A stretch of 64,000 bases of DNA, from the NCBI GenBank assembly GCA_011682695.1, contig JAACED010000012.1, forward strand, positions 43,518 through 107,517, in the 5' to 3' direction. Both the position numbers and the translations under genes were made by a program. The notes beneath the pieces are model-generated. The model worked only from the letters and a program-made list of their open reading frames with translations, was not told where the DNA came from and made no database searches. Shown in pieces: positions 1 to 64,000 of the stretch. The number at the start of each line of letters is the position of its first letter. The stretch's first letter is position 1. Source of the stretch: Gammaproteobacteria bacterium (GTDB lineage Bacteria; Actinomycetota; Acidimicrobiia; Spongiisociales; UBA4744).

Positions 1-1
1 C

Positions 2-553
2 TCAGTCGGGGTTCTCCACCGGCCGCACAAGGCGGGACTCGGCCCTGCCTACGCTGCCGGGTTTCATCTGGCATTCTCTGAAGGTGCCCGCATCATCTGC
101 GAGATGGATGCCGATTTCTCCCATGATCCGGCGGCGCTTCCGTCGCTCGTGGATGCAGTGGACCGTGGAGCCGCCCTCGCAATCGGTAGCCGGTATGTCG
201 AAGGGGGCGCCACTCCAGACTGGCCGCTGCATCGGCGCTTGCTCTCCAAAGGAGGGAACTGGTATGCCAGGATCATGCTCGGCCTCCCTGTCCGTGACGC
301 CACGGCCGGATTCCGGGCCTACCGGGCCCTTGCACTGATGCAGCTCGAATCCGAGACCTGTCTGGCCTGCGGATATGCCTTCCAGGTGGAATTGACGCTG
401 CGAGCCGTGGATCAGGGTCTGCGAATCGTGGAGGTGCCGATCACGTTCGGAGACCGCCGCGAAGGTACGTCCAAGATGGGAGCCAGGATCGTCGCCGAGG
501 CCATGTGGCTCATCACAAAATGGGGTGTCCGGAGAAGGATTGCAGGGAAATGA
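2..553 (+). CDS. Polyprenol-monophosphomannose synthase / dolichol-phosphate mannosyltransferase-like GT2 glycosyltransferase, C-terminal part (5' end lies outside the window)
   Basis: Frame-2 ORF is open from base 2. Translation ...GFHLAFSEGARIICEMDADFSHDPAALPSLVDAVDRGAALAIGSRYVEGGATPDW...FRAYRALAL...VEVPITFGDRREGTSKMG shows typical Ppm1/DPM1 family motifs (DAD, GSRY). The N-terminus is missing upstream of the window. Confidence 0.7.
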   Translation, partial: SVGVLHRPHKAGLGPAYAAGFHLAFSEGARIICEMDADFSHDPAALPSLVDAVDRGAALAIGSRYVEGGATPDWPLHRRLLSKGGNWYARIMLGLPVRDATAGFRAYRALALMQLESETCLACGYAFQVELTLRAVDQGLRIVEVPITFGDRREGTSKMGARIVAEAMWLITKWGVRRRIAGK

Positions 554-1026
554 CCGACGTGGCAGTTGGAGCACGACGCGCCAACAGTGAGGATCTCGTC
601 GATCTGGCGCGGCTGTATCGCGTCCTCGAACGCGAGATGGTGAGCCTGCGTCCGATCTGGGCCCTCACGGACGGGCTTCCTGCACCAGAGGAATCTGCTC
701 TCGATCGTGCAGTGATGGAACGCCTGGTGATCGTCGGAACCATCGACGAAGTCGTGGTCGGGTTCCTCATCGCCGGCCTCACTGAGTTGCTGCCGCAAGC
801 TGGAGGCGAGCGAACGGCATCGATCGATCTGGTCTTCACTGAACACGACGCGAGAGGAATCGGTGTGGGAGAGGCCATGCTGGACACCGCCCTCGGCGAC
901 CTGCGAACCCGTGGCATACGAAGATTCGACGTCGCGGTGCTGCCGGGCCACCGCCCGGCGAAGAACTTCTTCGAAGCACACGGGTTCAAAGCTCGCTCGA
1001 TCATCATGCACCATGAAGACCTCTGA
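550..1026 (+). CDS. GNAT family N-acetyltransferase
   Basis: ATG at 550 overlaps the upstream TGA (ATGA). Acetyl-CoA-binding-like segment RGIGVGEAMLDTAL...; C-terminus ...FFEAHGF. The track ORF 505..1026 is the same frame; start chosen at the coupled ATG. Confidence 0.55.
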   Translation: MTDVAVGARRANSEDLVDLARLYRVLEREMVSLRPIWALTDGLPAPEESALDRAVMERLVIVGTIDEVVVGFLIAGLTELLPQAGGERTASIDLVFTEHDARGIGVGEAMLDTALGDLRTRGIRRFDVAVLPGHRPAKNFFEAHGFKARSIIMHHEDL

Positions 1027-1453
1027 TCGAACCCCGATTCCGGGCGTGGGCGTCGTCATCATTCGCGATGGAGAGCTGCTGCTCATTCGCAGAGGTCGCG
1101 GGGCGAACAAAGGCCTCTGGGCGGTACCCGGCGGCAAAGTCAGGTTCGGGGAGACGCTCGAGGCTGCCGCCATACGTGAGGCACGAGAGGAGACAGGTCT
1201 CGAGATCGCCCTCGGAGACGTGGTGTGGGTAGGTGACGCAATCGGTCCCGGGGATCCACCAGCGTGGCATTTCACCCTGGTCGACTTCCTCGCGAGCGTT
1301 CTTGGCGGGACGTTGCGTGCCGGCGACGACGCGGTGGAGATCGAATGGGTTGCGTTGGAGGACGTGCTGGAGCGGCCAGTCACACCAACCATGGTCGACC
1401 TGATGGACGTGCTGCTCGACGCGACAGAGTCCCGTCCGTTCAGAAAGACCTGA
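1013..1453 (+). CDS. NUDIX hydrolase
   Basis: Nudix box GGKVRFGETLEAAAIREAREETGLE (GX5EX7REUXEEXGU). ATG at 1013 (MKTSDRTPIPGVGVV...), 14-nt overlap with the GNAT 3' end. Confidence 0.8.
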   Translation: MKTSDRTPIPGVGVVIIRDGELLLIRRGRGANKGLWAVPGGKVRFGETLEAAAIREAREETGLEIALGDVVWVGDAIGPGDPPAWHFTLVDFLASVLGGTLRAGDDAVEIEWVALEDVLERPVTPTMVDLMDVLLDATESRPFRKT

Positions 1454-2555
1454 GGACAAGGCCGGCGCGCGGTTTCGGAACGAACAGGGTCGTCTTCCGA
1501 GGAAAACGAAGCCGCTGCTCCGCTGCGTCGGAGACTGCTTCCTCCGGCACTGCAGCCATGAGCAGAACTGCACCATCGGGAGCTCCGGCGAGCTCCGCGA
1601 TCAAGCGCTCGGGATCCGGATGGAACACAGCATCTTCTTCCCCGACGCCGCACCGGGGATACAGCAGCTCGCGCGCTACGGCCGTGCTTGCGCTTCTCCA
1701 TGATGGTGGAAGAGCCTGAATCGGACCCGCCTTCGGAATCAGAAGCTTCGACTCTCCGGTGGTGACCATCGTGATGGAGCCGGGCACCGTCGGAGGCGAC
1801 GGTGGGGCAGTTTCCACGTCGAAGATGTCACCGATCTCCTCCACGCGAAGGATCGGAAAGAATCGGTGAATGGGATGTATCTGCAATCCACTGCCCTGGG
1901 CCGGAGCCACGAAGGCCATGATTGCGTCCCATCCACCCCGGCCTTCGTGGGAAGCCTGGTACTCGAGAGCCGCCGTGAACCGATGGTGCCCATCCGCGAT
2001 GGCGAGAGGATGCGTGTCAACGGCTTCGGCAATTGCCGGTACCTGCCGTTCCAGGTCATACAGCGCATGGCGGACGCCGTCGGCTTCGAACGCGAAACGA
2101 GGAGAGCCTTCCGGTTCGAGAAGAGCGGGAAGCCCAGGTGCGGGGGAGAGGGCAATGATCAGATCCAGGTTCGAGCGGGTTGCCCGCAGAAGCTCCAACC
2201 GGTCGACTCCCGTGTGTGCCATCGTCTCCTCGTGGCCGAGGATCCGCTTGCCGATCGGTTCGAGAGCCAGAGCACCGATCACACCACGCGCCTCTCGTTC
2301 GACGCCCTCATCCGTCCGGTAGCGCATCGTGTAGAGGTAGAAGCGCGGATCTGTGTCGATCTGCAGCGTTCCATCCCCGAGCCAGGCTTCGAGAAGGTCT
2401 GCAGATTCCTGATACGTCTTCGGGAGCAGGAGCCTCACCATGTTATGTGGCGAGGTGTCACGTAACGTGGCAGCATCGTCGATCATGTCGTATGGCGGGC
2501 TGGTGCAGGCAGCCACATTGGCCGTGAACGTGGTTCCTCGGAAAGGTGTAAACAT
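1440..2555 (-). CDS. DUF1015 family protein
   Basis: N-terminus MFTPFRG...VAACTSPPYDMIDD and the ADGHHR motif are typical of DUF1015. Start assigned to the internal ATG (codon 68 of track ORF 1440..2756). The upstream in-frame extension is low-complexity R/P/S-rich. Confidence 0.7.
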   Translation of the reverse strand: MFTPFRGTTFTANVAACTSPPYDMIDDAATLRDTSPHNMVRLLLPKTYQESADLLEAWLGDGTLQIDTDPRFYLYTMRYRTDEGVEREARGVIGALALEPIGKRILGHEETMAHTGVDRLELLRATRSNLDLIIALSPAPGLPALLEPEGSPRFAFEADGVRHALYDLERQVPAIAEAVDTHPLAIADGHHRFTAALEYQASHEGRGGWDAIMAFVAPAQGSGLQIHPIHRFFPILRVEEIGDIFDVETAPPSPPTVPGSITMVTTGESKLLIPKAGPIQALPPSWRSASTAVARELLYPRCGVGEEDAVFHPDPERLIAELAGAPDGAVLLMAAVPEEAVSDAAEQRLRFPRKTTLFVPKPRAGLVLRSF

Positions 2556-3369
2556 GGCGGGAGTTCTAGTCGGTGCAGGGCGATTCGGCAATGTCCTCTG
2601 CGATCTCAACGGTGTCCTCAACCGGGACACCGAAGCGATCCCCGGCGCGGGGGATGCTCTGCAACGTCTCGACGAAGCGGGATTCGCCATCGTCTTCGTC
2701 ACGAACAACTCGACGGGAACGTGTGCAGATGTCGCCAACGAGATCACCCGCCTCAACGGCTACGCGGCCTCACCGGACCAGGTCATCGGTTCCGCCCAAG
2801 CCGCCGCCGCACTTCTTGCACCGGATCGGCCGGCATCCTTGGTCCTCGGAGGGAAGGGAATCGTGTCAGCGTTGACCGAACGCGAAATCCCCATCGTCGA
2901 TGACCCTTCCGCCGCCGAAGCCGTGGTCGTGGGACTCGACGTCCACCTCAACTACCGGCGCCTCGACAGGGCGGCGTCTGCCATCCGTAGGGGAGCGCGA
3001 TTCATTGCCACCAACACGGACGCCACCTTTCCCGGACCAGAGGATCTCCACTGTGGCGCGGGTGCGATCGTCGCCGCGATCGCCACTGCATCCGGACGAA
3101 CGCCGACGGTCGCAGGCAAACCTCACTCTGCGATACGGACACTGGTGAAACAGCGGCTGATACCCGGTCCCGTGTGGGTAGTGGGGGATCGTCCCGAGAC
3201 CGATCTGGCCATGGCGAAGGCCGAACACTGGAACGCTGCTTTGGTCCTCACGGGCGTTCTCTCGGACCTGGACGAAGTTCCATCCGACCTGAAACCGGAT
3301 CTCGTCACCGCGTCTCTGGTCGAGTTCGCCGATATCGTGATACGCGGTCGGATCAGCGCAGGGCAATGA
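2554..3369 (+). CDS. HAD-superfamily subfamily IIA hydrolase (NagD/Rv1692-like sugar-phosphate phosphatase)
   Basis: MAGVLVGAGRFGNVLCDLNGVL... (DxDGVL-type motif I), FVTNNS (motif II), GKP (motif III), VGDRPETD (motif IV). Start chosen at the ATG whose CATG is shared with the divergent DUF1015 start. Confidence 0.7.
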   Translation: MAGVLVGAGRFGNVLCDLNGVLNRDTEAIPGAGDALQRLDEAGFAIVFVTNNSTGTCADVANEITRLNGYAASPDQVIGSAQAAAALLAPDRPASLVLGGKGIVSALTEREIPIVDDPSAAEAVVVGLDVHLNYRRLDRAASAIRRGARFIATNTDATFPGPEDLHCGAGAIVAAIATASGRTPTVAGKPHSAIRTLVKQRLIPGPVWVVGDRPETDLAMAKAEHWNAALVLTGVLSDLDEVPSDLKPDLVTASLVEFADIVIRGRISAGQ

Positions 3370-4081
3370 TCCGACGCCGGCGGACCCGTCTGAGCAGTGC
3401 TGGTCGCATGAGGGCCGCCACGGTAACCCCGAAGAGGAATCCGCCAACGTGTGCCTGCCACGCGACGCCCGTCGCTTCGACGAAGAACTGGCCGAGGAAC
3501 CAGAAAACCAGAAAGATCGAAGCTGGGAGCGCGATCGGAAGAAAGAAGAGGATCGGGAATACCGACACAACTCGCGCTCTGGGATAAAGAACGAGGTAGG
3601 CACCCATCACACCTGCGATTGCGCCAGAGGCGCCGATCAAAGGGGTAATCGCTCTCGGATTGGAGACGACGAATGTCGCTGTCGCGACAACTCCCGAGGC
3701 CAGATAGAAGAGCGGATATCCGAGCTTGCCGAAGGCATCTTCGACGTTATTGCCGAAAATCCACAGGACCCAGAGGTTGCCGATCAGATGCAAAAAGTTC
3801 GCATGCAGGAACATCGACACGAAGACGCTTCCCCACAGGTTCTTGTCTGGATAGAGGGGTGGAGGCTGAGGAGCAGCCGAACAGCCTGTGAGATCGCCCT
3901 GGTCGAGGGGCGAACCCGAAGAGAGTTCGCAAGGGATCGCGGCGTGCTGCACGTCGAACTCCAGAGCAGCCCGCGCACCGTGGGGCTGAAGAAAGAAGAA
4001 CACGAACGCACCCGCTGCAATGATCAGCCATGTGACAACAGGGCGGGTGATGCCTGGATTCGCGTCCCGGATGGGAATCAA
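3353..4081 (-). CDS. Rhomboid family intramembrane serine protease
   Basis: GASGAIAG (catalytic Ser) and AHVGGFLFG (catalytic His) motifs; multiple TM helices. Start set to TTG at 4081, preceded by GGAG with a 7-nt spacer. The track ORF extends to 4237 through a Ser-rich low-complexity stretch that overlaps a plus-strand small ORF. The start is uncertain (GTG at 4141 is also possible). Confidence 0.65.
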   Translation of the reverse strand: MIPIRDANPGITRPVVTWLIIAAGAFVFFFLQPHGARAALEFDVQHAAIPCELSSGSPLDQGDLTGCSAAPQPPPLYPDKNLWGSVFVSMFLHANFLHLIGNLWVLWIFGNNVEDAFGKLGYPLFYLASGVVATATFVVSNPRAITPLIGASGAIAGVMGAYLVLYPRARVVSVFPILFFLPIALPASIFLVFWFLGQFFVEATGVAWQAHVGGFLFGVTVAALMRPALLRRVRRRRIIALR

Positions 4082-4112
4082 ATGACTGCTCCTGTCGGAA
4101 TGGGATGTGATA

Positions 4113-4256
4113 ATGCCGACGATGGATGATACGCAAGTCACCGAAATGCTCGACGAACTCGCCGGTATGGATCCAGCCGACGCCGTGGAAGCGGCCGAAA
4201 GGCTGGCCGACTTGCTGGCCGATCGACTCGAAGACAAAGCGGAGGACTCGGCCTGA
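4113..4256 (+). CDS. Small acidic hypothetical protein (47 aa), possible Rv1693-like ORF immediately upstream of tlyA
   Basis: ATG..TGA ORF MPTMDDTQVTEMLDELAGMDPADAVEAAERLADLLADRLEDKAEDSA is below the ORF-track length cutoff. Its stop TGA overlaps the proposed CTG start of tlyA (CTGA). Weak SD. Position conserved relative to tlyA in mycobacteria (from memory, not verified). Confidence 0.3.
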   Translation: MPTMDDTQVTEMLDELAGMDPADAVEAAERLADLLADRLEDKAEDSA

Positions 4257-5032
4257 CCAGACGCAGGCTCGACATCGAGCTCGTTCGCAGAGGGATGGCT
4301 GCAAGTCGCAGCGAAGCCCAGGCTGCCATCGAATCGGGAACGGTGACGGTTGGGGGAATGCCAACCCCAAAGCCGGCAACCCTGGTGGACGACGCAACGT
4401 CCTTGCGTCTCGTTGGGCCGTCGTCACGATTCGTCTCACGAGGCGGTGAGAAGCTCGCCGGCGCTCTCGACACGTTCGATGTGGCCGTTGCCGGAAGACA
4501 CTGCCTCGATGCCGGTGCATCGACAGGCGGCTTCAGCGACTGCCTGCTCCAGCACGGAGCATCCCCGGTCGTCGCCTTGGACGTCGGGTACGGACAGTTG
4601 GCGTGGGGGATCCGAAACGACCCGCGGGTGCGGGTCGTTGAAAGAACAAACCTGCGTTACGTGGACCCTGCCGACATTCATGCTCCCTTCGAGGTGATCG
4701 TGGCCGACCTGTCATTCATCTCCCTCTGCACGGTCGGTGCAGCGCTGGCCGCTTGTAGTTTCGAGGACACCGACTTCGTCCTCTTGGTGAAACCGCAGTT
4801 CGAAGCCGGAAAGGGCAAGGTTGGCAAGGGCGGGATCGTGCGCGACCCTAAGGTGCATAGGGAAGTGCTCGACAAGGTGATCGGCTGTCTCGAACAGTCG
4901 GGCATCGGTGCAAAGCAGGTGATTCGCTCTCCCATCCGGGGAGCCGGCGGGAACAGGGAGTTCTTCCTCTGGGCGAGACAGGGACGTGTCACGGTGGATG
5001 ACGAGATGATTGCAAAGGTGGTGCACGCGTGA
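4253..5032 (+). CDS. tlyA: TlyA family rRNA 2'-O-methyltransferase (hemolysin A homologue)
   Basis: Strong similarity to TlyA (S4-like RRRLDIELVRRG N-terminus; GASTGGF SAM motif; VADLSFISL; LVKPQFE). Homology extends 14 codons upstream of the first ATG (4295) with no ATG/GTG/TTG in frame back to the stop at 4127. A CTG at 4253 sits 6 nt after a perfect GGAGGA and overlaps the upstream TGA. Conservative alternative: 4295..5032. Confidence 0.8.
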   Translation: MTRRRLDIELVRRGMAASRSEAQAAIESGTVTVGGMPTPKPATLVDDATSLRLVGPSSRFVSRGGEKLAGALDTFDVAVAGRHCLDAGASTGGFSDCLLQHGASPVVALDVGYGQLAWGIRNDPRVRVVERTNLRYVDPADIHAPFEVIVADLSFISLCTVGAALAACSFEDTDFVLLVKPQFEAGKGKVGKGGIVRDPKVHREVLDKVIGCLEQSGIGAKQVIRSPIRGAGGNREFFLWARQGRVTVDDEMIAKVVHA

Positions 5033-5832
5033 GGCTGGCAATGGTCGTACACGAGAGGCGTCCCCAGGCTGGAACCGTGGCAGAGCGCTTCCGGGAAGGC
5101 TGCCTGGAACGTGGCATCGAGGTCGTAGACCAGGAAGCCGAGAACGTTGACGCGGTCATCGCGATCGGCGGCGACGGGACCGTTCTGCGAGCTGCCAGGA
5201 TCGCGCTGGAGTCAGGGGCCGCGCTCCTCGGCGTCAACGTTGGACGGAAAGGCTTTCTGGCGGATGTGGAACCGGCCCGACTGCCTGAAGCACTGGACGT
5301 GTTGGCATCGGGGATATGGCGCGAATCGGCTCGCATGACGATCCAGGCCCGCATGAACGGAGGAGAAACGGCCGTCGGCATCAACGATGTCGTGGTCGAA
5401 AAGACCGGAGGGCACAGCATTATCTCGATCGAGGTTCGGGTTGATGGAGAACGGTTCATCGACTATCACGCGGACGGCCTCGTGTTCGCGACCCCGACCG
5501 GTTCTACCGCCTACAACCTCTCTGCCGGTGGACCACTTATGGACCCCGAAGTCGAGGCGTTGATCATCTCGCCCGTCGCTCCCCACTCGTTGTTCTCCAA
5601 GTCGGTCATTCTGCATCCAGATGCCGAGATCCAATGCACCGTGGTCGCCGACAGACCTGCCGGCGTGAGTGTGGATGGACGAGATCTCGGAACCGCCCAT
5701 AGCGGTGACAAGATCCTCATCGAACGTGGATCCCAGCAGGTTCGCTTCATCGATGTTTCGGGCACTTCGTTTCCTCGGCGCGTGAAGGACAAGTTCCATC
5801 TCAATGAGGACCGAAGGCTCGTGGGAGGCTGA
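5029..5832 (+). CDS. nadK: NAD+ kinase
   Basis: GGDGT motif (AIGGDGTVLRAA), NE/D short motif, C-terminal ATP-NAD kinase fold motifs DGLVFATPTGSTAYNLSAGGP. GTG at 5029 overlaps the tlyA stop (GTGA); an ATG at 5041 is an alternative. Confidence 0.85.
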   Translation: MRLAMVVHERRPQAGTVAERFREGCLERGIEVVDQEAENVDAVIAIGGDGTVLRAARIALESGAALLGVNVGRKGFLADVEPARLPEALDVLASGIWRESARMTIQARMNGGETAVGINDVVVEKTGGHSIISIEVRVDGERFIDYHADGLVFATPTGSTAYNLSAGGPLMDPEVEALIISPVAPHSLFSKSVILHPDAEIQCTVVADRPAGVSVDGRDLGTAHSGDKILIERGSQQVRFIDVSGTSFPRRVKDKFHLNEDRRLVGG

Positions 5833-7425
5833 ATGCTCGATGAGTTGAAGGTCGAGAATCTTGGCATCCTCGACGAGGTCAGCATCGAGCCTGGTCCGGG
5901 ACTGGTGGTCGTCAGCGGCGAAACCGGCGCTGGAAAGACCATGCTCCTTGGAGCGTTGCGCCTCTTGATGGGTGGGCGCGTACCCACCGACATGATCGGC
6001 CCGCGCGCAAAGGACGCCGTGGTCGAGGGCAGGTTCGTGATCGGTCAAGAGGAAACGGTGCTTGCGCGGCGTGTCGCAAATGGACGAAGCCGAGCCTATC
6101 TCGACGGGCATATGGTGCCGGCACGCGTGCTCGAAGAACGGACGCAGTCACTCATCGAGATCATCGGTCAGCACGATCGCCTGAAGCTTGCCCGGCCCGG
6201 TGCGATGCGCAATCTCGTCGATACTCGCCTGAGATCACGTCCCGAACTCGAGTCCTACCGGGACGCATGGGAAACAGCGAAGCGCCTCGAAGCCGACCTG
6301 GAGGCACTTGGAGGTGACCGGCGCGCCCTGGAGCGCGAACGCGACCTCCTCTTGTACCAGCACGATGACATCATCTCTGCCGGATTCCAGGCCGGCGATG
6401 ACGAACGGCTGCGTCAAACCGCCACGCGGCTTCGCAATGCCGGCGAACTGACCGAGCGCCTCTCGAGGGTGCGCGCAGCACTCGAAGACACGATCACGGC
6501 CGCCGGATCGGCGATCGACGAACTGAGAGCCGTGGCCGGCCTCGACCCATCGACGACTCCACTGCTCACCGAATCCGACGAGGTGGCCGTCCGCGCAGGC
6601 GAATTGTTCACCCAGGTGCGCCAGATCGCTGAAACAATCGAACATGATCCTGCCGCGCTCGAAGTGCTCGAACAGCGCATTGCGCGCCTCGCCGATCTGC
6701 GGCGCAAGTACGGTGCCACCCTCGATGACGTGCTCAGTTTCGGAGCGCAAGTGGGGGAGAGACTCGAACAATTGGATCGTCTCTTGAGTCGAGCCGATGT
6801 GATTGGAGACGACTTGGAGGAAGCGAAGAGCCGACTGGCCGCGGCGGGAACGGCCCTGCGGCTCGCTCGACAGGAGGCGGCGCAGAACATCGAAGACGAG
6901 GCGGCAGGGCACCTTCGCGAACTGGGGTTCTCCAACGCCTCGCTTCAGGTAGTCGTGGAACCGGCAGAGGCCGGAGCAAACGGGGCCGACACCATCCGTG
7001 TCCTCTTTGCATCGGATAGCCGTCTCGACCCCGGACCCATCGATCGTGTCGCATCGGGAGGGGAACTGAGCCGAATCGTTCTGGCCCTTCGTCTGGCTGC
7101 GGACGTCGGGCATGTTCCCATCGTCGCCTTCGATGAGATCGACGCAGGCGTGGGTGGGGAGACCGCGCTTGCCCTCGGACGAAAACTGGCCAAGCTCGCG
7201 GTCAACCGCCAGGTGCTTTGTGTCACACATCTTCCGCAGGTCGCCGCCTTCGCGGAGCGTCACTTCGTTGTCACCAGGGAAGGGACCCGGGCACGTGTCG
7301 AGAGGGTGGAGGGAGAAGACCGGTTGCGCGAGTTGTCGAGGATGTTGGCGGGACTCCCAGAATCCAAGCAGGGTCAACGGCACGCCGAGGAGCTGATCGC
7401 CGCCGCGCAGAGATATGACGGCTGA
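5833..7425 (+). CDS. recN: DNA repair protein RecN
   Basis: N-terminal Walker A GETGAGKT, long coiled-coil, C-terminal SGGE signature (VASGGELSRIVLAL) and Walker B. ATG 1 nt after the nadK stop. Confidence 0.9.
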   Translation: MLDELKVENLGILDEVSIEPGPGLVVVSGETGAGKTMLLGALRLLMGGRVPTDMIGPRAKDAVVEGRFVIGQEETVLARRVANGRSRAYLDGHMVPARVLEERTQSLIEIIGQHDRLKLARPGAMRNLVDTRLRSRPELESYRDAWETAKRLEADLEALGGDRRALERERDLLLYQHDDIISAGFQAGDDERLRQTATRLRNAGELTERLSRVRAALEDTITAAGSAIDELRAVAGLDPSTTPLLTESDEVAVRAGELFTQVRQIAETIEHDPAALEVLEQRIARLADLRRKYGATLDDVLSFGAQVGERLEQLDRLLSRADVIGDDLEEAKSRLAAAGTALRLARQEAAQNIEDEAAGHLRELGFSNASLQVVVEPAEAGANGADTIRVLFASDSRLDPGPIDRVASGGELSRIVLALRLAADVGHVPIVAFDEIDAGVGGETALALGRKLAKLAVNRQVLCVTHLPQVAAFAERHFVVTREGTRARVERVEGEDRLRELSRMLAGLPESKQGQRHAEELIAAAQRYDG

Positions 7426-7456
7426 GTTCGCCCACGGCCTGCTACCCTGACGTCCC

Positions 7457-9109
7457 GTGGCGAAATACGTGTTCGTAACGGGTGGTGTGGTCTCCAGTCT
7501 TGGGAAGGGGATCACCGCATCCTCCCTTGGAAGACTCCTCAAAGCACGCGGTCTGCGCGTCGTCAATCAGAAGCTGGATCCGTATATCAACGTTGATCCG
7601 GGAACGATGAACCCCTTCCAACATGGCGAGGTGTTCGTCACCGACGATGGTGGCGAGACCGACCTCGACCTCGGGCACTATGAACGTTTCACCGGTGAGA
7701 ACCTCCGGCGGGATTCCAACGTGACCACTGGTTCGGTGTACCTGTCCGTTATTCAGAAGGAACGTCGTGGTGATTACCTCGGCGGCACCGTGCAGGTTAT
7801 TCCACACATCACAAACGAGATCAAATCGCGGATCCGACGAGTCGGTGATCGCGACGACATCGACGTAATCATCACGGAGGTGGGCGGCACCGTCGGCGAC
7901 ATCGAGAGCCTGCCGTTCCTGGAAGCGATCCGCCAACTACGCAAGGATCTCGGAGCGCACAACACCGTGTATGTGCATGTGACGCTCGTTCCCTACATCT
8001 CGGCCTCAGAGGAACTGAAGACCAAACCAACGCAGCATTCGGTGGCTGAACTGCGAAGCCGCGGCATCCACCCCGACGTGATCGTCATCCGCTCCGACCG
8101 CAAGGTCGGGTCCGACGCGATTCAGAAGATCAGCCTCTTTTGCGACGTCGATCGTGAAGCCGTTATCAACGCTCTGGACGCGCCCAGCATCTATGAAGTC
8201 CCCTTGGAGCTGCACGAGGCCGGCCTCGATGACGTGATCACCAGACGCCTTCACCTCGAAACACCGCCTCCCGACCTCGCTGACTGGCGCTCGATGGTGG
8301 AACGTGCGCGAAACGCCACCCGACTCGTCACGATCGGCCTGGTGGGAAAGTACGTCGATTTGCCGGACGCGTACCTGTCGGTCGTCGAGGCTCTGCGGCA
8401 CGCCGCTGCCGGTTCGGACTCGAAGCTGGATCTGAAGTGGATTCCCAGCGACGACATGGGTGGCCTTCTTGCGCCTGAGCATCTTGCAGGAGTGGATGGC
8501 ATCGTGGTCCCCGGCGGGTTCGGGATCCGAGGAATCGAAGGAAAGATCTCGGCCATTCGTTATGCACGAGAGAACGGTATTCCGTTCCTCGGCTTGTGCC
8601 TCGGATTGCAGTGCGCGGTCATCGAATTCTCCCGATCCGTTCTTGGGCTGACGGACGCGGACAGTGCCGAATTCAATCCGACCACGACGAACCCGGTCAT
8701 CGACCTGATGGAAAGCCAGCAGGATGTCTCGGACATGGGTGGAACCATGCGCCTCGGTCTCTACCCGGCCAAGCTCGCAGAAGGGTCTCTCGCCCGCCGC
8801 CTGTACGAGCAAGAGCTGATCTACGAGCGCCATCGGCACCGTTATGAGTTGAACAATCGCTACCGCACGGACCTCGAGAACGGCGGCATGCGCCTCTCGG
8901 GCACGGCCCCCGACGACTCGCTCGTGGAGATCATCGAGCTTCCTGGGCACCCATTCTTCATCGCGTCGCAGTTCCATCCCGAGTTCAAGTCGCGACCGGA
9001 TGATCCACATCCGTTGTTCCTCGGCCTGATTCGCGCCGCGCTCGCGAGGAGGGCAATGCCTGGGGCCGCCGTTGAGACGGTCGGCGTTCCGGAGCCGCAA
9101 AGCCGGTGA
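7457..9109 (+). CDS. pyrG: CTP synthase
   Basis: [19 protein letters not shown]... synthetase domain, GLCLGLQ glutamine amidotransferase active site. GTG start. Confidence 0.95.
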
Positions 9110-9647
9110 CACCCCTGAGGCTGATCGGTCGACGATTCCTCGCACATGGTGCGTTTCTCGATTTCGAACGACTGCACTACACGGCCTTCGACGGCCGCCA
9201 CGCCGCCAGAGAGGTCGTACATCACCCTGGCGCCGTTGCCATCGTTCCGGTCATCGGAGACGAGGTCATCCTGATCGCGCAGGAGCGGATTCTCCGATCG
9301 GAAAGCGGCTGCTGGAGATTCCTGCGGGCAAGCGCGACGAGGCCGATGAACCACTCGAAGTGACCGCGATACGAGAATGCGAAGAAGAGATCGGCTATCG
9401 GCCGGGACGTTTGATTCCGCTGGGGAGTCTCTACACGACGCCAGGTTTCAGTGACGAGAGGATTTGGCTGTTCAGGGGAGAAGACCTGGAACCGGTGCCG
9501 ACCCGACCCCAAGGGCCGGAGGAGGAAATGTCGCAGATCGTACGTCTGCCGATTCCTGAGGCGCTGCGTAGGGTTGATGCTGGAGAGATCCTGGATGTGA
9601 AGACCGTGATCGGACTTCACTCGTTGAGAAGGGAGTTCAGACCGTGA
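9106..9647 (+). pseudogene. NUDIX hydrolase (ADP-ribose pyrophosphatase NudF-like), disrupted by an apparent +1/-1 frameshift near 9289-9296
   Basis: The N-terminal part (REVVHHPGAVAIVPVIGDEVILIAQERI) is in frame 1 (track ORF 9106..9363). The Nudix box and C-terminus (LLEIPAGKRDEADEPLEVTAIRECEEEIGYRPG...) are in frame 0 (track ORF 9072..9647). A 1-nt indel in the ATTCTCC tract would restore one NudF-like ORF. GTG start overlaps the pyrG stop (GTGA). Confidence 0.6.
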
Positions 9648-10771
9648 TCATTGGAGTGCCCCGAGAGGTCAAACTGGGTGAACATCGTGTCGCCATCACT
9701 CCCGTCGGTGTACGTGAGCTCGTCGGCAGAGGCCACCAGGTCGTCGTCGAGACCCACGCGGGGGAGGGTTCGACGATCCACGACGTCGAGTACGAGGGTC
9801 AAGGCGCCCACATCGCCGCATCTGCCCGGGACGTCTTCGAAGTCGCCGACCTCATCCTCAAAGTGAAGGAGCCACAACTGCCGGAAGTCGCGATGTTGCG
9901 TGCAGAACAGGTGCTGTTCACCTATCTACACCTGGCTGCCCATCCGGATCTGACGGCAGCGATGCTCGAGCGCGGAATCATCGCCATCGCGTACGAAACG
10001 GTCGAACTTCCCAGTGGAGCACTGCCGCTGCTCGCTCCGATGTCGGAAGTGGCGGGGAGAATGGCGACGCAAGCCGGCGCCTACTTCTTGGAGAAAGCAC
10101 ATGGGGGCCGCGGCGTCCTCCTCGGCGGTGTGCCGGGGGTGATGCCGGCCAAAGTCGTCATCATCGGTGCGGGCATGGCCGGCACGAACGCCGCCATGAT
10201 GGCGGCAGGCCTCGGCGCCCGCGTGGTCGTGCTCGACAAGGACGCGGCGAAACTCCAAGCCCTCGACGCTCTGTACCGCGGCCGGATTCTGACCCTGTCG
10301 TCAAACATGCTGACCATCGAAGAACAGGTGCGGAACGCAGATCTCGTTATCGGAGCCGTGCTGCTTCCTGGAGCGTCCGCTCCAAAGCTGGTGACCGAGC
10401 CGATGGTGAAGGAGATGAAACGTGGCTCCGTACTGGTCGACATCGCGATCGATCAGGGCGGGTGTTTCGAGACGAGTCGAGAAACGACTCACAGTGATCC
10501 GACCTACATTCTCCACGACGTCGTTCACTACGCCGTCGGGAACATCCCGGGTGCGGTTCCCCACACCTCGACCTACGCGCTCACCAACGCGACCCTGCCG
10601 TACGTCTTGGCGCTCGCCGACAACGGGGTCTCGAGAGCCGTCGCCGGCCATCCGGAGCTGTTGCTGGGACTGAACATCATCGGCCCCGCCGTCGTCCATC
10701 GAGCCGTGGCGGAGAGTCTCGGGTTGGAATATGCAGATCCAACGCAGATCCTCGACCACTGGCCGCATTGA
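9644..10771 (+). CDS. ald: Alanine dehydrogenase
   Basis: MIIGVPREVK...VVETHAGEGS...; Rossmann VVIIGAGMAGTNAA. Full-length match to the Ald family. GTG start overlaps the upstream stop (GTGA). Confidence 0.9.
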   Translation: MIIGVPREVKLGEHRVAITPVGVRELVGRGHQVVVETHAGEGSTIHDVEYEGQGAHIAASARDVFEVADLILKVKEPQLPEVAMLRAEQVLFTYLHLAAHPDLTAAMLERGIIAIAYETVELPSGALPLLAPMSEVAGRMATQAGAYFLEKAHGGRGVLLGGVPGVMPAKVVIIGAGMAGTNAAMMAAGLGARVVVLDKDAAKLQALDALYRGRILTLSSNMLTIEEQVRNADLVIGAVLLPGASAPKLVTEPMVKEMKRGSVLVDIAIDQGGCFETSRETTHSDPTYILHDVVHYAVGNIPGAVPHTSTYALTNATLPYVLALADNGVSRAVAGHPELLLGLNIIGPAVVHRAVAESLGLEYADPTQILDHWPH

Positions 10772-10778
10772 TGCGGAG

Positions 10779-11669
10779 ATGGACGGCCCAGGCATCCGGG
10801 CAGGAGTCGAGGAATACCTCGCATCTCTTGCGATCGAGCGAGGGCTCTCCACAAACACGGTCACTGCGTATCGCCGTGACCTGCGCCAGTATCTGACGTT
10901 CCTCGACGGTCGACCGGCCACGGCAGGGTCGGTCGTCGAGTTCGTCTCGATGCTCCACGAATCCTCACTGGCTCCATCCACCATCGCCCGCAAAGTGGCC
11001 GCACTTCGAGGCCTACACCGCTTTCTGGTTGCCGAAGGCTCCGCCACCGAAGATCCAACCATCTTGATCGAGACGCCCAAGCTCGCGCGTAGCCTGCCAA
11101 AAGCCCTCACGGTTCAGGAAGTACTGAACCTGTTGGAGGCGCCCGATGTCTCTTCACCGCTCGGCCGCAGAGACCGCGCACTGCTCGAGTTCATGTACGC
11201 AACCGGTGCACGCGTCTCCGAGACGACCGGCATCGACATAGAAGCGGTCGACCTCGAAGATCGCACGGCGCTCGTCACCGGCAAGGGTTCCAAGCAACGA
11301 CTCGTCCCGATCGGCGCCTATGCCGTCCAGGCCATTCGGACCTACTTGCACGATCGCATGGTGTTGACGTCGGGACGTCCGGACCCGGGAGCGCTCTTCC
11401 TCAGCGCCAGAGGGCGAAGGCTCAGCCGCCAGGGCGTATGGCTGATCGTGCGGACTCAGGCGCAGCGAGCCGGCATCACCCCCGACCGCGTTTCCCCCCA
11501 TGTGCTCCGGCACTCGACGGCAACCCACATGGTGGAGGGGGGAGCGGACCTGAGGACCGTTCAAGAGATGCTCGGGCACGCTAGTATCTCAACTACACAG
11601 GTGTACACCAGGGTTTCCCCTCAACACCTTTATGAGGTGTACGTCATGTCACACCCACGGAGCAGGTGA
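10779..11669 (+). CDS. xerD: Site-specific tyrosine recombinase XerD
   Basis: N-terminal SAM-like domain (EYLASLAIERGLSTNTVTAYRRDL), catalytic R..HxxR..Y set (ARVSE...HVLRHSTATH...TQVYTRV). Start set to the ATG after the ald stop. The track ORF begins earlier, inside ald. Confidence 0.85.
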   Translation: MDGPGIRAGVEEYLASLAIERGLSTNTVTAYRRDLRQYLTFLDGRPATAGSVVEFVSMLHESSLAPSTIARKVAALRGLHRFLVAEGSATEDPTILIETPKLARSLPKALTVQEVLNLLEAPDVSSPLGRRDRALLEFMYATGARVSETTGIDIEAVDLEDRTALVTGKGSKQRLVPIGAYAVQAIRTYLHDRMVLTSGRPDPGALFLSARGRRLSRQGVWLIVRTQAQRAGITPDRVSPHVLRHSTATHMVEGGADLRTVQEMLGHASISTTQVYTRVSPQHLYEVYVMSHPRSR

Positions 11670-11676
11670 ACGCACA

Positions 11677-12009
11677 ATGGACGACATCCGTTCGACACTT
11701 ACGAGTGAACGTGAAGAGCTGGTTCATCAGCTCGAGGAGTTCGGCGCGACCGATCGTGGAAACCTTCGGTCAGATGCTCAGTTTTCTGGATCCTTCGCAG
11801 ACGCCGGTGCCGCAACCGCCGAACGCAGTGAAGTGATCGGTATCATCCAGAGCCTCGCACGCCGCGTCCGGATGGTGGACCGAGCGCTTGCCAAGATCGA
11901 CGAAGGCACCTACGGAATCTGCGACCGTTGCGGTGAGCGGATCCCCGAAGCCCGTCTCGAGGCTCGGCCCGAGTCTGTATTCTGCGTCGACTGTAAGTCC
12001 CGTTCTTGA
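11677..12009 (+). CDS. TraR/DksA family C4-type zinc-finger transcriptional regulator
   Basis: C-terminal CDRCGERIPEARLEARPESVFCVDC (CxxC-x17-CxxC) after a coiled-coil N-terminal half. ATG at 11677, 7 nt after the xerD stop. Confidence 0.65.
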   Translation: MDDIRSTLTSEREELVHQLEEFGATDRGNLRSDAQFSGSFADAGAATAERSEVIGIIQSLARRVRMVDRALAKIDEGTYGICDRCGERIPEARLEARPESVFCVDCKSRS

Positions 12010-12614
12010 GCCCAATCGTCCAAGGTCTGATCTTCATCGCGGTGCTCGTACCATCGGTGATTCTGCATGAGGTGGCTCACGGCTGGGTGGCGGAGCGTTT
12101 CGGTGATACCACTGCACGAGACGCGGGCCGGATCACCCTCAATCCTCTCGTTCACATCGATCCGATGGGAACGATCATCCTTCCGGCCGTACTCGCATTG
12201 ACGGGCGCTCCGGTATTCGGATGGGCGAAGCCCGTCCCTGTTATCCCCGCGCATCTCCGCAGGCCGGTGCGCGACATGGCGATAGTCGGGTTGGCGGGAC
12301 CGGTCACCAACGCGATCCTCGCTCTGCTTGCAGGTCGGCTGCTCCTGCCGGCCGTCTCAGGCTGGATAGGTGTCGCCGTGTGGGCATTCGCCTATGTCAA
12401 CGTGGTACTCGCAATCTTCAATCTGCTTCCCGTCCCACCCCTCGACGGGAGCCGTCTCCTGCCACTCGTTCTGGGCCCACGCGGCCGCAGCGTATGGTCC
12501 GCGATCGAGCCGTTCGGCCTCTTGATCATCTTCGCGTTCTTGTTCATCCCCCAGTTCTCAGTCGTTCTGATGACACCCATCAGGGCACTCGCCCGGGTTG
12601 CGGGACTCGCATGA
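12006..12614 (+). CDS. Site-2 protease family (M50) membrane metallopeptidase
   Basis: HEVAHG zinc-binding motif in TM helix 1; polytopic hydrophobic profile; LDG motif (PVPPLDGS). TTG start overlaps the upstream TGA (TTGA). Confidence 0.7.
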   Translation: MSPIVQGLIFIAVLVPSVILHEVAHGWVAERFGDTTARDAGRITLNPLVHIDPMGTIILPAVLALTGAPVFGWAKPVPVIPAHLRRPVRDMAIVGLAGPVTNAILALLAGRLLLPAVSGWIGVAVWAFAYVNVVLAIFNLLPVPPLDGSRLLPLVLGPRGRSVWSAIEPFGLLIIFAFLFIPQFSVVLMTPIRALARVAGLA

Positions 12615-13117
12615 GCGAGCTCGGAGGCTGGTGTCATCTCGTACGGCGGTTTCTCGAGGTGCTGACGGCTCGCCCTCTCAACGAACAGCAGAGAGAAGAA
12701 GCTTCGGTCCTCCTGCGATCCGATGCCGAGGAGAGGGTGTTCTTCGGACAACCTGCTGCAGACCAGCAGCACGGCCTCGCTGCTGCGAGGCTGGTGGCGG
12801 GCAGAGTCGAACTCCGGCGAGCAGCATTGCTGCACGACATCGGCAAACAAGAAGCCAGACTCGGGGTCTGGGGCAGATCACTGGCCAGCGCCCTCGCAAG
12901 GTTCCACGTCACGGTCCGCGGCCGCCTGCAAACATATCTCGATCACGGGCCCATCGGCGCCGGCATTCTGCAAAAGCTCGGTGCGGAATCGATCGTCGTC
13001 GACTTCGCACGCCATCATCAGGGCGTGCGACCACCGACGATCACCCCAGATGACTGGGACACGTTGCGAAATGCCGACAGAAAAGCACGAACCCTGTTCT
13101 CGCGCGCAATACGATGA
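12611..13117 (+). CDS. HD domain-containing protein (metal-dependent phosphohydrolase)
   Basis: LLHDIGK HD motif. ATG overlaps the upstream stop (ATGA). The track ORF 12221..13117 N-terminal extension is an alternate-frame read of the M50 gene. Confidence 0.6.
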   Translation: MSELGGWCHLVRRFLEVLTARPLNEQQREEASVLLRSDAEERVFFGQPAADQQHGLAAARLVAGRVELRRAALLHDIGKQEARLGVWGRSLASALARFHVTVRGRLQTYLDHGPIGAGILQKLGAESIVVDFARHHQGVRPPTITPDDWDTLRNADRKARTLFSRAIR

Positions 13118-13124
13118 GGGCGCC

Positions 13125-13889
13125 GTGAAGACCTATGAAGTCAAAACCCCCGTGTTCGAAGGGCCACTCGATCTGCTCCTGCAACTGATCACGAGACGCC
13201 AGGTGGAGATCACGGCGGTGAGCCTGGTCGATCTGGTCGACGAGTATCTGAAGACATTGCAGACGCTCGGGCAACTCGACATGGACGTCACGAGTGAGTT
13301 TGTCCTGATCGCCTCGACGTTGATCCAGCTCAAGGCACGCCGCCTGCTTCCCACGGACGATGGCGTGGAACTGGATGAGGAGCTCGAACTCATGGAGGAG
13401 CGAGACCGGCTTCTCTCGCGCCTGCTCGCGTGCGTAACGTTCAGAGACGTCGCCGCGGTGATCGCGTACCGCCTCGAAGAGGCCGGCCGATATGTCGCTC
13501 GATCCGGTGGCATGGACTTCTCGCCGCTGCAGAAGCCACCGGAGACAGTGCTCACCATCAACGCCGAAGGACTTGCCGCTCTTGCCGAACGTTTGCTCGA
13601 GGCTACGGAGATCGGACCTGACCTCGATCACTTCGACCTCGATCTCCCGTCGGTGGGCGAGGCGATGGCTGATCTGAGAAGCCGAGTCGTCGCAGCTGCC
13701 GAAGCGGACTTCTCCGATCTCGTTGCACATGCAGAGCGAACGGTGGAGGTCGTCGCCTACTTCCTCGCATTGCTGGAGTTGGCCCGCTGGGGAGTCGTGG
13801 AGGCAAGCCAGGCCGGGTGGTTGTCGGAGATTCACGTCAAGGCGACCGAGACGAAGTCGACGGAGGAGGTCGTCAGTGAATGGGAGTGA
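13125..13889 (+). CDS. scpA: Segregation and condensation protein A
   Basis: MKTYEVKTPVFEGPLDLLLQLI... canonical ScpA N-terminus. GTG start in frame, preceded by GAGGG. Confidence 0.8.
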   Translation: MKTYEVKTPVFEGPLDLLLQLITRRQVEITAVSLVDLVDEYLKTLQTLGQLDMDVTSEFVLIASTLIQLKARRLLPTDDGVELDEELELMEERDRLLSRLLACVTFRDVAAVIAYRLEEAGRYVARSGGMDFSPLQKPPETVLTINAEGLAALAERLLEATEIGPDLDHFDLDLPSVGEAMADLRSRVVAAAEADFSDLVAHAERTVEVVAYFLALLELARWGVVEASQAGWLSEIHVKATETKSTEEVVSEWE

Positions 13890-14448
13890 GACGACAGCGG
13901 TCTCGGTCCTGGAAGCGATCCTGTTCGTTGCCGAGGAGCCCGTGCCTATCGCGGAGTTGGCCGAGGTATTGGAGATGAGCACCGAACGTGTGCAATCTGA
14001 GCTCGAGAAACTCGCTACCGAACTGGATGACAGGGGATCAGGTCTGATCGTGCGCACCGTCGGAGGCGGTTGGCGCCTATATGCCAGGAGCGGCGTGCGA
14101 GCCTACCTGGACCGCTATGCAACCACGGCGACCGCGACCCGCCTCTCTCCCGCTGCGCTCGAAGTTCTTTCGATCGTCGCCTACAAACAGCCCGTATCAC
14201 GCGGACAGATCGCAGAGATTCGTGGTGTCGACTCCGGGTCGGCGGTTCGCACGCTCGAACGGCGAGGCCTGATCGAAGAACTCGAGCGCCTCTCCGTGCC
14301 CGGCAACCCGGCCGTGTACGGCACATCAGCCCTCTTCCTCGAGAAACTTGGCATCGGCTCACTCAACGATCTTCCCCCGCTCGCCGATCACGTCCCGCCT
14401 TCGCGGGTCGTCGAATCGCTCGAGGAAACCTTTCGTACGGACCTGTGA
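13876..14448 (+). CDS. scpB: Segregation and condensation protein B
   Basis: VLEAILFVAEEPVPIAELAEVL... two winged-helix ScpB repeats. GTG start overlapping the scpA 3' end. Confidence 0.8.
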   Translation: MNGSETTAVSVLEAILFVAEEPVPIAELAEVLEMSTERVQSELEKLATELDDRGSGLIVRTVGGGWRLYARSGVRAYLDRYATTATATRLSPAALEVLSIVAYKQPVSRGQIAEIRGVDSGSAVRTLERRGLIEELERLSVPGNPAVYGTSALFLEKLGIGSLNDLPPLADHVPPSRVVESLEETFRTDL

Positions 14449-15161
14449 ACGAGCGCCTCCAGAAACTCATCGCTCACTCAGGGTTCACCTCGCGCCGTGG
14501 TGCGGAGGAACTCATCAAACAAGGGAGAGTTTCGGTCGACGGTGCTCCCGCTCATCTGGGACAGAAGATCGACCCTGAGCACGCATCCGTCATGATCGAT
14601 GGAGTTCCACTCCCCGTGGCACCAGGCCTCGTCTACTACCTGCTGAACAAGCCGCCCGGAGTCGTCAGTACGGTACGCGACCCGCAGGGCCGCCGCACCG
14701 TTGTCGATATCGTCGGCAGCGAAACGAGGTTGTATCCGGTGGGACGGCTGGATGTGGAATCCGAGGGGCTACTCATCCTCACCAACGATGGAGATCTGGC
14801 TCACCTGCTGATGCACCCGAAGTTCGAGGTTGCCAAGACGTACATGGTGCTCGTCGATGCGAACCCGACCGCCCGTCAACTCCGCATCCTTCGAGAAGGT
14901 GTCGATCTGGAGGACGGGTCTGCGGCCGCGCTCTCGGCGCGGGTGATCGATCGTTCGAAGGGACAAGCTCTCATCGAGATCGTGATGGGGGAAGGACGCA
15001 AGCGTGAGGTGCGTCGGATGTGCGCCGATGTCGGCCTGCCCGTCTTGAGGCTCATTCGGACAGCCATAGGGCCGCTGCGAGATCGTACGCTTCGACCCGG
15101 GTCGTTCCGGCCATTGACCCTCGATGAAGTGCGAAGCCTCTACGCGGCAGCAGCCCCATGA
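14445..15161 (+). CDS. rluB: RsuA/RluB family rRNA pseudouridine synthase
   Basis: N-terminal S4 domain (ERLQKLIAHSGFTSRRGAEELIKQGRVSVDG), catalytic GRLDVESEGLLILTNDG. GTG overlaps the scpB stop (GTGA). Confidence 0.85.
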   Translation: MNERLQKLIAHSGFTSRRGAEELIKQGRVSVDGAPAHLGQKIDPEHASVMIDGVPLPVAPGLVYYLLNKPPGVVSTVRDPQGRRTVVDIVGSETRLYPVGRLDVESEGLLILTNDGDLAHLLMHPKFEVAKTYMVLVDANPTARQLRILREGVDLEDGSAAALSARVIDRSKGQALIEIVMGEGRKREVRRMCADVGLPVLRLIRTAIGPLRDRTLRPGSFRPLTLDEVRSLYAAAAP

Positions 15162-16441
15162 GACGCCGTATCACACCGACCACAGCCCGGGGAGAGATGA
15201 CCGTGCCGGGGTCTCGAAGCATCACGAACCGGGCCCTGGTGGCGGCCGCTCTGGCCGACGGAGTGAGTTCCCTTCGCGGGGTCCCAGTCTGCGACGACAC
15301 GCAAGCCATGATCGACGGTTTGCGCAGTCTCGGTGTGAGCATCCGCCGGCATGACGACCAGCTGTTGGTCACCGGCAGGGGCGGGAGAATCGGCAGGCCC
15401 GGAGCGGTCGTCAATGCGTTGGCTTCCGGCACGACCGCACGATTCCTGACGGCGGTCGCCTGTCTCGGTGAGCAGAAGGCCGTCGTGAACGGTGTGAAGC
15501 GGCTGCAGGAACGGCCTCTCGGGCCTCTCGTCGATGCGCTTCGCAAGATGGGCGCCCAGATTGAAGGTGAACACCTGCCCCTCCTTGTCGGAGGAGGCAG
15601 CCTCGTGGCCGGCAGCGTCGAGGTCGATGCCTCGGCTTCGAGCCAGTTCGTCTCGGCACTGGCCTTGATCGGACCCGTGATCGAGGGCGGTCTATCGATT
15701 CGGTGGGGTGAACTCGTGTCGAGACCTTTCGTCGAGATGACCGTGGAGGTCATGGCGACCTTCGGCGTGACCGTCGAGCTGTCCGATCGTGGTCTCACCG
15801 TCTCGGACCGAGCCACCTATGGGGCGGCAGAGATGTCGATTCCTCCCGACGCGGCGTCTGCCGTATACCCCGCGCTGGCCGCGGCCATCACCAGGGGCAG
15901 AGTCGTGATCAGGGGATTGCAGCGAGCCCCTTCCCAGGCAGACTTGCGAGTGTTCGACATGTTCCAGGAGATGGGTTGCCGTGTCGAGTGGAGCAGGACG
16001 GGTGTCCGCGTAGACGGTCCCGAACGCCTACGCGCGGTGGACGCCGACATGGGTAGTGCACCGGACGGAGCTCTCGCCGTGGCGATCGCAGCAGCGTTTG
16101 CCGACGGAACCTCGAGGATTCGCGGTCTGGATACGCTCGCAGCCAAGGAGAGCGACCGTACTGCCGGACTCGCCCAAGGGCTGACGGCGATGGGGGCCAC
16201 GGTCGAGGTCGAGGCCGCCGGTCTCTCCATCACTGCCGGCGATCCTCGTGAAGCGACCATCGATCCACATGCAGATCATCGCATGGCCATGGTGTTCTCT
16301 GTCGCCGGGCTCGGCAGGAAGGGGATCCGCGTTGAGGACAGCGACTGTGTGGGCAAGACGTGGCCCGGCTTCTATGAGGACATGAATCGGATCTGTGGTT
16401 CGAGCTGGGCACGCCCAGACCCCCGGGAATCTGCCGAGTGA
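15158..16441 (+). CDS. aroA: 3-phosphoshikimate 1-carboxyvinyltransferase (EPSP synthase)
   Basis: VPGSRSITNRALVAAALADG, LGEQKAVVNG, DASASSQFVSAL, ADHRMAMV motifs. ATG at 15158 overlaps the rluB stop (ATGA). An internal ATG at 15197 (MTVPGS...) is an alternative start. Confidence 0.9.
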   Translation: MRRRITPTTARGEMTVPGSRSITNRALVAAALADGVSSLRGVPVCDDTQAMIDGLRSLGVSIRRHDDQLLVTGRGGRIGRPGAVVNALASGTTARFLTAVACLGEQKAVVNGVKRLQERPLGPLVDALRKMGAQIEGEHLPLLVGGGSLVAGSVEVDASASSQFVSALALIGPVIEGGLSIRWGELVSRPFVEMTVEVMATFGVTVELSDRGLTVSDRATYGAAEMSIPPDAASAVYPALAAAITRGRVVIRGLQRAPSQADLRVFDMFQEMGCRVEWSRTGVRVDGPERLRAVDADMGSAPDGALAVAIAAAFADGTSRIRGLDTLAAKESDRTAGLAQGLTAMGATVEVEAAGLSITAGDPREATIDPHADHRMAMVFSVAGLGRKGIRVEDSDCVGKTWPGFYEDMNRICGSSWARPDPRESAE

Positions 16442-16461
16442 TACCGGTACGTCGCTCGCCG

Positions 16462-16672
16462 GCGACACCTCCCAAGACCCCCTCCGTCCTCGGCAGGACT
16501 TTCCAAGACCCCCTCCGTCCTCGGCCAAAGCCCCGAGGACACCTCCCCCAACGCTCGCCAAGACCCCCTCCGCCCTCGGCCAAAGCCCCGAGGACACCTC
16601 CCCCAACGCTCGCCAAGACCCCCTCCGTCCTCGGCCAAAGCCCCGAGGACACCTCCCCCAACGTCGGCCTTG
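16462..16672. repeat. 55-bp tandem repeat array (about 3 full copies plus a degenerate leading copy) in the aroA-cmk intergenic region
   Basis: Unit CCAAGACCCCCTCCG(T/C)CCTCGGC + CAAAGCCCCGAGGACACCTCCCCCAACGCTCG recurs at about 16503, 16558 and 16613 (period 55). A partial copy lies at about 16472. The array is C-rich on the plus strand. No coherent coding frame (55 is not a multiple of 3). Confidence 0.85.
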
Positions 16673-16678
16673 CGGCCT

Positions 16679-16720
16679 CCTGGGGGAGGAAACGGCCCTC
16701 GCTGGGGGAGGAAACGGCCG
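16679..16720. repeat. Two copies of a 22-bp direct repeat (CTGGGGGAGGAAACGGCC...) immediately after the 55-bp array
   Basis: TGGGGGAGGAAACGGCC at about 16681 and again at about 16703. Confidence 0.6.
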
Positions 16721-16800
16721 GGAGGGGGCCGGCGCCAGACAGAGGGGGAGTGCGGTGCCACCACCGACGCCGCGAGTCAACGCACTAGGGTTGCTGCGCC

Positions 16801-17433
16801 ATGGAGCACCTCGTGATAGCGATCGACGGGCCGGGAGGATCCGGTAAGACCACGGTGAGCCGCGCTCTCGCCAAGGCTCTCGGAGTGGCACATCTGGATA
16901 CCGGTGCGTTCTATCGAGCGGTTACTCTCGCGGCACTTCGGGCGGGACTCTCCGCTCCATCGGACCTGGCCGCTCTCGCGGAGCGCATCGATCTGCGGTA
17001 CGAGGACGGGCACATGTATCTCGATGGGGAAGACGTCTGCGAGGCAATCCGTTCAGAAGCCGTCAATGCGTTCGTGTCGGTGGTCAGTGCAGAGCCGGCC
17101 GTGCGTAGGGCAATGGTGGAACGCCAACGGCGCTGGGTGGAGGAGCATGGTAACCGGGCTGTCGTCGAGGGACGGGATATCGGGACCGTAGTGTTCCCCC
17201 ACGCGGAACTGAAGATCTTCCTCGTTGCACGCCCAGAGATCAGAGCCTCACGGCGGGCCCATGAACTCGACTCCCCCGGAGTAGAGAACGTGAAACAGGA
17301 CCTCGCGCGGCGCGACCACCTGGACTCTTCTCGCGCCGTGTCACCGCTGAGCCCGGCAGAAGACGCAGTCACGCTCGACACCTCGGACGTGACCGTGCCC
17401 GACGTCGTCGAGCATATCCTGACTCTGCTCTGA
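16801..17433 (+). CDS. cmk: Cytidylate kinase
   Basis: MEHLVIAIDGPGGSGKTTVSRALA... P-loop; full-length Cmk. Confidence 0.9.
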   Translation: MEHLVIAIDGPGGSGKTTVSRALAKALGVAHLDTGAFYRAVTLAALRAGLSAPSDLAALAERIDLRYEDGHMYLDGEDVCEAIRSEAVNAFVSVVSAEPAVRRAMVERQRRWVEEHGNRAVVEGRDIGTVVFPHAELKIFLVARPEIRASRRAHELDSPGVENVKQDLARRDHLDSSRAVSPLSPAEDAVTLDTSDVTVPDVVEHILTLL

Positions 17434-17447
17434 CGAAAGGTCGGGCT

Positions 17448-18494
17448 TCAGGAGTTCAGCGCGACCAGCGCCTCCGTCGCCGTCCATGTTCGATCCTTCT
17501 GGAGTGGTCCTGTCTCGCCAGGGCTGCGGACACAGAACCCTCCTTCCACCGCGAATTGGAGAGCGGTGAGGAAGCCACGCAACTGACGCGGAAGTGGAAA
17601 GTACTCGTCTTCGTCGGTGACACGCGCCACTTGATATCCGTTGCGCGGCGCGATTCTGTCGATCACTTCGCGCACGAGGTGATCTGGCGCCGAAGCGCCC
17701 GCCGTGACTCCAACGACGCCGACCCCCTCCAACCAGCGATCCTCGATCTGCCCCGCCGAGTCCACCCTGTGCGCCGGCGTCCCGGCTCGTCGGGCGACTC
17801 TGACGAGCGCCCTGGTATTCGACGATGTTTCAGATCCGACGACCAGGATCAGGTCTGTGCGCTTGGCGAGATCCTTGACTGCCTCCTGACGATTCGTCGT
17901 CGCATAGCAGAGGTCGCTGCGCCGGGCGGTGCGGAGCCCGGCGAAACGAGCCGATGCGGCCTCCAGCACGGCTTCCCACTCGTGCATTCCGAGGGTGGTT
18001 TGTGCGAGCAGAGCGACACGGGACTCATCGGCCGGCGCAAAGGCATCGAGCCCTTCTTCCGGTTCGACGAGCGTGATCGCGTCTGGTGCCTCGGCGACGG
18101 TACCGATGGCTTCATCGTGTCCTTCGTGACCCACATAGATGATGTCGAACCCTCGTTCGGCCATGCGCCTGACCTCATGGTGCACCTTGGTCACCAGCGG
18201 ACATACGGCGTCGATCACAACACCCGCCCACGCCTGAGCCGCCTGCACGACTTCCGGGGCTGATCCGTGTGCGGACAGCATGAGCGGAGCACCATGAGGG
18301 ACTTCGGCGATATCGTCGACGAAGACCACACCGACGTCTTCGAACGCTCTGACAACCCACTCATTGTGCACGATTTCGTGGTAGCAGTAGACGGGGGGAT
18401 CAAAGACGCGGATCATCCACATGAGCGCTTTGATGGCCATCTCCACACCGGCGCAGAAACCGCGTGGCTCGGCGAGGAGTACCTGATCGACCAT
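17448..18494 (-). CDS. ispH: 4-hydroxy-3-methylbut-2-enyl diphosphate reductase
   Basis: MVDQVLLAEPRGFCAGVEMAI..., three conserved Cys (CAG, AVCPLV, DLCYATTNRQ), SETSSNT. Start at the internal ATG (codon 14 of the track ORF). Confidence 0.85.
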   Translation of the reverse strand: MVDQVLLAEPRGFCAGVEMAIKALMWMIRVFDPPVYCYHEIVHNEWVVRAFEDVGVVFVDDIAEVPHGAPLMLSAHGSAPEVVQAAQAWAGVVIDAVCPLVTKVHHEVRRMAERGFDIIYVGHEGHDEAIGTVAEAPDAITLVEPEEGLDAFAPADESRVALLAQTTLGMHEWEAVLEAASARFAGLRTARRSDLCYATTNRQEAVKDLAKRTDLILVVGSETSSNTRALVRVARRAGTPAHRVDSAGQIEDRWLEGVGVVGVTAGASAPDHLVREVIDRIAPRNGYQVARVTDEDEYFPLPRQLRGFLTALQFAVEGGFCVRSPGETGPLQKDRTWTATEALVALNS

Positions 18495-18571
18495 GGACCG
18501 ATGGTAACGATGTGCCTGAAGAACCGGCGCCAAGCCTATCCTTGCCGGACCAAGGAGGGCCAGTGAGTCGT

Positions 18572-19879
18572 ATGCCCGTGGTCGCCGTCGTGGGGCGCCC
18601 GAACGTCGGAAAATCCAGCCTCGTCAACCGAATCCTCGGTCGGCGCATGGCCGTCGTGCAAGAAGAACCCGGCGTCACCAGGGATCGCAGAGAGTTTCGG
18701 GCCGAATGGGCCGGACGAGAGTTCCTCCTCGTCGATACCGGCGGATGGGAGCTCAATCCGAGCGAGGAACTCGTTGCCGCGATCTCCGCCCAGGCGGAGG
18801 CTGCGCTCGGAGCGGCAGACGTCGTCTTGCTCGTCCTCGACGCCACTGCGGGGATTTCCTCCGATGATGCAGAAGTCGCGTCGCTGCTGCGCGGCGCCCC
18901 CAATGAGGTGATCGTCGTCGCCAACAAGGTCGATAGTCCCCGCCAGGATTTCGACACGGCGGAGTTGTGGCAGCTCGGGCTCGGCGAACCGATGCCGATC
19001 AGCGCCCTGCACGGTCGCGGGGTGGGGGATCTTCTGGATCGTGTCGTGGCCGGACTCCCCGAAGGTGTGGGACAGACGGTCAAAGACGTTCAGACCCTCG
19101 CGATCATCGGGCGCCCGAACGTGGGTAAGTCGACACTGCTGAACCGTCTCGTCGGACAAGAACGAGTCCTCGTGTCTCCCGTGCCGGGAACGACACGGGA
19201 TCCCATCGACGCGATGATCGAACTGGGGGAGCGACCCTTCAAAGTGGTGGACACCGCCGGCATCCGACGTACTCCAAAGGTGAAGGACCCTGCTGATTTC
19301 TACTCGGTTCTTCGTGCCAAAGGGGCGCTTGCCGAAGCCGATGTCGCCCTTCTGCTCATCGACACCGTCGATGGTGTCGCTCAGCAGGACCAACGGATCG
19401 CTCAGGCGGCAGCCGAGTCCGGCGCAGGTCTGATCGTTCTGCTGAACAAGTGGGATGCGGCCGACCTCGAACAACGCGAAATGGTGACGCGCGATGTCGC
19501 CGACCGTCTCCAATTCGTGGGATGGGCACCACTGCTACGCGTGTCGGCGCTCACCGGAGCGCGCCTACATCGCCTCGCTCCTGCCGTTGATCGGGTGCTC
19601 GAGTCGAGAGAGTTTCGCATTCCGACCGGAACACTGAACCGGCTCATCAGGGGGTGGCAGGCGAGCCACCCGCCTCCGGTCAGGAAAGGGCGCCGGCCGC
19701 GAATCCTCTACGCCGTCCAAGCAGGGACCTCTCCTCCGACGATCATCCTCTTCGTCTCGGGCGACCAACCAGGTGACGACTACCTGCGCTATCTCGAGAA
19801 CCGTCTCCGCGACGAGTTCGGATTCGAGGGGACCCCGATCAAGATCTTCGCGAGACGCCGCCAAGGTCGATCAAGGTAG
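18572..19879 (+). CDS. der: Ribosome-biogenesis GTPase Der (EngA)
   Basis: Two GTPase domains (GRPNVGKSSL and GRPNVGKSTLLN), C-terminal KH-like domain. ATG at 18572; an in-frame GTG at 18563 directly after GGAGGG is an alternative. The track ORF N-terminus is an antisense read of the ispH 5' end. Confidence 0.9.
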   Translation: MPVVAVVGRPNVGKSSLVNRILGRRMAVVQEEPGVTRDRREFRAEWAGREFLLVDTGGWELNPSEELVAAISAQAEAALGAADVVLLVLDATAGISSDDAEVASLLRGAPNEVIVVANKVDSPRQDFDTAELWQLGLGEPMPISALHGRGVGDLLDRVVAGLPEGVGQTVKDVQTLAIIGRPNVGKSTLLNRLVGQERVLVSPVPGTTRDPIDAMIELGERPFKVVDTAGIRRTPKVKDPADFYSVLRAKGALAEADVALLLIDTVDGVAQQDQRIAQAAAESGAGLIVLLNKWDAADLEQREMVTRDVADRLQFVGWAPLLRVSALTGARLHRLAPAVDRVLESREFRIPTGTLNRLIRGWQASHPPPVRKGRRPRILYAVQAGTSPPTIILFVSGDQPGDDYLRYLENRLRDEFGFEGTPIKIFARRRQGRSR

Positions 19880-19907
19880 GATGCCCCGAACACAAGAAAG
19901 GACACCG

Positions 19908-21272
19908 ATGCGCACGGTCTACGCAATCTCAGGCGGTGTATCCAAGTTCGCCAAGGCACGTCCGGACAAGACGTTCCAGGCGGTGATCAAAGAGGCGTAT
20001 GACGACGCCATCACCGACCTCGGGCTCGACTTCCGTACGTTCATCGCCCTGGCAGATGGATCAGTTGCCTCCTATTTCTCCGACCACTTCACTCGTCAGC
20101 TCATGGCGGGGATCATGGCCCAGGACTATCTGGGGCTCCTCCCCAAGCCCAGTCACCGCGTGGAAGGCGGCGGAGCGACGGGAGGACTGTGCTTTCAGGA
20201 AGCATGGAAAACCGTCGCTTCGGGCGACATGGACATCTGCGTCGCCTACGGCTTCGAGACGATGAGCCACGTCGAGACATGGAAGGGAAACGAGTTCATC
20301 GCACTCGCCTCCGACGTCTCGTGGGATTACCCGGTGGGCGGGTTCTACTCCGGGTACTACGCCATGATGGTGTCACGCCACATGAAGGAGTTCGGCACGA
20401 CTCCGGAACAGATGGCGGCCGTGTCGGTCAAGAATCATCGCAACGCGTACTTCAACCCGTACGCCCAGAAGCGGAACAAGTACACGATCGAGGACGTGCG
20501 CAACGCTCCTATGGTTGCATGGCCCCTCACCCGTCTCGACATCTGTGTGATGTCCGACGGGGCGGCGGTGACGATCCTCGTTTCAGAGGAGGGACTCGCA
20601 AAGATCGAGGAGGCGGGTGGCCGGGTACGGCGCCCCCTCGTCAAAGTGGCCGGCATCGGCCGCGGTACCGACGCGATGCGGATGTCGGATCGTCCGCATG
20701 TCGATTACGACACGTTCATGCGAGAGTACGCAACGGAGCAGGAGAAGGGTTCGGACGACACCCGCTCCTACTACAAAGAGCTGTGGGATCACGGCACGCG
20801 CTATCCGGGGGTCCACTCGTTCAGGGCCGGCCGTAGTGCCGGCAACATGGCGTACAAGCGAGCAGGCATCAGCAACCCGCTCGAAGATCTGGACTTTGTC
20901 GAGTTGCACGACGCGTACACGTCGTCGGAGATACAGACGTATGAAGACCTCGGCCTCTGCCGGTATGGAGAAGGAGGCCCATTCGCGGCATCCGGCAAAG
21001 CGTTCCTCCCCGGAATCGACTACGGCTTGGATCTGCCCGATGATCCGGTGATGCCGGTCAACCCGTCTGGAGGCCTGATTGCCTGCGGTCACCCCGTCGG
21101 CGCGACGGGACTCATGCAGGCGGTCTTCTCGATGTGGCAACTCCAGGGCACGATCAACGAGCATTTCAAGGACGCGACCCTCCAAGTGCAGGACGCCAAG
21201 AAGGGTGCGATTCACTCGCACGCCGGAACGGGTACCTACGTGACGGTGAGCATTCTCGAAAGGGAGGACTGA
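19908..21272 (+). CDS. Thiolase-like protein (SCP-x type thiolase / acetyl-CoA acetyltransferase family)
   Basis: MRTVYAISGGVSKFAKARPDKTFQ... thiolase N- and C-terminal domain pattern (HAGTGTYVTV, NPSGGLIACGHPVGATG). ATG preceded by AAAGGA. Confidence 0.8.
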   Translation: MRTVYAISGGVSKFAKARPDKTFQAVIKEAYDDAITDLGLDFRTFIALADGSVASYFSDHFTRQLMAGIMAQDYLGLLPKPSHRVEGGGATGGLCFQEAWKTVASGDMDICVAYGFETMSHVETWKGNEFIALASDVSWDYPVGGFYSGYYAMMVSRHMKEFGTTPEQMAAVSVKNHRNAYFNPYAQKRNKYTIEDVRNAPMVAWPLTRLDICVMSDGAAVTILVSEEGLAKIEEAGGRVRRPLVKVAGIGRGTDAMRMSDRPHVDYDTFMREYATEQEKGSDDTRSYYKELWDHGTRYPGVHSFRAGRSAGNMAYKRAGISNPLEDLDFVELHDAYTSSEIQTYEDLGLCRYGEGGPFAASGKAFLPGIDYGLDLPDDPVMPVNPSGGLIACGHPVGATGLMQAVFSMWQLQGTINEHFKDATLQVQDAKKGAIHSHAGTGTYVTVSILERED

Positions 21273-21273
21273 C

Positions 21274-21819
21274 ATGGCGAAGCTGCCCGAACGCCGCCCG
21301 GAGACCCTCGGTGGCTATACCGTTCACGGAATCCCCTTCCCTGTCCAGACCGATGCGGACGCGCTGGCGTTCCTCAAGAAGATGGCGCCCATTCAGATCG
21401 AGCAGGGATACTCGATCACGTATCTGCACTCGTACGGTCAGGACAGCCCCTGGTTCGCCGGAGCGACGAACAAGAAGCTGCTGGCAAGCCGTGATGCCGA
21501 GACCGGCTACACGTACGCGACACCGCGGGGCCACGACATGTACACGGGTGAAGAGACGGAGTGGATCGATATCACGGACCGGAAGGCCTCGGTGCACGCA
21601 GTCACCGTCTGCTACTTCGGATCCGAAGAGTTCCTTCCCGAGACTCCATACGTGCTCGCGTTGATCCAATATGAAGGCGTGGACACACTGTTCTTGACGA
21701 GGCTGATGGGAGTCGATCCCGACGCCGTCTCACTCGACTGGATCGACATGGAGGTCAAGCCCCGCTTTCTGCGCAACTCGAAATTGAAGCCGACCGACGT
21801 CTATTTCGTTCCGGCCTGA
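21274..21819 (+). CDS. DUF35 OB-fold domain protein (usual partner of SCP-x thiolases)
   Basis: Follows the thiolase with a 1-nt gap. OB-fold-like C-terminal half. Unlike many DUF35 proteins, no CxxC...CxxC rubredoxin-like Zn ribbon is present. Confidence 0.65.
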   Translation: MAKLPERRPETLGGYTVHGIPFPVQTDADALAFLKKMAPIQIEQGYSITYLHSYGQDSPWFAGATNKKLLASRDAETGYTYATPRGHDMYTGEETEWIDITDRKASVHAVTVCYFGSEEFLPETPYVLALIQYEGVDTLFLTRLMGVDPDAVSLDWIDMEVKPRFLRNSKLKPTDVYFVPA

Positions 21820-21829
21820 TACAACCCCT

Positions 21830-21866
21830 GCCGGGGAGGGCAATCGTCCTCCCCGGCCGTTTGATT
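21830..21866 (+). terminator. Putative intrinsic terminator hairpin after the thiolase-DUF35 pair
   Basis: GCCGGGGAGG-gcaatcgt-CCTCCCCGGC (10-bp GC stem, 8-nt loop) followed by cgTTTgaTT. Coordinates approximate. Confidence 0.45.
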
Positions 21867-21975
21867 CGTGAACCATCATCGGCTTGACCGTGGTGTATCT
21901 CACCTGCTGAATCGTCCAACGAATGGTCTCGTCGGTGTACCAGGCCATCGGCAGGGCAGGTATGATGCTGACCTT

Positions 21976-22050
21976 CGGGCTGTGGCGCAGCTTGGTTAGC
22001 GCGCTTGACTGGGGGTCAAGAGGTCGCCGGTTCAAATCCGGCCAGCCCGA
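21976..22050 (+). tRNA. tRNA-Pro (anticodon GGG)
   Basis: Cloverleaf read by eye: acceptor CGGGCTG/CAGCCCG, D-arm GCGCAGCTTGGTtAGCGC, anticodon stem CTTGA/TCAAG with loop CTGGGGG (anticodon GGG), T-arm GCCGG-TTCAAAT-CCGGC, discriminator A. CCA is not encoded. Coordinates +/-1-2. Confidence 0.75.
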
Positions 22051-22052
22051 CC

Positions 22053-22083
22053 GCCGGATACCCCTCTGAGAGCAGGGGTATCC
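22053..22083 (+). terminator. Hairpin immediately 3' of tRNA-Pro (possible terminator/processing structure)
   Basis: CGGATACCCCT-ctgagagc-AGGGGTATCCG (11-bp stem). No U-tract. Shares the GGGGTATC arm with a hairpin in the trxA leader. Confidence 0.4.
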
Positions 22084-22211
22084 GCGCGTTCACTCATCCG
22101 GCCGCATCGGCATGACCATCGAGTGCTCACCTTGGCCTAGGGCCGTCGCCACAAGGGTGTGTCGACGACCGTGGAACCGCCGCGGGCCACGCTGAATCCC
22201 GCCACGTGAAG

Positions 22212-22233
22212 GTTCACCTCCCGTTCAACTTCC
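22212..22233 (+). promoter_or_regulatory. PHO-box-like pair of 11-bp direct repeat units upstream of pstS
   Basis: GTTCACCTCCC immediately followed by GTTCAACTTCC (11-bp phasing, GTTCA core), about 100 nt upstream of the pstS ATG. Resembles PhoP/PhoB-family direct-repeat operators of actinobacteria. A further single GTTCACTCATC unit lies near 22076. Coordinates approximate. Confidence 0.5.
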
Positions 22234-22335
22234 GGCCATGGTGGGGTCACCAGCGATCCCTAACGTCCTCGCAGACAGAACTGACCCGGTCGCATCGCGG
22301 CACATCGCGGCGCACCGCATCGACGAGGAGGAACA

Positions 22336-23451
22336 ATGTCCGATAGTCAACGGGGAGCGAAGATGTGGCACAGGTTCCGCATCGCAACCCTCATCGCAGC
22401 TGTGACGCTCGTCGCAGCGGCATGCTCGACCTCGTCGGGGTCGTCGGCTGCCGCTCCGGCCCCCGCAGGGGACGCGACCACGACCGCCGCTCCGGCCCTG
22501 GCGGGTACCTTGAACGGCGCCGGCGCAACCTTCCCCGCCCCCATCTACCTGGAGTGGATCGGCGCCTACCAGAAGGAATTCCCGGACGTCCGCGTCAACT
22601 ACCAGGCGATCGGCTCTGGCGGCGGAGTCCAGAACTTCATCCAACAGACCGTCGACTTTGCCGGGACCGACGCCTTCCTCACCGACGATGAGCTGGCCGA
22701 GGCATCGCAGAACGGGACCGTCTACCACATCCCCACCGTCTTCGGCGCGGTCGTACCTGCCTACAACCTGCCTGGTCTCGACGGTCTCACGCTCGACTGT
22801 GACAGTCTGGCCGGCGTCTTCCTCGGCACGATCACCCAGTGGAACGACCCCGCCATCACCGCCCTCAACCCGCAGGCGACGCTCCCTGACGAAAGTATCC
22901 AGATCGTCCATCGCTCTGATGGATCCGGAACCACCAACGCCTTCACCCTCTACCTCGACATCTGCAACCCGCAGTGGCACGACACCGTGGGGTACGGCAA
23001 GGACGTCGAATGGCCTGTCGGAGTCGGCGGCAAGGGCAATGACGGAGTCGCCGCTGCGATCTCCAATACCGAAGGATCTCTCGGTTACGTCGAGTTGGCA
23101 TACGCCACCCAGACCGGTCTCCAGGTCACCTCCATGGTCAACCAGTCCGGCAACGTCGTTGAGCCGAATCTCGCATCCACCGCAGCGGCCGCCGACGGCG
23201 TCGCCTTCCCCGACGACCTTCGCTTCACCCTGGCCGATACGCCGGCACCCCAAGGCTGGCCCATTGCCACCGCCACCTGGATACTCGCCTACGGCAACAT
23301 GCCCCAGGAAGAGGCACAGCTCCTCCAGTCATGGCTGACCTGGGCCCTCACCCAGGGTGACGATGCGGCCAAGGCTCTCGACTATGCGCCCATCCCCGAC
23401 TCGCTCCAGGAGAAGGCGCTCGCCTTCGTCGACAAGATCGGTAAAGGCTGA
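22336..23451 (+). CDS. pstS: Phosphate ABC transporter substrate-binding lipoprotein PstS
   Basis: Signal peptide with lipobox LVAAAC, Thr/Ala/Ser-rich linker, PstS fold motifs (TFPAPIY..., SDGSGTT). ATG preceded by GAGGAGG with a 5-nt spacer. Confidence 0.9.
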   Translation: MSDSQRGAKMWHRFRIATLIAAVTLVAAACSTSSGSSAAAPAPAGDATTTAAPALAGTLNGAGATFPAPIYLEWIGAYQKEFPDVRVNYQAIGSGGGVQNFIQQTVDFAGTDAFLTDDELAEASQNGTVYHIPTVFGAVVPAYNLPGLDGLTLDCDSLAGVFLGTITQWNDPAITALNPQATLPDESIQIVHRSDGSGTTNAFTLYLDICNPQWHDTVGYGKDVEWPVGVGGKGNDGVAAAISNTEGSLGYVELAYATQTGLQVTSMVNQSGNVVEPNLASTAAAADGVAFPDDLRFTLADTPAPQGWPIATATWILAYGNMPQEEAQLLQSWLTWALTQGDDAAKALDYAPIPDSLQEKALAFVDKIGKG

Positions 23452-23470
23452 CCAAACCGACAACCTTGAA

Positions 23471-23504
23471 CCGGGCCGCACGAACCCGTATCCGTGCGGC
23501 CCGG
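23471..23504 (+). terminator. Stem-loop between pstS and pstC (partial terminator/attenuator candidate)
   Basis: CCGGGCCGCACG-aacccgtatc-CGTGCGGCCCGG (12-bp perfect stem) in the 82-nt pstS-pstC spacer. Analogous to the pstS-distal hairpins in other pst operons that give a pstS transcript excess. Confidence 0.45.
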
Positions 23505-23533
23505 TTCACGCGGCGCAGACCACGGAGGAGTCC

Positions 23534-24514
23534 ATGACCAAGACCATCGGCGAACCCAGGGGGCAGCAGCCTCGCCGGCCGATCGTCGATCGTCCCCGAC
23601 GCCGTGGCGATCGCGTCTTCCGGCGCGCCACACTGGCGGCGGCGGCCGTCGTGCTGCTCCTCCTCGCCATCATGATCGTGTCGACCACCATCGCATCGCT
23701 CCCCGTATGGCGATCCCAAGGCATCGTCGGGTTCCTCCTCGGGATGCGCTGGGTGCCGAACAAGGCCATTTTCGGAGCCTTCCCCTTCATATACGGCACG
23801 GTCGTCACCGCACTCATCGGCGTCCTCGTCGGTGTCCCCATCAGCGTGCTCATCGCCCTCTACATCTCGGAGGTCGCCGGCCCGAAGGTCGCAGGCCCGG
23901 TGTCGTACCTCATCGACCTCCTCGCCGCCATCCCTTCGGTCGTCTACGCGCTCTGGGGCATCTTCGTCTTCGTCCCCTACGTGGTGAAGCCGATCTCCGA
24001 TCTTCTCGCCCGATACCTGGGCTGGACCGGCATCTTCGAGGGTCCCGTCTTCGGCCTCTCCTACCTCTCGACCGGACTCGTCCTCTCGATCATGATCGTG
24101 CCCATCATCAGCGCCATCTGCCGAGAAGTCTTCGCCACCGTCCCTGCGGGAGAGAAGGAGGCGGCCCTGGCACTCGGAGCAACGCGCTGGGAGATGATCC
24201 GCCTCGCGATCCTGCCGCGTTCCCGCCCGGGCATCGTCGGTGCGGTCATGCTGGGTCTTGGCAGGGCCCTCGGCGAGACCATTGCCGCCGCGCTGCTCAT
24301 CGGATCTCAGGTGGGCATCCACCTCTCTGTCGTCCAACCCGGCTACACGATGGCAGCGGTCATCGCCAACCAGTTCCAGGAGGCCGACGCGGCGCAGATC
24401 AGCGCTCTCCTCGGCATCGGCGTCGTCCTCTTCTTCATCACCATCGTCGTGAACGTGCTGGCGCGCATCGTCGTGGCGCGCACCGGAGGCACCCTCGTGT
24501 CGGCGGATCTATGA
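23534..24514 (+). CDS. pstC: Phosphate ABC transporter permease PstC
   Basis: Polytopic permease with EAA-like loop (EAALALGATRWEMI). ATG after GGAGGAG. Confidence 0.9.
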   Translation: MTKTIGEPRGQQPRRPIVDRPRRRGDRVFRRATLAAAAVVLLLLAIMIVSTTIASLPVWRSQGIVGFLLGMRWVPNKAIFGAFPFIYGTVVTALIGVLVGVPISVLIALYISEVAGPKVAGPVSYLIDLLAAIPSVVYALWGIFVFVPYVVKPISDLLARYLGWTGIFEGPVFGLSYLSTGLVLSIMIVPIISAICREVFATVPAGEKEAALALGATRWEMIRLAILPRSRPGIVGAVMLGLGRALGETIAAALLIGSQVGIHLSVVQPGYTMAAVIANQFQEADAAQISALLGIGVVLFFITIVVNVLARIVVARTGGTLVSADL

Positions 24515-25380
24515 CCACGGCACCCGTATCACTGGGCAGGCCCCTCTCGGCTCGCCGTCGGCTCGCCGACCGTCTGGCGCTCACCGCCATGTACGCCGCG
24601 GTCGGGGTGTCGCTCATCCCCCTTGCCCTCATTGCGTACTTCCTCATCGTGCGCGGCCTGGGGGCGATGAGCTGGGAGTTCCTCACCAGCTCCCAGCCCC
24701 TCAGCTATGTCCAGCACGGTGGCGGTGCACTCAACGCTCTCGTCGGCACCCTCTACATGGTCGGGCTTGCCTCCCTGCTCGCCGTCCCGCTCGGTATCGC
24801 CGCCGCCATCTACCTCAACGAGTACGGCTCCGGCCGGTTCGCAGCCGTCGTCCGCTTCTTTGCCGATGTCATGACGGGCGTGCCCTCGGTCTTCGTCGGG
24901 CTCTTCATCTACACCCTTCTCATCGTTCCCACGTCGCTCGGGTTCTCGGCCATGGCCGGAGGGATGGCCCTCGCTCTCATCATGCTGCCCATCATCATCC
25001 GCTCGACCGAAGAGATCCTCCGGCTCGTCCCTCCGAGTCTGCGGGACGCCAGCGCGGCATTGGGAGCCACCCGGGCGTACACGATCATGAAGGTCGTGCT
25101 CCCTGCAGCGCGTCGCGGGATCACTACGGGGGTGATGCTCGCCGTCGCTCGCGCCGCCGGGGAGACCGCGCCCCTGATCATGACCGCGCTCGGATCGGTC
25201 CAGCTCGTGTTCGGCTGGACCATCCCGATCTCTGCGCTTCCGCTCTTCATCTACGACGGGGCCCGCAACCCGTTCGCTGCGGGACAGCAACGCGCCTTCG
25301 CTGCGGCCGCCGAACTCCTCGCCATCGTCCTCGTCTTCACCGTCACCGCCTCCCGACATGACCGGGGGCTTGGCCAATGA
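24511..25380 (+). CDS. pstA: Phosphate ABC transporter permease PstA
   Basis: ATG overlaps the pstC stop (ATGA); permease motif [20 protein letters not shown]. Confidence 0.9.
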
Positions 25381-26150
25381 AGACCCTCCAACTCCGCGAT
25401 GTCAGTGCGTACTACGGCGACTTTCGCGCCATCGCCGATGTCGACCTCACCCTCCAACCTGGGGTGATCACCGCCCTCATCGGGCCTTCCGGTTGCGGAA
25501 AGTCGACCCTTCTGCGTTCTCTGAACCGGATGCACGAGTTCGTCCCGGGGGCACGCATCGAAGGCGAGATCACCCTTGACCGCGAGGACCTGTACGGCCC
25601 TTCGGTGTCACCCGCCGAGGTGCGCCGTGTCATCGGCATGGTGTTCCAGCGACCCAACCCTTTTCCAACACTGAGCATCTTCGACAATGTCGCCGCCGGT
25701 CTCCGGCTCGACGGCGGGTACACGCGTGACGAGTTCGACGACCGGGTCGAATGGGCGCTGCGTTCCGCCCACCTTTGGAAGGAGGTCGAGCATAAGCTCC
25801 ACGCCCCGGGAGCATCACTCTCCGGAGGTCAGCAACAGCGCCTCTGCATCGCCCGGACGATCGCCGTTCAACCCGCGGTGATCCTCATGGACGAACCGTG
25901 CTCGGCACTCGACCCCATCGCGACGCTCCGCATCGAGGACCTGATGCGGGAGCTCAAGGAGGACTACACCATCGTCATCGTGACCCACAACATGGAACAG
26001 GCGGCCCGAGTGTCCGACTTCACCGGGTTCCTCGTGATCGAGAAGGCCGCAGACCCCGGCCGTCTCATCGAGTTCGGCGAAACGAGCCAGATCTTCACGA
26101 CTCCGGCCGACGAACGCACAGAGCGGTATATCTCGGGGAAGTTCGGATGA
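25377..26150 (+). CDS. pstB: Phosphate ABC transporter ATP-binding protein PstB (copy 1)
   Basis: Walker [10 protein letters not shown], signature LSGGQQQR, Walker [13 protein letters not shown]-loop VTHNM. ATGA overlap with pstA. Confidence 0.9.
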
Positions 26151-27007
26151 TCGGCAACGCCGCGCGAATCACCCCCCCTGACACGTCGAGCCGGCACGAA
26201 GTCGGGGAGAATCGAGGAGCTTTGGCCGATCGCGTCGCCCCCGTCTATCGCGCCGAGAACTTCTCGCTGTGGTATGGCGAGCACCAGGCACTACGCGATG
26301 TGTCGTTCGAGATTGCTCCTCGCGAGATCACCGCGATCATCGGTCCCTCGGGGTGTGGGAAGTCGACCATGCTGCGTAGCTTCAACCGCATGAACGACAG
26401 CATCGCCGGCGTCTCGGTGGCCGGGAGGATCCTCTTCGAGGGCCGCGACCTCTACGACGACGCCATCGACGCCGTCGAGGTCCGCCGACGCATCGGCATG
26501 GTGTTCCAGAAGCCGAACCCGTTCCCGATGTCGATCTATGACAATGTCGCCTACGGCCCGCGCCTTCACGGTGAGCGGCATCCCGACGACATCGTCGAAG
26601 CGTCGCTACGTCGCACCGCGCTCTGGGACGACGTACGCGGCCGCCTCGACCAGTCGGCGCTGGCGCTCTCCGGAGGTCAGCAGCAACGCCTCTGCATCGC
26701 CCGTGCCATCGCGGTTCAGCCCGCGGTGATCCTCATGGACGAACCGTGCTCGGCACTGGACCCCATCGCGACGCTCCGCATCGAGGAGCTCATGCTCGAG
26801 CTCAAGGAGGACTACACCATCGTCATCGTGACCCACAACATGCAGCAAGCCGCCCGAATCTCCGATCGCACGGCCTTCTTCACCGTCGACGTCGGCGAGA
26901 CCGGCCAGCACATCGGCCACGTAGTAGAGTACGACGAGACGAGCAAGATCTTTACGAATCCCGCGGAAAAGGCCACCGAGGACTACATCACCGGGCGTTT
27001 TGGATGA
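26147..27007 (+). CDS. pstB: Phosphate ABC transporter ATP-binding protein PstB (copy 2, tandem paralog)
   Basis: Same motif set ([33 protein letters not shown]). ATGA overlap with copy 1. Carries a near-identical ~190-nt tract shared with copy 1. Confidence 0.9.
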
Positions 27008-27693
27008 CCAGGTTCCGCACCCAATTCCACACCGAGTTGGAGGCGTTGGAAACAACGCTCGTGGAGATGGCCAAGCTCGCTACCTCGCAGATCGAGAAAG
27101 CCATGGTCTCCATCGCCAATGCCGATACGCGAATTGCGGAAGAAGTCATTGCCGGCGACAGGGAGATCGATCGGATCTACCTCGAGATCGAACAGCGGTG
27201 GACCGAACTCATGGCGCTGCAAACTCCCGTCGCCACCGACCTGCGGCGGATGACACTCATGTTGCAGACAAATCACAGCATCGAGAGGATCGGGGACCAG
27301 GCCGTCAACATCGCCAAGATCGCAAGAGCCACCCACGGGCTGCCACGCAGCAACACCATCCTGCTACATCTCCAGGAAATGGGTGACATCGTCATCCCCA
27401 TGCTGAACGTGGCGATCGAGGCCCTGGTCAAGCGTGATCTGGAGCTGGCATTCCGCCTGCCCGTGATGGACGATCCCGTCGACCGGCTGGATCGCAACAT
27501 GCACAAGGCCGTCGTGAAGTGCGGCCCCGACCCCGAGTTGCTCGAATGGGCGGTGCACATGATCATCGTATCGCGGGCCCTAGAACGCGTCGGCGACCGA
27601 GCAGTAGACATCGGCGAGCAAGTCGCTTTCCTGCAGACCGGCGAGTTCCAAGAGTTCTCGGACAACATGCCAATCGTTTTCCATGCCGACTGA
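27004..27693 (+). CDS. phoU: Phosphate signalling complex protein PhoU
   Basis: Two PhoU repeats (DxxxD-like E/D motifs; [14 protein letters not shown] ... [14 protein letters not shown]). ATGA overlap with pstB2. Confidence 0.9.
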
Positions 27694-28384
27694 GAGTCGG
27701 GTCCTCGTCGTCGAAGATGACGAGACCCTCGCCGAGTCGATCCGCTATAACCTCGAGAGGGAGGGCTTCTCGGTCAAAGTCGTAGCCGACGGAAGCGAGG
27801 TTCTGCGACAGCACGAGGCATTCAGCCCTGCGCTCGTGGTGCTCGACCTGATGCTGCCCGGTCTGTCCGGGTTGGATGTGCTCCGGGAGCTCCGGATCGA
27901 CTCCACTGTTCCGGTGATCATCGTGACGGCCAAAGACAGCGAGGCCGACAAAGTCACAGGGCTGGAGCTGGGTGCCGACGATTATGTAACCAAGCCGTTC
28001 TCGATGCGCGAGCTTCTCTCGCGTATCCGGGCGGTGCTTCGCCGAGCCGACATCTATACGAGCGATCAAGAGCCCGTTATCTTGCTCGGCGGTCGGGTGC
28101 GGCTCGACGCAGATCGTCACGAGGTTCGTGTGGACGCAGAACTCGTGCCATTTCGACCCAAGGAGTTCGACCTGCTCGAAGCTCTCCTCCGCCGAAAAGG
28201 CAAGCTCGTGACCCGGGCCATCCTCTTGGACGAAGTCTGGGGATACACGTTCTACGGAGACATGAAGACACTCGACGTGCACATCAAGCGAGTACGTGAC
28301 AAGATCGAGCGGGATCCTTCCCGTCCGACCCAGATCGTCACGGTGCGCGGTCTCGGCTATAAGTTCGTCGATGAGAACGCGTAG
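27683..28384 (+). CDS. OmpR/PhoB-family response regulator (RegX3/PhoP-like)
   Basis: Receiver domain (VLVVEDDETL...DLMLPGLSG...K), winged-helix C-terminus (VTRAILLDEVWGY...TVRGLGYKF). Overlaps the phoU 3' end by 11 nt. Confidence 0.85.
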   Translation: MPTESRVLVVEDDETLAESIRYNLEREGFSVKVVADGSEVLRQHEAFSPALVVLDLMLPGLSGLDVLRELRIDSTVPVIIVTAKDSEADKVTGLELGADDYVTKPFSMRELLSRIRAVLRRADIYTSDQEPVILLGGRVRLDADRHEVRVDAELVPFRPKEFDLLEALLRRKGKLVTRAILLDEVWGYTFYGDMKTLDVHIKRVRDKIERDPSRPTQIVTVRGLGYKFVDENA

Positions 28385-28392
28385 AAGCCGCC

Positions 28393-30084
28393 ATGCCTAG
28401 GCGGTCGCCTTCGTTCCGGCGTCGACTCGTCACGTGGTACGCGCTCACGCTGCTGGTCGTCCTCGCCGGCCTCGGTCTGGCACTCGACCAGACACTTCGA
28501 TCGTTTCTCCTCGACCAACTCACCGACTCACTCACTGCCCAAGGACGAGCGGTTCAGCAAGCATTGCCCGCCGAAGAGGCCGATCTTCAGGCTGCGGCCG
28601 AGGCACTGGGCGACGACCTCGGCATGCGGATCACGGTCATCGCCCCAGACGGAAGTGTGCTCGCCGACTCGGCTTCCGATCCGACAACGATGGAGAACCA
28701 CAGCACGCGGCCAGAGGTGGTTGATGCCCTCGGGGGGAGAGTGGGGGTGGCGTCGCGAACGAGCGCCACTGTCGGCATCGCCTTCCGATATGTGGCACTC
28801 CCGGTACGCGATGGCGTCGTCGTCAGAGTGGCACTTCCTGAGACCGAGACACAACAGCGGCTTGCTTCGCTCCGGGTCATCCTTCTGGTCTGGGGTCTCA
28901 TTGCCGCGGCCGTCGGCCTCATTGGCGTATGGCTCATCGGTCGACACTCCATGCGTCCCTTGGAGGACTTGGCGCGGTCGGTGGCAGATATCTCACAGGG
29001 TGTAGCCGAAACCGAGATACCCAGGAGCGGTATTGCAGAGTTGGACCATCTTGGCGAAGCAGTCGCACAAATGGCTACCGAGATCGACGCTCGTATCTCC
29101 GACATCCAAAGGGAGCAGAAGGTGCGGGACCTCGTACTTTCCGCATTGGACATCGGGGTGGTGCTCATCGATGGTGACGACATCGCCTACGCCAACCCGC
29201 CGGCCCGTACGCTCATCGGAAACGAGGCAGCCAGAGTGCAGGAACTCCATCCCGCCGTTCTCCGAGAGATGATCTCGCCCGCCGGCGCCGACGAGGAGCG
29301 AGCGGCTGCCGATTATGAAGCGGGTTATCCGGCGCGGTCCATCGCCGCAGCGGCCGTGTGGCTCGAGCGGAGCGGGCTCGTCCTGCTGACCCTGACCGAT
29401 GTGACCGAGGCAAGACGAGTGGAGGCGCTGCGGCGGGATTTCGTTTCCGCCGCGTCACATGAGCTGAAGACCCCGGCAACAGCTATCCAGGCGGGTGCAG
29501 AAACGATTCTTACCGCGCTCGACGATGACCCGGAGGCTGCCCGTCTCTTCGCCCAACGAGTCTGCGACGACGCCTTTCGACTGTCGCGCATCGTGGGTGA
29601 CCTTCTTGATCTGTCACGGCTGGAGATGCAGGAACCGGTACGAGTGCCCCTCTCACTCAGCGAGCTCGTCCAGGACGAGGTCGCTCGACTCGGGGTGGTG
29701 TCGGTCAATATATCGGTGCAGACCGAACCGGCCATTGTGTGTGGAGAACGCGCCGACCTCACCCTGGCAGTCCGGAACCTCTTGGCAAATGCTGTGCGAT
29801 ACACCCCTGAAGGAGGTCATATCTGGGTCAAGGTGTACACAGATGATCGCGCTGCCGTCGTTGAGGTGGCAGACGACGGGGTCGGGATACCCAGTGCCGA
29901 CCTGCCGCGGGTCTTCGAGCGCTTCTACCGCGTCGATGAAGGCCGCTCCCGTCGAACCGGAGGAACAGGCCTCGGCCTTGCCATCGTCAAACACGTGGCC
30001 GAAGAACACGGCGGACGCGTCCAGGCCGAGAGCATCCTCGCGGAAGGATCGGTGTTTCAGATCGTGATACCGCTCGAATCGTGA
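28393..30084 (+). CDS. Sensor histidine kinase (partner of the preceding regulator; PhoR/SenX3-like)
   Basis: TM helices, HAMP-like region, H-box SHELKTP, N/G1/G2 boxes (NLLANAVRYT, DDGVGI, GGTGLGLAIV). Confidence 0.85.
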   Translation: MPRRSPSFRRRLVTWYALTLLVVLAGLGLALDQTLRSFLLDQLTDSLTAQGRAVQQALPAEEADLQAAAEALGDDLGMRITVIAPDGSVLADSASDPTTMENHSTRPEVVDALGGRVGVASRTSATVGIAFRYVALPVRDGVVVRVALPETETQQRLASLRVILLVWGLIAAAVGLIGVWLIGRHSMRPLEDLARSVADISQGVAETEIPRSGIAELDHLGEAVAQMATEIDARISDIQREQKVRDLVLSALDIGVVLIDGDDIAYANPPARTLIGNEAARVQELHPAVLREMISPAGADEERAAADYEAGYPARSIAAAAVWLERSGLVLLTLTDVTEARRVEALRRDFVSAASHELKTPATAIQAGAETILTALDDDPEAARLFAQRVCDDAFRLSRIVGDLLDLSRLEMQEPVRVPLSLSELVQDEVARLGVVSVNISVQTEPAIVCGERADLTLAVRNLLANAVRYTPEGGHIWVKVYTDDRAAVVEVADDGVGIPSADLPRVFERFYRVDEGRSRRTGGTGLGLAIVKHVAEEHGGRVQAESILAEGSVFQIVIPLES

Positions 30085-30244
30085 ACAATCCAGGTGCGGC
30101 GCCGCCTGGCAGATCCTGGCCGGAGGCTGTTGGCGCGGGGCCGCACGAGGGCTAACCTCTGTTACGTTCCCGTCGGCTAGCTGTCTTCGGGCGGATTCGA
30201 CGGTGAACGCGCAAGGAATGGGAAGACCTACGGAGGGTTGCACT

Positions 30245-32263
30245 GTGAGAAACTCACGGAGACTCTGGACGTGGATCGCGGTCGTTGCGCTGCTTGCGCT
30301 CGTCGCGACAGCCTGCGGCCAGGGAACCACCACAGAGTCCACCAGCACCACGGCGGCTGCGACGACGACGACAGCCGGCACGGCTGCGACGACGACCACG
30401 GCAGCGGCGCCGGGTGCGACGGGCTTTACGTACAAACTCGGTGTTTTCGAGGACCTGACGACTGACAACTTCTGGGCCTATATGGACCCGGAGGCTTCGG
30501 TCTGGAATGCATATGTCCTCGGAAACCAGCATCCAGGGTTGTTCACCCTGGCGGCGCCGTCCTGGCAGCTCGTGCCGGACCTGGCGACCGCACAACCGAA
30601 CAACGCTGAGCAGGTTGGTGACGACTGGGTCGTGACGCAGGAACTGCGCCAGGGCTACATGTGGTCTGACGGAGTGCCGGTAACCGCGAACGACGTGGCC
30701 TTCACGTTCAACACCGCAGGTCCCGACTTCAAGTTGGGCGGCAACTGGGCCGGTTCACTTTCGCTGTATTCCCCGGATGACCCGGCGACCACGGACGTGG
30801 ACGAGTCCGCCGACGGCATCAAGACTGTCGAGGCAATCAACGACTACACCGTTCAGATCACGTTCTCGAGCGAGCCAGGCCTCGCCGTGTGGCAAATGGG
30901 TATCGGCCTGATGCCGATTCTGCCGCAGCACTTCTGGCAGTCGGTCGTGGATGAGGCTGCAGCATCGGACGATCCGTCGACGACGCTGTACGCCGCTTCT
31001 GGTGAGGGCGAGCCCTCCGCAGGAGCGTTCATCTACGACAGCCGGGAGCCCGGCGCGTTCGCCAAGAACGTCGCCAACCCTGACGCCTACTACGCCGGTA
31101 CGCAGTACACGTTCTACAGCGACGGCACCTTCCAGCAGACCAATGCTGAGAGGGGCTTCGATGAGATGTACGACGGCTCCGGCACAGGCGACATCACCCT
31201 TCAGTACAGCGAGGGGCCGTTCGCCAAGGACGCCATCTATTCGATCTACTCCGATCAGAACGCGGCCATCCTGGCCCTCAAGAGCGGTGAGATCGACTTC
31301 ATGTTGAACCCAATCGGACTCAACACCGGGTTGAAGAACGAAGTTCTGAACTCACCCGAGTTGAGCCTGATTGCGAACCCGTCCAACGGGTTCCGCTACC
31401 TGGCGTTCAACTTGCGCAAGGCGCCAATGAAATACAAGGGCTTCCGCCAGGCGATCGGCTGTCTGACGCAGAAAGAGTTCCTCCAGACCCTGCTGGGCGG
31501 AGCGATCATTCCTGCGTACAGCCTCGTTCCGGAAGGTAACACCGCGTGGGCGAACCCCAACGTGGAGCAGATCTGCAAGGGTCTCGGCGAGCAAGAGCGC
31601 TTCAATCAGGCCATCCAGTACCTCAAGGATGCCGGTTTCACCTGGGATGTCGAACCCGCATGGGACGAGGGCACCGCAGGCAACCTGCTTCCTGGTACCG
31701 GTACCGGGCTCACGGATCCTGACGGCAACGCCGTTCCGGAACTCGAGTTGCTGGCTCCCGGACCCGGCTACGACCCGCTGCGGTCGACGGCCTCGATCTG
31801 GATCGCACAGTGGGCCGGTTGGTTGGGTATTCCCGTCAAGGCGAATGCCACCGGCTTCAACGTGATCGTCAACAAGGTCTTCGCCGAAGGTGACGCCGCC
31901 AAGGATTGGGACATGTACATCCTCGGTTGGGGTCTCGGGAACCCTGCGCTCCCGGACTTCCACGAAGCGTTCTTCGCCTCGTGGCAGGACTCGGCGAACG
32001 GTGGCTTCAACACCCCCGGCTACAACGACCCGGACTTCGACGCACTCGCGAAGGAGTTCCTGGCAGCGACGGATATCCCGTCTGCCAAGGACGCGGTGCA
32101 GAAGATGGATGCCAAGATCGTTCAGGATCTTCCGTATCTGGTCCTCTTCACCACGCCGGTGCTCGAGGCCTACAACAGCAAGCTGATCTTCCCCTTCACC
32201 GACGTGTTGGACGGATTGGCGAACCTGAACGGTATGCCGGCAGCCGTGCAGATGAGCGACTGA
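30245..32263 (+). CDS. ABC transporter substrate-binding lipoprotein, family 5 (oligopeptide/dipeptide/nickel type)
   Basis: GTG at 30245, 7 nt after GGAGGG, gives MRNSRRLWTWIAVVALLALVATAC (lipobox). Thr/Ala-rich linker, then an SBP_bac_5 fold. The track ORF starts 42 nt earlier, without an SD. Confidence 0.8.
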   Translation: MRNSRRLWTWIAVVALLALVATACGQGTTTESTSTTAAATTTTAGTAATTTTAAAPGATGFTYKLGVFEDLTTDNFWAYMDPEASVWNAYVLGNQHPGLFTLAAPSWQLVPDLATAQPNNAEQVGDDWVVTQELRQGYMWSDGVPVTANDVAFTFNTAGPDFKLGGNWAGSLSLYSPDDPATTDVDESADGIKTVEAINDYTVQITFSSEPGLAVWQMGIGLMPILPQHFWQSVVDEAAASDDPSTTLYAASGEGEPSAGAFIYDSREPGAFAKNVANPDAYYAGTQYTFYSDGTFQQTNAERGFDEMYDGSGTGDITLQYSEGPFAKDAIYSIYSDQNAAILALKSGEIDFMLNPIGLNTGLKNEVLNSPELSLIANPSNGFRYLAFNLRKAPMKYKGFRQAIGCLTQKEFLQTLLGGAIIPAYSLVPEGNTAWANPNVEQICKGLGEQERFNQAIQYLKDAGFTWDVEPAWDEGTAGNLLPGTGTGLTDPDGNAVPELELLAPGPGYDPLRSTASIWIAQWAGWLGIPVKANATGFNVIVNKVFAEGDAAKDWDMYILGWGLGNPALPDFHEAFFASWQDSANGGFNTPGYNDPDFDALAKEFLAATDIPSAKDAVQKMDAKIVQDLPYLVLFTTPVLEAYNSKLIFPFTDVLDGLANLNGMPAAVQMSD

Positions 32264-32364
32264 GCAACCGACAACCGATACTGCTGGAGGGGAGGGCGAG
32301 AGCCCTCCCCTCCTTGTGAGTGTTATGCTCCCACAGCCGCGCACGGCAGGTGAGGAGGTAAAGG

Positions 32365-33537
32365 TTGCTGAAATACGTCGGCAAGCGCACAGTCCAGAAC
32401 GTGATTGTGTTCTTCGTCTTCCTCACTGCAACCTTCTTCCTCCTGCAAGCACAGCCCGGTGATATCAGCGACCAGTTCCTCTCCAATCCGAAGATTCCAC
32501 CGGAGGCGCGCCAGCTGTACGCAGAGCGTCTCGGTCTCACCGGCTCAACGTGGGATCAATACGTCCGTTACATGCACAACTTCGTGACCGGTAACCTCGG
32601 TGTCTCCTTCTCCGAATACCCGCGTGAAGTCTCGGACATCCTCAAGGAACGCATCCCCCGTACCGTCGCACTCTTCGTCTTCGCCACGCTCCTTTCGTTC
32701 TGGATGGGGTTCAAATCCGGGAAGATCCTCGCCTGGCGAAGGGGCAAGAGGGGAGAGAACTTGATAACGATCACGGGTGTGTTCTTTCAGACCGTCTTCT
32801 ACCCATGGTTCGCACTCTTGATGATCCGAACGTTCTCGTTCGACCTCAAGCTCTTCCCGGGCGGCAAGTTCCTCACGGTCGAGAAGTGGCTGGACAAGCC
32901 GGATACGTTCGATGCCAACAATGTCTTCAACAGGATGCTGGTGACCGTCGCTCTGCTCGGAATGGCGCTGCTCATAACGGAGATGATCGGAAGGAAGATG
33001 CACAACCGGATCGTCGGAAGGCGTCTGATCTGGGCCGCCAGAGTCGTCTTCATCGGTACGACGGTCGTCTGGTGGATGACCGTGTGGGGCGAAATGCTGC
33101 CGTACGCGTTGGATATCGGCGACCACCTGATTCTGCCCACGATCACCCTTTCGCTCATCGGATTCGGCGGCACGATGCTGCTGACCAGAGCTTCGATGCT
33201 CGAGACACTGCGTGAGGACTACATCCTGACGGCCAGGGCGAAAGGTCTGCCCTCGCGGGTGATTCGGGATAAGCACGCTGCCAGAAACGCCCTGCTCCCG
33301 GTAACGACCTCTCTCGTGATCGGACTTGCATTTCTCATCGGTGGAGGCGTCATCACCGAAACAGTGTTCTCCTGGCCCGGTATGGGACGCACGCTGCTGA
33401 CCGCGGCGCTGACGGAAGACATCCCGCTCGTTATCGGAGCGTTCACGTTCATCGCGATTCTGGCACTAATCGCTCACATGGTGGTCGACATCTTGTACAT
33501 GTTCCTCGATCCGCGAATTCGAGTGGGGGGGCGATAG
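32365..33537 (+). CDS. ABC transporter permease (DppB/OppB-like)
   Basis: TTG start 6 nt after GGAGG; 6 TM, BPD_transp_1 pattern. Confidence 0.8.
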   Translation: MLKYVGKRTVQNVIVFFVFLTATFFLLQAQPGDISDQFLSNPKIPPEARQLYAERLGLTGSTWDQYVRYMHNFVTGNLGVSFSEYPREVSDILKERIPRTVALFVFATLLSFWMGFKSGKILAWRRGKRGENLITITGVFFQTVFYPWFALLMIRTFSFDLKLFPGGKFLTVEKWLDKPDTFDANNVFNRMLVTVALLGMALLITEMIGRKMHNRIVGRRLIWAARVVFIGTTVVWWMTVWGEMLPYALDIGDHLILPTITLSLIGFGGTMLLTRASMLETLREDYILTARAKGLPSRVIRDKHAARNALLPVTTSLVIGLAFLIGGGVITETVFSWPGMGRTLLTAALTEDIPLVIGAFTFIAILALIAHMVVDILYMFLDPRIRVGGR

Positions 33538-34613
33538 TGACCGATCACCTGAGGGCTCCTGAGACCCGACCCCTGATCCAGGAGCCGTTGTGGCGCGTGC
33601 GCGTTCGGCTTGCCTGGCGCGGATTCCGCAGCGGCTGGTCTTCCTTCGTCGAGAATCGCATCGGGCTGGTCGGTCTCTCGATCATCGTCATCTACGGACT
33701 CGCTGCGCTTTCTCATCCCCTCCTGATGAAGTACGTCTGGGATCCTGGCGTCTACGACCCTGTCATCGGCTACGACGCTCCCCTTCAGGAGAAAGTGATC
33801 GTTCCTGACAACGAGGTCACCGACACGAGTACGGAGATTGATCTCTTCAGCGCTCGCCTCATCAACCCGCTTCTGAAAGTGGGTGACACGATGGATATCA
33901 CGCTGCAGCCGGCGCCCCCGTCGCGCGCACACTGGTTGGGTACGGACCCGTTAGGCCGTGACGTGCTCTCTCAGCTCATGTTCAGTACACGCGCTGCGTT
34001 CATGCTTGGCATCGTCGCTGCACTCGTCACCGTAGGAATCGCCACGACTGTCGGCGCGGTGTCTGCCTTCTTTGGCGGGATAGTCGACACCCTGTTCATG
34101 AGGCTCGCCGACCTGATCATCCTCGTACCGTTCCTCCCGATCCTGATCGTGCTGTCGGCGCTCATCCACTTCGAATTGCTCCACCTTGCGGTGTTGATTG
34201 GGGTCCTGTCAGGTTTTGGAGGCACAGCCATCATCCTCAAGTCCCAGGCGCTGTCGGTATCGGTAAAACCATTCATCGACGCCGCCCGCGTTGCCGGAGG
34301 CGGTCGGATGCATCTGATCTTCCGCCACATCATTCCCAACGTTCTGCCCCTCAGCTTCCTCTACATGATGTTCTCGGTCACGGATGCCATCTCCATCGAG
34401 GCGACGCTGTCGTTCCTCGGATTGATGAACATCAACATGAGCTGGGGAATCATGATCTACACGGCAAACTCTCAGGGATATCTTCTGTCGAGCGCCAGCT
34501 ACTGGTGGCTGCTGTTCCCCGCGGGACTGTCGGTGACACTGCTGGCCGGTTCTTTCTACCTGGTCGGAAGAGCGATGGACGAGATCATCAACCCAAGGCT
34601 GAGGAGACGGTAG
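33537..34613 (+). CDS. ABC transporter permease (DppC/OppC-like)
   Basis: GTG overlaps the upstream TAG by 1 nt; N-terminal OppC-like extension plus a permease core. Confidence 0.8.
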   Translation: MTDHLRAPETRPLIQEPLWRVRVRLAWRGFRSGWSSFVENRIGLVGLSIIVIYGLAALSHPLLMKYVWDPGVYDPVIGYDAPLQEKVIVPDNEVTDTSTEIDLFSARLINPLLKVGDTMDITLQPAPPSRAHWLGTDPLGRDVLSQLMFSTRAAFMLGIVAALVTVGIATTVGAVSAFFGGIVDTLFMRLADLIILVPFLPILIVLSALIHFELLHLAVLIGVLSGFGGTAIILKSQALSVSVKPFIDAARVAGGGRMHLIFRHIIPNVLPLSFLYMMFSVTDAISIEATLSFLGLMNINMSWGIMIYTANSQGYLLSSASYWWLLFPAGLSVTLLAGSFYLVGRAMDEIINPRLRRR

Positions 34614-34617
34614 GGAG

Positions 34618-35637
34618 ATGAGTTTGCACCAAGAGGCGCGTATCGGGGCACGATTGGTGCTCGAGGTCGACCACCTCACCATGCACTACACCGTCAAGGC
34701 AGGCGTGGTCAGGGCGGTGGACGACGTCAGCTTCTCGCTCGCGCAAGGTGAAGCCTTGGGCTTGGTGGGCGAGTCCGGATGCGGGAAGACGTCGGTGGCC
34801 ATGACGCTGATTCGGCTGCTTGCCGACAACGCAGAAATCGTCGATGGTCGCGTCATCCTCGCCGGTACGGACGTAGCGCATATCTCCGACGAGGAGATGC
34901 GCCGCCACCGCTGGAGTGACATTTCGATGGTCTTTCAGGGAGCCATGAACGCCTGGAATCCCGTGTACAAGATCGGCGATCAGATCTGGGAGGCGATGGA
35001 GCAGCACTTCCCCGAGATGATGGAGGACGAGGGGCGCGAGCGCATCGCCGAACTCTTCGAACTCGTGGGGCTGACGCCCGCAATGATGGACCGGTACCCA
35101 CATGAGTTCTCCGGTGGCATGCGTCAGCGGGCGATCATCGCCATGGCGCTGTCGTGTGAGCCCAAGATCATCATTGCCGACGAGCCCACGACCGCACTCG
35201 ACGTCATCGTCCAGGACCAGATCCTCACCGAGCTCAAGCATGTGCAACAGGCACTCGGGATGGCCATCATCTATATCTCCCACGATGTCGCCGTCATCGC
35301 GGAGGTCAGTGACCGCATCGGAGTCATGTACGCGGGAAAACTGGTGGAGCTCGGCGACACCGATGAGGTGTTCCCCCGGCCCCGACATCCATACACCTAC
35401 CTCCTGCTCGCATCGACACCGAGTGTCAAAGGTCCCAAGCGCAAGCTCGCTCCTCTCGAAGGCGAGCCGCCTGATCTCATCAACCCTCCGACGGGCTGCC
35501 GCTTCCACCCCCGGTGCCCGTGGGCAACGGAGCTTTGTACGACCGAGGAGCCTCCCTTCGACGAGGTCTCGCAAGGACACCGTGTCGCCTGTTGGCACTC
35601 GGAGGAAGTCCCAGAACTCGGGAGGCTGGAGGCATGA
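34618..35637 (+). CDS. ABC transporter ATP-binding protein (DppD/OppD-like)
   Basis: Walker A GESGCGKTS, signature FSGGMRQR, Walker B IIADEPTTALD, C-terminal oligopeptide/dipeptide transporter domain (RHPYTYLL...CRFHPRCP). Confidence 0.85.
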   Translation: MSLHQEARIGARLVLEVDHLTMHYTVKAGVVRAVDDVSFSLAQGEALGLVGESGCGKTSVAMTLIRLLADNAEIVDGRVILAGTDVAHISDEEMRRHRWSDISMVFQGAMNAWNPVYKIGDQIWEAMEQHFPEMMEDEGRERIAELFELVGLTPAMMDRYPHEFSGGMRQRAIIAMALSCEPKIIIADEPTTALDVIVQDQILTELKHVQQALGMAIIYISHDVAVIAEVSDRIGVMYAGKLVELGDTDEVFPRPRHPYTYLLLASTPSVKGPKRKLAPLEGEPPDLINPPTGCRFHPRCPWATELCTTEEPPFDEVSQGHRVACWHSEEVPELGRLEA

Positions 35638-36650
35638 CGGTGAAGCAACAGACGGAGCAGCCCCTCATCAAGGTCGAGCACCTCAAGAAGCTCTTCCCGG
35701 TGGGGCGTGGTCTCTTCCGAAAAGCGACACAGTTCATCCACGCGGTCGATGACATCAGCTTCCAGATCCCGCGCGGTGAAAGTCTCGGTCTGGTGGGGGA
35801 GTCCGGCTCCGGAAAGACGACGACCGGGCGCATCCTCGCCCGACTCGAGACCCCCACGGGCGGGGACATCTTGCTGCGAGACGGAGAGGAGATGCTCAAC
35901 GTCTCCGATATCGGCAGGGATGGCATGAAACGGTTCCGCCGCAGAGTGCAGATGATCTTCCAGGATCCCTACGAGTCCATGAATCCCCGGCGCACGATCT
36001 TCGACACGATCGCAGAACCGCTCCAAGTACAGGCCATCGGCACTCTCCTCGAGCGGGAGCATCGTGTTGCCGAACTGCTCGAGATGGTCGGCCTGGCACC
36101 GGCGAGCACGTTCTTGTTCCGGTATCCGCACGAACTCTCCGGTGGTCAGCGGCAGCGGGTCGCCATCGCTCGCGCCCTCGTGATCGACCCTGCATTCGTG
36201 GTGGCCGATGAACCGACATCGATGCTCGACGTGAGCATCCGGATCTCCATCATGGACATCATGCTCCGCCTCGCCGAAGAGTTCGGAGTCTCCTACCTCT
36301 ACATCACCCATGACCTTGCCGTTGCACGCTACATGTGCGACCGGATCGCGGTGATGTACCTCGGCAAGATCGTCGAACTCGCCAAGACCGAAGAGCTGCT
36401 CGCAAATCCGCGCCATCCCTATACGAAAGCGCTTCTCTCCGCGGTTCCCGTTCCCGACCCCAGCTACCAACGGCCAGAACTCGAAATCGAAGGCGGCATC
36501 ACCAAGGCGATCGATCCGCCTCCCGTCTGCCGGTTCATCGAACGTTGCCGGTGGGCCACGGAACATTGCCGCACCAATCCGCATCCCGAACTCGTCGAGA
36601 CCAGCCCTGAGCACTTCGTCGCGTGCTATGTCGTGGAGCAGTCACTCTGA
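35634..36650 (+). CDS. ABC transporter ATP-binding protein (DppF/OppF-like)
   Basis: ATGA overlap; GESGSGKTT, LSGGQRQR, VVADEPTSMLD, C-terminal CRFIERCRWATEHC. Confidence 0.85.
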   Translation: MTVKQQTEQPLIKVEHLKKLFPVGRGLFRKATQFIHAVDDISFQIPRGESLGLVGESGSGKTTTGRILARLETPTGGDILLRDGEEMLNVSDIGRDGMKRFRRRVQMIFQDPYESMNPRRTIFDTIAEPLQVQAIGTLLEREHRVAELLEMVGLAPASTFLFRYPHELSGGQRQRVAIARALVIDPAFVVADEPTSMLDVSIRISIMDIMLRLAEEFGVSYLYITHDLAVARYMCDRIAVMYLGKIVELAKTEELLANPRHPYTKALLSAVPVPDPSYQRPELEIEGGITKAIDPPPVCRFIERCRWATEHCRTNPHPELVETSPEHFVACYVVEQSL

Positions 36651-37180
36651 TTCTCACCATCCCAAACCTGATCTCGGCACTACGCCTGGTCGGAGTCGGC
36701 ATCTTCGCGTGGCTCGCATTCGGTCGAAGCGAACCGGCTGCGGCTGGATGGCTGCTCCTTCTGATCGGTTGGACCGACTGGATCGACGGCTACCTCGCCA
36801 GACGTCTGAACCAGGTGAGTGAACTCGGCAAGGTGCTGGACCCACTTGCCGACCGACTCGCCATCGTTACCGCAGTCGTCGGCGGGATGTTCGTCGGTGT
36901 GATTCCCCTCCTTCTCGGCATCGGGATTGCGGTGCGAGAGATACTCGTCGGTGTGGGAGCGCTGGTCCTCGCAGGGAGCGGAAAGAGGATCGATGTTCGT
37001 CGACTCGGAAAACTTGCCACGTTTATTCTCTACGGAGCGATTCCCGCCTTCTACGTCTCCCACGGTGAGTTTCTCCCAGGCCTGTTCCTCGGGATTGCAT
37101 GGAGCTTCGGGGTGGTCGGGCTGATTCTGTACTGGTGGGTGGCCGTCCTCTACGTCGGAGATGCACGAAGGGCGCTGTAA
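36623..37180 (+). CDS. CDP-alcohol phosphatidyltransferase family protein (PgsA-like)
   Basis: D-x2-DG-x2-AR...G...D...D motif (DWIDGYLARRLNQVSELGKVLDPLADR). GTG start lies 28 nt inside the upstream ATPase gene. Start is uncertain. Confidence 0.65.
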   Translation: MLCRGAVTLILTIPNLISALRLVGVGIFAWLAFGRSEPAAAGWLLLLIGWTDWIDGYLARRLNQVSELGKVLDPLADRLAIVTAVVGGMFVGVIPLLLGIGIAVREILVGVGALVLAGSGKRIDVRRLGKLATFILYGAIPAFYVSHGEFLPGLFLGIAWSFGVVGLILYWWVAVLYVGDARRAL

Positions 37181-37211
37181 ACTGCCGTGAAGGAACAGGA
37201 GGCCGAGCCGA

Positions 37212-37598
37212 ATGCAGGTTGCACAAGACAGGCGCTACACAGAGGACCACGAGTGGACACTCCAGGAATCGGACGGAACGGTCCGCATCGGCATCAGCGA
37301 CTTCGCTCAGGACGCTCTCGGCGACGTTGTGTATGTGGAACTCCCCGAAGTGGGAACCGTCTACGCCAAGGGTGACCCGTTCTGCGAGGTCGAGTCCACC
37401 AAATCGGTGTCGGATGTCTTCGCTCCGATTTCGGGTACCGTCGTGGCCGTCAACGAGGCACTCGCCGATCACCCCGAGCTGATCAACACGGATCCTTACG
37501 GCGAGGGCTGGATTGCTCTTCTGGAGCCAACAGATGCCGGAGAGACCGATGCTCTGCTGGATGCAGCCGCGTATGCGGAGTTGACGGCCCACACCTGA
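37212..37598 (+). CDS. gcvH: Glycine cleavage system H protein
   Basis: Lipoyl-lysine motif EVESTKSVSDVFAP; full-length GcvH. AGGAGG upstream. Confidence 0.9.
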   Translation: MQVAQDRRYTEDHEWTLQESDGTVRIGISDFAQDALGDVVYVELPEVGTVYAKGDPFCEVESTKSVSDVFAPISGTVVAVNEALADHPELINTDPYGEGWIALLEPTDAGETDALLDAAAYAELTAHT

Positions 37599-37726
37599 CG
37601 TCTGCTCACAACCTTTCGAGCGCACCGAAGCTTCCAGCTCCACACGGGAGTCGGTTTTCTCCGAGACGCTGCCGGGTCGCTCTCGCAACATTGCACAGCG
37701 CGCCGTGATCGGCGGCTACGATACGA

Positions 37727-38173
37727 ATGATGCACTGTCCCAGTTGTCATGCCGAGATTCCCAACGATGCGGCCCGGTGTCCGGTCTGTGGGATCTCTAT
37801 CGAGCACGAGCCGACGATCACCTTCGTGCCCGAGATGGCCGCGCCCATCCCGGAAGCAGAGAAAGCGACTCTTTCCGGAGATCACATCCTCCTCGTCAAG
37901 CGCGGTCCCAGAGCAGGCATGGGATGGGTGCTCCAGGAGGGGACGACCACCGTCGGCCGCCATCCGGATTCGGACATCTTCCTCGATGACATCACGGTTT
38001 CTCGCCATCACTGTCGACTGATTCTCGACCGCTCCGACCTCACCGTCGAAGACTCGGGCTCGACCAATGGCACCTATGTCAACGGAGAGCGGGTCGACAG
38101 AGCAACGCTCAAGACGGGGGATGAGGTCATCGTCGGGAAGTTTCATCTCGTAGTGGCCAAAGGCAATGAGTGA
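37727..38173 (+). CDS. garA: FHA-domain protein with N-terminal zinc ribbon (GarA/OdhI-like)
   Basis: CPSCHAEIPNDAARCPVCG ribbon. FHA core GRHPDSDIFLDDITVSRHHCRL...GSTNGTYVNGERV is very similar to GarA/OdhI. Coordinates taken from the track. Confidence 0.8.
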   Translation: MMHCPSCHAEIPNDAARCPVCGISIEHEPTITFVPEMAAPIPEAEKATLSGDHILLVKRGPRAGMGWVLQEGTTTVGRHPDSDIFLDDITVSRHHCRLILDRSDLTVEDSGSTNGTYVNGERVDRATLKTGDEVIVGKFHLVVAKGNE

Positions 38174-38852
38174 AGGGGCCTCGATCGGTGAGGTGATCAC
38201 CCTTCTCAAGGATGAGTTTCCGGACCTCACCGTCTCGAAGGTACGGTTTCTCGAAGGCCGAGGCCTGATCAATCCGAGACGCAGCGCCTCGGGCTACCGG
38301 TCCTTCTCCGACGAAGACGTGGCGCGTCTTCGCTACATCCTCCAGCAGCAGAGAGATCACTTCCTTCCTCTGAAAGTGATCAAGTCGAAGTTGACTATGT
38401 GGGAACGGGGCGAAGAGATGCCGGTTCCCGCGCCGGCCGGTCCACCGCCGGAGCAGCTCTTCCAATCTGCCAGCCAAGAAGTCGATCGCGATGAGCTTCG
38501 GCGAGTGACCGGACTGTCATCGCGCCAACTGGGTGACCTGATCGACCACCGGGTCGTGCGGCCGGAGGAAGGCAAGCCCGAGCGTTACTCGGCGGAAGAG
38601 GTAGCCATCGCCACCCAGGCCCAGAGGTTGCTCGCCTACGGTCTCGAGGCTCGTCACTTGCGCTCCGTGCGCATCTCCAGCGAGCGTGATGCCGAGCTGT
38701 TGGAGGCCCTCACGGCTGCACTACTGCGCGCCAAGAGCCCGGAGGCGAGACAGCGAGCCGCCGAAATGCTCGCGGGATGCGCAGATGCGATCGCGAGAAT
38801 CCGAAGCGCTGCTCTCTCAGAGGAACTTCGCGCCCTCATGGCAGCGGACTAA
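38166..38852 (+). CDS. MerR-family transcriptional regulator (Rv1828-like)
   Basis: N-terminal MerR HTH (IGEVITLLKDEFPDLTVSKVRFLEGRGLINP), long helical C-terminus. Overlaps the garA-like stop by 8 nt. Confidence 0.7.
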   Translation: MSEGASIGEVITLLKDEFPDLTVSKVRFLEGRGLINPRRSASGYRSFSDEDVARLRYILQQQRDHFLPLKVIKSKLTMWERGEEMPVPAPAGPPPEQLFQSASQEVDRDELRRVTGLSSRQLGDLIDHRVVRPEEGKPERYSAEEVAIATQAQRLLAYGLEARHLRSVRISSERDAELLEALTAALLRAKSPEARQRAAEMLAGCADAIARIRSAALSEELRALMAAD

Positions 38853-38978
38853 GGGCCCGAGTCACAGATCATGCACCGAACAAGCTCCCATGTTCCTGGT
38901 TCTACACGCCGGCGAGCGGCTGCTCGGGCGTCGGTCGTCGACACCGCGCGGGCGCCCGCGCCGGCTCCGCGATTCTCG

Positions 38979-40115
38979 ATGCGTCTCATCACACTCGTTC
39001 TCCTGTCCATCGCCCTCGTCGTCGCCTCCGTCCCACCGGCGGTCGCAGCCGTCCAAGATGTGCCACCTCTGCCGATCTATGGCGCCTTTGCGGGGGCTCC
39101 TCCAGACGTGACCGCCGAGGCGTGGATCCTCTATGACGACACGTTCGATCGTGTCCTTGCAGAACACAACGCAGACGAGCGGCGTGCGATGGCATCGACG
39201 ACAAAAATCATGACCGCGCTCGTGGCTCTCGATCAGGGCAACCTCGATGACCCGATCCGGATCAGTGCTCGCGCCGCCGGGGTCGGAGAGGCAGAGGCCG
39301 ATCTCGTCGAAGGGGAGGTGTGGACGCTCAGAGACCTCCTCACCGCGCTGCTGGTTCGATCGGCGAACGATGCCGCCATAGCAGTAGCCGAGGGTGTCGG
39401 CGGCAGCGTCGAAGACTTCGTTGTTCTGATGAACGACAAGGCTCATGATCTGGGACTCGAGAACACTCAGTTCGTAAATCCGCACGGGCTCGATGTGCCC
39501 GGGCATTTCACCAGTGCTCGTGACCTCCTGACGATGACGAGAGCTGCCATGAAGAATCCTCTCTTCGCAACCTTGGTCCATACACAGACGGCGCGACTTC
39601 CGGATGCACCCGACGGAACGCAGCGAATCGTTCACAACACCAATCAACTCCTGGACATCTACCCAGGCGCCATCGGCGTCAAGACCGGCTACACGGGCAA
39701 TGCAGGACACGTCCTCGTCGCGGGTGCGGAGAACTCGGGTCGGCGGCTCTACGCGGTCGTCATGGGATCTACGGACAGCTTCGGAGACGCAACGGCGCTC
39801 CTCGATTACGGGCTCGCCGAATTCGGGGTGATCGAGGTGATCATGGAGGGAGTCACGTATGCCCAGCGGCGATCCTCCACCGAGTTGCAGGATATGACCG
39901 CCGACTCCACCGTCAAGGCCTTCGCCGCCAAGGAGGAGGCAATCACCCTCCGAACGGGCTTCGAAGGAGCGATCCCCGTGGTCACCGCCACCATTGACGA
40001 CGAAACCGCCGGGAAGACAGCGCTCGTCGGCGCCGACCTTCAGCGTCTCCCAACGCTGAAGGATGCACTTGCATGGGCAGGACGCTACTGGTCGTGGTTG
40101 TGGGGCGATGGCTGA
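38979..40115 (+). CDS. D-alanyl-D-alanine carboxypeptidase (S11 peptidase, low-molecular-weight PBP)
   Basis: SxxK (ASTTKIMTA), SxN (SANDAA), KTG (KTGYT). Signal peptide MRLITLVLLSIALVVASVPPAVAA. Start set to the internal ATG (codon 37 of the track ORF). Confidence 0.8.
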   Translation: MRLITLVLLSIALVVASVPPAVAAVQDVPPLPIYGAFAGAPPDVTAEAWILYDDTFDRVLAEHNADERRAMASTTKIMTALVALDQGNLDDPIRISARAAGVGEAEADLVEGEVWTLRDLLTALLVRSANDAAIAVAEGVGGSVEDFVVLMNDKAHDLGLENTQFVNPHGLDVPGHFTSARDLLTMTRAAMKNPLFATLVHTQTARLPDAPDGTQRIVHNTNQLLDIYPGAIGVKTGYTGNAGHVLVAGAENSGRRLYAVVMGSTDSFGDATALLDYGLAEFGVIEVIMEGVTYAQRRSSTELQDMTADSTVKAFAAKEEAITLRTGFEGAIPVVTATIDDETAGKTALVGADLQRLPTLKDALAWAGRYWSWLWGDG

Positions 40116-40671
40116 GACGGTCGTCGAGGTCATCAATGAGCAGGAGCTCGGGGAACGCATCGGAGTGCTCGGTGAACTCATCAGTGCCGATTACGCACAC
40201 ACCGTACCTGTCCTGGTCGGCGTTCTCGCAGGGTCGCTTCCTTTTCTCAGCGACTTGTCACGCGTGATCACCGGGGACTGTGAGATCGACTTTCTCTTGC
40301 TGAACCGCTTTGGCGAAGGAGGCCGAGCTCGCGTTGCAATGGACACGGAGATTTCGCTCGAACACCGCGACGTGCTCATCGTCGAAGACATCGTGGACAC
40401 CGGGCTTTCCCTCACATTTCTACGACGGTTGCTCTCCACGAGAGACGTGGCGAGCTTGCGCACCGTTGCGTTGTTGGACAAGGCACCCCGCCGGATCGTC
40501 GATGTCCCCGTCGAGTATCGAGGGTTCGAGGTGGGAGACGAGTTCCTGCTCGGCTACGGCCTCGACTGGGAGGGACACTATCGCAATCTCCGCTCGATCT
40601 GGGCCGTACTGGACCTCGCGAGGTTTCAGGAAGAGCCGGGCCTGCTCGCGAAATACGCGTTTGGCCGGTGA
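40108..40671 (+). CDS. hpt: Hypoxanthine phosphoribosyltransferase
   Basis: PRPP-binding motif VLIVEDIVDTGLSL; start MAETVVEVINEQ... overlaps the dacB-like stop by 8 nt. Confidence 0.85.
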   Translation: MAETVVEVINEQELGERIGVLGELISADYAHTVPVLVGVLAGSLPFLSDLSRVITGDCEIDFLLLNRFGEGGRARVAMDTEISLEHRDVLIVEDIVDTGLSLTFLRRLLSTRDVASLRTVALLDKAPRRIVDVPVEYRGFEVGDEFLLGYGLDWEGHYRNLRSIWAVLDLARFQEEPGLLAKYAFGR

Positions 40672-40683
40672 TAGGCTTGGGCT

Positions 40684-41190
40684 GTGAATGACGCTATCCC
40701 AGTGGAACTGATCGGAGTACGTCTCCAACTGCCGACCAACCAGCCGGTCGTGCTTCTGCGCGAGACCGCCGGCACCCGATTCTTGCCGATATGGATCGGG
40801 GCCGTCGAAGCGACAGCCATTGCTTACGCCGTAGAGGGCCTGGTCCCTCAGCGTCCACTGACACACGACCTCTTGAAGTTGGTCGCGGAGGCTCTTGGTG
40901 GAACGGTCGTAAGGATCGTGATCACCGAATTGCGTGATGCCGTGTTCTACGCCGACCTCGTCTTCGATCGAGACGGCGAAGAGGTGCACATCTCGGCTCG
41001 GCCTTCCGACGCCATCGCTCTGGCGGCGAGAACCAGCGCGCCGATCTTCGCTTCTGCAGAAGTCATCGACGATGCCGGGATCGAGATTCGCGACGAGGAC
41101 GAGGAGTCCGAGATCGAGAAATTCCGGGAGTTTCTCGACGAAGTGACCCCTGAGGATTTTGTCCCGCACGAAGGGCCTCCCGGGGAATGA
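40684..41190 (+). CDS. Bifunctional nuclease family protein (BFN/DUF151, Rv1829-like)
   Basis: GVRLQLPTNQPVVLLRE...LPIWIGAVEATAIA...; acidic C-terminus. GTG start. Confidence 0.75.
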   Translation: MNDAIPVELIGVRLQLPTNQPVVLLRETAGTRFLPIWIGAVEATAIAYAVEGLVPQRPLTHDLLKLVAEALGGTVVRIVITELRDAVFYADLVFDRDGEEVHISARPSDAIALAARTSAPIFASAEVIDDAGIEIRDEDEESEIEKFREFLDEVTPEDFVPHEGPPGE

Positions 41191-42182
41191 CGAGTACCGC
41201 CAGGATCCGCATCGGGGCAGCGATCCTCATTGCGGTGGTCGTGCTGGGAACCCTCGGATTCATCATCCTGGAACATGCAGGTTTCCTCGAAGCCCTCTAC
41301 ATGGTCGTGATCACGATCTCAACCGTGGGATTCAGGGAAGTGGTACCGCTCTCGGTGACAGGACGTGTCCTCACCATGGCATTGATCATCGTGGGCGTCG
41401 GGACGTTGTTCTTCACCGCGGCTGCCGCCCTGGAAATGGCAGTCGAGAACATCTCGGAACGGAGGCGAGCACAGATGGAGTACAAAACCAGGCGTCTGAC
41501 GGATCACACGATCATTTGCGGCTGGGGGCGGGTCGGCAGGGGAGTATGGGAGATCCTCCAGGAGCGCAAGCTCCCATGCGTGGTCATCGAGCGGGACCGA
41601 TCGGTGGCCGATCGTGCCCGAGAGGCGGGCGCCCTGGTCGTTGAGGGTAACGCCACCTACGACGAGACTCTGGAACTCGCCGGCATCCAGAAGGCCAAGG
41701 CCCTCGTCGCCGCCGTGAATTCCGATTCCGACAACCTGGTCATCGTCCTATCGTCCAAAGCTCTCCAATCCGGTCTGATGGTGGTTGCCCGGGCCTCGGA
41801 CATGGAAGCCGAGCACAAGTTGCTCCTTGCCGGAGCCGACCGGGCGGTCTCCCCCCAGAGCGTCGGGGCCCGGAGGTTGGCTTCCCTCGTGATCCAGCCC
41901 GAACTGGCGGACTTCATCGATCTCGTCGCGCGCAAAGGGCCCGTTGAGTATCGCGTCCAACGCGTCCCGATTCACGAGGGATCAAGAGTTGTCGGCAAGA
42001 GCCTCAAGGATGCCGCTATTCGCGAACGGTCCGGCGCGATGGTTCTGGCGGTGGAGCGTGCCGTAACCGGCGAACTCCATTTCAATCCCGACCCCGATCT
42101 CGTCCTCGCAGCCGGAGACGTCCTCATCGGTGTCGGCGTTCCCGGTCAGCTCGAACGTCTCGTAGATGCGTGTGGAAGGTAG
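41187..42182 (+). CDS. Two-TM pore-loop cation channel with tandem RCK (TrkA-N/TrkA-C) domains (MthK-like K+ channel family)
   Basis: TM1, pore helix, filter-like TISTVGFRE, TM2, then Rossmann ICGWGRVGRGV (TrkA-N) and a TrkA-C domain. ATGA overlap with the BFN gene. Confidence 0.75.
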   Translation: MTSTARIRIGAAILIAVVVLGTLGFIILEHAGFLEALYMVVITISTVGFREVVPLSVTGRVLTMALIIVGVGTLFFTAAAALEMAVENISERRRAQMEYKTRRLTDHTIICGWGRVGRGVWEILQERKLPCVVIERDRSVADRAREAGALVVEGNATYDETLELAGIQKAKALVAAVNSDSDNLVIVLSSKALQSGLMVVARASDMEAEHKLLLAGADRAVSPQSVGARRLASLVIQPELADFIDLVARKGPVEYRVQRVPIHEGSRVVGKSLKDAAIRERSGAMVLAVERAVTGELHFNPDPDLVLAAGDVLIGVGVPGQLERLVDACGR

Positions 42183-42293
42183 GGCACCTTCCACTCCGTA
42201 AGGCTCGCATCGCTGCACTACCGCGATATGAAAACGACAACCCAATGCGGAGCACGATGGGGCAAGGTCCAGTCGAGTTATCCACAGAGGTTG

Positions 42294-42323
42294 TTGACAA
42301 GTCGCCTGTCTCGCCGGTAACTT
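42294..42323 (+). promoter_or_regulatory. Candidate sigma-70-type promoter for the MerR-like gene
   Basis: TTGACA-18 nt-TAACTT about 48 nt upstream of the GTG at 42371, in a 190-nt gene-free spacer. Sequence-only prediction. Confidence 0.3.
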
Positions 42324-42370
42324 GAGTATCCGAATTACGAGCGTGTAACCTGCTACCAAGGAGCGAGACC

Positions 42371-42832
42371 GTGGGCGAACAGGGATTCAGAGCACCGCAA
42401 GTATGCCGCCTCGTCGGTATCACGTACCGGCAACTCGACTATTGGGCGCGCACCGGCCTGCTGCAGCCGTCGCTGAAAACCGCTCGAGGCTCCGGATCAC
42501 AACGCCTCTACGCATTCGGCGACGTCGTACAGCTCAAGGTGGTCAAGCGCCTCCTCGACGCAGGCATGAGCCTCAAGAAGATCCGCCAGGCGATCGGGAT
42601 TCTCCGTGTCCAGCTGCAGTCTGCTCGTCCGCTGGTGGACGTCACATTGCTCTCGGATGGACAGACCATCTACGCGGCGCACAGCTCACAGGAAGTCGTC
42701 GACGTGTTCCGGCGCGGCCAGGGTGTGTTCGGCATCGCCGTCGGCCCCGTTCAGAAAGAGCTGGAAGGTGAGATCCATGCTCTGTGGGCCGAGGAAGAGG
42801 AAGCCGCTCAGGCCAAGGAGGTAGGCGTCTGA
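42371..42832 (+). CDS. MerR-family transcriptional regulator (Rv1830-like)
   Basis: HTH VCRLVGITYRQLDYWARTGLLQP; GTG 8 nt after GGAG. Confidence 0.75.
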   Translation: MGEQGFRAPQVCRLVGITYRQLDYWARTGLLQPSLKTARGSGSQRLYAFGDVVQLKVVKRLLDAGMSLKKIRQAIGILRVQLQSARPLVDVTLLSDGQTIYAAHSSQEVVDVFRRGQGVFGIAVGPVQKELEGEIHALWAEEEEAAQAKEVGV

Positions 42833-43269
42833 ACGAAGACGCTACGTTCGAGAATGGGCGCGCCGATCAGGTGACGTTTGCCCACAACAGCGAACGCCAG
42901 TTCGCACGACTGCTCGACTTCTACGGGATCGACTGGGAGTATGAACCGCGCGCCTTTCCTATCTCGTGGGACGAGAACGGCACGGCAACGGGCTTCTTTG
43001 CCCCCGACTTCTACCTGCCGGCAGAAGACGTGTTCATCGAGATCACCACTATGAACCAGCGCCTCGTGACCCGAAAGAACCGGAAAGTCCGACGGCTGAG
43101 GGATTTGTACCCGGACGTGACCTGCAAGATCTTCTACCAGCGGGACTACCTGCACCTCCTCGTGAAGTACGGCCTGGACGAACCCGACCAGCTCGAAGGA
43201 CTCGCAACACCGACACGAATCCCGGGCCCACCGGACGTGAACGTCGTCGAGGACGCTTCCGCCGGTTGA
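42829..43269 (+). CDS. Conserved hypothetical protein (possible CTG-initiated, coupled to the MerR-like gene)
   Basis: Protein-like ORF (…FAHNSERQFARLLDFYGIDWEYEPRAF…). The only canonical upstream start (GTG 42784) lies 49 nt inside the MerR gene, gives a Gly/Arg low-complexity N-terminus and has no SD. A CTG at 42829 lies 7 nt after GGAGG and overlaps the MerR TGA (CTGA). Confidence 0.45.
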   Translation: MNEDATFENGRADQVTFAHNSERQFARLLDFYGIDWEYEPRAFPISWDENGTATGFFAPDFYLPAEDVFIEITTMNQRLVTRKNRKVRRLRDLYPDVTCKIFYQRDYLHLLVKYGLDEPDQLEGLATPTRIPGPPDVNVVEDASAG

Positions 43270-43343
43270 TTCAGCGAGCATGAGGCCCCAGCGGCGATGT
43301 CTAAGCTGAGCAGCACAATGACGAGCCGGAAGGAGCCGCGCTG

Positions 43344-44396
43344 ATGCCACGTTCCCCGCTGCATGCCGAACACGTCCGCCTCGGCGCCAGATTCGTCGAT
43401 TTCGCAAGCTGGGAGATGCCCATTCAGTACGACAGTGTGCTGAGCGAGCACCAGGTCGTTCGAAAAGCGGCCGGCGTGTTCGACGTCTCCCACCTCGGCA
43501 GGTTCCTCGTCGAGGGAAACGGCAGCACGAACCTGCTCCGCAGCCTTCTCTGTAACGACATCATCAACGTCGATCCCGGTGCGGCGCAGTACACGATGTC
43601 TCTCAATGAAGCGGGCGGTGTACTCGACGACATCATCGTGTGGCGCTGGTCCGACGAGCGGTATTGGGTCATCCCCAACGGCGCGAATGATGACGGGATC
43701 CGGGCGAGGTTTCGTGCAGCGGCGCCCTCGAGCGTGACCATCGAGTCGATACGCGAGGACACCGTTCTCGTCGCTCTTCAAGGGCCCGACTCACCCCGCG
43801 TCTTCAAGGAGATCTTCGGCCTCGTCCCCGATCACTTCCGGGTCACCACAGGTGAATTCCGGGGCACGCCGGTACAGATCGCCGGCACCGGCTACACGGG
43901 GGAGCGCGGTGGTGAGATCGCGATCACCCGAGGCGCAGGTGTCGCCATGTTTCACGCATTGCTGAATGCCGGTGCCGCACCATGCGGGCTCGGAGCGCGC
44001 GACACCTTGAGGCTGGAGATGGGCTATCCCCTGTGGGGACAGGACCTCGACGAATCGACCACACCCCTGGAGGCAGGACTGCGCTGGGTCGTCAAGTGGG
44101 ACCACGAATTCGTAGGCAAGGCCGCCCTCCAACGCCAGATGGAGCAGGGCCTGCCCAAACGCCAGGTTGCGTTTGTGATGGACGGTCGGCAGATCGCCCG
44201 ACACGGATATCCGATGCGTGCGGGAGCTTCGTCCGGAACGGTCACCAGTGGCAACTTCAGCCCGGTGCTCGGGCGGGGGATAGGGCTCGGATACTTGAGC
44301 CCGCCCGCGGAGCCAGATGCGACTATCGAAGTCCAGATCCGCGGGAAGTGGGTCTCCGCCCACCGGGCAAAGTTGCCGTTCATCGGGAGGCGATAA
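43344..44396 (+). CDS. gcvT: Glycine cleavage system aminomethyltransferase T
   Basis: Full-length GcvT (…WEMPIQYDSVLSEHQVVRKAAGVFDVSHLGRF…); GGAAGGAG upstream. Confidence 0.9.
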   Translation: MPRSPLHAEHVRLGARFVDFASWEMPIQYDSVLSEHQVVRKAAGVFDVSHLGRFLVEGNGSTNLLRSLLCNDIINVDPGAAQYTMSLNEAGGVLDDIIVWRWSDERYWVIPNGANDDGIRARFRAAAPSSVTIESIREDTVLVALQGPDSPRVFKEIFGLVPDHFRVTTGEFRGTPVQIAGTGYTGERGGEIAITRGAGVAMFHALLNAGAAPCGLGARDTLRLEMGYPLWGQDLDESTTPLEAGLRWVVKWDHEFVGKAALQRQMEQGLPKRQVAFVMDGRQIARHGYPMRAGASSGTVTSGNFSPVLGRGIGLGYLSPPAEPDATIEVQIRGKWVSAHRAKLPFIGRR

Positions 44397-44399
44397 CCC

Positions 44400-45734
44400 A
44401 TGGATTTCACTCCACACACGGAACAGGACATAGCGATGATGCTCGAGTGCCTCGGACTTCGGGACGTCGACGATCTCTTCGCTCATCTGCCGATCAGCGT
44501 GCTCGTCGATCGTTCTCCAAGGGTCGGGGAAGGCGTCTCCGAGGCGGAATTGCAGCACATGTTCGCCGCCTGGGCCCGGTCGAATCGCTCCGACCTCGTC
44601 TGTTTCGCCGGTGGCGGCTACTACGACCACTACGTGTCACCTACGGTGAAGGCACTCACGTCTCGTCCGGAGTTTGTCACCGCCTACACGCCATACCAGG
44701 CGGAAGTGTCCCAAGGCATGCTCCAGATCCTGTACGAATACCAGTCGATGGTGTGCGGTATCACGGAGATGGACATCACGAATGCCTCCATGTACGACGG
44801 TGCGACCGCCGCCGCGGAGGCCGTGAATGCGGCGATCTTGGCGACCCGGCGCTCTGCCGTCTGGGTTTCGTTGGGGGTGAGTCCGCGGATTCGCGAAACG
44901 ATCCGCACCCTGGCGACGGCGAGAGACATCGAGATGGTCGAACATCCGCTTGTCGGTGGGAGAACCGTCTGGGCAACAGATGCCGGACCGGAACCCGCCG
45001 CCGTGCTGTGGGCCCAGCCCAACTACCTTGGCGTGGTTGAGGACTACGACGACGCCGTGGCCACGGCACGACAGCATGGCGCCCTTGCGGTCGTCTCCTA
45101 TGACCCCATGACGCTCGGCGTACTCCGAAGCCCCGGATCCGCTGGGGTCGACATCGCCGTCGGCGAAGGTCAGGCGCTCGGCAGCTCACTGTCCTTCGGA
45201 GGACCCGGCCTCGGACTCTTCTCCATCACGACCAAGCACATGCGGCGCATGCCGGGTCGGATCATCGGACGGACCGTCGATCGTGACGGTGCAACCGCCT
45301 ATGTGATGACATTGCGTGCCAGGGAACAGGATATTCGAAGAGCCAAGGCGTCCTCCAACATCTGTTCGAACGAGGCGCTCAACGCGGTCGCGGCCGCCGT
45401 GCAGCTCGGATGGCTCGGCCCAAATGGCTTGGCCGAGGTCGGAGAGCAATCGGCACAGAAAGCGCACTATCTGGCAGAACGTCTCGAGCAGATCCCCGGT
45501 GTCCAGCGCGCCAACGAGGCACCGTTCGTACGCGAGTTCGCCGTCCTTCTCCCCATGGAACCTGAGATCGTGATCGAGGCGATGATCGATCGCGGCTACC
45601 TGGCGGGAATCGCCCTTTCGAAGGACTATCCGGATCTTCCCGGTGGGTTACTCATCGCCGTCACCGAACGCAGGAGCAGAGAAGAACTCGACGGATACGC
45701 GGACGCCATGAAGGAGGTGCTCGCGAATGGCTGA
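44400..45734 (+). CDS. gcvPA: Glycine dehydrogenase (decarboxylating) subunit 1
   Basis: N-terminal half of P-protein (…FAGGGYYDHYVSP…TAYTPYQAEVSQGMLQ…) ending at about 444 aa. Split-type gcvP. Confidence 0.9.
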   Translation: MDFTPHTEQDIAMMLECLGLRDVDDLFAHLPISVLVDRSPRVGEGVSEAELQHMFAAWARSNRSDLVCFAGGGYYDHYVSPTVKALTSRPEFVTAYTPYQAEVSQGMLQILYEYQSMVCGITEMDITNASMYDGATAAAEAVNAAILATRRSAVWVSLGVSPRIRETIRTLATARDIEMVEHPLVGGRTVWATDAGPEPAAVLWAQPNYLGVVEDYDDAVATARQHGALAVVSYDPMTLGVLRSPGSAGVDIAVGEGQALGSSLSFGGPGLGLFSITTKHMRRMPGRIIGRTVDRDGATAYVMTLRAREQDIRRAKASSNICSNEALNAVAAAVQLGWLGPNGLAEVGEQSAQKAHYLAERLEQIPGVQRANEAPFVREFAVLLPMEPEIVIEAMIDRGYLAGIALSKDYPDLPGGLLIAVTERRSREELDGYADAMKEVLANG

Positions 45735-47217
45735 ACCCGCAGGACGCGCATCATCCTCGCCGCTCCTGGGCGGCGCCACCGAGCCGACACTCGCAGAATT
45801 CTCCAGTCCCGGAAGGAAGGCGTGGTCTCTCCCGCCCCTCGACGTACCGAAGTCGCCGCTGGATCTCGTGGAGGGACGCGATGGTCTCGTCGATCTCCCG
45901 GAGGTGTCCGAGCACGACCTGGTGATGCATGTCACCCGCCTGGCACACCGCAACTTCGCCGTCGACCTCGGTGCATACCCCCTCGGCTCCTGCACCATGA
46001 AGTACAACCCGAAGATCGCCGATTGGGTTGCCGATCTCCCAGAGTTTGGGACTCTGCATCCGGACACTCCGCCCTACGCAGCGCAAGGGACGATGGAGGT
46101 GCTGGTGGAAGCCGAGCGTATCCTCTGCGAGCTCACCGGCATGTTTCGTGCGACCTTCCAGCCTGCCGCCGGAGCCGCAGGAGAACTCACGGGCATGATG
46201 ATCACTCGTGCGTACCACGCTGCCAACGGGAATCCGCGCAGTGTCATGCTGGTCCCTGACTCCGCACACGGTACGAACCCGGCGTCGGCCGCGCTGAGCG
46301 GCTACGAGGTCAAAGAAGTGCCATCGAATGAGCACGGAATGGTCGACCTCGACACACTCCGTGCAGTCCTGAACGACGAGGTTGCCGGCTTGATGCTGAC
46401 CAACCCGAACACGCTCGGGCTGTTTGAAGTGGAGATCCTGGATATCGCCGATGCCGTGCATGAGGTGGGAGGCCTCCTCTACTACGACGGAGCCAACCTG
46501 AATGCGATCCTCGGAGTGTCCAGACCGGGTGACATGGGGTTCGACATCGTCCACTCCAATCTGCACAAGACCTTCGGGACTCCCCATGGGGGTGGTGGAC
46601 CGGGATCCGGCCCCGTGGCGGTTTCGAGGGAACTTGCTCCTTTCCTGCCAGGACCGCTGCCGGTACGCGACGACGAAGGCCTCCTCCGATGGGGAATGCC
46701 TGCGCGCTCGATCGGCAGGGTGCATGGTCGGCACGGGAATTTCGGCGTGGTGCTGCGCGCCGTCGCCTACATGCGTGCGCTGGGAGGAGCAGGCCTCCGG
46801 CGAGTCGCAGAGCGGTCCGTGCTGAACGCCCGGTATCTCGCCTACCTCCTGAGCGACCGTTTCGAGATTCCGTACCCGGCGCCGTGTATGCACGAGTTCG
46901 TTGCCTCCGCCCATCGGATCAAAACCGAAACGGGCGTACACACCATGGACATCGTCAAGGCCCTCCTCGATGAGGGATTCCATGCTCCAACGATGTACTT
47001 CCCGCTGATCGTTCACGAGGCGCTCATGTTCGAGCCGACCGAGACGCAGTCGAGGGAGACTTTGGAGGCATTGGCTGCCGCGATGAACGCGATCGGCGAG
47101 AAGGCGTACACGGATCCCACAGCCGTCAAGGACGCTCCCATTCTGACGCCTGTCCATCGGCCCGACGACGCCCTTGCCGCCCGTCATCTGAATGTCAGCT
47201 GGTTCATGGAGGAGTAG
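45727..47217 (+). CDS. gcvPB: Glycine dehydrogenase (decarboxylating) subunit 2
   Basis: PLP-binding half (…SNLHKTFGTPHGGGGPG…). Overlaps gcvPA by 8 nt. Confidence 0.9.
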   Translation: MAEPAGRASSSPLLGGATEPTLAEFSSPGRKAWSLPPLDVPKSPLDLVEGRDGLVDLPEVSEHDLVMHVTRLAHRNFAVDLGAYPLGSCTMKYNPKIADWVADLPEFGTLHPDTPPYAAQGTMEVLVEAERILCELTGMFRATFQPAAGAAGELTGMMITRAYHAANGNPRSVMLVPDSAHGTNPASAALSGYEVKEVPSNEHGMVDLDTLRAVLNDEVAGLMLTNPNTLGLFEVEILDIADAVHEVGGLLYYDGANLNAILGVSRPGDMGFDIVHSNLHKTFGTPHGGGGPGSGPVAVSRELAPFLPGPLPVRDDEGLLRWGMPARSIGRVHGRHGNFGVVLRAVAYMRALGGAGLRRVAERSVLNARYLAYLLSDRFEIPYPAPCMHEFVASAHRIKTETGVHTMDIVKALLDEGFHAPTMYFPLIVHEALMFEPTETQSRETLEALAAAMNAIGEKAYTDPTAVKDAPILTPVHRPDDALAARHLNVSWFMEE

Positions 47218-47220
47218 GTC

Positions 47221-48018
47221 ATGGAAGAGAGAACGGCGAGAGACGGAACGATGATCGCCATACGGCGATGGGCGGTACCAAGCCCGAAGGCGGCGATGCT
47301 CATCGTTCACGGACTTGGCGAACACAGCGGACGGTACGACCACGTTGCCCGGTTTTTCAACGGAAGGGGTATCGACGTAACCGCCTTCGACCTGCGAGGA
47401 CATGGTCTGTCCGGTGGGCGACGAGGCTACGTCGGACGCTGGAGCGACTACCTGGACGATCTCGAAGACAGGCTGTTGGAGACGCAATCCATCGGAGCTC
47501 CCGTCGTGCTCTACGGACACTCGCTCGGAGGACTGATTGCCGCGTCGTATGTCACGTCGGATCGTCCGCAGCCGGACGCTCTCATAGCGAGCGCACCCGG
47601 CCTCGAAGACAACCTGAAACCGATACTGCATGTGCTCCCGAAGATCCTCGGTCCGTTACTGCCCACGCTCGCCGTGGCGACGGGGATCACCGCGGATCAA
47701 CTGTCGCGAGACCCGGCAGTCGGAGAGGCCTACTTCGCCGATCCGCTGGTCCTGACAAAGGCCACGCTTCGACTCGCAGCGGAGGCACTGCAGGCCCAAG
47801 TTGCGACAATCGGTCAACTGGCGAAGATCTCGCTCCCGACGCTGACGATTCACGGATCCGAAGACTCACTCGTCCCTCCGTCGGCGAGTGCACTCTTGGA
47901 GCCCCACGCGAAGCGTATCCTGTACGAAGGGCTTCGCCATGAGTGCCACAACGAGCCCGAGCAGGCCAAGGTCCTGAACGACATCGCCACCTGGGTTGAG
48001 GAACAGGTTCAGGCGTAG
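47221..48018 (+). CDS. Alpha/beta hydrolase (lysophospholipase/monoacylglycerol-lipase-like)
   Basis: HGLGEHSGRY, nucleophile elbow GHSLGG, C-terminal His (HECHNEP). Confidence 0.8.
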   Translation: MEERTARDGTMIAIRRWAVPSPKAAMLIVHGLGEHSGRYDHVARFFNGRGIDVTAFDLRGHGLSGGRRGYVGRWSDYLDDLEDRLLETQSIGAPVVLYGHSLGGLIAASYVTSDRPQPDALIASAPGLEDNLKPILHVLPKILGPLLPTLAVATGITADQLSRDPAVGEAYFADPLVLTKATLRLAAEALQAQVATIGQLAKISLPTLTIHGSEDSLVPPSASALLEPHAKRILYEGLRHECHNEPEQAKVLNDIATWVEEQVQA

Positions 48019-49070
48019 GCACTCCGGATTCGCTCCTCCAGAATCCTGTGCTTGAGGGGAAGCGGAGCGAACGCCGCCATCATCGCGTTTTCGGTCACCT
48101 TCAACAGGTCGGAACGTTCGAATCCATGATGCTCCACGACAAAGCGGAACTCGCTGGACAGCGAGGTCCTGCTCATCAGCCGATTGTCGGTATTGAGTGT
48201 GATCGTGAAGCCCGCTCTGTGAAGCGCTCCCACCGGATGGGTACGTGCAGACCAGCCGCCTGTGTGCAGGTTGGAGGAAGGACACACTTCGAGAGGAACC
48301 CGAAAGTCGCGGACATACGCGGCAAGATCTCCAAGCTCGACGATGTCGGTGCCGTCGAGCGTGCAGTCATCGATGATGTGCACACCGTGGCCAACGCGAT
48401 GTGCCCCGCAGCGTTGGAGGGCCGTCCAGATGCTGTGGGGACCGTCCACCTCTCCTGCATGGATGGTCAGGCCCATGTTGGCGCCCCGTACGATCCTGGT
48501 GGCGACCAAATGACGGTCGGCTGGAACGTCGAGTTCGGAACCCGCGAGATCGAAGCCGACCACGCCGAGATGTGAGTACGCCGATGCAAGCCGCGCCACG
48601 AGAGGAGAGTCGTCGCGCTCACGCATCGCATCCAGGATCAGGCCCACGAACATTCCGGTCTCCGCGGATCCCTGGTTGAGGCCGGCAAGCGCGGCTTCGA
48701 CCACCTCCTCCGGACTGAGGCCTAGCTCTGTGTGGTTGGTCGGGGCAAACCGGAACTCTCCATACACCACTCCGTCCGATGCAGTATCCAGGACTGCCTC
48801 ATAGGCCACGCGCTGCAGAGCTTCTGCAGTCTGCATGACACCGATCGTGTGCCGGAACGACTCGAGATATCTGGCCAGAGAACCAGATTCACCCTGGTAG
48901 AACCATGCCGCCAGATCCCGCTCATCGGTCTCCGGGAGGAACCCGTAGCCTTGCGCCTCTGCAAGATCGAGGATCGTCTCGATCCGGAGGCCACCGTCGA
49001 GATGGTCATGCAGCAAGACCTTCGGCAGCGTGTTCACGAGGATCTCATCAGAGCAGACTCCATCCACCAA
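48009..49070 (-). CDS. add: Adenosine deaminase
   Basis: LPKVLLHDHLDGG metal-binding motif, HAGE, SLNTDN-like (TLNTDNRL). Confidence 0.85.
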   Translation of the reverse strand: MVDGVCSDEILVNTLPKVLLHDHLDGGLRIETILDLAEAQGYGFLPETDERDLAAWFYQGESGSLARYLESFRHTIGVMQTAEALQRVAYEAVLDTASDGVVYGEFRFAPTNHTELGLSPEEVVEAALAGLNQGSAETGMFVGLILDAMRERDDSPLVARLASAYSHLGVVGFDLAGSELDVPADRHLVATRIVRGANMGLTIHAGEVDGPHSIWTALQRCGAHRVGHGVHIIDDCTLDGTDIVELGDLAAYVRDFRVPLEVCPSSNLHTGGWSARTHPVGALHRAGFTITLNTDNRLMSRTSLSSEFRFVVEHHGFERSDLLKVTENAMMAAFAPLPLKHRILEERIRSAYA

Positions 49071-49531
49071 CGCCTCTCCAGGAACGGCTCTCCGTAGAGA
49101 TGAACCTCCATTGTCTCACCCGGGCTGAACCCGAGATGCTCGACAAAGCCTTCTCCCGATTGGTTTCCGAGGATCAGATCCACGGTGACCGGAAAGGAAG
49201 GTGCCAGGGATCGAATCTTCTCGAGGAGCGCCGTTGCCGCACCGTGCCGGCGATACTCCGGGTGCGTGCACATCGCCGCCACGACGATTGTGCTTCCTTC
49301 GACATAGACGTCGGTGAACGCCGCGGGGCGGCCATCGATCTCGATCAGGAAGATCGGATGGTCCTCCCACCGTTGCTCCAACGCCGAAGGCGAATACGCG
49401 GCCGCGAGCCATCGTTCGATCGTGTCTGCATCCAGAAGATCTCGGTATGTCATACGCCACGACACATTCGCGATCTGCGCCACGGACGCCAGGTCCTGCT
49501 CGTCTGCCCTCCAGATCCTCACGACCTCCAA
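49034..49531 (-). CDS. GNAT family N-acetyltransferase
   Basis: Acetyltransferase core (…HPEYRRHGAATALLEKI…). TTG start after GGAG. The 3' end overlaps the add start by 37 nt. Confidence 0.55.
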   Translation of the reverse strand: MEVVRIWRADEQDLASVAQIANVSWRMTYRDLLDADTIERWLAAAYSPSALEQRWEDHPIFLIEIDGRPAAFTDVYVEGSTIVVAAMCTHPEYRRHGAATALLEKIRSLAPSFPVTVDLILGNQSGEGFVEHLGFSPGETMEVHLYGEPFLERRWWMESALMRSS

Positions 49532-49733
49532 ACTACTAGCTCCACAGGCAACGTTTGCGCCATCTCTCCGCCGGAATTCCGCTCCCGGTGTTCTCTTCCC
49601 GTGTCCTCACGGGCGACGCCCCCGACCGGCCATCGAAACCACGAACACTGTCTGCCAACACAGTCGTACCCGTGAACTTCCCGGTGTTGCCTGCTCTCAT
49701 GCGACACAAGTCGGATCGTGCAAACATGAGGCC

Positions 49734-50270
49734 ATGCTGAAGGCAGGGAAGCTTCTCGTCGCCACTCCAACGATTGTCGACCCCAACTTCGCTCGCACGG
49801 TCGTGTTGCTGTGCCAGTACGGAGATGAGGGGGCCGTCGGCCTGGTCCTCAATCGACCGTCTGACGTCGCCGTAGCCGATCACCTGCCGGAGTGGACCCA
49901 CTTGGCGTCCGACCCCCTCGTGGGGTTCGGTGGACCCGTCGATACCGATGCGGCCATCGGTCTCGGAAGAGGGGTGGTGCAATCAGATCTGTGGACACCG
50001 ATCTGCTGCGGCCTGGGATTGGTCGACCTCAGCCGCAGCTCGACGCAGATCGAAGGTCTCGAGGAGGTGCGGGTCTTCGCGGGCTATTCGGGATGGGGCC
50101 CCGGTCAGCTCGAGAGAGAGATTGCCGAGGCCGGCTGGTTCGTGGTCGACTTGGATGATCAGGATGTCTTCTCATCCGACGCCACCTTGCTCTGGTCGAA
50201 GGTGTTGAGACGACAGCACGGAGACCTCGCATTGTTCGCGGACTTTCCCACCGATCCGAGCATGAACTGA
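49734..50270 (+). CDS. YqgE/AlgH family protein (UPF0301/DUF179)
   Basis: MLKAGKLLVATPTIVDPNFARTVVLLCQYGDEGAVGLVLNRP... is typical of the family. Start at the internal ATG of the track ORF. Confidence 0.8.
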   Translation: MLKAGKLLVATPTIVDPNFARTVVLLCQYGDEGAVGLVLNRPSDVAVADHLPEWTHLASDPLVGFGGPVDTDAAIGLGRGVVQSDLWTPICCGLGLVDLSRSSTQIEGLEEVRVFAGYSGWGPGQLEREIAEAGWFVVDLDDQDVFSSDATLLWSKVLRRQHGDLALFADFPTDPSMN

Positions 50271-50295
50271 GCAGTTTGTCGGGTAGGCTCGCCCG

Positions 50296-50961
50296 GTGGC
50301 AACGACACGGCTTCGTCCATCCATCAGAGGTGTCTCTCCGAACCTCCTGGTGGAACAGGAGTATTGGAATTCGGGAGAAAGTGTCGTCGCGGGGATCGAC
50401 GAGGTCGGTCGTGGAGCATGGGCGGGTCCGCTCACGATCGCAGTTGCCGTCCTCCCGAAACGGCGACGAATCTACAGGGTTCGTGATTCCAAACTCCTCA
50501 ACGAGCACGAACGTGAGGCCCTGTTCGACCGGGTGGCGGAGTGGTGCGACGACTGGGCGGTCGGGCACGCGACTGCAGCCGAGTGCGATCGTCTCGGCAT
50601 GTCCCAGGCGCAACGCCTGGCGGCTTCGAGAGCGATCGGTGCTCTGCATCGACAGCCTGACAGGGTGCTCGTCGACGGGCCGTGGGACTTTGTAGCCCGG
50701 GGAAACAGCCACACGATCGTTCACGGAGACCGAACCTCGCTTTCGATCGCGGCCGCGTCGATTCTCGCCAAGGTAACCCGCGACAGGCTCATGCGCTCCC
50801 TCTCCAGCGACCTCCCGTGGTATCGGCTAGAGCGAAACAAGGGCTACCCGAGCCCAGCTCATCGAGCGGCGCTACAGGTGTGGGGCCCTTCGACCCTCCA
50901 CCGCACGTCATGGGGATTCATGGACAAACTGATGTGGCAACGGCGTCCGGCGATCCGATAG
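50296..50961 (+). CDS. rnhB: Ribonuclease HII
   Basis: GIDEVGRGAWAGPL active-site motif, DSKLL, HGD…S.SIAAASILAK. GTG start; an internal GTG at 50350 is an alternative. Confidence 0.85.
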   Translation: MATTRLRPSIRGVSPNLLVEQEYWNSGESVVAGIDEVGRGAWAGPLTIAVAVLPKRRRIYRVRDSKLLNEHEREALFDRVAEWCDDWAVGHATAAECDRLGMSQAQRLAASRAIGALHRQPDRVLVDGPWDFVARGNSHTIVHGDRTSLSIAAASILAKVTRDRLMRSLSSDLPWYRLERNKGYPSPAHRAALQVWGPSTLHRTSWGFMDKLMWQRRPAIR

Positions 50962-51349
50962 GTCGAAGCCGAAGACCTGATCTGCGGTCTCCATGGCTGC
51001 GGACGGCTGTTTACGGCGGGAGTGAACGCCCGCGCTGCTTCAGAGCAACTCTGCAGAATCGCCCCACGAGTCGAGGACGGGGGAGCGCATCAAGACGCTC
51101 ACTGGACCGGAAACGAACCCTGCGTGTGTCTCAGACACGCGCGCCGGCTACAAACGGTCTCAACGGCTCTCATGGCCCAATCGCAGCCGCAGAGCGCAAC
51201 AATCCACGCCTTCCCGACTCGACGAGGCACCCTCGGAAACCGCACTGGCCACGGGAACAGGCCGCCACCGACCACGCATCCGAGCGCGTTCGCCGGGAAG
51301 GTGCACCACGCCGTGATCAGGAGTTGATCCGGTGCGGTAAGCTCGAATC

Positions 51350-52111
51350 ATGAGGGTGCGTCTACCTGCCGTCGCCGGTACCTTCTATCCGCAGGACCCC
51401 GTCCAGCTTCGCGGCATGATCGAAGGGTTCCTTGCCTCGGCGAAGGTCGACATCACCCGCCACCCGAAAGCGATCATTACTCCTCATGCCGGGTACATCT
51501 ACTCGGGTCCTGTTGCCGCCATGGCATACGCGACCCTCAACCGGGACATCGTTCACAGAGTCGTCGTGATTGGACCGTCCCACTTCGTCTGGCTCGAAGG
51601 CCTGGCCCTCCCCGGTGTGGACAGTTTCCGAACTCCACTTGGGGACATCCCGCTGGTCGATCCTCTCCCGGTGCAGCTTCCCGTCATCCCTTCCGCACAC
51701 GCCAGGGAGCACTCCATCGAGGTCCAGCTGCCCTTCCTCCAGGTCGTCCTCGACGAGTTCGACCTGATTCCACTGGTCGTTGGAGACGCTGAGCCGGCAC
51801 TGGTCGCCGACACACTCGAAGCACTCCAGGGAGGACCGGAAACGTTGATTGTCGTCAGTTCCGATCTGTCCCACTATCTCGGTTATGAAGACGCCCGACG
51901 CGTGGATTCGATAACGGCATCCCGGATCGTAAAGGGGCAAGGGAATGCCCTCGCGCGACATTCCGCCTGTGGGCTTCGCGGGATTCAAGGTGTCTTGCAG
52001 TTCGCCGAACGGCACCAACTCTCCGTACGCCTTCTCGATCTTCGCAACTCGGGAGACACCGCCGGCGACAAGGATCAGGTCGTTGGCTACGGAGCGTTCG
52101 CGATCGGTTGA
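51350..52111 (+). CDS. MEMO1-family protein (AmmeMemoRadiSam system protein B type)
   Basis: RLPAVAGTFYPQDP, PHAGYIYSGPVAA, DLSHY motifs. Confidence 0.8.
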   Translation: MRVRLPAVAGTFYPQDPVQLRGMIEGFLASAKVDITRHPKAIITPHAGYIYSGPVAAMAYATLNRDIVHRVVVIGPSHFVWLEGLALPGVDSFRTPLGDIPLVDPLPVQLPVIPSAHAREHSIEVQLPFLQVVLDEFDLIPLVVGDAEPALVADTLEALQGGPETLIVVSSDLSHYLGYEDARRVDSITASRIVKGQGNALARHSACGLRGIQGVLQFAERHQLSVRLLDLRNSGDTAGDKDQVVGYGAFAIG

Positions 52112-52194
52112 CGACCTCAGCGGGAAGGACGCTGCGTGACGTTCGTACAGGGAGGGCAACAACAGACTCGTCGACCCCCATTAGGCTGCTGTGC

Positions 52195-53703
52195 GTGAAC
52201 GTAGTCGTCATCGGAGCGGGCCTCGGAGGGCTGAGCGCCGCTGCCCACCTGGCACGAGCAGGCCTCGGTGTGACCGTGCTCGAGCACCATTCCGTCCCTG
52301 GAGGCTACGCCCACGAATTCAAGCGGGATGACTTCCGCTTCGAGGTTGCCCTGCACGCCCTGGACGGCGCCGGTCCGGGAGGTTGGCTGTATCCCATCCT
52401 GGAGGAACTCGGAATCGATCTTCCGATGACGAGACTCGACCCTCTCTACCAGGCACACTATCCAGACATCCACATCACGGTACCGGCCGATCTGGCCGAG
52501 TACCAGGCGCAGCTCAGGTCTCTGTTCCCCGGCGAGCGTGAGGGAATCGATAGTCTGGTCGAGGCACTCAGACGGGTCTCCCACGACGTCGCCCGCTACA
52601 CGCTCGACCGTCAGCATGGGGAGCGGCCGGCTCCCTTCGAGATGCTCGAACGCTATCCGGCCATGGCACGTGCCTTCTCCCAAACGTGGTCTGAGCTCCT
52701 CGAAGGCCATATCCGTGACGCACGGCTCACGACCATCTTCTCTACCCTGTGGGGGTATCTCGGTCTGCCGCCGAGCCGGGTGAGTGCCGGACTGTTTGCC
52801 CTCGCGTGGAACAGCTATCACGTCGGCGGAGGGTATTACCCGGTCGGCGGCAGTCAGGCGCTCAGTCGCGCCTTCGAAGATGTGATCACCAGACACGCGG
52901 GGGAGATCCTCTACCGCCAGACGGTGAACGGAATCGTCGTGCGAGACGGTACCGCCGTTGCCGTGACCACAGAGCGCGGGCTCACGGTGGACGCGGATGT
53001 CGTCATCTCGAACGCCAGTCCCGTCGATACGATGCGTTTCCTGGGCACGGATGTGCTTCCGGACGACTACGTCCAGGACCGACGCGCCGATGTGCCATCG
53101 TTGTCCACACTCGTCCTGTACCTGGGGCTCGACCGCGACATCCGTGCCGAGGGGTGGAACGCCCACGAGGCCTTCCTCTCGGAGACGTTCGACACCGACG
53201 CGGACTACGCCGCCGCGATGTCCGGGGATTTCTCAAAGGCATCCATGGTGATTGCGGACTACACGCACACCGATCCCGGCTGTGCGCCGGCAGGCAAGAG
53301 TGTCGTGGCGATGCTCACGTTGGCACCGTGGGAATATGCGGACACCTGGGGTACCGGTGGAGATCTGGTTGGATACCGACGGAACCCTCGGTACCGAGCA
53401 TTGAAGCGCGCAGCAGCCGACATCCTGCTCGCGCGAGCCGAACGCCTCATCCCCGGCCTGCAGGACTCCATCGAGGTAATGGAGATAGCGACGCCGCTGA
53501 CCAACCATCGCTACGGTCTGGCGACCCGAGGCTCCATCTACGGCCGTGAGCAGACGGTTGACAACCTGCTGGTACGCATTTCCCCGAAGACGCCGATCCC
53601 CAATGTGTTCCTGACCGGAGCCTGGATCAGTGGGGGAGGGATGAGCACGGCGATCGCTTCAGGGAGAACCGCAGCAGAGATCGTGGCGTCCCGGCTCCGG
53701 TGA
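52195..53703 (+). CDS. NAD(P)/FAD-dependent oxidoreductase (phytoene-desaturase/CrtI-like amine-oxidase fold)
   Basis: Dinucleotide-binding VVVIGAGLGGLSAA…LE motif at the proposed N-terminus (GTG 52195). The track ORF begins at the TTG at 52108 (TTGA overlap with the Memo gene), giving a 29-aa low-complexity extension. Start uncertain. Confidence 0.7.
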   Translation: MNVVVIGAGLGGLSAAAHLARAGLGVTVLEHHSVPGGYAHEFKRDDFRFEVALHALDGAGPGGWLYPILEELGIDLPMTRLDPLYQAHYPDIHITVPADLAEYQAQLRSLFPGEREGIDSLVEALRRVSHDVARYTLDRQHGERPAPFEMLERYPAMARAFSQTWSELLEGHIRDARLTTIFSTLWGYLGLPPSRVSAGLFALAWNSYHVGGGYYPVGGSQALSRAFEDVITRHAGEILYRQTVNGIVVRDGTAVAVTTERGLTVDADVVISNASPVDTMRFLGTDVLPDDYVQDRRADVPSLSTLVLYLGLDRDIRAEGWNAHEAFLSETFDTDADYAAAMSGDFSKASMVIADYTHTDPGCAPAGKSVVAMLTLAPWEYADTWGTGGDLVGYRRNPRYRALKRAAADILLARAERLIPGLQDSIEVMEIATPLTNHRYGLATRGSIYGREQTVDNLLVRISPKTPIPNVFLTGAWISGGGMSTAIASGRTAAEIVASRLR

Positions 53704-53706
53704 AGC

Positions 53707-55080
53707 TCACGAGTCTGGAGAGTCGGTCAACTCGTCCTGCTCGCCCAGAAGCGGCACTCCAACCTCCCACCCAAGCTCCGATCGAATGCGAACTCGCAAC
53801 GCCTCTGCAGCGTCCGGCTCGCCATGGGTGATGAAGGTCCGCTTCGGCGGACGTTCGAAGGTTCCGAGCCACTGCATGATCTCGTTTGCATCGGCATGGG
53901 CCGACAGGCCCCCGATGTGTTCCACATTGCAACGGACGGGTACCCATTCACCGTGAATCTTCACCTTGTCCTCGCCATTGAGAATCCGGCGTCCACGGGT
54001 TCCCGCGGCTTGATAGCCGACGAACACGAGCGTGTTTCGCTCGTCGGGAGCGATGAATCTGAGATGATGGAGAACCCGGCCGCCAGTGAGCATGCCTGAG
54101 GCCGAGACGATCACCCCAGGACCTTCCAGGTGGTTCAGCTCCTTCGACTCCTCCACAGACCGCACCAGGCGCACGTCACGCTCCAACTCCCGGAGCTGGC
54201 CAACGGTGAGCCGGTGGTCCTGCGGGTACTTGAGGTACAGATCGGTGGTCTTGACGGCCATGGGACTGTTGAGATACACCGGCATACTCGGGATCCGGCC
54301 CGCTTCCATGAGGGTGTAGATGGCGTAGAGCACGGCCTGTGCCCGTCCTACCGCGAACGAGGGAATGAGCACGACGCCCTTGCGTTCGGCCGTACTGTTG
54401 ATGATCGTCTCGAGACGGGATGCTGCATCCTCGTGCTCGTGAATCCGGTCACCGTACGTGGATTCACACACCAGGTAGTCGGTGCTCAATCCTGTTCGTG
54501 GTGGGATCATGACCGGGTCGTCCGGCCTGCCGAGATCACCACTGAAGGTCAATGTCGTCTCACCAGACTCGATCTGAACCATGGATGCTCCGAGGATGTG
54601 TCCGTCTGGAAGGAAACGGAACGACAGGTTCTGGTCGATGCGGTGGCGTGTGTCGAAGTCGAGCGGTCGGAAGCTGTCGAGCGCAGCGAGAGCGTCGGCT
54701 TCGGTGTAGAGGGGGAGTGCGGGCTCGTGTTTCGAGAACTTCTTCTTGTTGGCGTACTCGGCGTCTTCCTCTTGGATGTGTCCGCTGTCGGGAAGGAGAA
54801 TCGCGGCGAGATCGATGGTGGCCGGTGTGGCAAACACGGGGCCTGAGAAACCGTGCTTGATGAGAAGGGGGAGATAGCCACTGTGATCGAGATGCGCGTG
54901 CGTGAGCATGACTGCATCGAGCGACGCCGGGTCCAGGGGGAGGGGAGCCCAGTTGCGCTCACGCAGGTTCTTGTAGCCCTGGAACAAGCCACAGTCGACG
55001 AGAACTTGCCTGTTTCCCGCCGTGACGAGGTACTTGGAGCCGGTGACGGTGCCCGTGCCACCGAGGAACTCGATGTTCAT
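53707..55080 (-). CDS. MBL-fold metallo-hydrolase with beta-CASP/RNA-specificity domain
   Basis: MNIEFLGGTGTVTGSKYLV…, HxHxDH (THAHLDHSGY), beta-CASP motifs and C-terminal RMBL domain. Start at the internal ATG (codon 70 of the track ORF). Confidence 0.8.
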   Translation of the reverse strand: MNIEFLGGTGTVTGSKYLVTAGNRQVLVDCGLFQGYKNLRERNWAPLPLDPASLDAVMLTHAHLDHSGYLPLLIKHGFSGPVFATPATIDLAAILLPDSGHIQEEDAEYANKKKFSKHEPALPLYTEADALAALDSFRPLDFDTRHRIDQNLSFRFLPDGHILGASMVQIESGETTLTFSGDLGRPDDPVMIPPRTGLSTDYLVCESTYGDRIHEHEDAASRLETIINSTAERKGVVLIPSFAVGRAQAVLYAIYTLMEAGRIPSMPVYLNSPMAVKTTDLYLKYPQDHRLTVGQLRELERDVRLVRSVEESKELNHLEGPGVIVSASGMLTGGRVLHHLRFIAPDERNTLVFVGYQAAGTRGRRILNGEDKVKIHGEWVPVRCNVEHIGGLSAHADANEIMQWLGTFERPPKRTFITHGEPDAAEALRVRIRSELGWEVGVPLLGEQDELTDSPDS

Positions 55081-55344
55081 GGTGCGGAGGCTAGTGTCAC
55101 GGCGCGAGAACCTGTCCATGGTCGGTCGCGAGTCCCTGTCGACATCGAGACCTGTGTCCGCGGACCCCGAATGCACGCATGGCCCCCAACCTGCTCGGAG
55201 GCCACCCGGTGGGGGAGTGGTGGCAAAGCTCTGATGGCCTCTTGGCCGTCTTGTCCATGTCGCGGCACCTTGCTGCGGCCGAGGCAACCGGAGACGGCAA
55301 CAATCGCTCCCCGGTGGTCCTCCGCCATGTCACGATCCGACCCT

Positions 55345-57159
55345 TCAGGCATCCACTTCGGAGTTGGCGGACACGAGCAAGATGACGGTGTCGCCCGGTG
55401 CAGCGTCGCGCAACGCCCGCGTGTTGCCACTCTCGCTGATGAGCACTTTCCCGTTGGGTTTGACCACGAACAGCACCGCAGCTGCCCGCTCGCCCAGTCC
55501 GGCGGCGCCCAGACCCTCAGGATCGGTATCGAGCTTGGTGCGGTGAATCTCCCCGCCGTTGTCGAGAAGATGGAGCAGCGCGTTGTAGCTCCAGTCCGGT
55601 CCGAAGAGGAGGCGGCCACCCAAGTCGGCCCGAGGATGTGAGTCGATCCCGGCGCCCCGACGCCGAGGCACCAGCTGGTATGTCTCGGCACCGCCAAAGG
55701 TGCCGGCGTAGCGGCCGGTGGCAAGGGTGTTGACATCGTCGTTCGGAGTCAGCGCCAGAAGCCGCCCGATGCCGGACAGATCGAGGTCGAGATCGACGTC
55801 GCGGGCGAGGATATCGCCGTAGTAGGTGCGCAGGCCGGCCATCCAGGCGTCGTCGTGGTCGGCGCGGTTGGTCGTGGCGAGCACGACGTCCACACCCGAG
55901 TTGGCCAGTGCGTCCGCGATTGCTCGCTCCACCGGGCCGGCGCCCAGGATCAGCGCACCCTCCTGGTGCCGATCCGCCAGTCCGAGTCGGCGGGCGAGCG
56001 GGCCCATGCCAAGCCCGTAGATGGTGACGGTCGCGACGATCACTGCAAAGACGAGCGGCGTGATCTCGTCGCCGCCGGGAATGCCCTCGCGTTGGAGCTC
56101 GAGCGCAAACACCGATGCGATGGAGGCAGCGACGATACCGCGAGGAGCTACCCCGGCGAGTAGTACTCGCTCCTGCCACGACAATCGCGACCGCCATGTC
56201 GCGACCGCCACTGCCACAGGTCGCGCAACGAGCACCAGAGTCAGCACCAGCGCGATCGCTGCAGGTAGGTCGACTTGGAGCTGCTCAGCCGAGAGGCGGG
56301 CGCTCAGAACGATGAACAGGACCCCTATCAGCAGCACTCTCAGCACTTCGGAGAACTGGACTATCTGTTCGGTGCGGATCGTTTTGTGGTTCGCGAGGAC
56401 CAATCCGAGCACGGTCGTGGCGAGCAGGCCGGACTCGGCGGCGAACATGTCGGCGACGATGAAGGCCAGAAGAGCGACACTCACACCGAACAGCGACAGC
56501 AGATGCTCGGGAACCCAGTGGCGCCGAAGGGCAGCAATCGCACCGAGGGCAACGAGCCCTCCGACCGCGACTCCCGCAAACGTGAACTGGGCAACCTGGC
56601 TGATGACCTCGCCCGGCGTTGCGGCGACCCTGCCGACAAGGAACACCTCGAATGCCACCACGGCCACCAGCGCCCCGATCGGGTCGATGAAGATGCTCTC
56701 CCACTTGAGGATCGAACTGACCGAGCGCCGCGGCCGGACGTGGTTGAGAAGAGGCCCCACGACCGTTGGTCCCGAAACCACGAGAATCGACCCGAGCAGC
56801 ACGGCCAGACCAGGCTTGAGATCGGTGAAGGCGAGGGCGGTCACCGCTCCAACCGCCCAGGTGACGAGCACCCCGACGGTTACCAGCAGCCACAGCACCT
56901 GTTGTTGACCGGCCATTTCCCTCATACGAAGGCTGAGGCCTCCCTCGAAGAGGATGAGACCGACTGCGATCGAGACCACCGGAGTGAGGAGGTCTCCCAT
57001 CAGATCATCCGGATTGATCAGCCCAAATGCGGGGCCGATGAGGAATCCCGTCAGCAGCAGTGGAAGAATCGCCGGTACCTGGATACGTTCTCCCAGCCAA
57101 GTGACCGCAAACGCGAGAACGACTATGCCTCCCAACTGCACTATTGGATCCTCGAACAC
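55345..57159 (-). CDS. Cation:proton antiporter (CPA1/NhaP-type) fused to a C-terminal RCK/TrkA-like domain
   Basis: About 12 TM Na_H_Exchanger core, then LILGAGPVERAIADALANSGVDVVLAT (Rossmann-like) and a TrkA-C-like tail. GTG start. Confidence 0.8.
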   Translation of the reverse strand: MFEDPIVQLGGIVVLAFAVTWLGERIQVPAILPLLLTGFLIGPAFGLINPDDLMGDLLTPVVSIAVGLILFEGGLSLRMREMAGQQQVLWLLVTVGVLVTWAVGAVTALAFTDLKPGLAVLLGSILVVSGPTVVGPLLNHVRPRRSVSSILKWESIFIDPIGALVAVVAFEVFLVGRVAATPGEVISQVAQFTFAGVAVGGLVALGAIAALRRHWVPEHLLSLFGVSVALLAFIVADMFAAESGLLATTVLGLVLANHKTIRTEQIVQFSEVLRVLLIGVLFIVLSARLSAEQLQVDLPAAIALVLTLVLVARPVAVAVATWRSRLSWQERVLLAGVAPRGIVAASIASVFALELQREGIPGGDEITPLVFAVIVATVTIYGLGMGPLARRLGLADRHQEGALILGAGPVERAIADALANSGVDVVLATTNRADHDDAWMAGLRTYYGDILARDVDLDLDLSGIGRLLALTPNDDVNTLATGRYAGTFGGAETYQLVPRRRGAGIDSHPRADLGGRLLFGPDWSYNALLHLLDNGGEIHRTKLDTDPEGLGAAGLGERAAAVLFVVKPNGKVLISESGNTRALRDAAPGDTVILLVSANSEVDA

Positions 57160-57811
57160 CAGCAGAGCCTTCCAGGGGACGCCTTGTGGATGGGGATTCT
57201 ACGGTGCCCCAGGAGTTTGTACCCCAGATCCCACCGGACCCCCAAGGCAACATCCGGCCGGCCTTGTCGATCTCCTCGAGCCCCCGGGCCGACCGGTAGG
57301 GGGGCGCGCCTCGTCACGGCGGCACCCACATGCCCGATGCCCGTCCACGAAAGCGGAGCACATGCAGCCTCCACCCATCACTGCCACCGCGTTCGACCTG
57401 GCCGCCCGGACACCGGCAGTGGGGGCGAGCGCGAGATCGAGTCGGAGCCACTGTGCCTGCAACGCCCCATTCCTGGCCCGTTGGACAAATACGTCGCAAC
57501 TCGACATAACGTGGATTATGGGCGTTCCGCCAATGCATCGGGTTTCACCGTCCAGACCCGCACCGTTGCCAGGCCTGGTCCGACCCAGACCTTCTCGCAC
57601 CGCCGAGCCGACGGCTTGCCCACTGTCTTGACGTTCGCCGGCTGCAATCGACGCGCGGCCCCGTGTCCGTCCCCGCGTTGTTCGCAATCGCGCCCATGAT
57701 CCCTCCGACGTGTCGTAACGACCTGTCACCACACGCCCCAGGCAGGCCTCGGCCGGCTCGGTGCCCCGTATCGCCATCGTCGGCCCGCAGTGTCCCATTC
57801 GGGCCCCCAAA

Positions 57812-57826
57812 CGTCACGTGACGGAT
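57812..57826. promoter_or_regulatory. Palindromic motif CGTCACGTGACGGAT (copy 1), about 130 nt upstream of trxA
   Basis: Perfect 12-bp palindrome CGTCAC|GTGACG plus GAT. The same 15-mer recurs at about 59963. Coordinates +/-1. Confidence 0.4.
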
Positions 57827-57955
57827 TGGTTTGTCGATGCGGCGCTCGGCGTTGCACAATGGTGGGAATGGAAGTGGCGCTTGCGGCGTTAGCTCCACAG
57901 AAGGGTACAATATACCCCCTCGGGGTATCATGATCACAGAACTTTTGGAGAGATA

Positions 57956-58330
57956 ATGGCAACCGTCACACTGACCAAGGACAACTTCGAGGACACCGTC
58001 ACGAACAATGATATGGTCCTCGTCGACTTCTGGGCCGAATGGTGCGGTCCCTGCAAGATGTTTGGACCCGTGTTCGAGAAGATGTCGGAGCAGTACCCCG
58101 ACATCGTCTTCGGCAAGGTCGACACCGAGGCCCAGCAGGAACTGGCCGGCTACTTCAACATTCGCTCGATCCCGACTCTCATGGTCTTTCGTGAGAAGGT
58201 GATCCTGTTCTCGCAGGCGGGAGCGCTTCCGGAGCCGATGCTCGAGGACCTGATCACTCAGGTTCGCGACATCGACATGGAGGATGTCCACCGCAAGATC
58301 GAGGAAGAGTCCGCCCAAGCCGACGCCTAA
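57956..58330 (+). CDS. trxA: Thioredoxin
   Basis: WCGPC active site; full-length Trx fold. Leader contains TACAAT (-10-like) and an ATACCCC-ctc-GGGGTAT hairpin, then GGAGAG. Confidence 0.9.
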   Translation: MATVTLTKDNFEDTVTNNDMVLVDFWAEWCGPCKMFGPVFEKMSEQYPDIVFGKVDTEAQQELAGYFNIRSIPTLMVFREKVILFSQAGALPEPMLEDLITQVRDIDMEDVHRKIEEESAQADA

Positions 58331-58352
58331 TCCAACACCGACCCCGCTACGC

Positions 58353-58376
58353 GCACCGCCGGCTCCCCGGCGGTGC
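58353..58376 (+). terminator. Putative intrinsic terminator hairpin downstream of trxA
   Basis: GCACCGCCGG-ctcc-CCGGCGGTGC (10-bp perfect GC stem, 4-nt loop) about 25 nt after the trxA stop. The following tract is only weakly T-rich (cgccTTaTgg). Confidence 0.45.
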
Positions 58377-58484
58377 CGCCTTATGGCGAATCGCCAAGTG
58401 CAGCTAGTGTCCTCGCGGGGCACGGATACTGGACCGGAGTTCCCCTGGCCGACCGGACAGTGCCGATGAGCTGGAGGTGACACA

Positions 58485-59624
58485 GTGGCTGGACGCGACC
58501 GCGCGATCATGCTGTTCACGACCAAATATGATGCCAAGCCAACGGGACTCGTACGCGTACCCGGCCGCGTCAACCTGATTGGCGAGCACACGGATTACAA
58601 CGGTGGATACGTGCTCCCGATGGCCATTGAGAGAGCCATCTGGATAGCGTTTCGACCCCGTAGCGATCGGAAGGTTTTCCTCCGTTCCGAAGCCTTCGTC
58701 GATGAGGCACGGCTTGATCTCGACGAACTCACGCGCGGTGAGGGTTGGGCCGAGTACGCCAAAGGTGTGGCATGGGCCATGGAGAAGGCGGGCAACCGTC
58801 TCCAGGGCTGGGAAGGAGTCATCGCGAGCGATATCGCCATGGCCGCAGGTCTCTCCTCTTCGGCTGCCTTCGGCATCGCCATCGAAGTGGTCTTTGCCGA
58901 GGTCTCGGACCTCGGTTGGGATCCCGGTACGTTCGCACAGCTTCAGCAACACTCCGAGAACGAGTGGGTCGGGGTTCGCAGCGGCATCATGGATCCGCTC
59001 ATCGTGACGGGTGCCCACAAGGGCCATGCGATGCTCATCGATTGTCTTTCTTTCAAAGGTGTCCACGTCCCGATTCCGCCCGAGGCGGCGATCGTCGTCA
59101 TGGACACCGGAACCCGCAGAAACCTGATTGAGGCCGGGTACAACCGGCGACGATCTCAGTGTGAAGTCGCCGCGGCGAAGCTGGGCGTCACGACACTGCG
59201 AGACGTCACGATGGCCCGGCTCAACGCCCACAAGAACGACTTGGGAGAGTCTCTGTACGAATGTGCAAAACATGTTGTGACGGAGAACGAACGCACGCTC
59301 GCCGCGAAGGATGCACTGCTTCGGGGTGCCCTCGGAGAGTTTGGAAGCCTCATGAACGAAAGCCACACTTCACTGCGCGATTCCTTTGGAGTCTCCAGCC
59401 GCCCGCTCGATGCGATGGTGGAGGCTGCGCAGTCCACACCCGGGTGTTTTGGAGCCCGTCTCACAGGCGGTGGCTATGCCGGTGCTGCCATCGCCCTCGT
59501 CACACGCAAGTCGAGCGAGCGCTTCATTCACGCCGTAGAGGACGCGTTCCATGAGGCGACGGGCCTCCAGGGCCACTGCTACGTCGTCGAATCGGCGCAT
59601 GGGGCAAGCTTCGAGCCCATTTGA
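58485..59624 (+). CDS. galK: Galactokinase
   Basis: Galactokinase signature PGRVNLIGEHTDYNGG, GHMP ATP motif GLSSSAAF. GTG start 7 nt after GGAGG. Confidence 0.85.
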   Translation: MAGRDRAIMLFTTKYDAKPTGLVRVPGRVNLIGEHTDYNGGYVLPMAIERAIWIAFRPRSDRKVFLRSEAFVDEARLDLDELTRGEGWAEYAKGVAWAMEKAGNRLQGWEGVIASDIAMAAGLSSSAAFGIAIEVVFAEVSDLGWDPGTFAQLQQHSENEWVGVRSGIMDPLIVTGAHKGHAMLIDCLSFKGVHVPIPPEAAIVVMDTGTRRNLIEAGYNRRRSQCEVAAAKLGVTTLRDVTMARLNAHKNDLGESLYECAKHVVTENERTLAAKDALLRGALGEFGSLMNESHTSLRDSFGVSSRPLDAMVEAAQSTPGCFGARLTGGGYAGAAIALVTRKSSERFIHAVEDAFHEATGLQGHCYVVESAHGASFEPI

Positions 59625-59956
59625 GCGGCTTTGGGCTCCATCCAGAAGGCGGCGAGCGGTTCGGCAGCGCCGCGCAACCACTCGAAAGCCTCCCGATACG
59701 CATCACCGTCTACTCCAGCCGTCTCCAGATCACCTGCGACGTCCTCCAGAGCGGTCTCGAGACCGTACAAAAGCCCCTGAAGCTCCTCGAGGTCGCGGCG
59801 CGACACCAGAACTTCGTCCGCACCGAGACCATGTGCGTCCGCCAGTTTCCGCGCGATGTGCGCCTGCTGTCGACAACTCTGCTTGCAGTAGCGCCTCGGC
59901 CTTCCCGGGCCCGCGCGTCTGGGCAGCACTCCCCCACACCACCTGCACCGGTTCAT
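59579..59956 (-). CDS. Small C4 zinc-ribbon protein (hypothetical, candidate regulator)
   Basis: MNRCRWCGGVLPRRAGPGRPRRYCKQSCRQQAHIAR… (C-x2-C-x17-C-x3-C), then an acidic helical C-terminal half. Start set to the ATG 6 nt downstream of palindromic motif copy 2. The track ORF extends 32 codons further upstream, across the palindrome. The 3' end overlaps the galK 3' end by 46 nt (convergent). Confidence 0.5.
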   Translation of the reverse strand: MNRCRWCGGVLPRRAGPGRPRRYCKQSCRQQAHIARKLADAHGLGADEVLVSRRDLEELQGLLYGLETALEDVAGDLETAGVDGDAYREAFEWLRGAAEPLAAFWMEPKAAQMGSKLAPCADSTT

Positions 59957-59962
59957 ACGTTT

Positions 59963-59977
59963 CGTCACGTGACGGAT
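59963..59977. promoter_or_regulatory. Palindromic motif CGTCACGTGACGGAT (copy 2), immediately upstream of the zinc-ribbon gene
   Basis: Identical 15-mer to copy 1, in the same orientation on the plus strand. Coordinates +/-1. Confidence 0.4.
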
Positions 59978-60401
59978 GCTACCGGGTATACGCATGCATG
60001 TCGTCGGTACCCGATGCGCGATGGCGATGATCATCCCTACCCCTCGCCCCATCGCTCACGCCCGTACAGGAGTTCACGAACATTCCCCAGGATCCTATGC
60101 GGCCGAGTCTCGTTCGGTTCCCTCCAGAAGGCGTCGAGCGACCTCGAGCGCAGTGGCCTCGTCGCTTGCCGCGTGCGCCACCGGACGTTCGATCCACCGA
60201 GCGATCTGTTCGGAACTCGGATGATCGTGAGCTGTGAGAGCAGCCGCCAGATCGTCGGTCCAGAACCATCGCATTGCGCACCTCCGTGGGATGAGTGAGG
60301 GGATGAGTGAGACGATCTCACGGTACCGCCCATGTCAAGAGTGCTGGACCTGGGAAAACACAGCCGTGCAGTTCCACCCGCGTATGTGCGCAGATCGACG
60401 C

Positions 60402-61925
60402 TCACGTAATGACGGCAGCTCCCGACCGACGAGGGTCCACGCCTGCTTCCATCGTGCCATCGGGATGGAGGGCAACGGCGCCCACACCCCCAAAGAACAT
60501 GTCTTCACGATCGAAGGGCCTTGTTGGATACCCGGGAGATTCGACCGCCAGCCCCGGCTCATGGGCAACACGGGCCTCTCCGTCTGCGAACTCGACGTGA
60601 ATCCGCGGATGTTCCACGGCATCCTGAAGGCTCATGCCGAGATGAGCGATGTTCAGAAATGCCTGAAGGATGGCCGTGGTGATTCGATCTGCGCCCGGTG
60701 ACCCGATGACCACCACCGAACCCGAGCCGTCCCTGGCGACCGTCGGTGCCATGTTCGAAAGGAGGCGCTCTCCCGGCTCGAGCACGTGAAGGCCTCCAGG
60801 ATTGAGTTCAGTCTCGCCGAGGGAGTTGTTCAGCCATATCCCGGTACCAGGGGCCATCACCCCTGAGCCGTAGCCGGCAGAGAACGTCGCGGCACACGCG
60901 AGCCCACTCTCATCGACGACGGAAGTGTGGATGGTCGATGGAGACGTTGCCAGCCAGGCGGCCCCTTCTTCGCCGATCATGTTCAGCAGGTGTTCGGCTT
61001 CGGCGGCCAGGTCCTCTGCCCCGTCGAGATGTCCCCGCCGATACTCGAAGACCGAGCGCTGAACCTTGATGAGACGGTCCAGCGCCTCCTTCGTCCAACC
61101 ACCGACAGGCTCCTGATCCATCAGCGCGATCATCGCCGCCAGGGCCACGCCTCCGACCGCCGGCGGCGGATTCGAAGCGATGTCCCATCCGAGGATCTCG
61201 AGTCGAAGGGGATCGCGAAGGGTCGCTTCGTAGCCTGCAAGGTCCTGTTCCGTCAGCAGTCCACCGCCTGCATCCATGTCGGCGACGATCTTGCGCGCAA
61301 GAGAGCCTTTGTAGAAGACGTCTGCACCGAACTCCGCGATGGAGCGCAGACTCTCTGCGAGCCCTTCGACGTGCACGGTCGCGCCCACCTGCAGTACCCG
61401 GCCGCTCTTGTCGTGAAGTGCGGCGTAGCTGGGTTCATGCCACCCGAAGATGGTGTCGTGGCAGTGTTCGAGGTAGCGCGACGATGCAGCGGAGAGCGGG
61501 AATCCACGCTCGGCGAGATCGACCGACGGTTCGACCAGGAGACCCCAGGGCAGCCTTCCGAAGCGTGTGGAGGCGACTTGGCAGCCTGCAAGTGCGCCTG
61601 GAACGGCCACCGATCCGTGGCCGACCGTGGTGGTCATGCCGCCCCCGTACGCCATCCAGGCGTCGAAGATGCCCCCTCCGAGCCGGGAGGGATCCCGCCC
61701 CTTGCCCGGCATGCTGGCGTACCCGTCGACGGTGCAAGGAGGCTCGTCCGGCGGCCAAATGGTGAAGAAGCCACCGGCGCCCAAGGCAACGACGCCCGGC
61801 TCAGAGATCATGCCCACGAGTGACGCGGCAATCGCAGCATCCACGGCATTGCCCCCTTGCGCTGCGATCCGTTCGGCGGCGCCGGCTGCGTGTGTTGAGA
61901 CTGCTGCAACAGCGATGCGGGTCAT
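60402..61925 (-). CDS. ggt: Gamma-glutamyltranspeptidase
   Basis: Full-length GGT family; autoprocessing/catalytic Thr region (…SPSTIHTSVVD…) and GGxxG small-subunit motifs. Confidence 0.85.
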   Translation of the reverse strand: MTRIAVAAVSTHAAGAAERIAAQGGNAVDAAIAASLVGMISEPGVVALGAGGFFTIWPPDEPPCTVDGYASMPGKGRDPSRLGGGIFDAWMAYGGGMTTTVGHGSVAVPGALAGCQVASTRFGRLPWGLLVEPSVDLAERGFPLSAASSRYLEHCHDTIFGWHEPSYAALHDKSGRVLQVGATVHVEGLAESLRSIAEFGADVFYKGSLARKIVADMDAGGGLLTEQDLAGYEATLRDPLRLEILGWDIASNPPPAVGGVALAAMIALMDQEPVGGWTKEALDRLIKVQRSVFEYRRGHLDGAEDLAAEAEHLLNMIGEEGAAWLATSPSTIHTSVVDESGLACAATFSAGYGSGVMAPGTGIWLNNSLGETELNPGGLHVLEPGERLLSNMAPTVARDGSGSVVVIGSPGADRITTAILQAFLNIAHLGMSLQDAVEHPRIHVEFADGEARVAHEPGLAVESPGYPTRPFDREDMFFGGVGAVALHPDGTMEAGVDPRRSGAAVIT

Positions 61926-62128
61926 GAAGTCTTGAGCGTAACCGGAGCGTTCTCACAAGGAGTTCTCGGTGTCGGCATGTCATCCTGCTGCGTTTCTCGT
62001 CAGTTGCCTGCCGTGCTCTCCTCGTGGCTGCCACGGCGACGGTAGGCAGTGAAGAGGAGCCGCCGTCCATGCTCGCCGCCTCGGCAGACTTGAAGGCCTG
62101 CCGACGACGAGCAGCCGTCGGACGACAT

Positions 62129-62452
62129 TCACGGAACGAGCGCTGTCTCATCAAGGCGGACGGTCACTTGGTCTGCGATGATCTCGAGACGGCTTCGCCG
62201 GCCCTGCACCCCGTCCCAGAATCGTCGTTGGATCGCTCCGACGACCCAGAGACGAGAACCGGCCGCAGGGGCGTCTTCGACCAATTCCTCCGGCGGATCC
62301 CACAACGTGACGGGCAGGACGTCGACGCGTCGTCGGGGCTGCTCGCTGCGAACCGTGAGGAGATAGCGAACCAGACGCGTCCCCGAATCGAAAGAGCGCA
62401 CTTCGGGCGGGGCGGCCAGGCGGCCACAGAAAACTGCAAGATTGAGGTCCAT
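62129..62452 (-). CDS. SSB-like OB-fold protein lacking the acidic C-terminal tail
   Basis: MDLNLAVFCGRLAAPPEVRSFDSGTRLVRYLLTV…SRLWVVGAIQRRFWDGVQGRRSRLEIIADQV aligns with the SSB OB fold. 107 aa with no DDDIPF-type tail. Start at the internal ATG (codon 35 of the track ORF). Confidence 0.55.
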   Translation of the reverse strand: MDLNLAVFCGRLAAPPEVRSFDSGTRLVRYLLTVRSEQPRRRVDVLPVTLWDPPEELVEDAPAAGSRLWVVGAIQRRFWDGVQGRRSRLEIIADQVTVRLDETALVP

Positions 62453-62543
62453 GACGGTGCCTTTCCGGGGAAGGCGGGAGGTGATGGTCACCGTAGGGCC
62501 GGGGTGTGACATTTCTGGTCGACGAACGACGTAAAGTGTCCCC

Positions 62544-63467
62544 ATGACTGACATACGTGCCGTTGAAATCGGTGACCACGTCTACGCAATCGACGCTTGG
62601 ATGGAAGGCCGGTCCGAGCGTCTCGCCTGCTATCTCTTCGACACTCCTGAGCGAGTGCTCGTCGAAGTTGGCCCCTCTGCAACACTCGGGCATCTGATCG
62701 AAGCACTCGACGAGCTTGGGGTGGATGATCTGGCGGCATTCGTCGTCACTCATATCCATCTCGATCATGCGGGCGGGGCCGGGCAGATGGCGAAGCGATA
62801 CCCCAATGCAAAGGTGGGAGTGCACTCTCGGGGAGCAAGGCATCTCGTACACCCGGAACGCCTGTGGACTTCGGCCATTCAGGTCTTCGGAGAAGAGTGG
62901 CTCACCTCCGAATGGGGTCCCATGGAGCCTGTGGATTCCGAACGCATAATGGTTCTCGACGAGGGAGACCGAGTTCCCCTGGGCAACGGAAGGTACCTCG
63001 ACGTCATGTACACGCCAGGGCACGCGAAGCACCATGTCGTCTACCAGGATTCGGACGGCGGCGGCATGTTCGTCGGTGACGCCCTCGGGCTGTGCTATCC
63101 ACACGGGCACTTCGTTCAACCCGTGACGCCGCCGCCGGATTTCGATCCCGACGCGCAGATCGCACAGATGAGGAGAATGGCGCAGCGTCGTCCGACTTTC
63201 CTCGGGTTTGCCCATTTCGGCCCGCGTTACGACATAGAAACCACACTCAACGAAGCTGAAGAACGCTTGCGCGAATGGGTGGAGGCGGTGTCGACATTCT
63301 CGGGAATGTCAGATGAGGCAGCGGGCGAAGCCCTCAGGGTGTGGACGGCAGAGAAATATCGTGCCTTTGGCTATCCGGAGGATGCGATCGCCTCGTACGC
63401 CGAGAAGACCAATTGGCCGATGCAGGCCGCCGGGATCAGGCGATGGCTAGCTGCACAGGAAGACTGA
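62544..63467 (+). CDS. MBL-fold metallo-hydrolase
   Basis: HIHLDHAGG motif, additional His/Asp ligands (…TPGHAKHH…). Confidence 0.75.
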   Translation: MTDIRAVEIGDHVYAIDAWMEGRSERLACYLFDTPERVLVEVGPSATLGHLIEALDELGVDDLAAFVVTHIHLDHAGGAGQMAKRYPNAKVGVHSRGARHLVHPERLWTSAIQVFGEEWLTSEWGPMEPVDSERIMVLDEGDRVPLGNGRYLDVMYTPGHAKHHVVYQDSDGGGMFVGDALGLCYPHGHFVQPVTPPPDFDPDAQIAQMRRMAQRRPTFLGFAHFGPRYDIETTLNEAEERLREWVEAVSTFSGMSDEAAGEALRVWTAEKYRAFGYPEDAIASYAEKTNWPMQAAGIRRWLAAQED

Positions 63468-64000
63468 ACTCGACGCGTTGGACGACGGGCGTCTCCGGAC
63501 CGGCGACCACGTCGCTTCTGCTCGAGGTGTTGCCGTATACATAGATCGGCATTCCGAGCCTCAACCGTCCGAGCAGGTAGTTCATGTCCGGGATCCGAAC
63601 GCGCACGCATCCGTGAGAAGCCGGGTAGGCAGGAACGCTCCCAGACCCGTGAATCGCGTACCCGCCCCGGAAGTAGTAGGGCTCATAGAGTCCTCCCAGA
63701 TACGATATCCGCCATCCGTCGACATGGCGGTAGAACGAGAATGCCCCCTCGGGAGTACGCGCCTTCGAGACACTTCCACTTTGTCCGCGATACGTGCCTC
63801 CACTGCCCGATGAGATCGGCAGGATGCTTTCCACATTCTGGTTCTCGATCAGGAAGAGCACCTGACGCTCAAGATCGATTTCCACACGATTCGGCGCCGC
63901 TGCAGCGCCCACGACGATGGGCTCATCGAGAAGTTGCCAATCCCCCGATCGAAAGATTCCGTCGCGGGGGAGATCGTGCGCTTTCTGGAACGCGACCACG
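63436..64000 (-). CDS. L,D-transpeptidase (YkuD domain), 5' end outside the window
   Basis: Catalytic HGCVRV motif with conserved His/Cys. The ORF runs to the window edge, so the N-terminus (signal/PG-binding region) presumably lies beyond 64000. The 3' end overlaps the MBL gene by 32 nt (convergent). Confidence 0.75.
   Translation of the reverse strand, partial: VVAFQKAHDLPRDGIFRSGDWQLLDEPIVVGAAAAPNRVEIDLERQVLFLIENQNVESILPISSGSGGTYRGQSGSVSKARTPEGAFSFYRHVDGWRISYLGGLYEPYYFRGGYAIHGSGSVPAYPASHGCVRVRIPDMNYLLGRLRLGMPIYVYGNTSSRSDVVAGPETPVVQRVEFSLPVQLAIA

What the first reader, a model, noticed from the sequence alone, without database searches (positions are those of the whole stretch)
57812..59977. 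Identical 15-bp motif with a perfect 12-bp palindromic core (CGTCACGTGACGGAT) occurs twice, bracketing trxA-galK and abutting a zinc-ribbon gene
The 15-mer CGTCACGTGACGGAT appears at about 57812 (about 130 nt upstream of trxA, in an 800-bp gene-free region) and again at about 59963, in the same orientation. Copy 2 ends 6 nt upstream of the ATG of a small C4 zinc-ribbon ORF on the minus strand. Perfect 12-bp palindromes are not rare in 64 kb (about 16 expected). An exact second copy of one of them, also intergenic and next to a start codon, is unlikely by chance (order 1e-3). Two readings are possible: (i) a dimeric-regulator operator shared by trxA and the zinc-ribbon gene, the latter perhaps the autoregulated thiol/zinc-based regulator; (ii) 15-bp direct repeats flanking a 2.1-kb inserted module (trxA-galK-ZnR), i.e. 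att/target-duplication-like. Both copies also sit near GGGTA(C/T)A-containing palindromes.
Basis: seen in the sequence. Interest (0 to 1): 0.65.

Follow-up and report, generated by a model that had tools for sequence, protein, structure and literature searches.

The report
Operator palindrome on leaderless zinc-ribbon gene
The repeated 15-mer is two copies of a conserved DNA palindrome that, in hundreds of Acidimicrobiia genomes, covers the start codon of an uncharacterised zinc-ribbon gene and recurs within 4 kb of it. This is most likely the binding site of a self-regulating transcription factor from an undescribed family.

Summary
CGTCACGTGACGGAT occurs exactly at 57812 and 59963. By chance alone it is only modestly unlikely (about 2% of simulated windows; 0.15% if the copies must lie within 3 kb).

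Comparative data show it is functional. In 74 of 80 related genomes the zinc-ribbon (ZnR) gene starts in frame at the central G/ATG of CGTCAC-GTG-ACGAAA, directly after a TANNNT -10 box. That is a leaderless gene whose start codon sits at the dyad centre of an 18-bp palindrome, TTTCGTCAC|GTGACGAAA.

The second copy, upstream of trxA, is conserved in every relative where that region is present. It is an island in an otherwise diverged spacer, and its distance to the trxA promoter varies from 53 to about 330 nt. Across the loci, all 24 secondary sites lie within 4 kb of ZnR.

Best reading: operators of a dimeric regulator, most likely ZnR itself, which represses its own promoter. Site 2 would be a local secondary operator. 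Control of trxA is unproven, because trxA has its own conserved SigH/R-type promoter and CsoR-type operator.

The att or target-duplication reading is rejected. ZnR matches no Pfam, NCBIfam or PDB family.

The parts
59960..59977 (-). Primary site. It reads ATCCGTCAC|GTGACGAAA on the minus strand; the perfect 12-bp core is 59963-59974. It overlaps the last two bases of the -10 box, the presumed transcription start and codons 1-3 of ZnR.
   Evidence: In 76 orthologous sites the consensus is TTTCGTCAC|G/ATGACGAAA, with positions -6 to +5 at least 91% conserved apart from the G/A alternation at the first base of the start codon (GTG 80%, ATG 20%), and +8 A in 100%.
59976..59981 (-). -10-like hexamer TAGCAT, 7 nt upstream of the GTG. 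No Shine-Dalgarno sequence is present.
   Evidence: sequence. In one search, TANNNT lies 6 nt (43 sites) or 7 nt (26 sites) upstream of the start codon in 69 of 76 sites. In one search the same holds for 32 of 33 metagenomic ZnR starts.
59579..59968 (-). ZnR gene, 129 aa, with start codon GTG at 59968-59966. It encodes a C-x2-C-x16-C-x3-C zinc ribbon, a basic helix and a long helical hairpin. Its 3' end overlaps the convergent galK by 46 nt.
   Evidence: No Pfam, NCBIfam or PDB sequence match.
57809..57826 (.). Secondary site AAACGTCACGTGACGGAT (core 57812-57823). No -10 box lies on either side and no conserved ORF starts at it.
   Evidence: It is conserved upstream of trxA in all 11 relatives where that region is present. 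It is exact in L002, L003, L006, L007, L081 and L082. L004 has a last-base variant (CGTCACGTGACA). L005, L010 and L050 have centre variants, and L008 differs in the centre and the last base (CGTCAATTGACA). It is an island of identity in a diverged spacer.
57865..57890 (+). Context: SigH/SigR-type promoter GGAAT-N18-GTT of trxA.
   Evidence: sequence. Conserved in all relatives. Consensus GGAAT-N18-19-GTT, including trxB1, is given in PMC10012870.
57910..57929 (+). Context: CsoR-type operator-like palindrome ATATACCCCCTCGGGGTATC, between the trxA promoter and the trxA start.
   Evidence: It matches the streptomycete type-2 CsoR consensus ATATACCCCTNAGGGGTATAT in PMC3902906.
57956..59624 (+). 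Context: trxA (57956-58330) and galK (58485-59624). They lie between the two sites and converge on ZnR.
60095..60274 (-). Context: a conserved 59-aa gene of unknown function, upstream of ZnR on the same strand. The long + strand ORF that starts at copy 2 is its antisense shadow.

Best explanation
The two 15-mers are two binding sites (operators) for one symmetric, probably dimeric, DNA-binding protein. That protein is most likely the adjacent zinc-ribbon protein ZnR itself.

Site 1 lies directly after the -10 box of a leaderless promoter. Its dyad centre falls at the 5' edge of the GTG start codon, which is also the presumed transcription start. A protein bound there would block RNA polymerase and shut off ZnR's own synthesis (negative autoregulation).

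Site 2, 2.15 kb away in the next intergenic region, is a secondary operator of the same protein. It either brings neighbouring genes (trxA-galK and/or the divergent Na+/H+ exchanger) under the same control, or cooperates with site 1 by looping.

Shown here: both sites are conserved, selection acts at the DNA level, the promoter has leaderless anatomy, and the sites cluster around ZnR genes.

Inferred, not shown: that ZnR is the binder, that it represses, and what site 2 controls.
For: 1. In 74 of 80 genome loci from Acidimicrobiia, the ZnR ORF begins in frame at the centre of CGTCAC-[G/A]TG-ACGAA. The linker between this start and the zinc ribbon varies in length.
2. Selection acts on the DNA, not the protein. 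Codon 2 is ACG in 99% of sites. The third base of codon 3 is A in 100% of sites, although the amino acid varies (K/E/Q/I/L) and the genomes are 68-74% GC. The non-coding left half mirrors the coding right half, with symmetry covariation at positions +-8 and +-10.
3. TANNNT lies 6-7 nt upstream of the start codon in 69 of 76 sites, and again in 32 of 33 metagenomic ZnR starts.
4. Distant family members keep the same design with a changed centre: TAGTTTCGTCAC-C-GTGACAAAA, TATTATCGTCAC-T-GTGACAGAA and TATTTTCGTAC-T-GTGACGAAA. The site therefore tracks the protein.
5. Site 2 is the only strongly conserved block in its part of the spacer between the window and its closest relatives. A recognisable site 2 is kept in L007 (exact) and L008 (a centre variant), which lack galK.
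6. There are 22 to 24 secondary CGTCA-NN-TGACG sites, depending on the locus set, in about 0.84 Mb of ZnR loci, against about 1 expected (my estimate). All lie within 4 kb of ZnR, and none lies in the 250 kb at 4-6 kb.
7. Among metagenomic hits to the perfect 18-mer, 33 are ZnR starts and 9 more have a ZnR-family gene within about 1 kb. In the enoyl-CoA-hydratase promoter class, 5 of 13 contigs carry ZnR about 3 kb away.
8. ZnR has no conserved regulator gene as a neighbour.
9. The ZnR model (pLDDT 84.7) is a basic zinc ribbon plus a long helical hairpin, which is compatible with a dimeric nucleic-acid binder.
Against: No binding or transcript data exist.

Site 2 has no fixed distance to any promoter in this clade (53 to about 330 nt from the trxA -35 box). 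In some genomes it lies between convergent genes. Classical promoter control by site 2 is therefore not evident.

The counts come from related genomes and are not independent events.
Confidence: 0.6

Rival explanations
1. The palindrome is the operator of a different regulator encoded elsewhere in the genome. ZnR is only its best-conserved target gene, and site 2 and the other secondary sites are further members of that regulon.
For: ZnR has no recognised DNA-binding domain. The site also occurs at a fixed promoter position of an enoyl-CoA hydratase gene, as expected for a regulon.
Against: Secondary sites cluster within 4 kb of ZnR and are absent at 4-6 kb. The centre of the site changes together with ZnR divergence. 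No other conserved regulator is linked to ZnR.
Confidence: 0.2
2. ZnR is an architectural or bridging protein rather than a simple repressor. Its zinc ribbon binds the palindromes, and its coiled-coil hairpin pairs site 1 with the secondary site, forming a loop around the locus.
For: Site pairs lie 0.35-3.7 kb apart with no fixed promoter geometry. Some contigs carry arrays of 2-3 sites 31 nt apart (L133, L130, L164). There are weak resemblances to the zinc-ribbon plus coiled-coil module of PhiC31 integrase (E 0.75) and to Pfam Zn_ribbon_recom (E 0.29).
Against: The structural similarities are not significant. About 70% of the loci show no second site within 6 kb.
Confidence: 0.12
3. The conserved sequence at ZnR is only promoter and leaderless-initiation context, and the second copy is a chance repeat.
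For: A duplicated 12-bp palindrome is common by chance (23% of simulated windows). The left arm overlaps the -10 region.
Against: Site 2 is conserved in all 11 relatives where that region is present, although it has no -10 box and no ORF. The same palindrome recurs at non-start positions near other ZnR genes. Symmetry extends into the coding codons.
Confidence: 0.03
4. The repeats are att or target-site-duplication-like direct repeats around an inserted trxA-galK-ZnR module.
For: Two identical 15-mers in the same orientation flank 2.1 kb.
Against: The core is a palindrome, so it has no orientation. One copy contains the start codon of a gene that is syntenic across the order. No recombinase gene lies nearby. 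L007 (exact site) and L008 (a centre variant) lack galK but keep a site 2 next to trxA. Distant genomes have the site without trxA or galK.
Confidence: 0.02
5. The palindrome acts as an RNA hairpin, either as a translational mask of the start codon in read-through transcripts or as a terminator.
For: In some genomes the palindrome is 24-30 nt long (L049, L069, L028).
Against: In a leaderless mRNA only half of the palindrome is transcribed. The window's sites fold no better than shuffled sequences (z +0.7 to +1.25). There is no U-tract. There is no Rfam match.
Confidence: 0.03

Closest known systems
Negatively autoregulated repressors whose palindromic operator overlaps their own -10 box and transcription start (for example LexA, and many TetR or MarR family members). 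This comparison rests on established knowledge.
   Same: A dyad-symmetric site of about 18 bp covers the promoter's -10/+1 region of the regulator's own gene. There are additional sites nearby. The operator is conserved across orthologues.
   Different: The protein has no HTH or other recognised DNA-binding domain. The mRNA is leaderless, so the dyad centre falls at the 5' edge of the start codon and the right half-site is codons 1-3 (MTK). Binding is untested.
Leaderless actinobacterial genes (TANNNT -10 box, with transcription starting at the A/G of the start codon). This comparison rests on established knowledge.
   Same: TANNNT lies 6-7 nt upstream of GTG/ATG, and there is no Shine-Dalgarno sequence.
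   Different: Ordinary leaderless promoters do not conserve the discriminator and the first three codons as a palindrome.
DUF2116-type and related zinc ribbons of actinophage proteins; the zinc-ribbon plus coiled-coil module of large serine integrases.
   Same: A C-x2-C...YC-x3-CR treble-clef-like ribbon followed by helices. Foldseek matches a Mycobacterium phage Catdawg DUF2116 protein (probability 0.97, E 0.06, 34% identity over 58 columns). There are weak PHROG hits and non-significant PhiC31 integrase hits.
   Different: No Pfam DUF2116 or Zn_ribbon_recom hit reaches threshold. There is no catalytic domain. None of these relatives has a known function as a regulator.
parS, the ParB centromere site (TGTTNCACGTGAAACA). 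The sequence is recalled from my own knowledge.
   Same: A palindrome with a CACGTG centre and AAA/TTT flanks.
   Different: The half-site is GTGACGAAA rather than GTGAAACA, so the arms are longer by CG. The site is tied to the ZnR start codon. A link to parAB or to the origin was not examined.

Membership tests
Autoregulated repressor with an operator over its own promoter | A dyad-symmetric site overlaps the -10/+1 region of the regulator's own gene | tested here: met
   the palindrome spans -9 to +9 around the start codon and directly follows TANNNT.
Autoregulated repressor with an operator over its own promoter | The site is conserved with the gene across species and changes together with the protein | tested here: met
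   74 of 80 loci; 33 metagenomic starts; variant centres in distant members.
Autoregulated repressor with an operator over its own promoter | The protein carries a recognised DNA-binding domain | tested here: not met
   There are no Pfam or NCBIfam hits and no PDB sequence hit below E 0.1. The fold searches give nothing significant.
Autoregulated repressor with an operator over its own promoter | The protein binds the site and represses transcription | not testable with these tools
   This needs EMSA, DAP-seq or reporter assays.
Leaderless mRNA | A -10 hexamer lies 6-8 nt upstream of the start codon, with no Shine-Dalgarno sequence | tested here: met
   69 of 76 sites. In the window: TAGCAT, then 7 nt, then GTG.
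Leaderless mRNA | The mapped transcription start coincides with the start codon | not testable with these tools
   This needs 5'RACE or dRNA-seq.
att sites or target-site duplication of a mobile module | A recombinase or transposase is present, and related genomes differ in presence or absence of the block | tested here: not met
   No such gene is present. The block is syntenic in 13 relatives, and a site 2 persists where galK is absent.
SigH/SigR-dependent promoter (trxA context) | GGAAT-N18-19-GTT upstream of a thiol-redox gene, conserved in relatives | tested here: met
   consensus from PMC10012870. The sigma factor itself was not identified.
CsoR-family operator (trxA context) | A G-tract pseudopalindrome that matches ATATACCCCTNAGGGGTATAT | tested here: met
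   Window 57910-57929, conserved in relatives; consensus from PMC3902906.
CsoR-family operator (trxA context) | A csoR-family gene is nearby | tested here: not met
   tblastn of the window with an M. tuberculosis CsoR sequence recalled from memory found nothing better than E 1. This is a weak test.
DUF2116 zinc-ribbon family | A match to the Pfam model | tested here: inconclusive
   No Pfam hit even at E up to 10. A structural match exists to a phage protein named DUF2116 (E 0.06).

The most novel reading that the evidence does not exclude
ZnR founds an undescribed class of bacterial DNA-binding regulators. It combines a DUF2116-like zinc ribbon with a coiled-coil hairpin and has no HTH. Its operator dyad sits on the start codon of its own leaderless mRNA, and it pairs that site with a second palindrome up to 4 kb away, by looping or bridging, to control the local neighbourhood. 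In this lineage the neighbourhood includes a thioredoxin operon.
Probability: 0.2. Interest if true: 0.7.

Novelty: new variant of a known kind. Interest (0 to 1): 0.55.

Why it matters
Acidimicrobiia are abundant in soil, freshwater and the sea, and almost nothing is known about their gene regulation.

This finding gives a precisely defined, testable pair: one small orphan protein family and one 18-bp site. The family has about 660 clusters at 50% identity and no Pfam model.

The arrangement is unusual. The operator dyad is centred at the start codon of a leaderless gene, so operator selection fixes the first three codons (MTK).

If ZnR binds the site, it adds a new type of DNA-binding fold to bacterial transcription factors. 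It would also correct the start of this gene where the public record truncates the zinc ribbon, as it does for the source genome.

Tried and rejected
- Rfam, gathering and E-value modes, on the window, the spacer and 10 metagenome loci: no relevant family.
- RNA folding of both sites: no better than shuffled sequences.
- Sigma-70 and terminator scan: nothing useful.
- A conserved small ORF starting at site 2 (a 24-aa + strand ORF and a 91-aa - strand ORF): no conservation.
- A decayed ZnR pseudogene at site 2: none found.
- The + strand 'MTD...' ORF starting at copy 2: it is the antisense shadow of the conserved 59-aa gene.
- Literature search for the motif and for the ZnR peptide signatures: only eukaryotic E-box papers, or nothing.
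- All-against-all ORF clustering for conserved neighbours: swamped by low-complexity GC-rich ORFs.
- The match to the CsoR-like motif at 52743: it lies inside a coding gene and is probably chance.
- The first Markov simulation timed out. The next one counted overlapping palindromes. The corrected version is.
Full report
**Observation.** The 15-mer CGTCACGTGACGGAT is present exactly twice on the + strand, at 57812-57826 and 59963-59977. No other copy of the 12-bp palindromic core exists in the 64-kb window with fewer than two mismatches.

An exact 15-mer repeat is not special on its own. The window holds about 20 isolated ones and 26 perfect 12-bp palindromes. In 5990 first-order Markov simulations:
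- a duplicated non-overlapping 12-bp palindrome appeared in 23% of windows;
- one with at least 15 nt of identity appeared in 1.9%;
- one that also lay within 3 kb appeared in 0.15%.

The case rests on comparative evidence.

**Gene context.** The window is 62.6% GC. The closest proteins come from Acidimicrobiia MAGs. The local genes are listed below.

| Gene | Coordinates | Strand |
|---|---|---|
| Na+/H+ exchanger | 55345-57159 | - |
| trxA | 57956-58330 | + |
| galK | 58485-59624 | + |
| ZnR (zinc-ribbon ORF) | 59579-59968 | - |
| Conserved 59-aa ORF | 60095-60274 | - |
| Gamma-glutamyltranspeptidase | 60402-61925 | - |

An 800-bp spacer separates the exchanger from trxA. The order GGT, orf59, ZnR, then convergent galK and trxA is kept in L001-L010 and L050 and in the two closest relatives, L081 and L082. 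L081 and L082 also keep the exchanger.

**The true start of ZnR lies inside copy 2.** ZnR homologues are small (about 115-130 aa), have no Pfam domain, and mostly begin with MTK. A linker of variable length follows, before the invariant RCxWCG...GRPRRYCxxxCRQQA zinc ribbon.

In 80 genome loci fetched with the family alignment, 74 have an in-frame G/ATG at the centre of CGTCAC-[G/A]TG-ACGAA. In the window this start is GTG 59968-59966 on the minus strand, giving MTKRMNRC. The public 116-aa annotation (P0001) starts at an internal GTG downstream of the first CxxC, so it truncates the ribbon.

**Anatomy of the primary site.** A position matrix of 76 sites gives T T T C G T C A C | G/A T G A C G A A A.
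- Positions -6 to +5 are at least 91% conserved, apart from the G/A alternation at the first base of the start codon (GTG 80%, ATG 20%).
- Codon 2 is ACG in 99% of sites.
- The third base of codon 3 is A in 100% of sites, although the encoded residue varies (K/E/Q/I/L) and the genomes are GC-rich.

This shows selection on the DNA, not on the protein.

The left arm follows directly after a TANNNT hexamer, with a 6-nt gap in 43 sites and a 7-nt gap in 26 sites, out of 76. In the window the hexamer is TAGCAT at 59981-59976, with a 7-nt gap. There is no room for a Shine-Dalgarno sequence. This is the standard layout of a leaderless actinobacterial gene (established knowledge), with the presumed TSS at the start codon.

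Symmetry extends to about +-10-12, with covariation at +-8 and +-10. Some genomes carry perfect 28-30-bp palindromes (L049, L069, L028).

**The design follows the protein family.** A profile search of 1.84 billion representative proteins finds 664 clusters at E <= 1e-3 and 212 at E <= 1e-10. Many distant members begin with V/MT[KEQIL], or contain 'VTVTK' inside over-extended annotated N-termini. Their DNA shows the same design with an extra base at the centre:
- TAGTTTCGTCAC-C-GTGACAAAA
- TATTATCGTCAC-T-GTGACAGAA
- TATTTTCGTAC-T-GTGACGAAA

**Site 2 is also under selection.** Every relative in which the region upstream of trxA is present carries a site there. It is exact in L002, L003, L006, L007, L081 and L082. 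L004 has a last-base variant (CGTCACGTGACA). L005, L010 and L050 have centre variants (CGTCAGGTGACG or CGTCACCTGACG). L008 differs in the centre and the last base (CGTCAATTGACA). This pattern suggests half-sites CGTCA and TGACG separated by a tolerant 2-bp centre.

In the three-way alignment with L081 and L082 the spacer is largely diverged. Site 2 is one of five conserved islands. The others are the exchanger's 5' end, a block at about 57495-57527, the trxA promoter, and the trxA 5'UTR palindrome.

Site 2 has no TANNNT on either side and no conserved ORF. Its distance to the trxA promoter ranges from 53 nt in the window to about 330 nt in L004.

**trxA has its own regulatory elements.** GGAAT-N18-GTT (57865-57890) matches the SigH/SigR consensus, which includes trxB1 in C. 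glutamicum (PMC10012870). ATATACCCCCTCGGGGTATC (57910-57929) matches the streptomycete CsoR type-2 operator ATATACCCCTNAGGGGTATAT (PMC3902906). Both are conserved in all relatives. The one near copy 2 is not conserved.

**Secondary sites cluster around ZnR.** Outside the ZnR starts, the 0.83 Mb of the first 80 loci hold 22 CGTCA-NN-TGACG sites, against roughly 1 expected (my estimate). With L081 and L082 added there are 24. All 24 lie within 4 kb of ZnR, and none lies in the 250 kb at 4-6 kb. P = 2e-4 if the sites were uniform and independent, which they are not fully.

Their neighbours differ between lineages:
- the 3' end of ZnR (L031, L036, L060);
- the region before a His_Phos_1 gene (L017, L043, L061);
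- an enoyl-CoA hydratase gene (L074).

| Class | Matches | Notes |
|---|---|---|
| ZnR-family start codons | 33 | 32 have TANNNT in place |
| Other sites near a ZnR-family gene | 9 | ZnR-family gene within about 1 kb; includes arrays of 2-3 sites (L133, L130, L164) |
| Enoyl-CoA hydratase promoter | 13 | Fixed position, centre about -44.5 before a leaderless gene; ZnR lies about 3 kb away in 5 of the 13 contigs |
| Lower-GC repeat-like element | 30 | Apparently unrelated; no ZnR on any of these contigs |
| Remainder | 36 | Short or low-GC contigs, including 4 cut by a contig end |

**Interpretation.** The two 15-mers are two members of one family of protein-binding palindromes. The most economical model is that ZnR binds them as a symmetric oligomer. 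At site 1 it would sit on the -10/+1 region of its own leaderless promoter and repress it.

Site 2 is a local secondary operator. It may couple neighbouring genes to ZnR or cooperate with site 1 by looping. Regulation of trxA is possible but not indicated by the geometry.

The extra identity beyond the 12-bp core (GGAT on the + strand) reflects flanks specific to this lineage. Both sites share them in the window and in L082 (15 nt). In L081 they share 14 nt.

**Rejected or unlikely.**
- att or target duplication: the core is a palindrome, it lies at a start codon of a vertically inherited gene, there is no recombinase, and a site 2 persists without galK.
- RNA hairpin or terminator: only half the palindrome is transcribed in a leaderless mRNA, folding is no better than shuffles, and there is no Rfam hit.
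- Chance: excluded by the conservation of site 2.
- An unlinked regulator remains the main rival.

**Limits.** All support is comparative. The counts are phylogenetically non-independent. No complete genome could be scanned. Binding, the TSS and the direction of regulation are inferred.

Noticed in passing
window 57865-57929: trxA carries a conserved SigH/SigR-type promoter (GGAAT-N18-GTT) followed by a near-perfect CsoR-type operator (ATATACCCCCTCGGGGTATC). A CsoR/CstR-family site on a thioredoxin gene is conserved in all relatives. No csoR-like gene was found in the window.
   Followed up: partly
window 57495-57527; L081 (reverse complement of 8012-9121): A conserved block, ACTCGACATAACGTGGATTATGGGCG, lies in the exchanger-trxA spacer. 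In L081 it is preceded by three tandem 21-nt repeats, CCGTCACTACTTGACATAAAG, each containing the half-site CGTCAC. Its function is unknown; it may be a promoter or an extra half-site array.
   Followed up: partly
L090, L099, L103-L108, L111-L115 and others (30 metagenome loci, GC 0.53-0.58): A highly conserved non-coding element of about 120 nt or more ends in TTGCGGTGACGGGTTTTTCGTCACGTGACGAAAC. It occurs in lower-GC organisms with no ZnR gene on the contig. It contains the same perfect 18-mer and may be an unrelated repeat or regulatory region. There is no Rfam match.
   Followed up: partly
L109, L132, L137, L144, L149, L157, L158, L163, L169, L180, L182, L200 (also L186, L126): In freshwater Acidimicrobiia the perfect 18-mer sits between a divergent HAD hydrolase gene and a leaderless enoyl-CoA hydratase gene (TAGTGT, then 6-7 nt, then ATG). 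The centre is about 44.5 nt upstream of the hydratase start. ZnR lies about 3 kb away in 5 of the 13 class-C contigs.
   Followed up: yes
window 59579-59968 (public protein P0001): The deposited annotation of the source genome calls this gene as 116 aa, starting at an internal GTG. This removes the first CxxC of the zinc ribbon. The record is also labelled Gammaproteobacteria, although all relatives are Acidimicrobiia.
   Followed up: yes
window 59579-59624: The convergent genes ZnR and galK overlap by 46 nt at their 3' ends. The overlap is conserved in L081 and L082.
   Followed up: no
window 16472-16650: A tandem repeat of about 55 nt (CCAAGACCCCCTCCGTCCTCGGCCAAAGCCCCGAGGACACCTCCCCCAACGCTCG), present in 3-4 copies, showed up in the k-mer listing.
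   Followed up: no
window 25631-25980 and 26491-26828: Two stretches of about 350 nt, 860 nt (upstream end) to 848 nt (downstream end) apart, share many exact segments of up to about 45 nt. They look like tandem paralogous ABC-ATPase genes (the LSGGQ region).
   Followed up: no
L133 about 620-700; L130; L164; L184: Some metagenomic contigs carry arrays of two or three palindromes about 31 nt apart (three helical turns) next to ZnR-family genes. This suggests cooperative multi-site binding.
   Followed up: partly

Follow-up and report, generated by a model that had tools for sequence, protein, structure and literature searches.

A chromosomal SpdA-type zinc-ribbon gene linked to sps palindromes and a predicted dif site in actinobacteria

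Results

The locus and its zinc-ribbon gene

The gene described here lies in a chromosomal context (GGT, galK, trxA and a Na+/H+ exchanger) within the window, by which we mean the whole 64-kb stretch of DNA that was analysed, and its host belongs to the Acidimicrobiia. The features considered are:

59579..59968, minus strand: SpdA-like zinc-ribbon gene, 129 aa, start GTG at 59968 (from the ORF, its homologues and the BLASTP match to SpdA2)
59825..59956, minus strand: region coding for the SpdA-type DNA-binding domain, residues 5-48 (from conservation, the AF2 model and hhalign)
59648..59800, minus strand: region coding for the C-terminal acidic helical hairpin, residues 57-107, with a putative role in dimerisation
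59976..59981, minus strand: -10-like hexamer TAGCAT, 7 nt upstream of the GTG, a predicted leaderless promoter geometry
59960..59977, no strand: sps palindrome at the gene start, core CGTCACGTGACG at 59963-59974, GTG at its centre
57809..57826, no strand: orphan sps palindrome, core at 57812-57823, 138 nt upstream of the trxA ATG
57499..57526, minus strand: predicted dif, the XerC/XerD dimer-resolution site, 28 bp, AACGCCCATAA-TCCACG-TTATGTCGAGT

An earlier note on this DNA had described a small Cys4 zinc-ribbon protein read from an ATG at 59956. The minus-strand ORF with this ATG and a stop at 59579 was confirmed (translation from the ATG begins MNRCRWCGG), and the ORF is genuine and conserved, its homologues keeping the four cysteines. 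The 46-nt 3' overlap with galK (58485-59624) is also present, and the same overlap occurs in locus L001; the final ~16 residues, encoded opposite the 3' end of galK, are conserved only among the closest relatives. The ATG is in frame, but the more likely start is the GTG at 59968-59966, inside the palindrome, with the ATG as codon 5, so that the gene would span 59579-59968 and encode 129 residues. In a comparison of 82 species-level loci, 60 of which carry the palindrome at the ORF start, the palindrome centre is GTG (50 loci) or ATG (10 loci) and is in frame with the ORF in 59 of the 60. Starting at the GTG yields M-T-K-R-M-N-R-C, in agreement with the 'MTK' N-termini found among homologues. 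The linker that follows the start varies in length, the first cysteine being found at residues 7-35 across loci, and conservation of 'MTK' therefore reflects a constraint at the level of DNA rather than of protein. A start codon at an operator dyad misleads gene callers, and several database entries begin at internal Met codons.

As the earlier note had remarked, no Shine-Dalgarno sequence precedes the ORF, a lack that a leaderless geometry would explain. A TANNNT motif lies within +/-1 nt of positions -12 to -7 relative to the palindrome-centred start in 53/60 loci, against a background of 0.0009 per position, and a scan for sigma-70 consensus promoters found none. Judging from this spacing, the mRNA of the zinc-ribbon gene is probably leaderless.

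The encoded protein is homologous to the N-terminal domain of SpdA2

Residues 5-48 comprise a zinc ribbon (Cys8/Cys11/Cys28/Cys32), a GPGRPRRYC loop and a basic helix, CRQQAHIARKLA, the AF2 model placing a helix at residues 30-45 directly after the ribbon. The four cysteines reported earlier are present and conserved, supporting a genuine small Cys4 zinc-ribbon protein, but their spacing is C-x2-C-x16-C-x3-C and not the x17 originally given. Near-invariant positions in the family are G22, R23, C28, C32, R33, Q34, A39 and R40. The C-terminal part is helical, as previously proposed (AF2 helices 57-84 and 88-107, pLDDT 85), and this hairpin is conserved throughout the family. Besides 79 close homologues of the window protein, we found family members in at least 112 species of Acidimicrobiia and a 641-member branch in Pseudonocardiaceae. 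The homologues are annotated as hypothetical, and some in Pseudonocardiaceae are named in UniRef as FCS/TRASH-type fingers or recombinase zinc ribbons. Longer or multi-repeat proteins also carry the domain, and their names are uninformative.

Searches of Pfam, NCBIfam and PHROGs with the protein returned no significant family, and Pfam and NCBIfam gave no match to it up to E=10. Neither of the two families suggested earlier found support: there was no Pfam match to TraR/DksA at E<=10, the x2/x16/x3 spacing differing from the C-x2-C-x17-C-x2-C of that family, and none to CGNR at the same threshold, the motif here being C[RK]Q. Sub-threshold matches to zf-FCS and Zn_ribbon_recom were obtained for 3/77 members each (best E=0.023, for zf-FCS). 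A PDB sequence search with the family profile gave nothing below E=0.047, the top Foldseek match was the PhiC31 integrase (E=0.69), a word-indexed search with the 43-aa zinc-ribbon alignment returned no scoring match, and phages and plasmids, searched by tblastn with the window protein, yielded nothing. SpdA2 came to light only when the literature was searched for the palindrome as a text string. Direct comparison of the window protein with SpdA2 of pIJ101 by BLASTP gave E=4e-10 with 42% identity over 59 aa, and hhalign of the family profile against SpdA2 gave a probability of 97.3% and E=2e-11 over 39 columns. The zinc ribbon and basic helix are thus homologous to the N-terminus of SpdA2, and the closest relative of the protein is SpdA/SpdA2, the sps-binding protein of Streptomyces plasmids.

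The palindrome at the gene start is identical to sps

The window has two exact copies of the 15-mer CGTCACGTGACGGAT, at 57812-57826 and 59963-59977, a count reached in 0/100 shuffles. Both copies had been noticed previously, and the core of the copy at the gene does end 6 nt before the ATG at 59956. The suspicion that this copy is an operator-like site gains substance from the literature, as its 12-bp core is identical to sps, CGTCACGTGACG, which SpdA2 of the Streptomyces plasmid pIJ101 binds in EMSA (PMC4170104). SpdA2-His shifts sps DNA and not mutated-sps DNA, and also binds a variant with an insertion at the centre (PMC4170104). The pIJ101 copies share the flanks too (TTTCGTCACGTGACGGAA and TTTCGTCACGTGACGTAT). 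The palindrome at the 5' end of the gene is a real site of protein-binding type.

Across species-level loci, T[TA]TCGTCAC|[GA]TGACGAAA is conserved just upstream of the ORF match in 58-60 of 82. The outer arms of the window's palindrome are imperfect (ATC vs AAA), symmetric covariation at the outer positions is weak (p about 0.03), and no clear covariation was seen between the protein helix and operator variants. The orphan copy is kept in L001, L002, L005-L008 and L207, at 277-343 bp from the predicted dif. No credible ORFs start at orphan sps copies, nor does a zinc-ribbon pseudogene lie between the window's orphan sps and dif. A metagenome scan for the 16-mer palindrome was rejected as a means of defining a regulon, since 111/125 sites were unrelated sequences, either chance matches or other repeats.

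A predicted dif site lies beside the orphan sps

The 28-bp element at 57499-57526 is predicted to be dif, the site of chromosome dimer resolution. It is identical at 23/28 positions to the predicted dif of Frankia alni, CACGCCGATAATGCACATTATGTCAAGT (PMC3025954), and is found only once in the window, against a chance expectation of 0. Across 68 loci, dif-like sites display an 11-6-11 profile with conserved arms and a variable centre, in which a change of the arms from CATAA/TTATG to CAGAA/TTCTG is compensatory. A crude count of gene strands to the left of the site, 24 (+) to 6 (-), is consistent with a terminus; GC skew over the 64-kb window was uninformative, and KOPS-like motifs were too few to interpret. 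The one Rfam match, in searches of the window and of 57150-57960, was a tRNA in another part of the window.

The gene, sps and the predicted dif make up a conserved module

In the window, 305 bp separate the orphan sps from dif, centre to centre. A dif-like site was found in 68-69 of 83 loci, in 48 of them directly 3' of the gene's stop codon, and the nearest sps lies 50-484 bp from dif in 62/64 loci. Of 21 loci in which more than 1 kb separates the gene from dif, 19 still have an orphan sps 50-400 bp from dif, and none of these loci has a second zinc-ribbon ORF. In distant clades sps is gone from the gene start and the dif-proximal sps is kept. The same module of sps, gene and dif occurs in Saccharomonospora and on one Thermocrispum-like contig, and in Amycolatopsis carbonis and Crossiella the gene is kept with neither sps nor dif nearby. 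Complete genomes with the module include those of Aquihabitans sp. G128 (NZ_CP077604.1), Aquihabitans sp. McL0605 (NZ_CP188252.1), Acidimicrobiia TE-7 (OZ239143.1) and Saccharomonospora marina XMU15, and S. coelicolor has an sps upstream of SCO4580. In most Acidimicrobiia sps lies towards the XerD arm of dif, and in the window's clade and in Pseudonocardiaceae towards the XerC arm; no fixed architecture is apparent. Thus sps, the gene and dif constitute one conserved module across Acidimicrobiia and in Pseudonocardiaceae, and the conserved genomic partner of the zinc-ribbon gene is dif, not trxA. The redox- or zinc-sensing role once suggested from trxA is not supported, adjacency to trxA being confined to the window's clade and the neighbours elsewhere being unrelated genes.

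Discussion

Based on homology over 39-59 residues, we propose that the window protein binds DNA, its N-terminal Cys4 ribbon and basic helix recognising sps. The protein would probably be dimeric, held together by the C-terminal helical hairpin. The sps at the gene start spans about -9 to +9 of the predicted promoter with the GTG at its centre, and a protein bound over the promoter and start of a probably leaderless gene would block its own transcription. As sps, gene and dif are a conserved module, the protein most likely builds a nucleoprotein mark beside dif, which may serve segregation of the terminus or resolution of dimers, for instance through contact with the FtsK/XerCD machinery or control of where it sits. 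On plasmids, SpdA interacts with the FtsK-like translocase TraB in two-hybrid assays (PMC4447253), and spdA2/sps influences segregational stability (PMC4170104). We therefore lean, with modest confidence, towards a chromosomal sps-binding protein of SpdA/SpdA2 type that probably represses itself and marks the dif region, which suggests a hitherto undescribed function at the terminus of replication.

Alternatively, the protein could be a conventional transcription factor that regulates itself and a small set of genes specific to the lineage, here possibly trxA, and could owe its position by dif to passive synteny that means nothing functionally; we consider this account rather unlikely. Autoregulation alone predicts sps at the 5' end of the gene, where it is indeed found, whether at the start codon (Acidimicrobiia), in the first codons (Saccharomonospora) or just upstream (L103); the clade-conserved orphan copy 138 nt upstream of trxA could have a transcriptional role, and some genomes retain the gene with no dif nearby. 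Such a regulator does not explain, however, why orphan copies stay close to dif and beside unrelated genes in 19/21 gene-distant loci, why L062 and L068-L070 have sps at the dif region and none at the gene start, or why L021, L039 and L205 carry extra sps sites outside promoter positions, and trxA already has a proximal promoter/operator-like element of its own. A Cys4 regulator that senses redox state or zinc and is tied to thioredoxin, or else a small RNAP-associated factor of TraR/DksA type, is very improbable. Such a role would draw on the four conserved cysteines, on the location of the gene two genes from trxA and on the palindrome upstream of trxA, but that neighbourhood is peculiar to the window's clade, the profile searches matched neither TraR/DksA nor CGNR, and the cysteine pattern is that of a structural treble-clef/FCS-like ribbon common to the DNA-binding SpdA2; the RNAP-associated factor in particular is not supported.

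dif is a known integration hotspot, the genes beside it differ between loci, and L210 and L211 have tyrosine recombinase genes close by, so that the module might instead be the domesticated or decaying remnant of a dif-integrated mobile element (IMEX-type or plasmid-derived) whose spdA stability gene served the element and not the chromosome. In keeping with this, earlier records of SpdA and sps come solely from conjugative plasmids of Streptomyces (PMC4170104), and 22/23 tblastn matches were Streptomyces plasmids. We nevertheless judge such an origin improbable: each locus has one dif-like site and one zinc-ribbon ORF, the flanks are metabolic or housekeeping genes, with rep, traB and spdB-like genes absent from the neighbourhood, the module occurs in a single copy and is conserved in two actinobacterial classes with a divergence that tracks taxonomy, and the C-terminal hairpin is conserved in the family, in contrast to the divergent C-termini of SpdA. 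Least probable of all is that the palindrome works in RNA, folded into a hairpin that serves as attenuator, terminator or translation element, rather than in DNA as a binding site for protein. Its arms form a perfect inverted repeat, and in a few species a copy lies just past a stop codon between convergent genes, yet the conserved -10 hexamer places the left arm upstream of the predicted +1, where it would not be transcribed, no U-tract follows, orphan copies occur in any context and protein binding to the identical sequence has been demonstrated (PMC4170104).

Beyond the dif-marking role that we prefer, a broader and more tentative scheme can be entertained, although we would not bet on it. 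Here sps and an SpdA-like protein would be an ancestral actinobacterial terminus system, a functional counterpart of MatP/matS or of the cer/psi factors, in which the protein beside dif may bring in FtsK/XerCD, set its direction or permit its action, or else hold the terminus at the division site; the plasmid pair SpdA/sps would have been borrowed from it, connecting plasmids to the same host machinery through the FtsK-like TraB.

These findings offer a candidate dif-associated factor in Actinomycetota, for which we know of no dif- or terminus-associated DNA-binding protein and found none in the searchable literature. To our knowledge, SpdA and sps have been studied on Streptomyces plasmids for about thirty years with no agreed function. 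A conserved chromosomal counterpart beside dif in two actinobacterial classes provides a testable hypothesis both for SpdA/sps and for the chromosomal gene, namely that SpdA-type proteins are linked to FtsK/Xer-dependent segregation. The locus further illustrates, clearly, a layout in which the start codon of a predicted leaderless gene coincides exactly with the dyad of a putative operator.

Comparison with known systems

SpdA/SpdA2 of pIJ101, pSVH1, pSN22 and pJV1 share with the window protein the homologous N-terminal domain (CxWCG...GxGRxRxYCxxSCRQ.A..AR) and the identical 12-bp target with similar TTT/AAA flanks. SpdA systems have one to three palindrome copies by the gene, and two exact copies are found in the window; the N-terminal domain conserved in SpdA proteins, about 38-50 aa long and bearing a zinc-finger motif, is recovered here by BLASTP and hhalign, and the size of 129 aa compares with 117-163 aa for SpdA. 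Variants of sps with an insertion at the centre occur both on Streptomyces plasmids and at chromosomal loci. On the plasmids, sps invariably lies within or at the 5' end of the gene it accompanies, and in pSVH1 it overlaps the start codon (PMC4170104). Thoma et al. (2014, PMC4170104) state that SpdA homologues are confined to plasmids of Streptomyces, and SpdA is located on conjugative plasmids near rep/spd genes, whereas the window's family is chromosomal, single-copy and distributed over Acidimicrobiia and Pseudonocardiaceae. It also has a conserved C-terminal helical hairpin, which SpdA2 lacks, and its gene is linked to dif, while a search of pIJ101 for a dif-like site found none.

MatP/matS, the organiser of the Ter macrodomain in enterobacteria (matS consensus GTGACRNYGTCAC), resembles the proposed system as a small dimeric site-specific DNA-binding protein with a coiled-coil or helical C-terminus and palindromic sites flanking dif, and the half-site pentamers of matS and sps, GTGAC/GTCAC, have the same letters arranged the other way round. 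MatP is, however, a ribbon-helix-helix protein with no homology to the window protein, and matS is present in about 23 copies over 800 kb, compared with the 1-2 sps seen within a few kb of dif in a local count. Plasmid Xer sites such as cer, with ArgR/PepA, and psi, with ArcA/PepA, control the timing and direction of recombination by means of protein-binding DNA located, like sps, a few hundred bp from the XerC/XerD core on one flank. Their accessory sequences abut the XerC side (about 180 bp), on plasmids, and their proteins are unrelated to the window protein; sps, unlike these, lies 50-484 bp from chromosomal dif on either side.

FCS/TRASH treble-clef fingers (zf-FCS, YacG-like) and the ribbon of large serine recombinases have the same C-x2-C ... 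[YF]C-x3-C spacing, but none matched at curated threshold, and the hairpin follows the ribbon here instead of being inserted into it. Finally, lambda cI expressed from PRM and the C proteins of restriction-modification systems (PMC2632904) have an operator that overlaps or abuts the +1 of their own leaderless transcript, the layout predicted here, but they are helix-turn-helix proteins, and at the gene described here the start codon is exactly at the dyad of the putative operator.

Start codon of the zinc-ribbon gene

As the earlier note had reported, a minus-strand ORF runs from an ATG at 59956 to its end at 59579, both present in the window, and overlaps the stop codon of galK (58485-59624) by 46 nt. 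In essence that observation holds; what needs correction is the start codon and one cysteine spacing (C-x2-C-x16-C-x3-C, not x17), and the interpretation has to be replaced. The open frame continues 5' of the ATG (...I-R-H-V-T-K-R-M-N-R-C), and its V is encoded by GTG 59968-59966, central to the palindrome. Among 82 species-level loci (the window, L001, L002 and L005-L084), T[TA]TCGTCAC followed by [GA]TGACGAAA lies immediately 5' of the protein match in 58, or in 60 if the pattern is slightly relaxed; the start codon at the palindrome's centre is GTG in 50 loci and ATG in 10, in frame with the ORF in 59/60. The N-terminus that results is M-T-K, followed by a linker that varies in length and sequence and places the first cysteine at residue 7 to 35; because the linker is so variable, the conservation of MTK is attributable to the DNA site and not to the protein.

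Further upstream, TANNNT occupies positions -12 to -7 (±1) in 53/60 loci, compared with 0.0009 per random position. The window has the following arrangement:

59579-59968, minus strand: zinc-ribbon gene, 129 aa from the likely GTG start at 59968
59981-59976, minus strand: -10-like hexamer TAGCAT, then 7 nt, then the GTG

From the sequence, this geometry points to a leaderless mRNA, which would explain the missing Shine-Dalgarno motif. A palindrome at a gene start might alternatively act as an RNA hairpin, a role that is unlikely here, since its left arm falls 5' of the predicted +1. Many database entries of the family are N-terminally short and begin at internal Met or Leu codons, e.g. MARKLA (P0069-P0071, P0027, P0001 and others); P0069-P0071, of 80 aa, start at internal Met codons. 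Gene callers probably miss the leaderless GTG start.

Conservation and predicted fold of the protein

The zinc-ribbon ORF is a genuine gene, and a conserved one. A 5.8-billion-protein collection yielded 79 homologues, down to 37% identity, none of them with a name or Pfam domain, and scanning one genome per species turned up at least 112 relatives; the 80 loci kept are all from Acidimicrobiia, except for a few that seem mis-binned. In the alignments, a nearly invariant N-terminal block (RCxWCG...GPGRPRRYCxxxCRQQAHxARKLAxAHGLG) is followed by a conserved helical region ending in W-I-E-P-R, and the C-terminal tail overlapping galK is kept only in the closest relatives. An AlphaFold2 model built with a 77-sequence alignment is confident (pLDDT 85) and comprises a small ribbon (6-29), a helix (30-45), a linker and a helical hairpin (57-84 and 88-107). 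The likeness to TraR/DksA or CGNR zinc fingers proposed earlier found no match, nor was there one to any curated family, with only sub-threshold hints of FCS-type and recombinase zinc ribbons. Likewise, adjacency to trxA, which had suggested a redox role, is confined to the window clade (the window, L001, L002, L005-L008 and L207) and neighbours elsewhere are unrelated, so that this idea is without comparative support.

Searched exhaustively with HMMER, the 43-residue domain gave 1199 representative clusters at E<=0.001. The matches include proteins of 244-349 aa (P0092, P0109, P0123, P0202, P0205) with 4-5 tandem copies of the ribbon and no Pfam domains or informative names. On the metagenome contig Ga0137392_10169257 (L117), with a palindrome at 295-310, sps on the start codon and an M-T-K start, the minus-strand ORF, cut by the contig end, fuses the ribbon to a methyltransferase-like motif (..ILEPCAGTGNF..); the partner looks like a DNA methyltransferase.

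Several other features lie in the window. Just upstream of trxA (ATG 57956), at 57906-57928, a TACAAT hexamer is followed by the inverted repeat ATACCCCCTCGGGGTAT, which is reminiscent of CsoR/RcnR-family operators; trxA is preceded by similar repeats in L001 (TATACCCCTAGGGGGTA) and L002 (TATACCCCCAGGGGTAT). Between the GGT gene and the zinc-ribbon gene, a 59-aa ORF (MRWFWTDDLAAALTAHDHPSSEQIARW..., 60095-60274, minus strand) recurs as a conserved, called gene in L001, L002 and L005-L007; a family search gave no match except a weak PHROG hit (E=0.02). Throughout the window clade, a short SSB-family (OB-fold) gene of ~107-141 aa (window 62129-62554, minus strand; L001 2607-2930; L002 1446-1775; L207 2787-3113) is conserved a few kb away from dif and the zinc-ribbon gene. 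Two copies of the 19-mer CATCGTCATCGTGACCCAC, at 25974 and 26822 and thus 848 bp apart, suggest a local duplication or repeated gene segment.

The palindrome is identical to the sps site of plasmid SpdA

The palindrome CGTCACGTGACGGAT occurs exactly twice in the 64 kb, as first noticed, at 57812-57826 and 59963-59977; the observed match number was reached by 0/100 dinucleotide shuffles. A full-text literature search for the string CGTCACGTGACG led to Thoma, Sepulveda, Latus and Muth 2014 (PMC4170104). According to that study, spdA genes of Streptomyces conjugative plasmids always carry 1-3 copies of this 12-bp palindrome, sps, one of which overlaps the start codon in pSVH1, and conservation of SpdA proteins is limited to the N-terminal 38-50 residues with a zinc-finger motif. 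Purified pIJ101 SpdA2-His shifts sps DNA but not mutated-sps DNA and also binds the pSVH1 sps variant with one extra central base, and spdA2/sps affects segregational stability (PMC4170104). We recovered the gene from the pIJ101 record:

L208 (pIJ101) 7970-8377, minus strand: spdA2 ORF, unannotated, with sps copies TTTCGTCACGTGACGGAA and TTTCGTCACGTGACGTAT

The window protein matches SpdA2 by BLASTP (E=4e-10, 42% identity over 59 residues), and the family profile aligns with it across ribbon and helix (hhalign probability 97.3%, E=2e-11); the two proteins have unrelated C-terminal parts. This homology, together with sps at the window gene, identifies the latter as a chromosomal SpdA relative, and we predict with high confidence that its product is an SpdA-type sps binder. 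SpdA2 has no Pfam family; its tblastn relatives in PLSDB comprise 23 records, 22 of them Streptomyces plasmids, all hypothetical or unannotated.

The zinc-ribbon gene and sps are linked to a predicted dif site

Comparison of the regions around the second palindrome revealed a further conserved element, gCC-CATAATC-NN-CGTTATGT-cAAGT, a match to dif, the 28-bp site of XerC/XerD; for Frankia alni, dif has been predicted as CACGCCGATAATGCACATTATGTCAAGT (Kono et al. 2011, PMC3025954).

57526-57499, minus strand: predicted dif AACGCCCATAATCCACGTTATGTCGAGT, 23/28 identical to the predicted F. alni dif

The window has a single copy of it, where chance would give 0. The profile of 68 loci, nnCGCC[CG]A[TG]AA - T[CG][CT]N[CG]G - TT[AC]TGT[AC]AAGT, has conserved arms and a variable 6-bp centre, and one clade shows a compensatory arm change (CATAA/TTATG to CAGAA/TTCTG). 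GC skew over the 64 kb was uninformative; a crude count of high-GC3 ORFs left of dif gave 24 on the plus against 6 on the minus strand, a weak indication of the bias predicted for convergence on the terminus. Directly after dif in L001 (7625-7685), three tandem copies of an XerD-arm-like unit (TTATGTCAAGTAGTGACGGCT) could be repeated XerD half-sites or slippage.

A dif-like site is present in 68-69/83 loci, directly after the zinc-ribbon stop codon in 48 of these and usually on the opposite strand. The nearest sps lies 50-484 bp from dif in 62 of the 64 loci having both (median 380 bp). Most informative are 21 loci in which the zinc-ribbon gene and dif are more than 1 kb apart, with other genes between them: 19 have an orphan sps 50-400 bp from dif, the exceptions being L048 and L074. 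In the window clade, galK and trxA intervene and the orphan sps lies 277-343 bp from dif in the window, L001, L002, L005-L008 and L207. Gene starts lack sps in L205, with two copies at 308 and 515 bp from dif, and in L062 and L068-L070, where the dif region retains a centre-insertion form (TTTCGTCAC-N-GTGACGAAA). Each locus has one zinc-ribbon ORF and no more, and no pseudogene is recognisable in the 300-bp spacer of the window. Since sps persists near dif away from the single gene, gene position alone cannot explain the linkage; sps, gene and dif are one module.

The module predates Acidimicrobiia. Eleven palindrome-carrying metagenome contigs also have dif 350-420 bp away, and on one of them, a 738-kb contig (L103), a 110-aa homologue lies between sps and a perfect Frankia-type dif. 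Its 641 relatives in the protein collection, all hypothetical, are from Thermocrispum, Saccharomonospora, Amycolatopsis, Prauserella, Actinokineospora and other Pseudonocardiaceae. Saccharomonospora marina and S. xinjiangensis have sps within the first codons, read S-R-D-E as in plasmid SpdA genes, and dif after the stop codon; in Amycolatopsis carbonis and Crossiella the gene persists without sps or dif nearby.

Two Pseudonocardiaceae genomes have tyrosine-recombinase (Phage_integrase) genes no more than 2-3 kb downstream of the zinc-ribbon gene (L210 5122-6117, L211 3909-5183), which may represent Xer paralogues or elements integrated at the terminus. Unrelated metagenome contigs (L124, L147, L092, L098, L099 and others) also contain the 16-mer TTCGTCACGTGACGAA within a repeated element, GTGACGAACAAGTTCGTCACGACGTGG..., with copies 111-112 bp apart in L124 and L147; this seems to be a separate, REP-like family of repeats. 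Two copies 114 bp apart in another metagenome contig (L143, 7655-7784) have flanks unlike that repeat.

Discussion

Most likely, the zinc ribbon and basic helix bind sps and the hairpin dimerises the protein. Natural half-site spacings of 1, 2 or 3 bp fit a DNA-binding domain flexibly linked to a dimerisation module, and agree with the tolerance of SpdA2 for a centre insertion. At its own promoter, sps spans about -9 to +9, and occupancy should block initiation; we place moderate confidence in such leaderless autorepression. Near dif, the bound protein would make a fixed nucleoprotein mark. Comparative evidence supports a function there, which we propose with lower confidence. The side of dif on which sps lies differs between groups (XerD in most Acidimicrobiia, XerC in Pseudonocardiaceae and the window clade), and the distance ranges from 50 to 480 bp; both count against a fixed architecture. 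In two-hybrid tests, TraB, an FtsK-like translocase, and the Spd proteins are contacted by plasmid SpdA (PMC4447253); given this contact and the stability effect of spdA2/sps, FtsK/XerCD-linked terminus processing would be the most economical guess as to the role.

Our literature search found no paper on a chromosomal, dif-linked SpdA/sps pair. The window protein shares its predicted DNA-binding domain and cognate site with SpdA, and its gene, with sps, represents a new form of that pair, carried on the chromosome and linked to dif.
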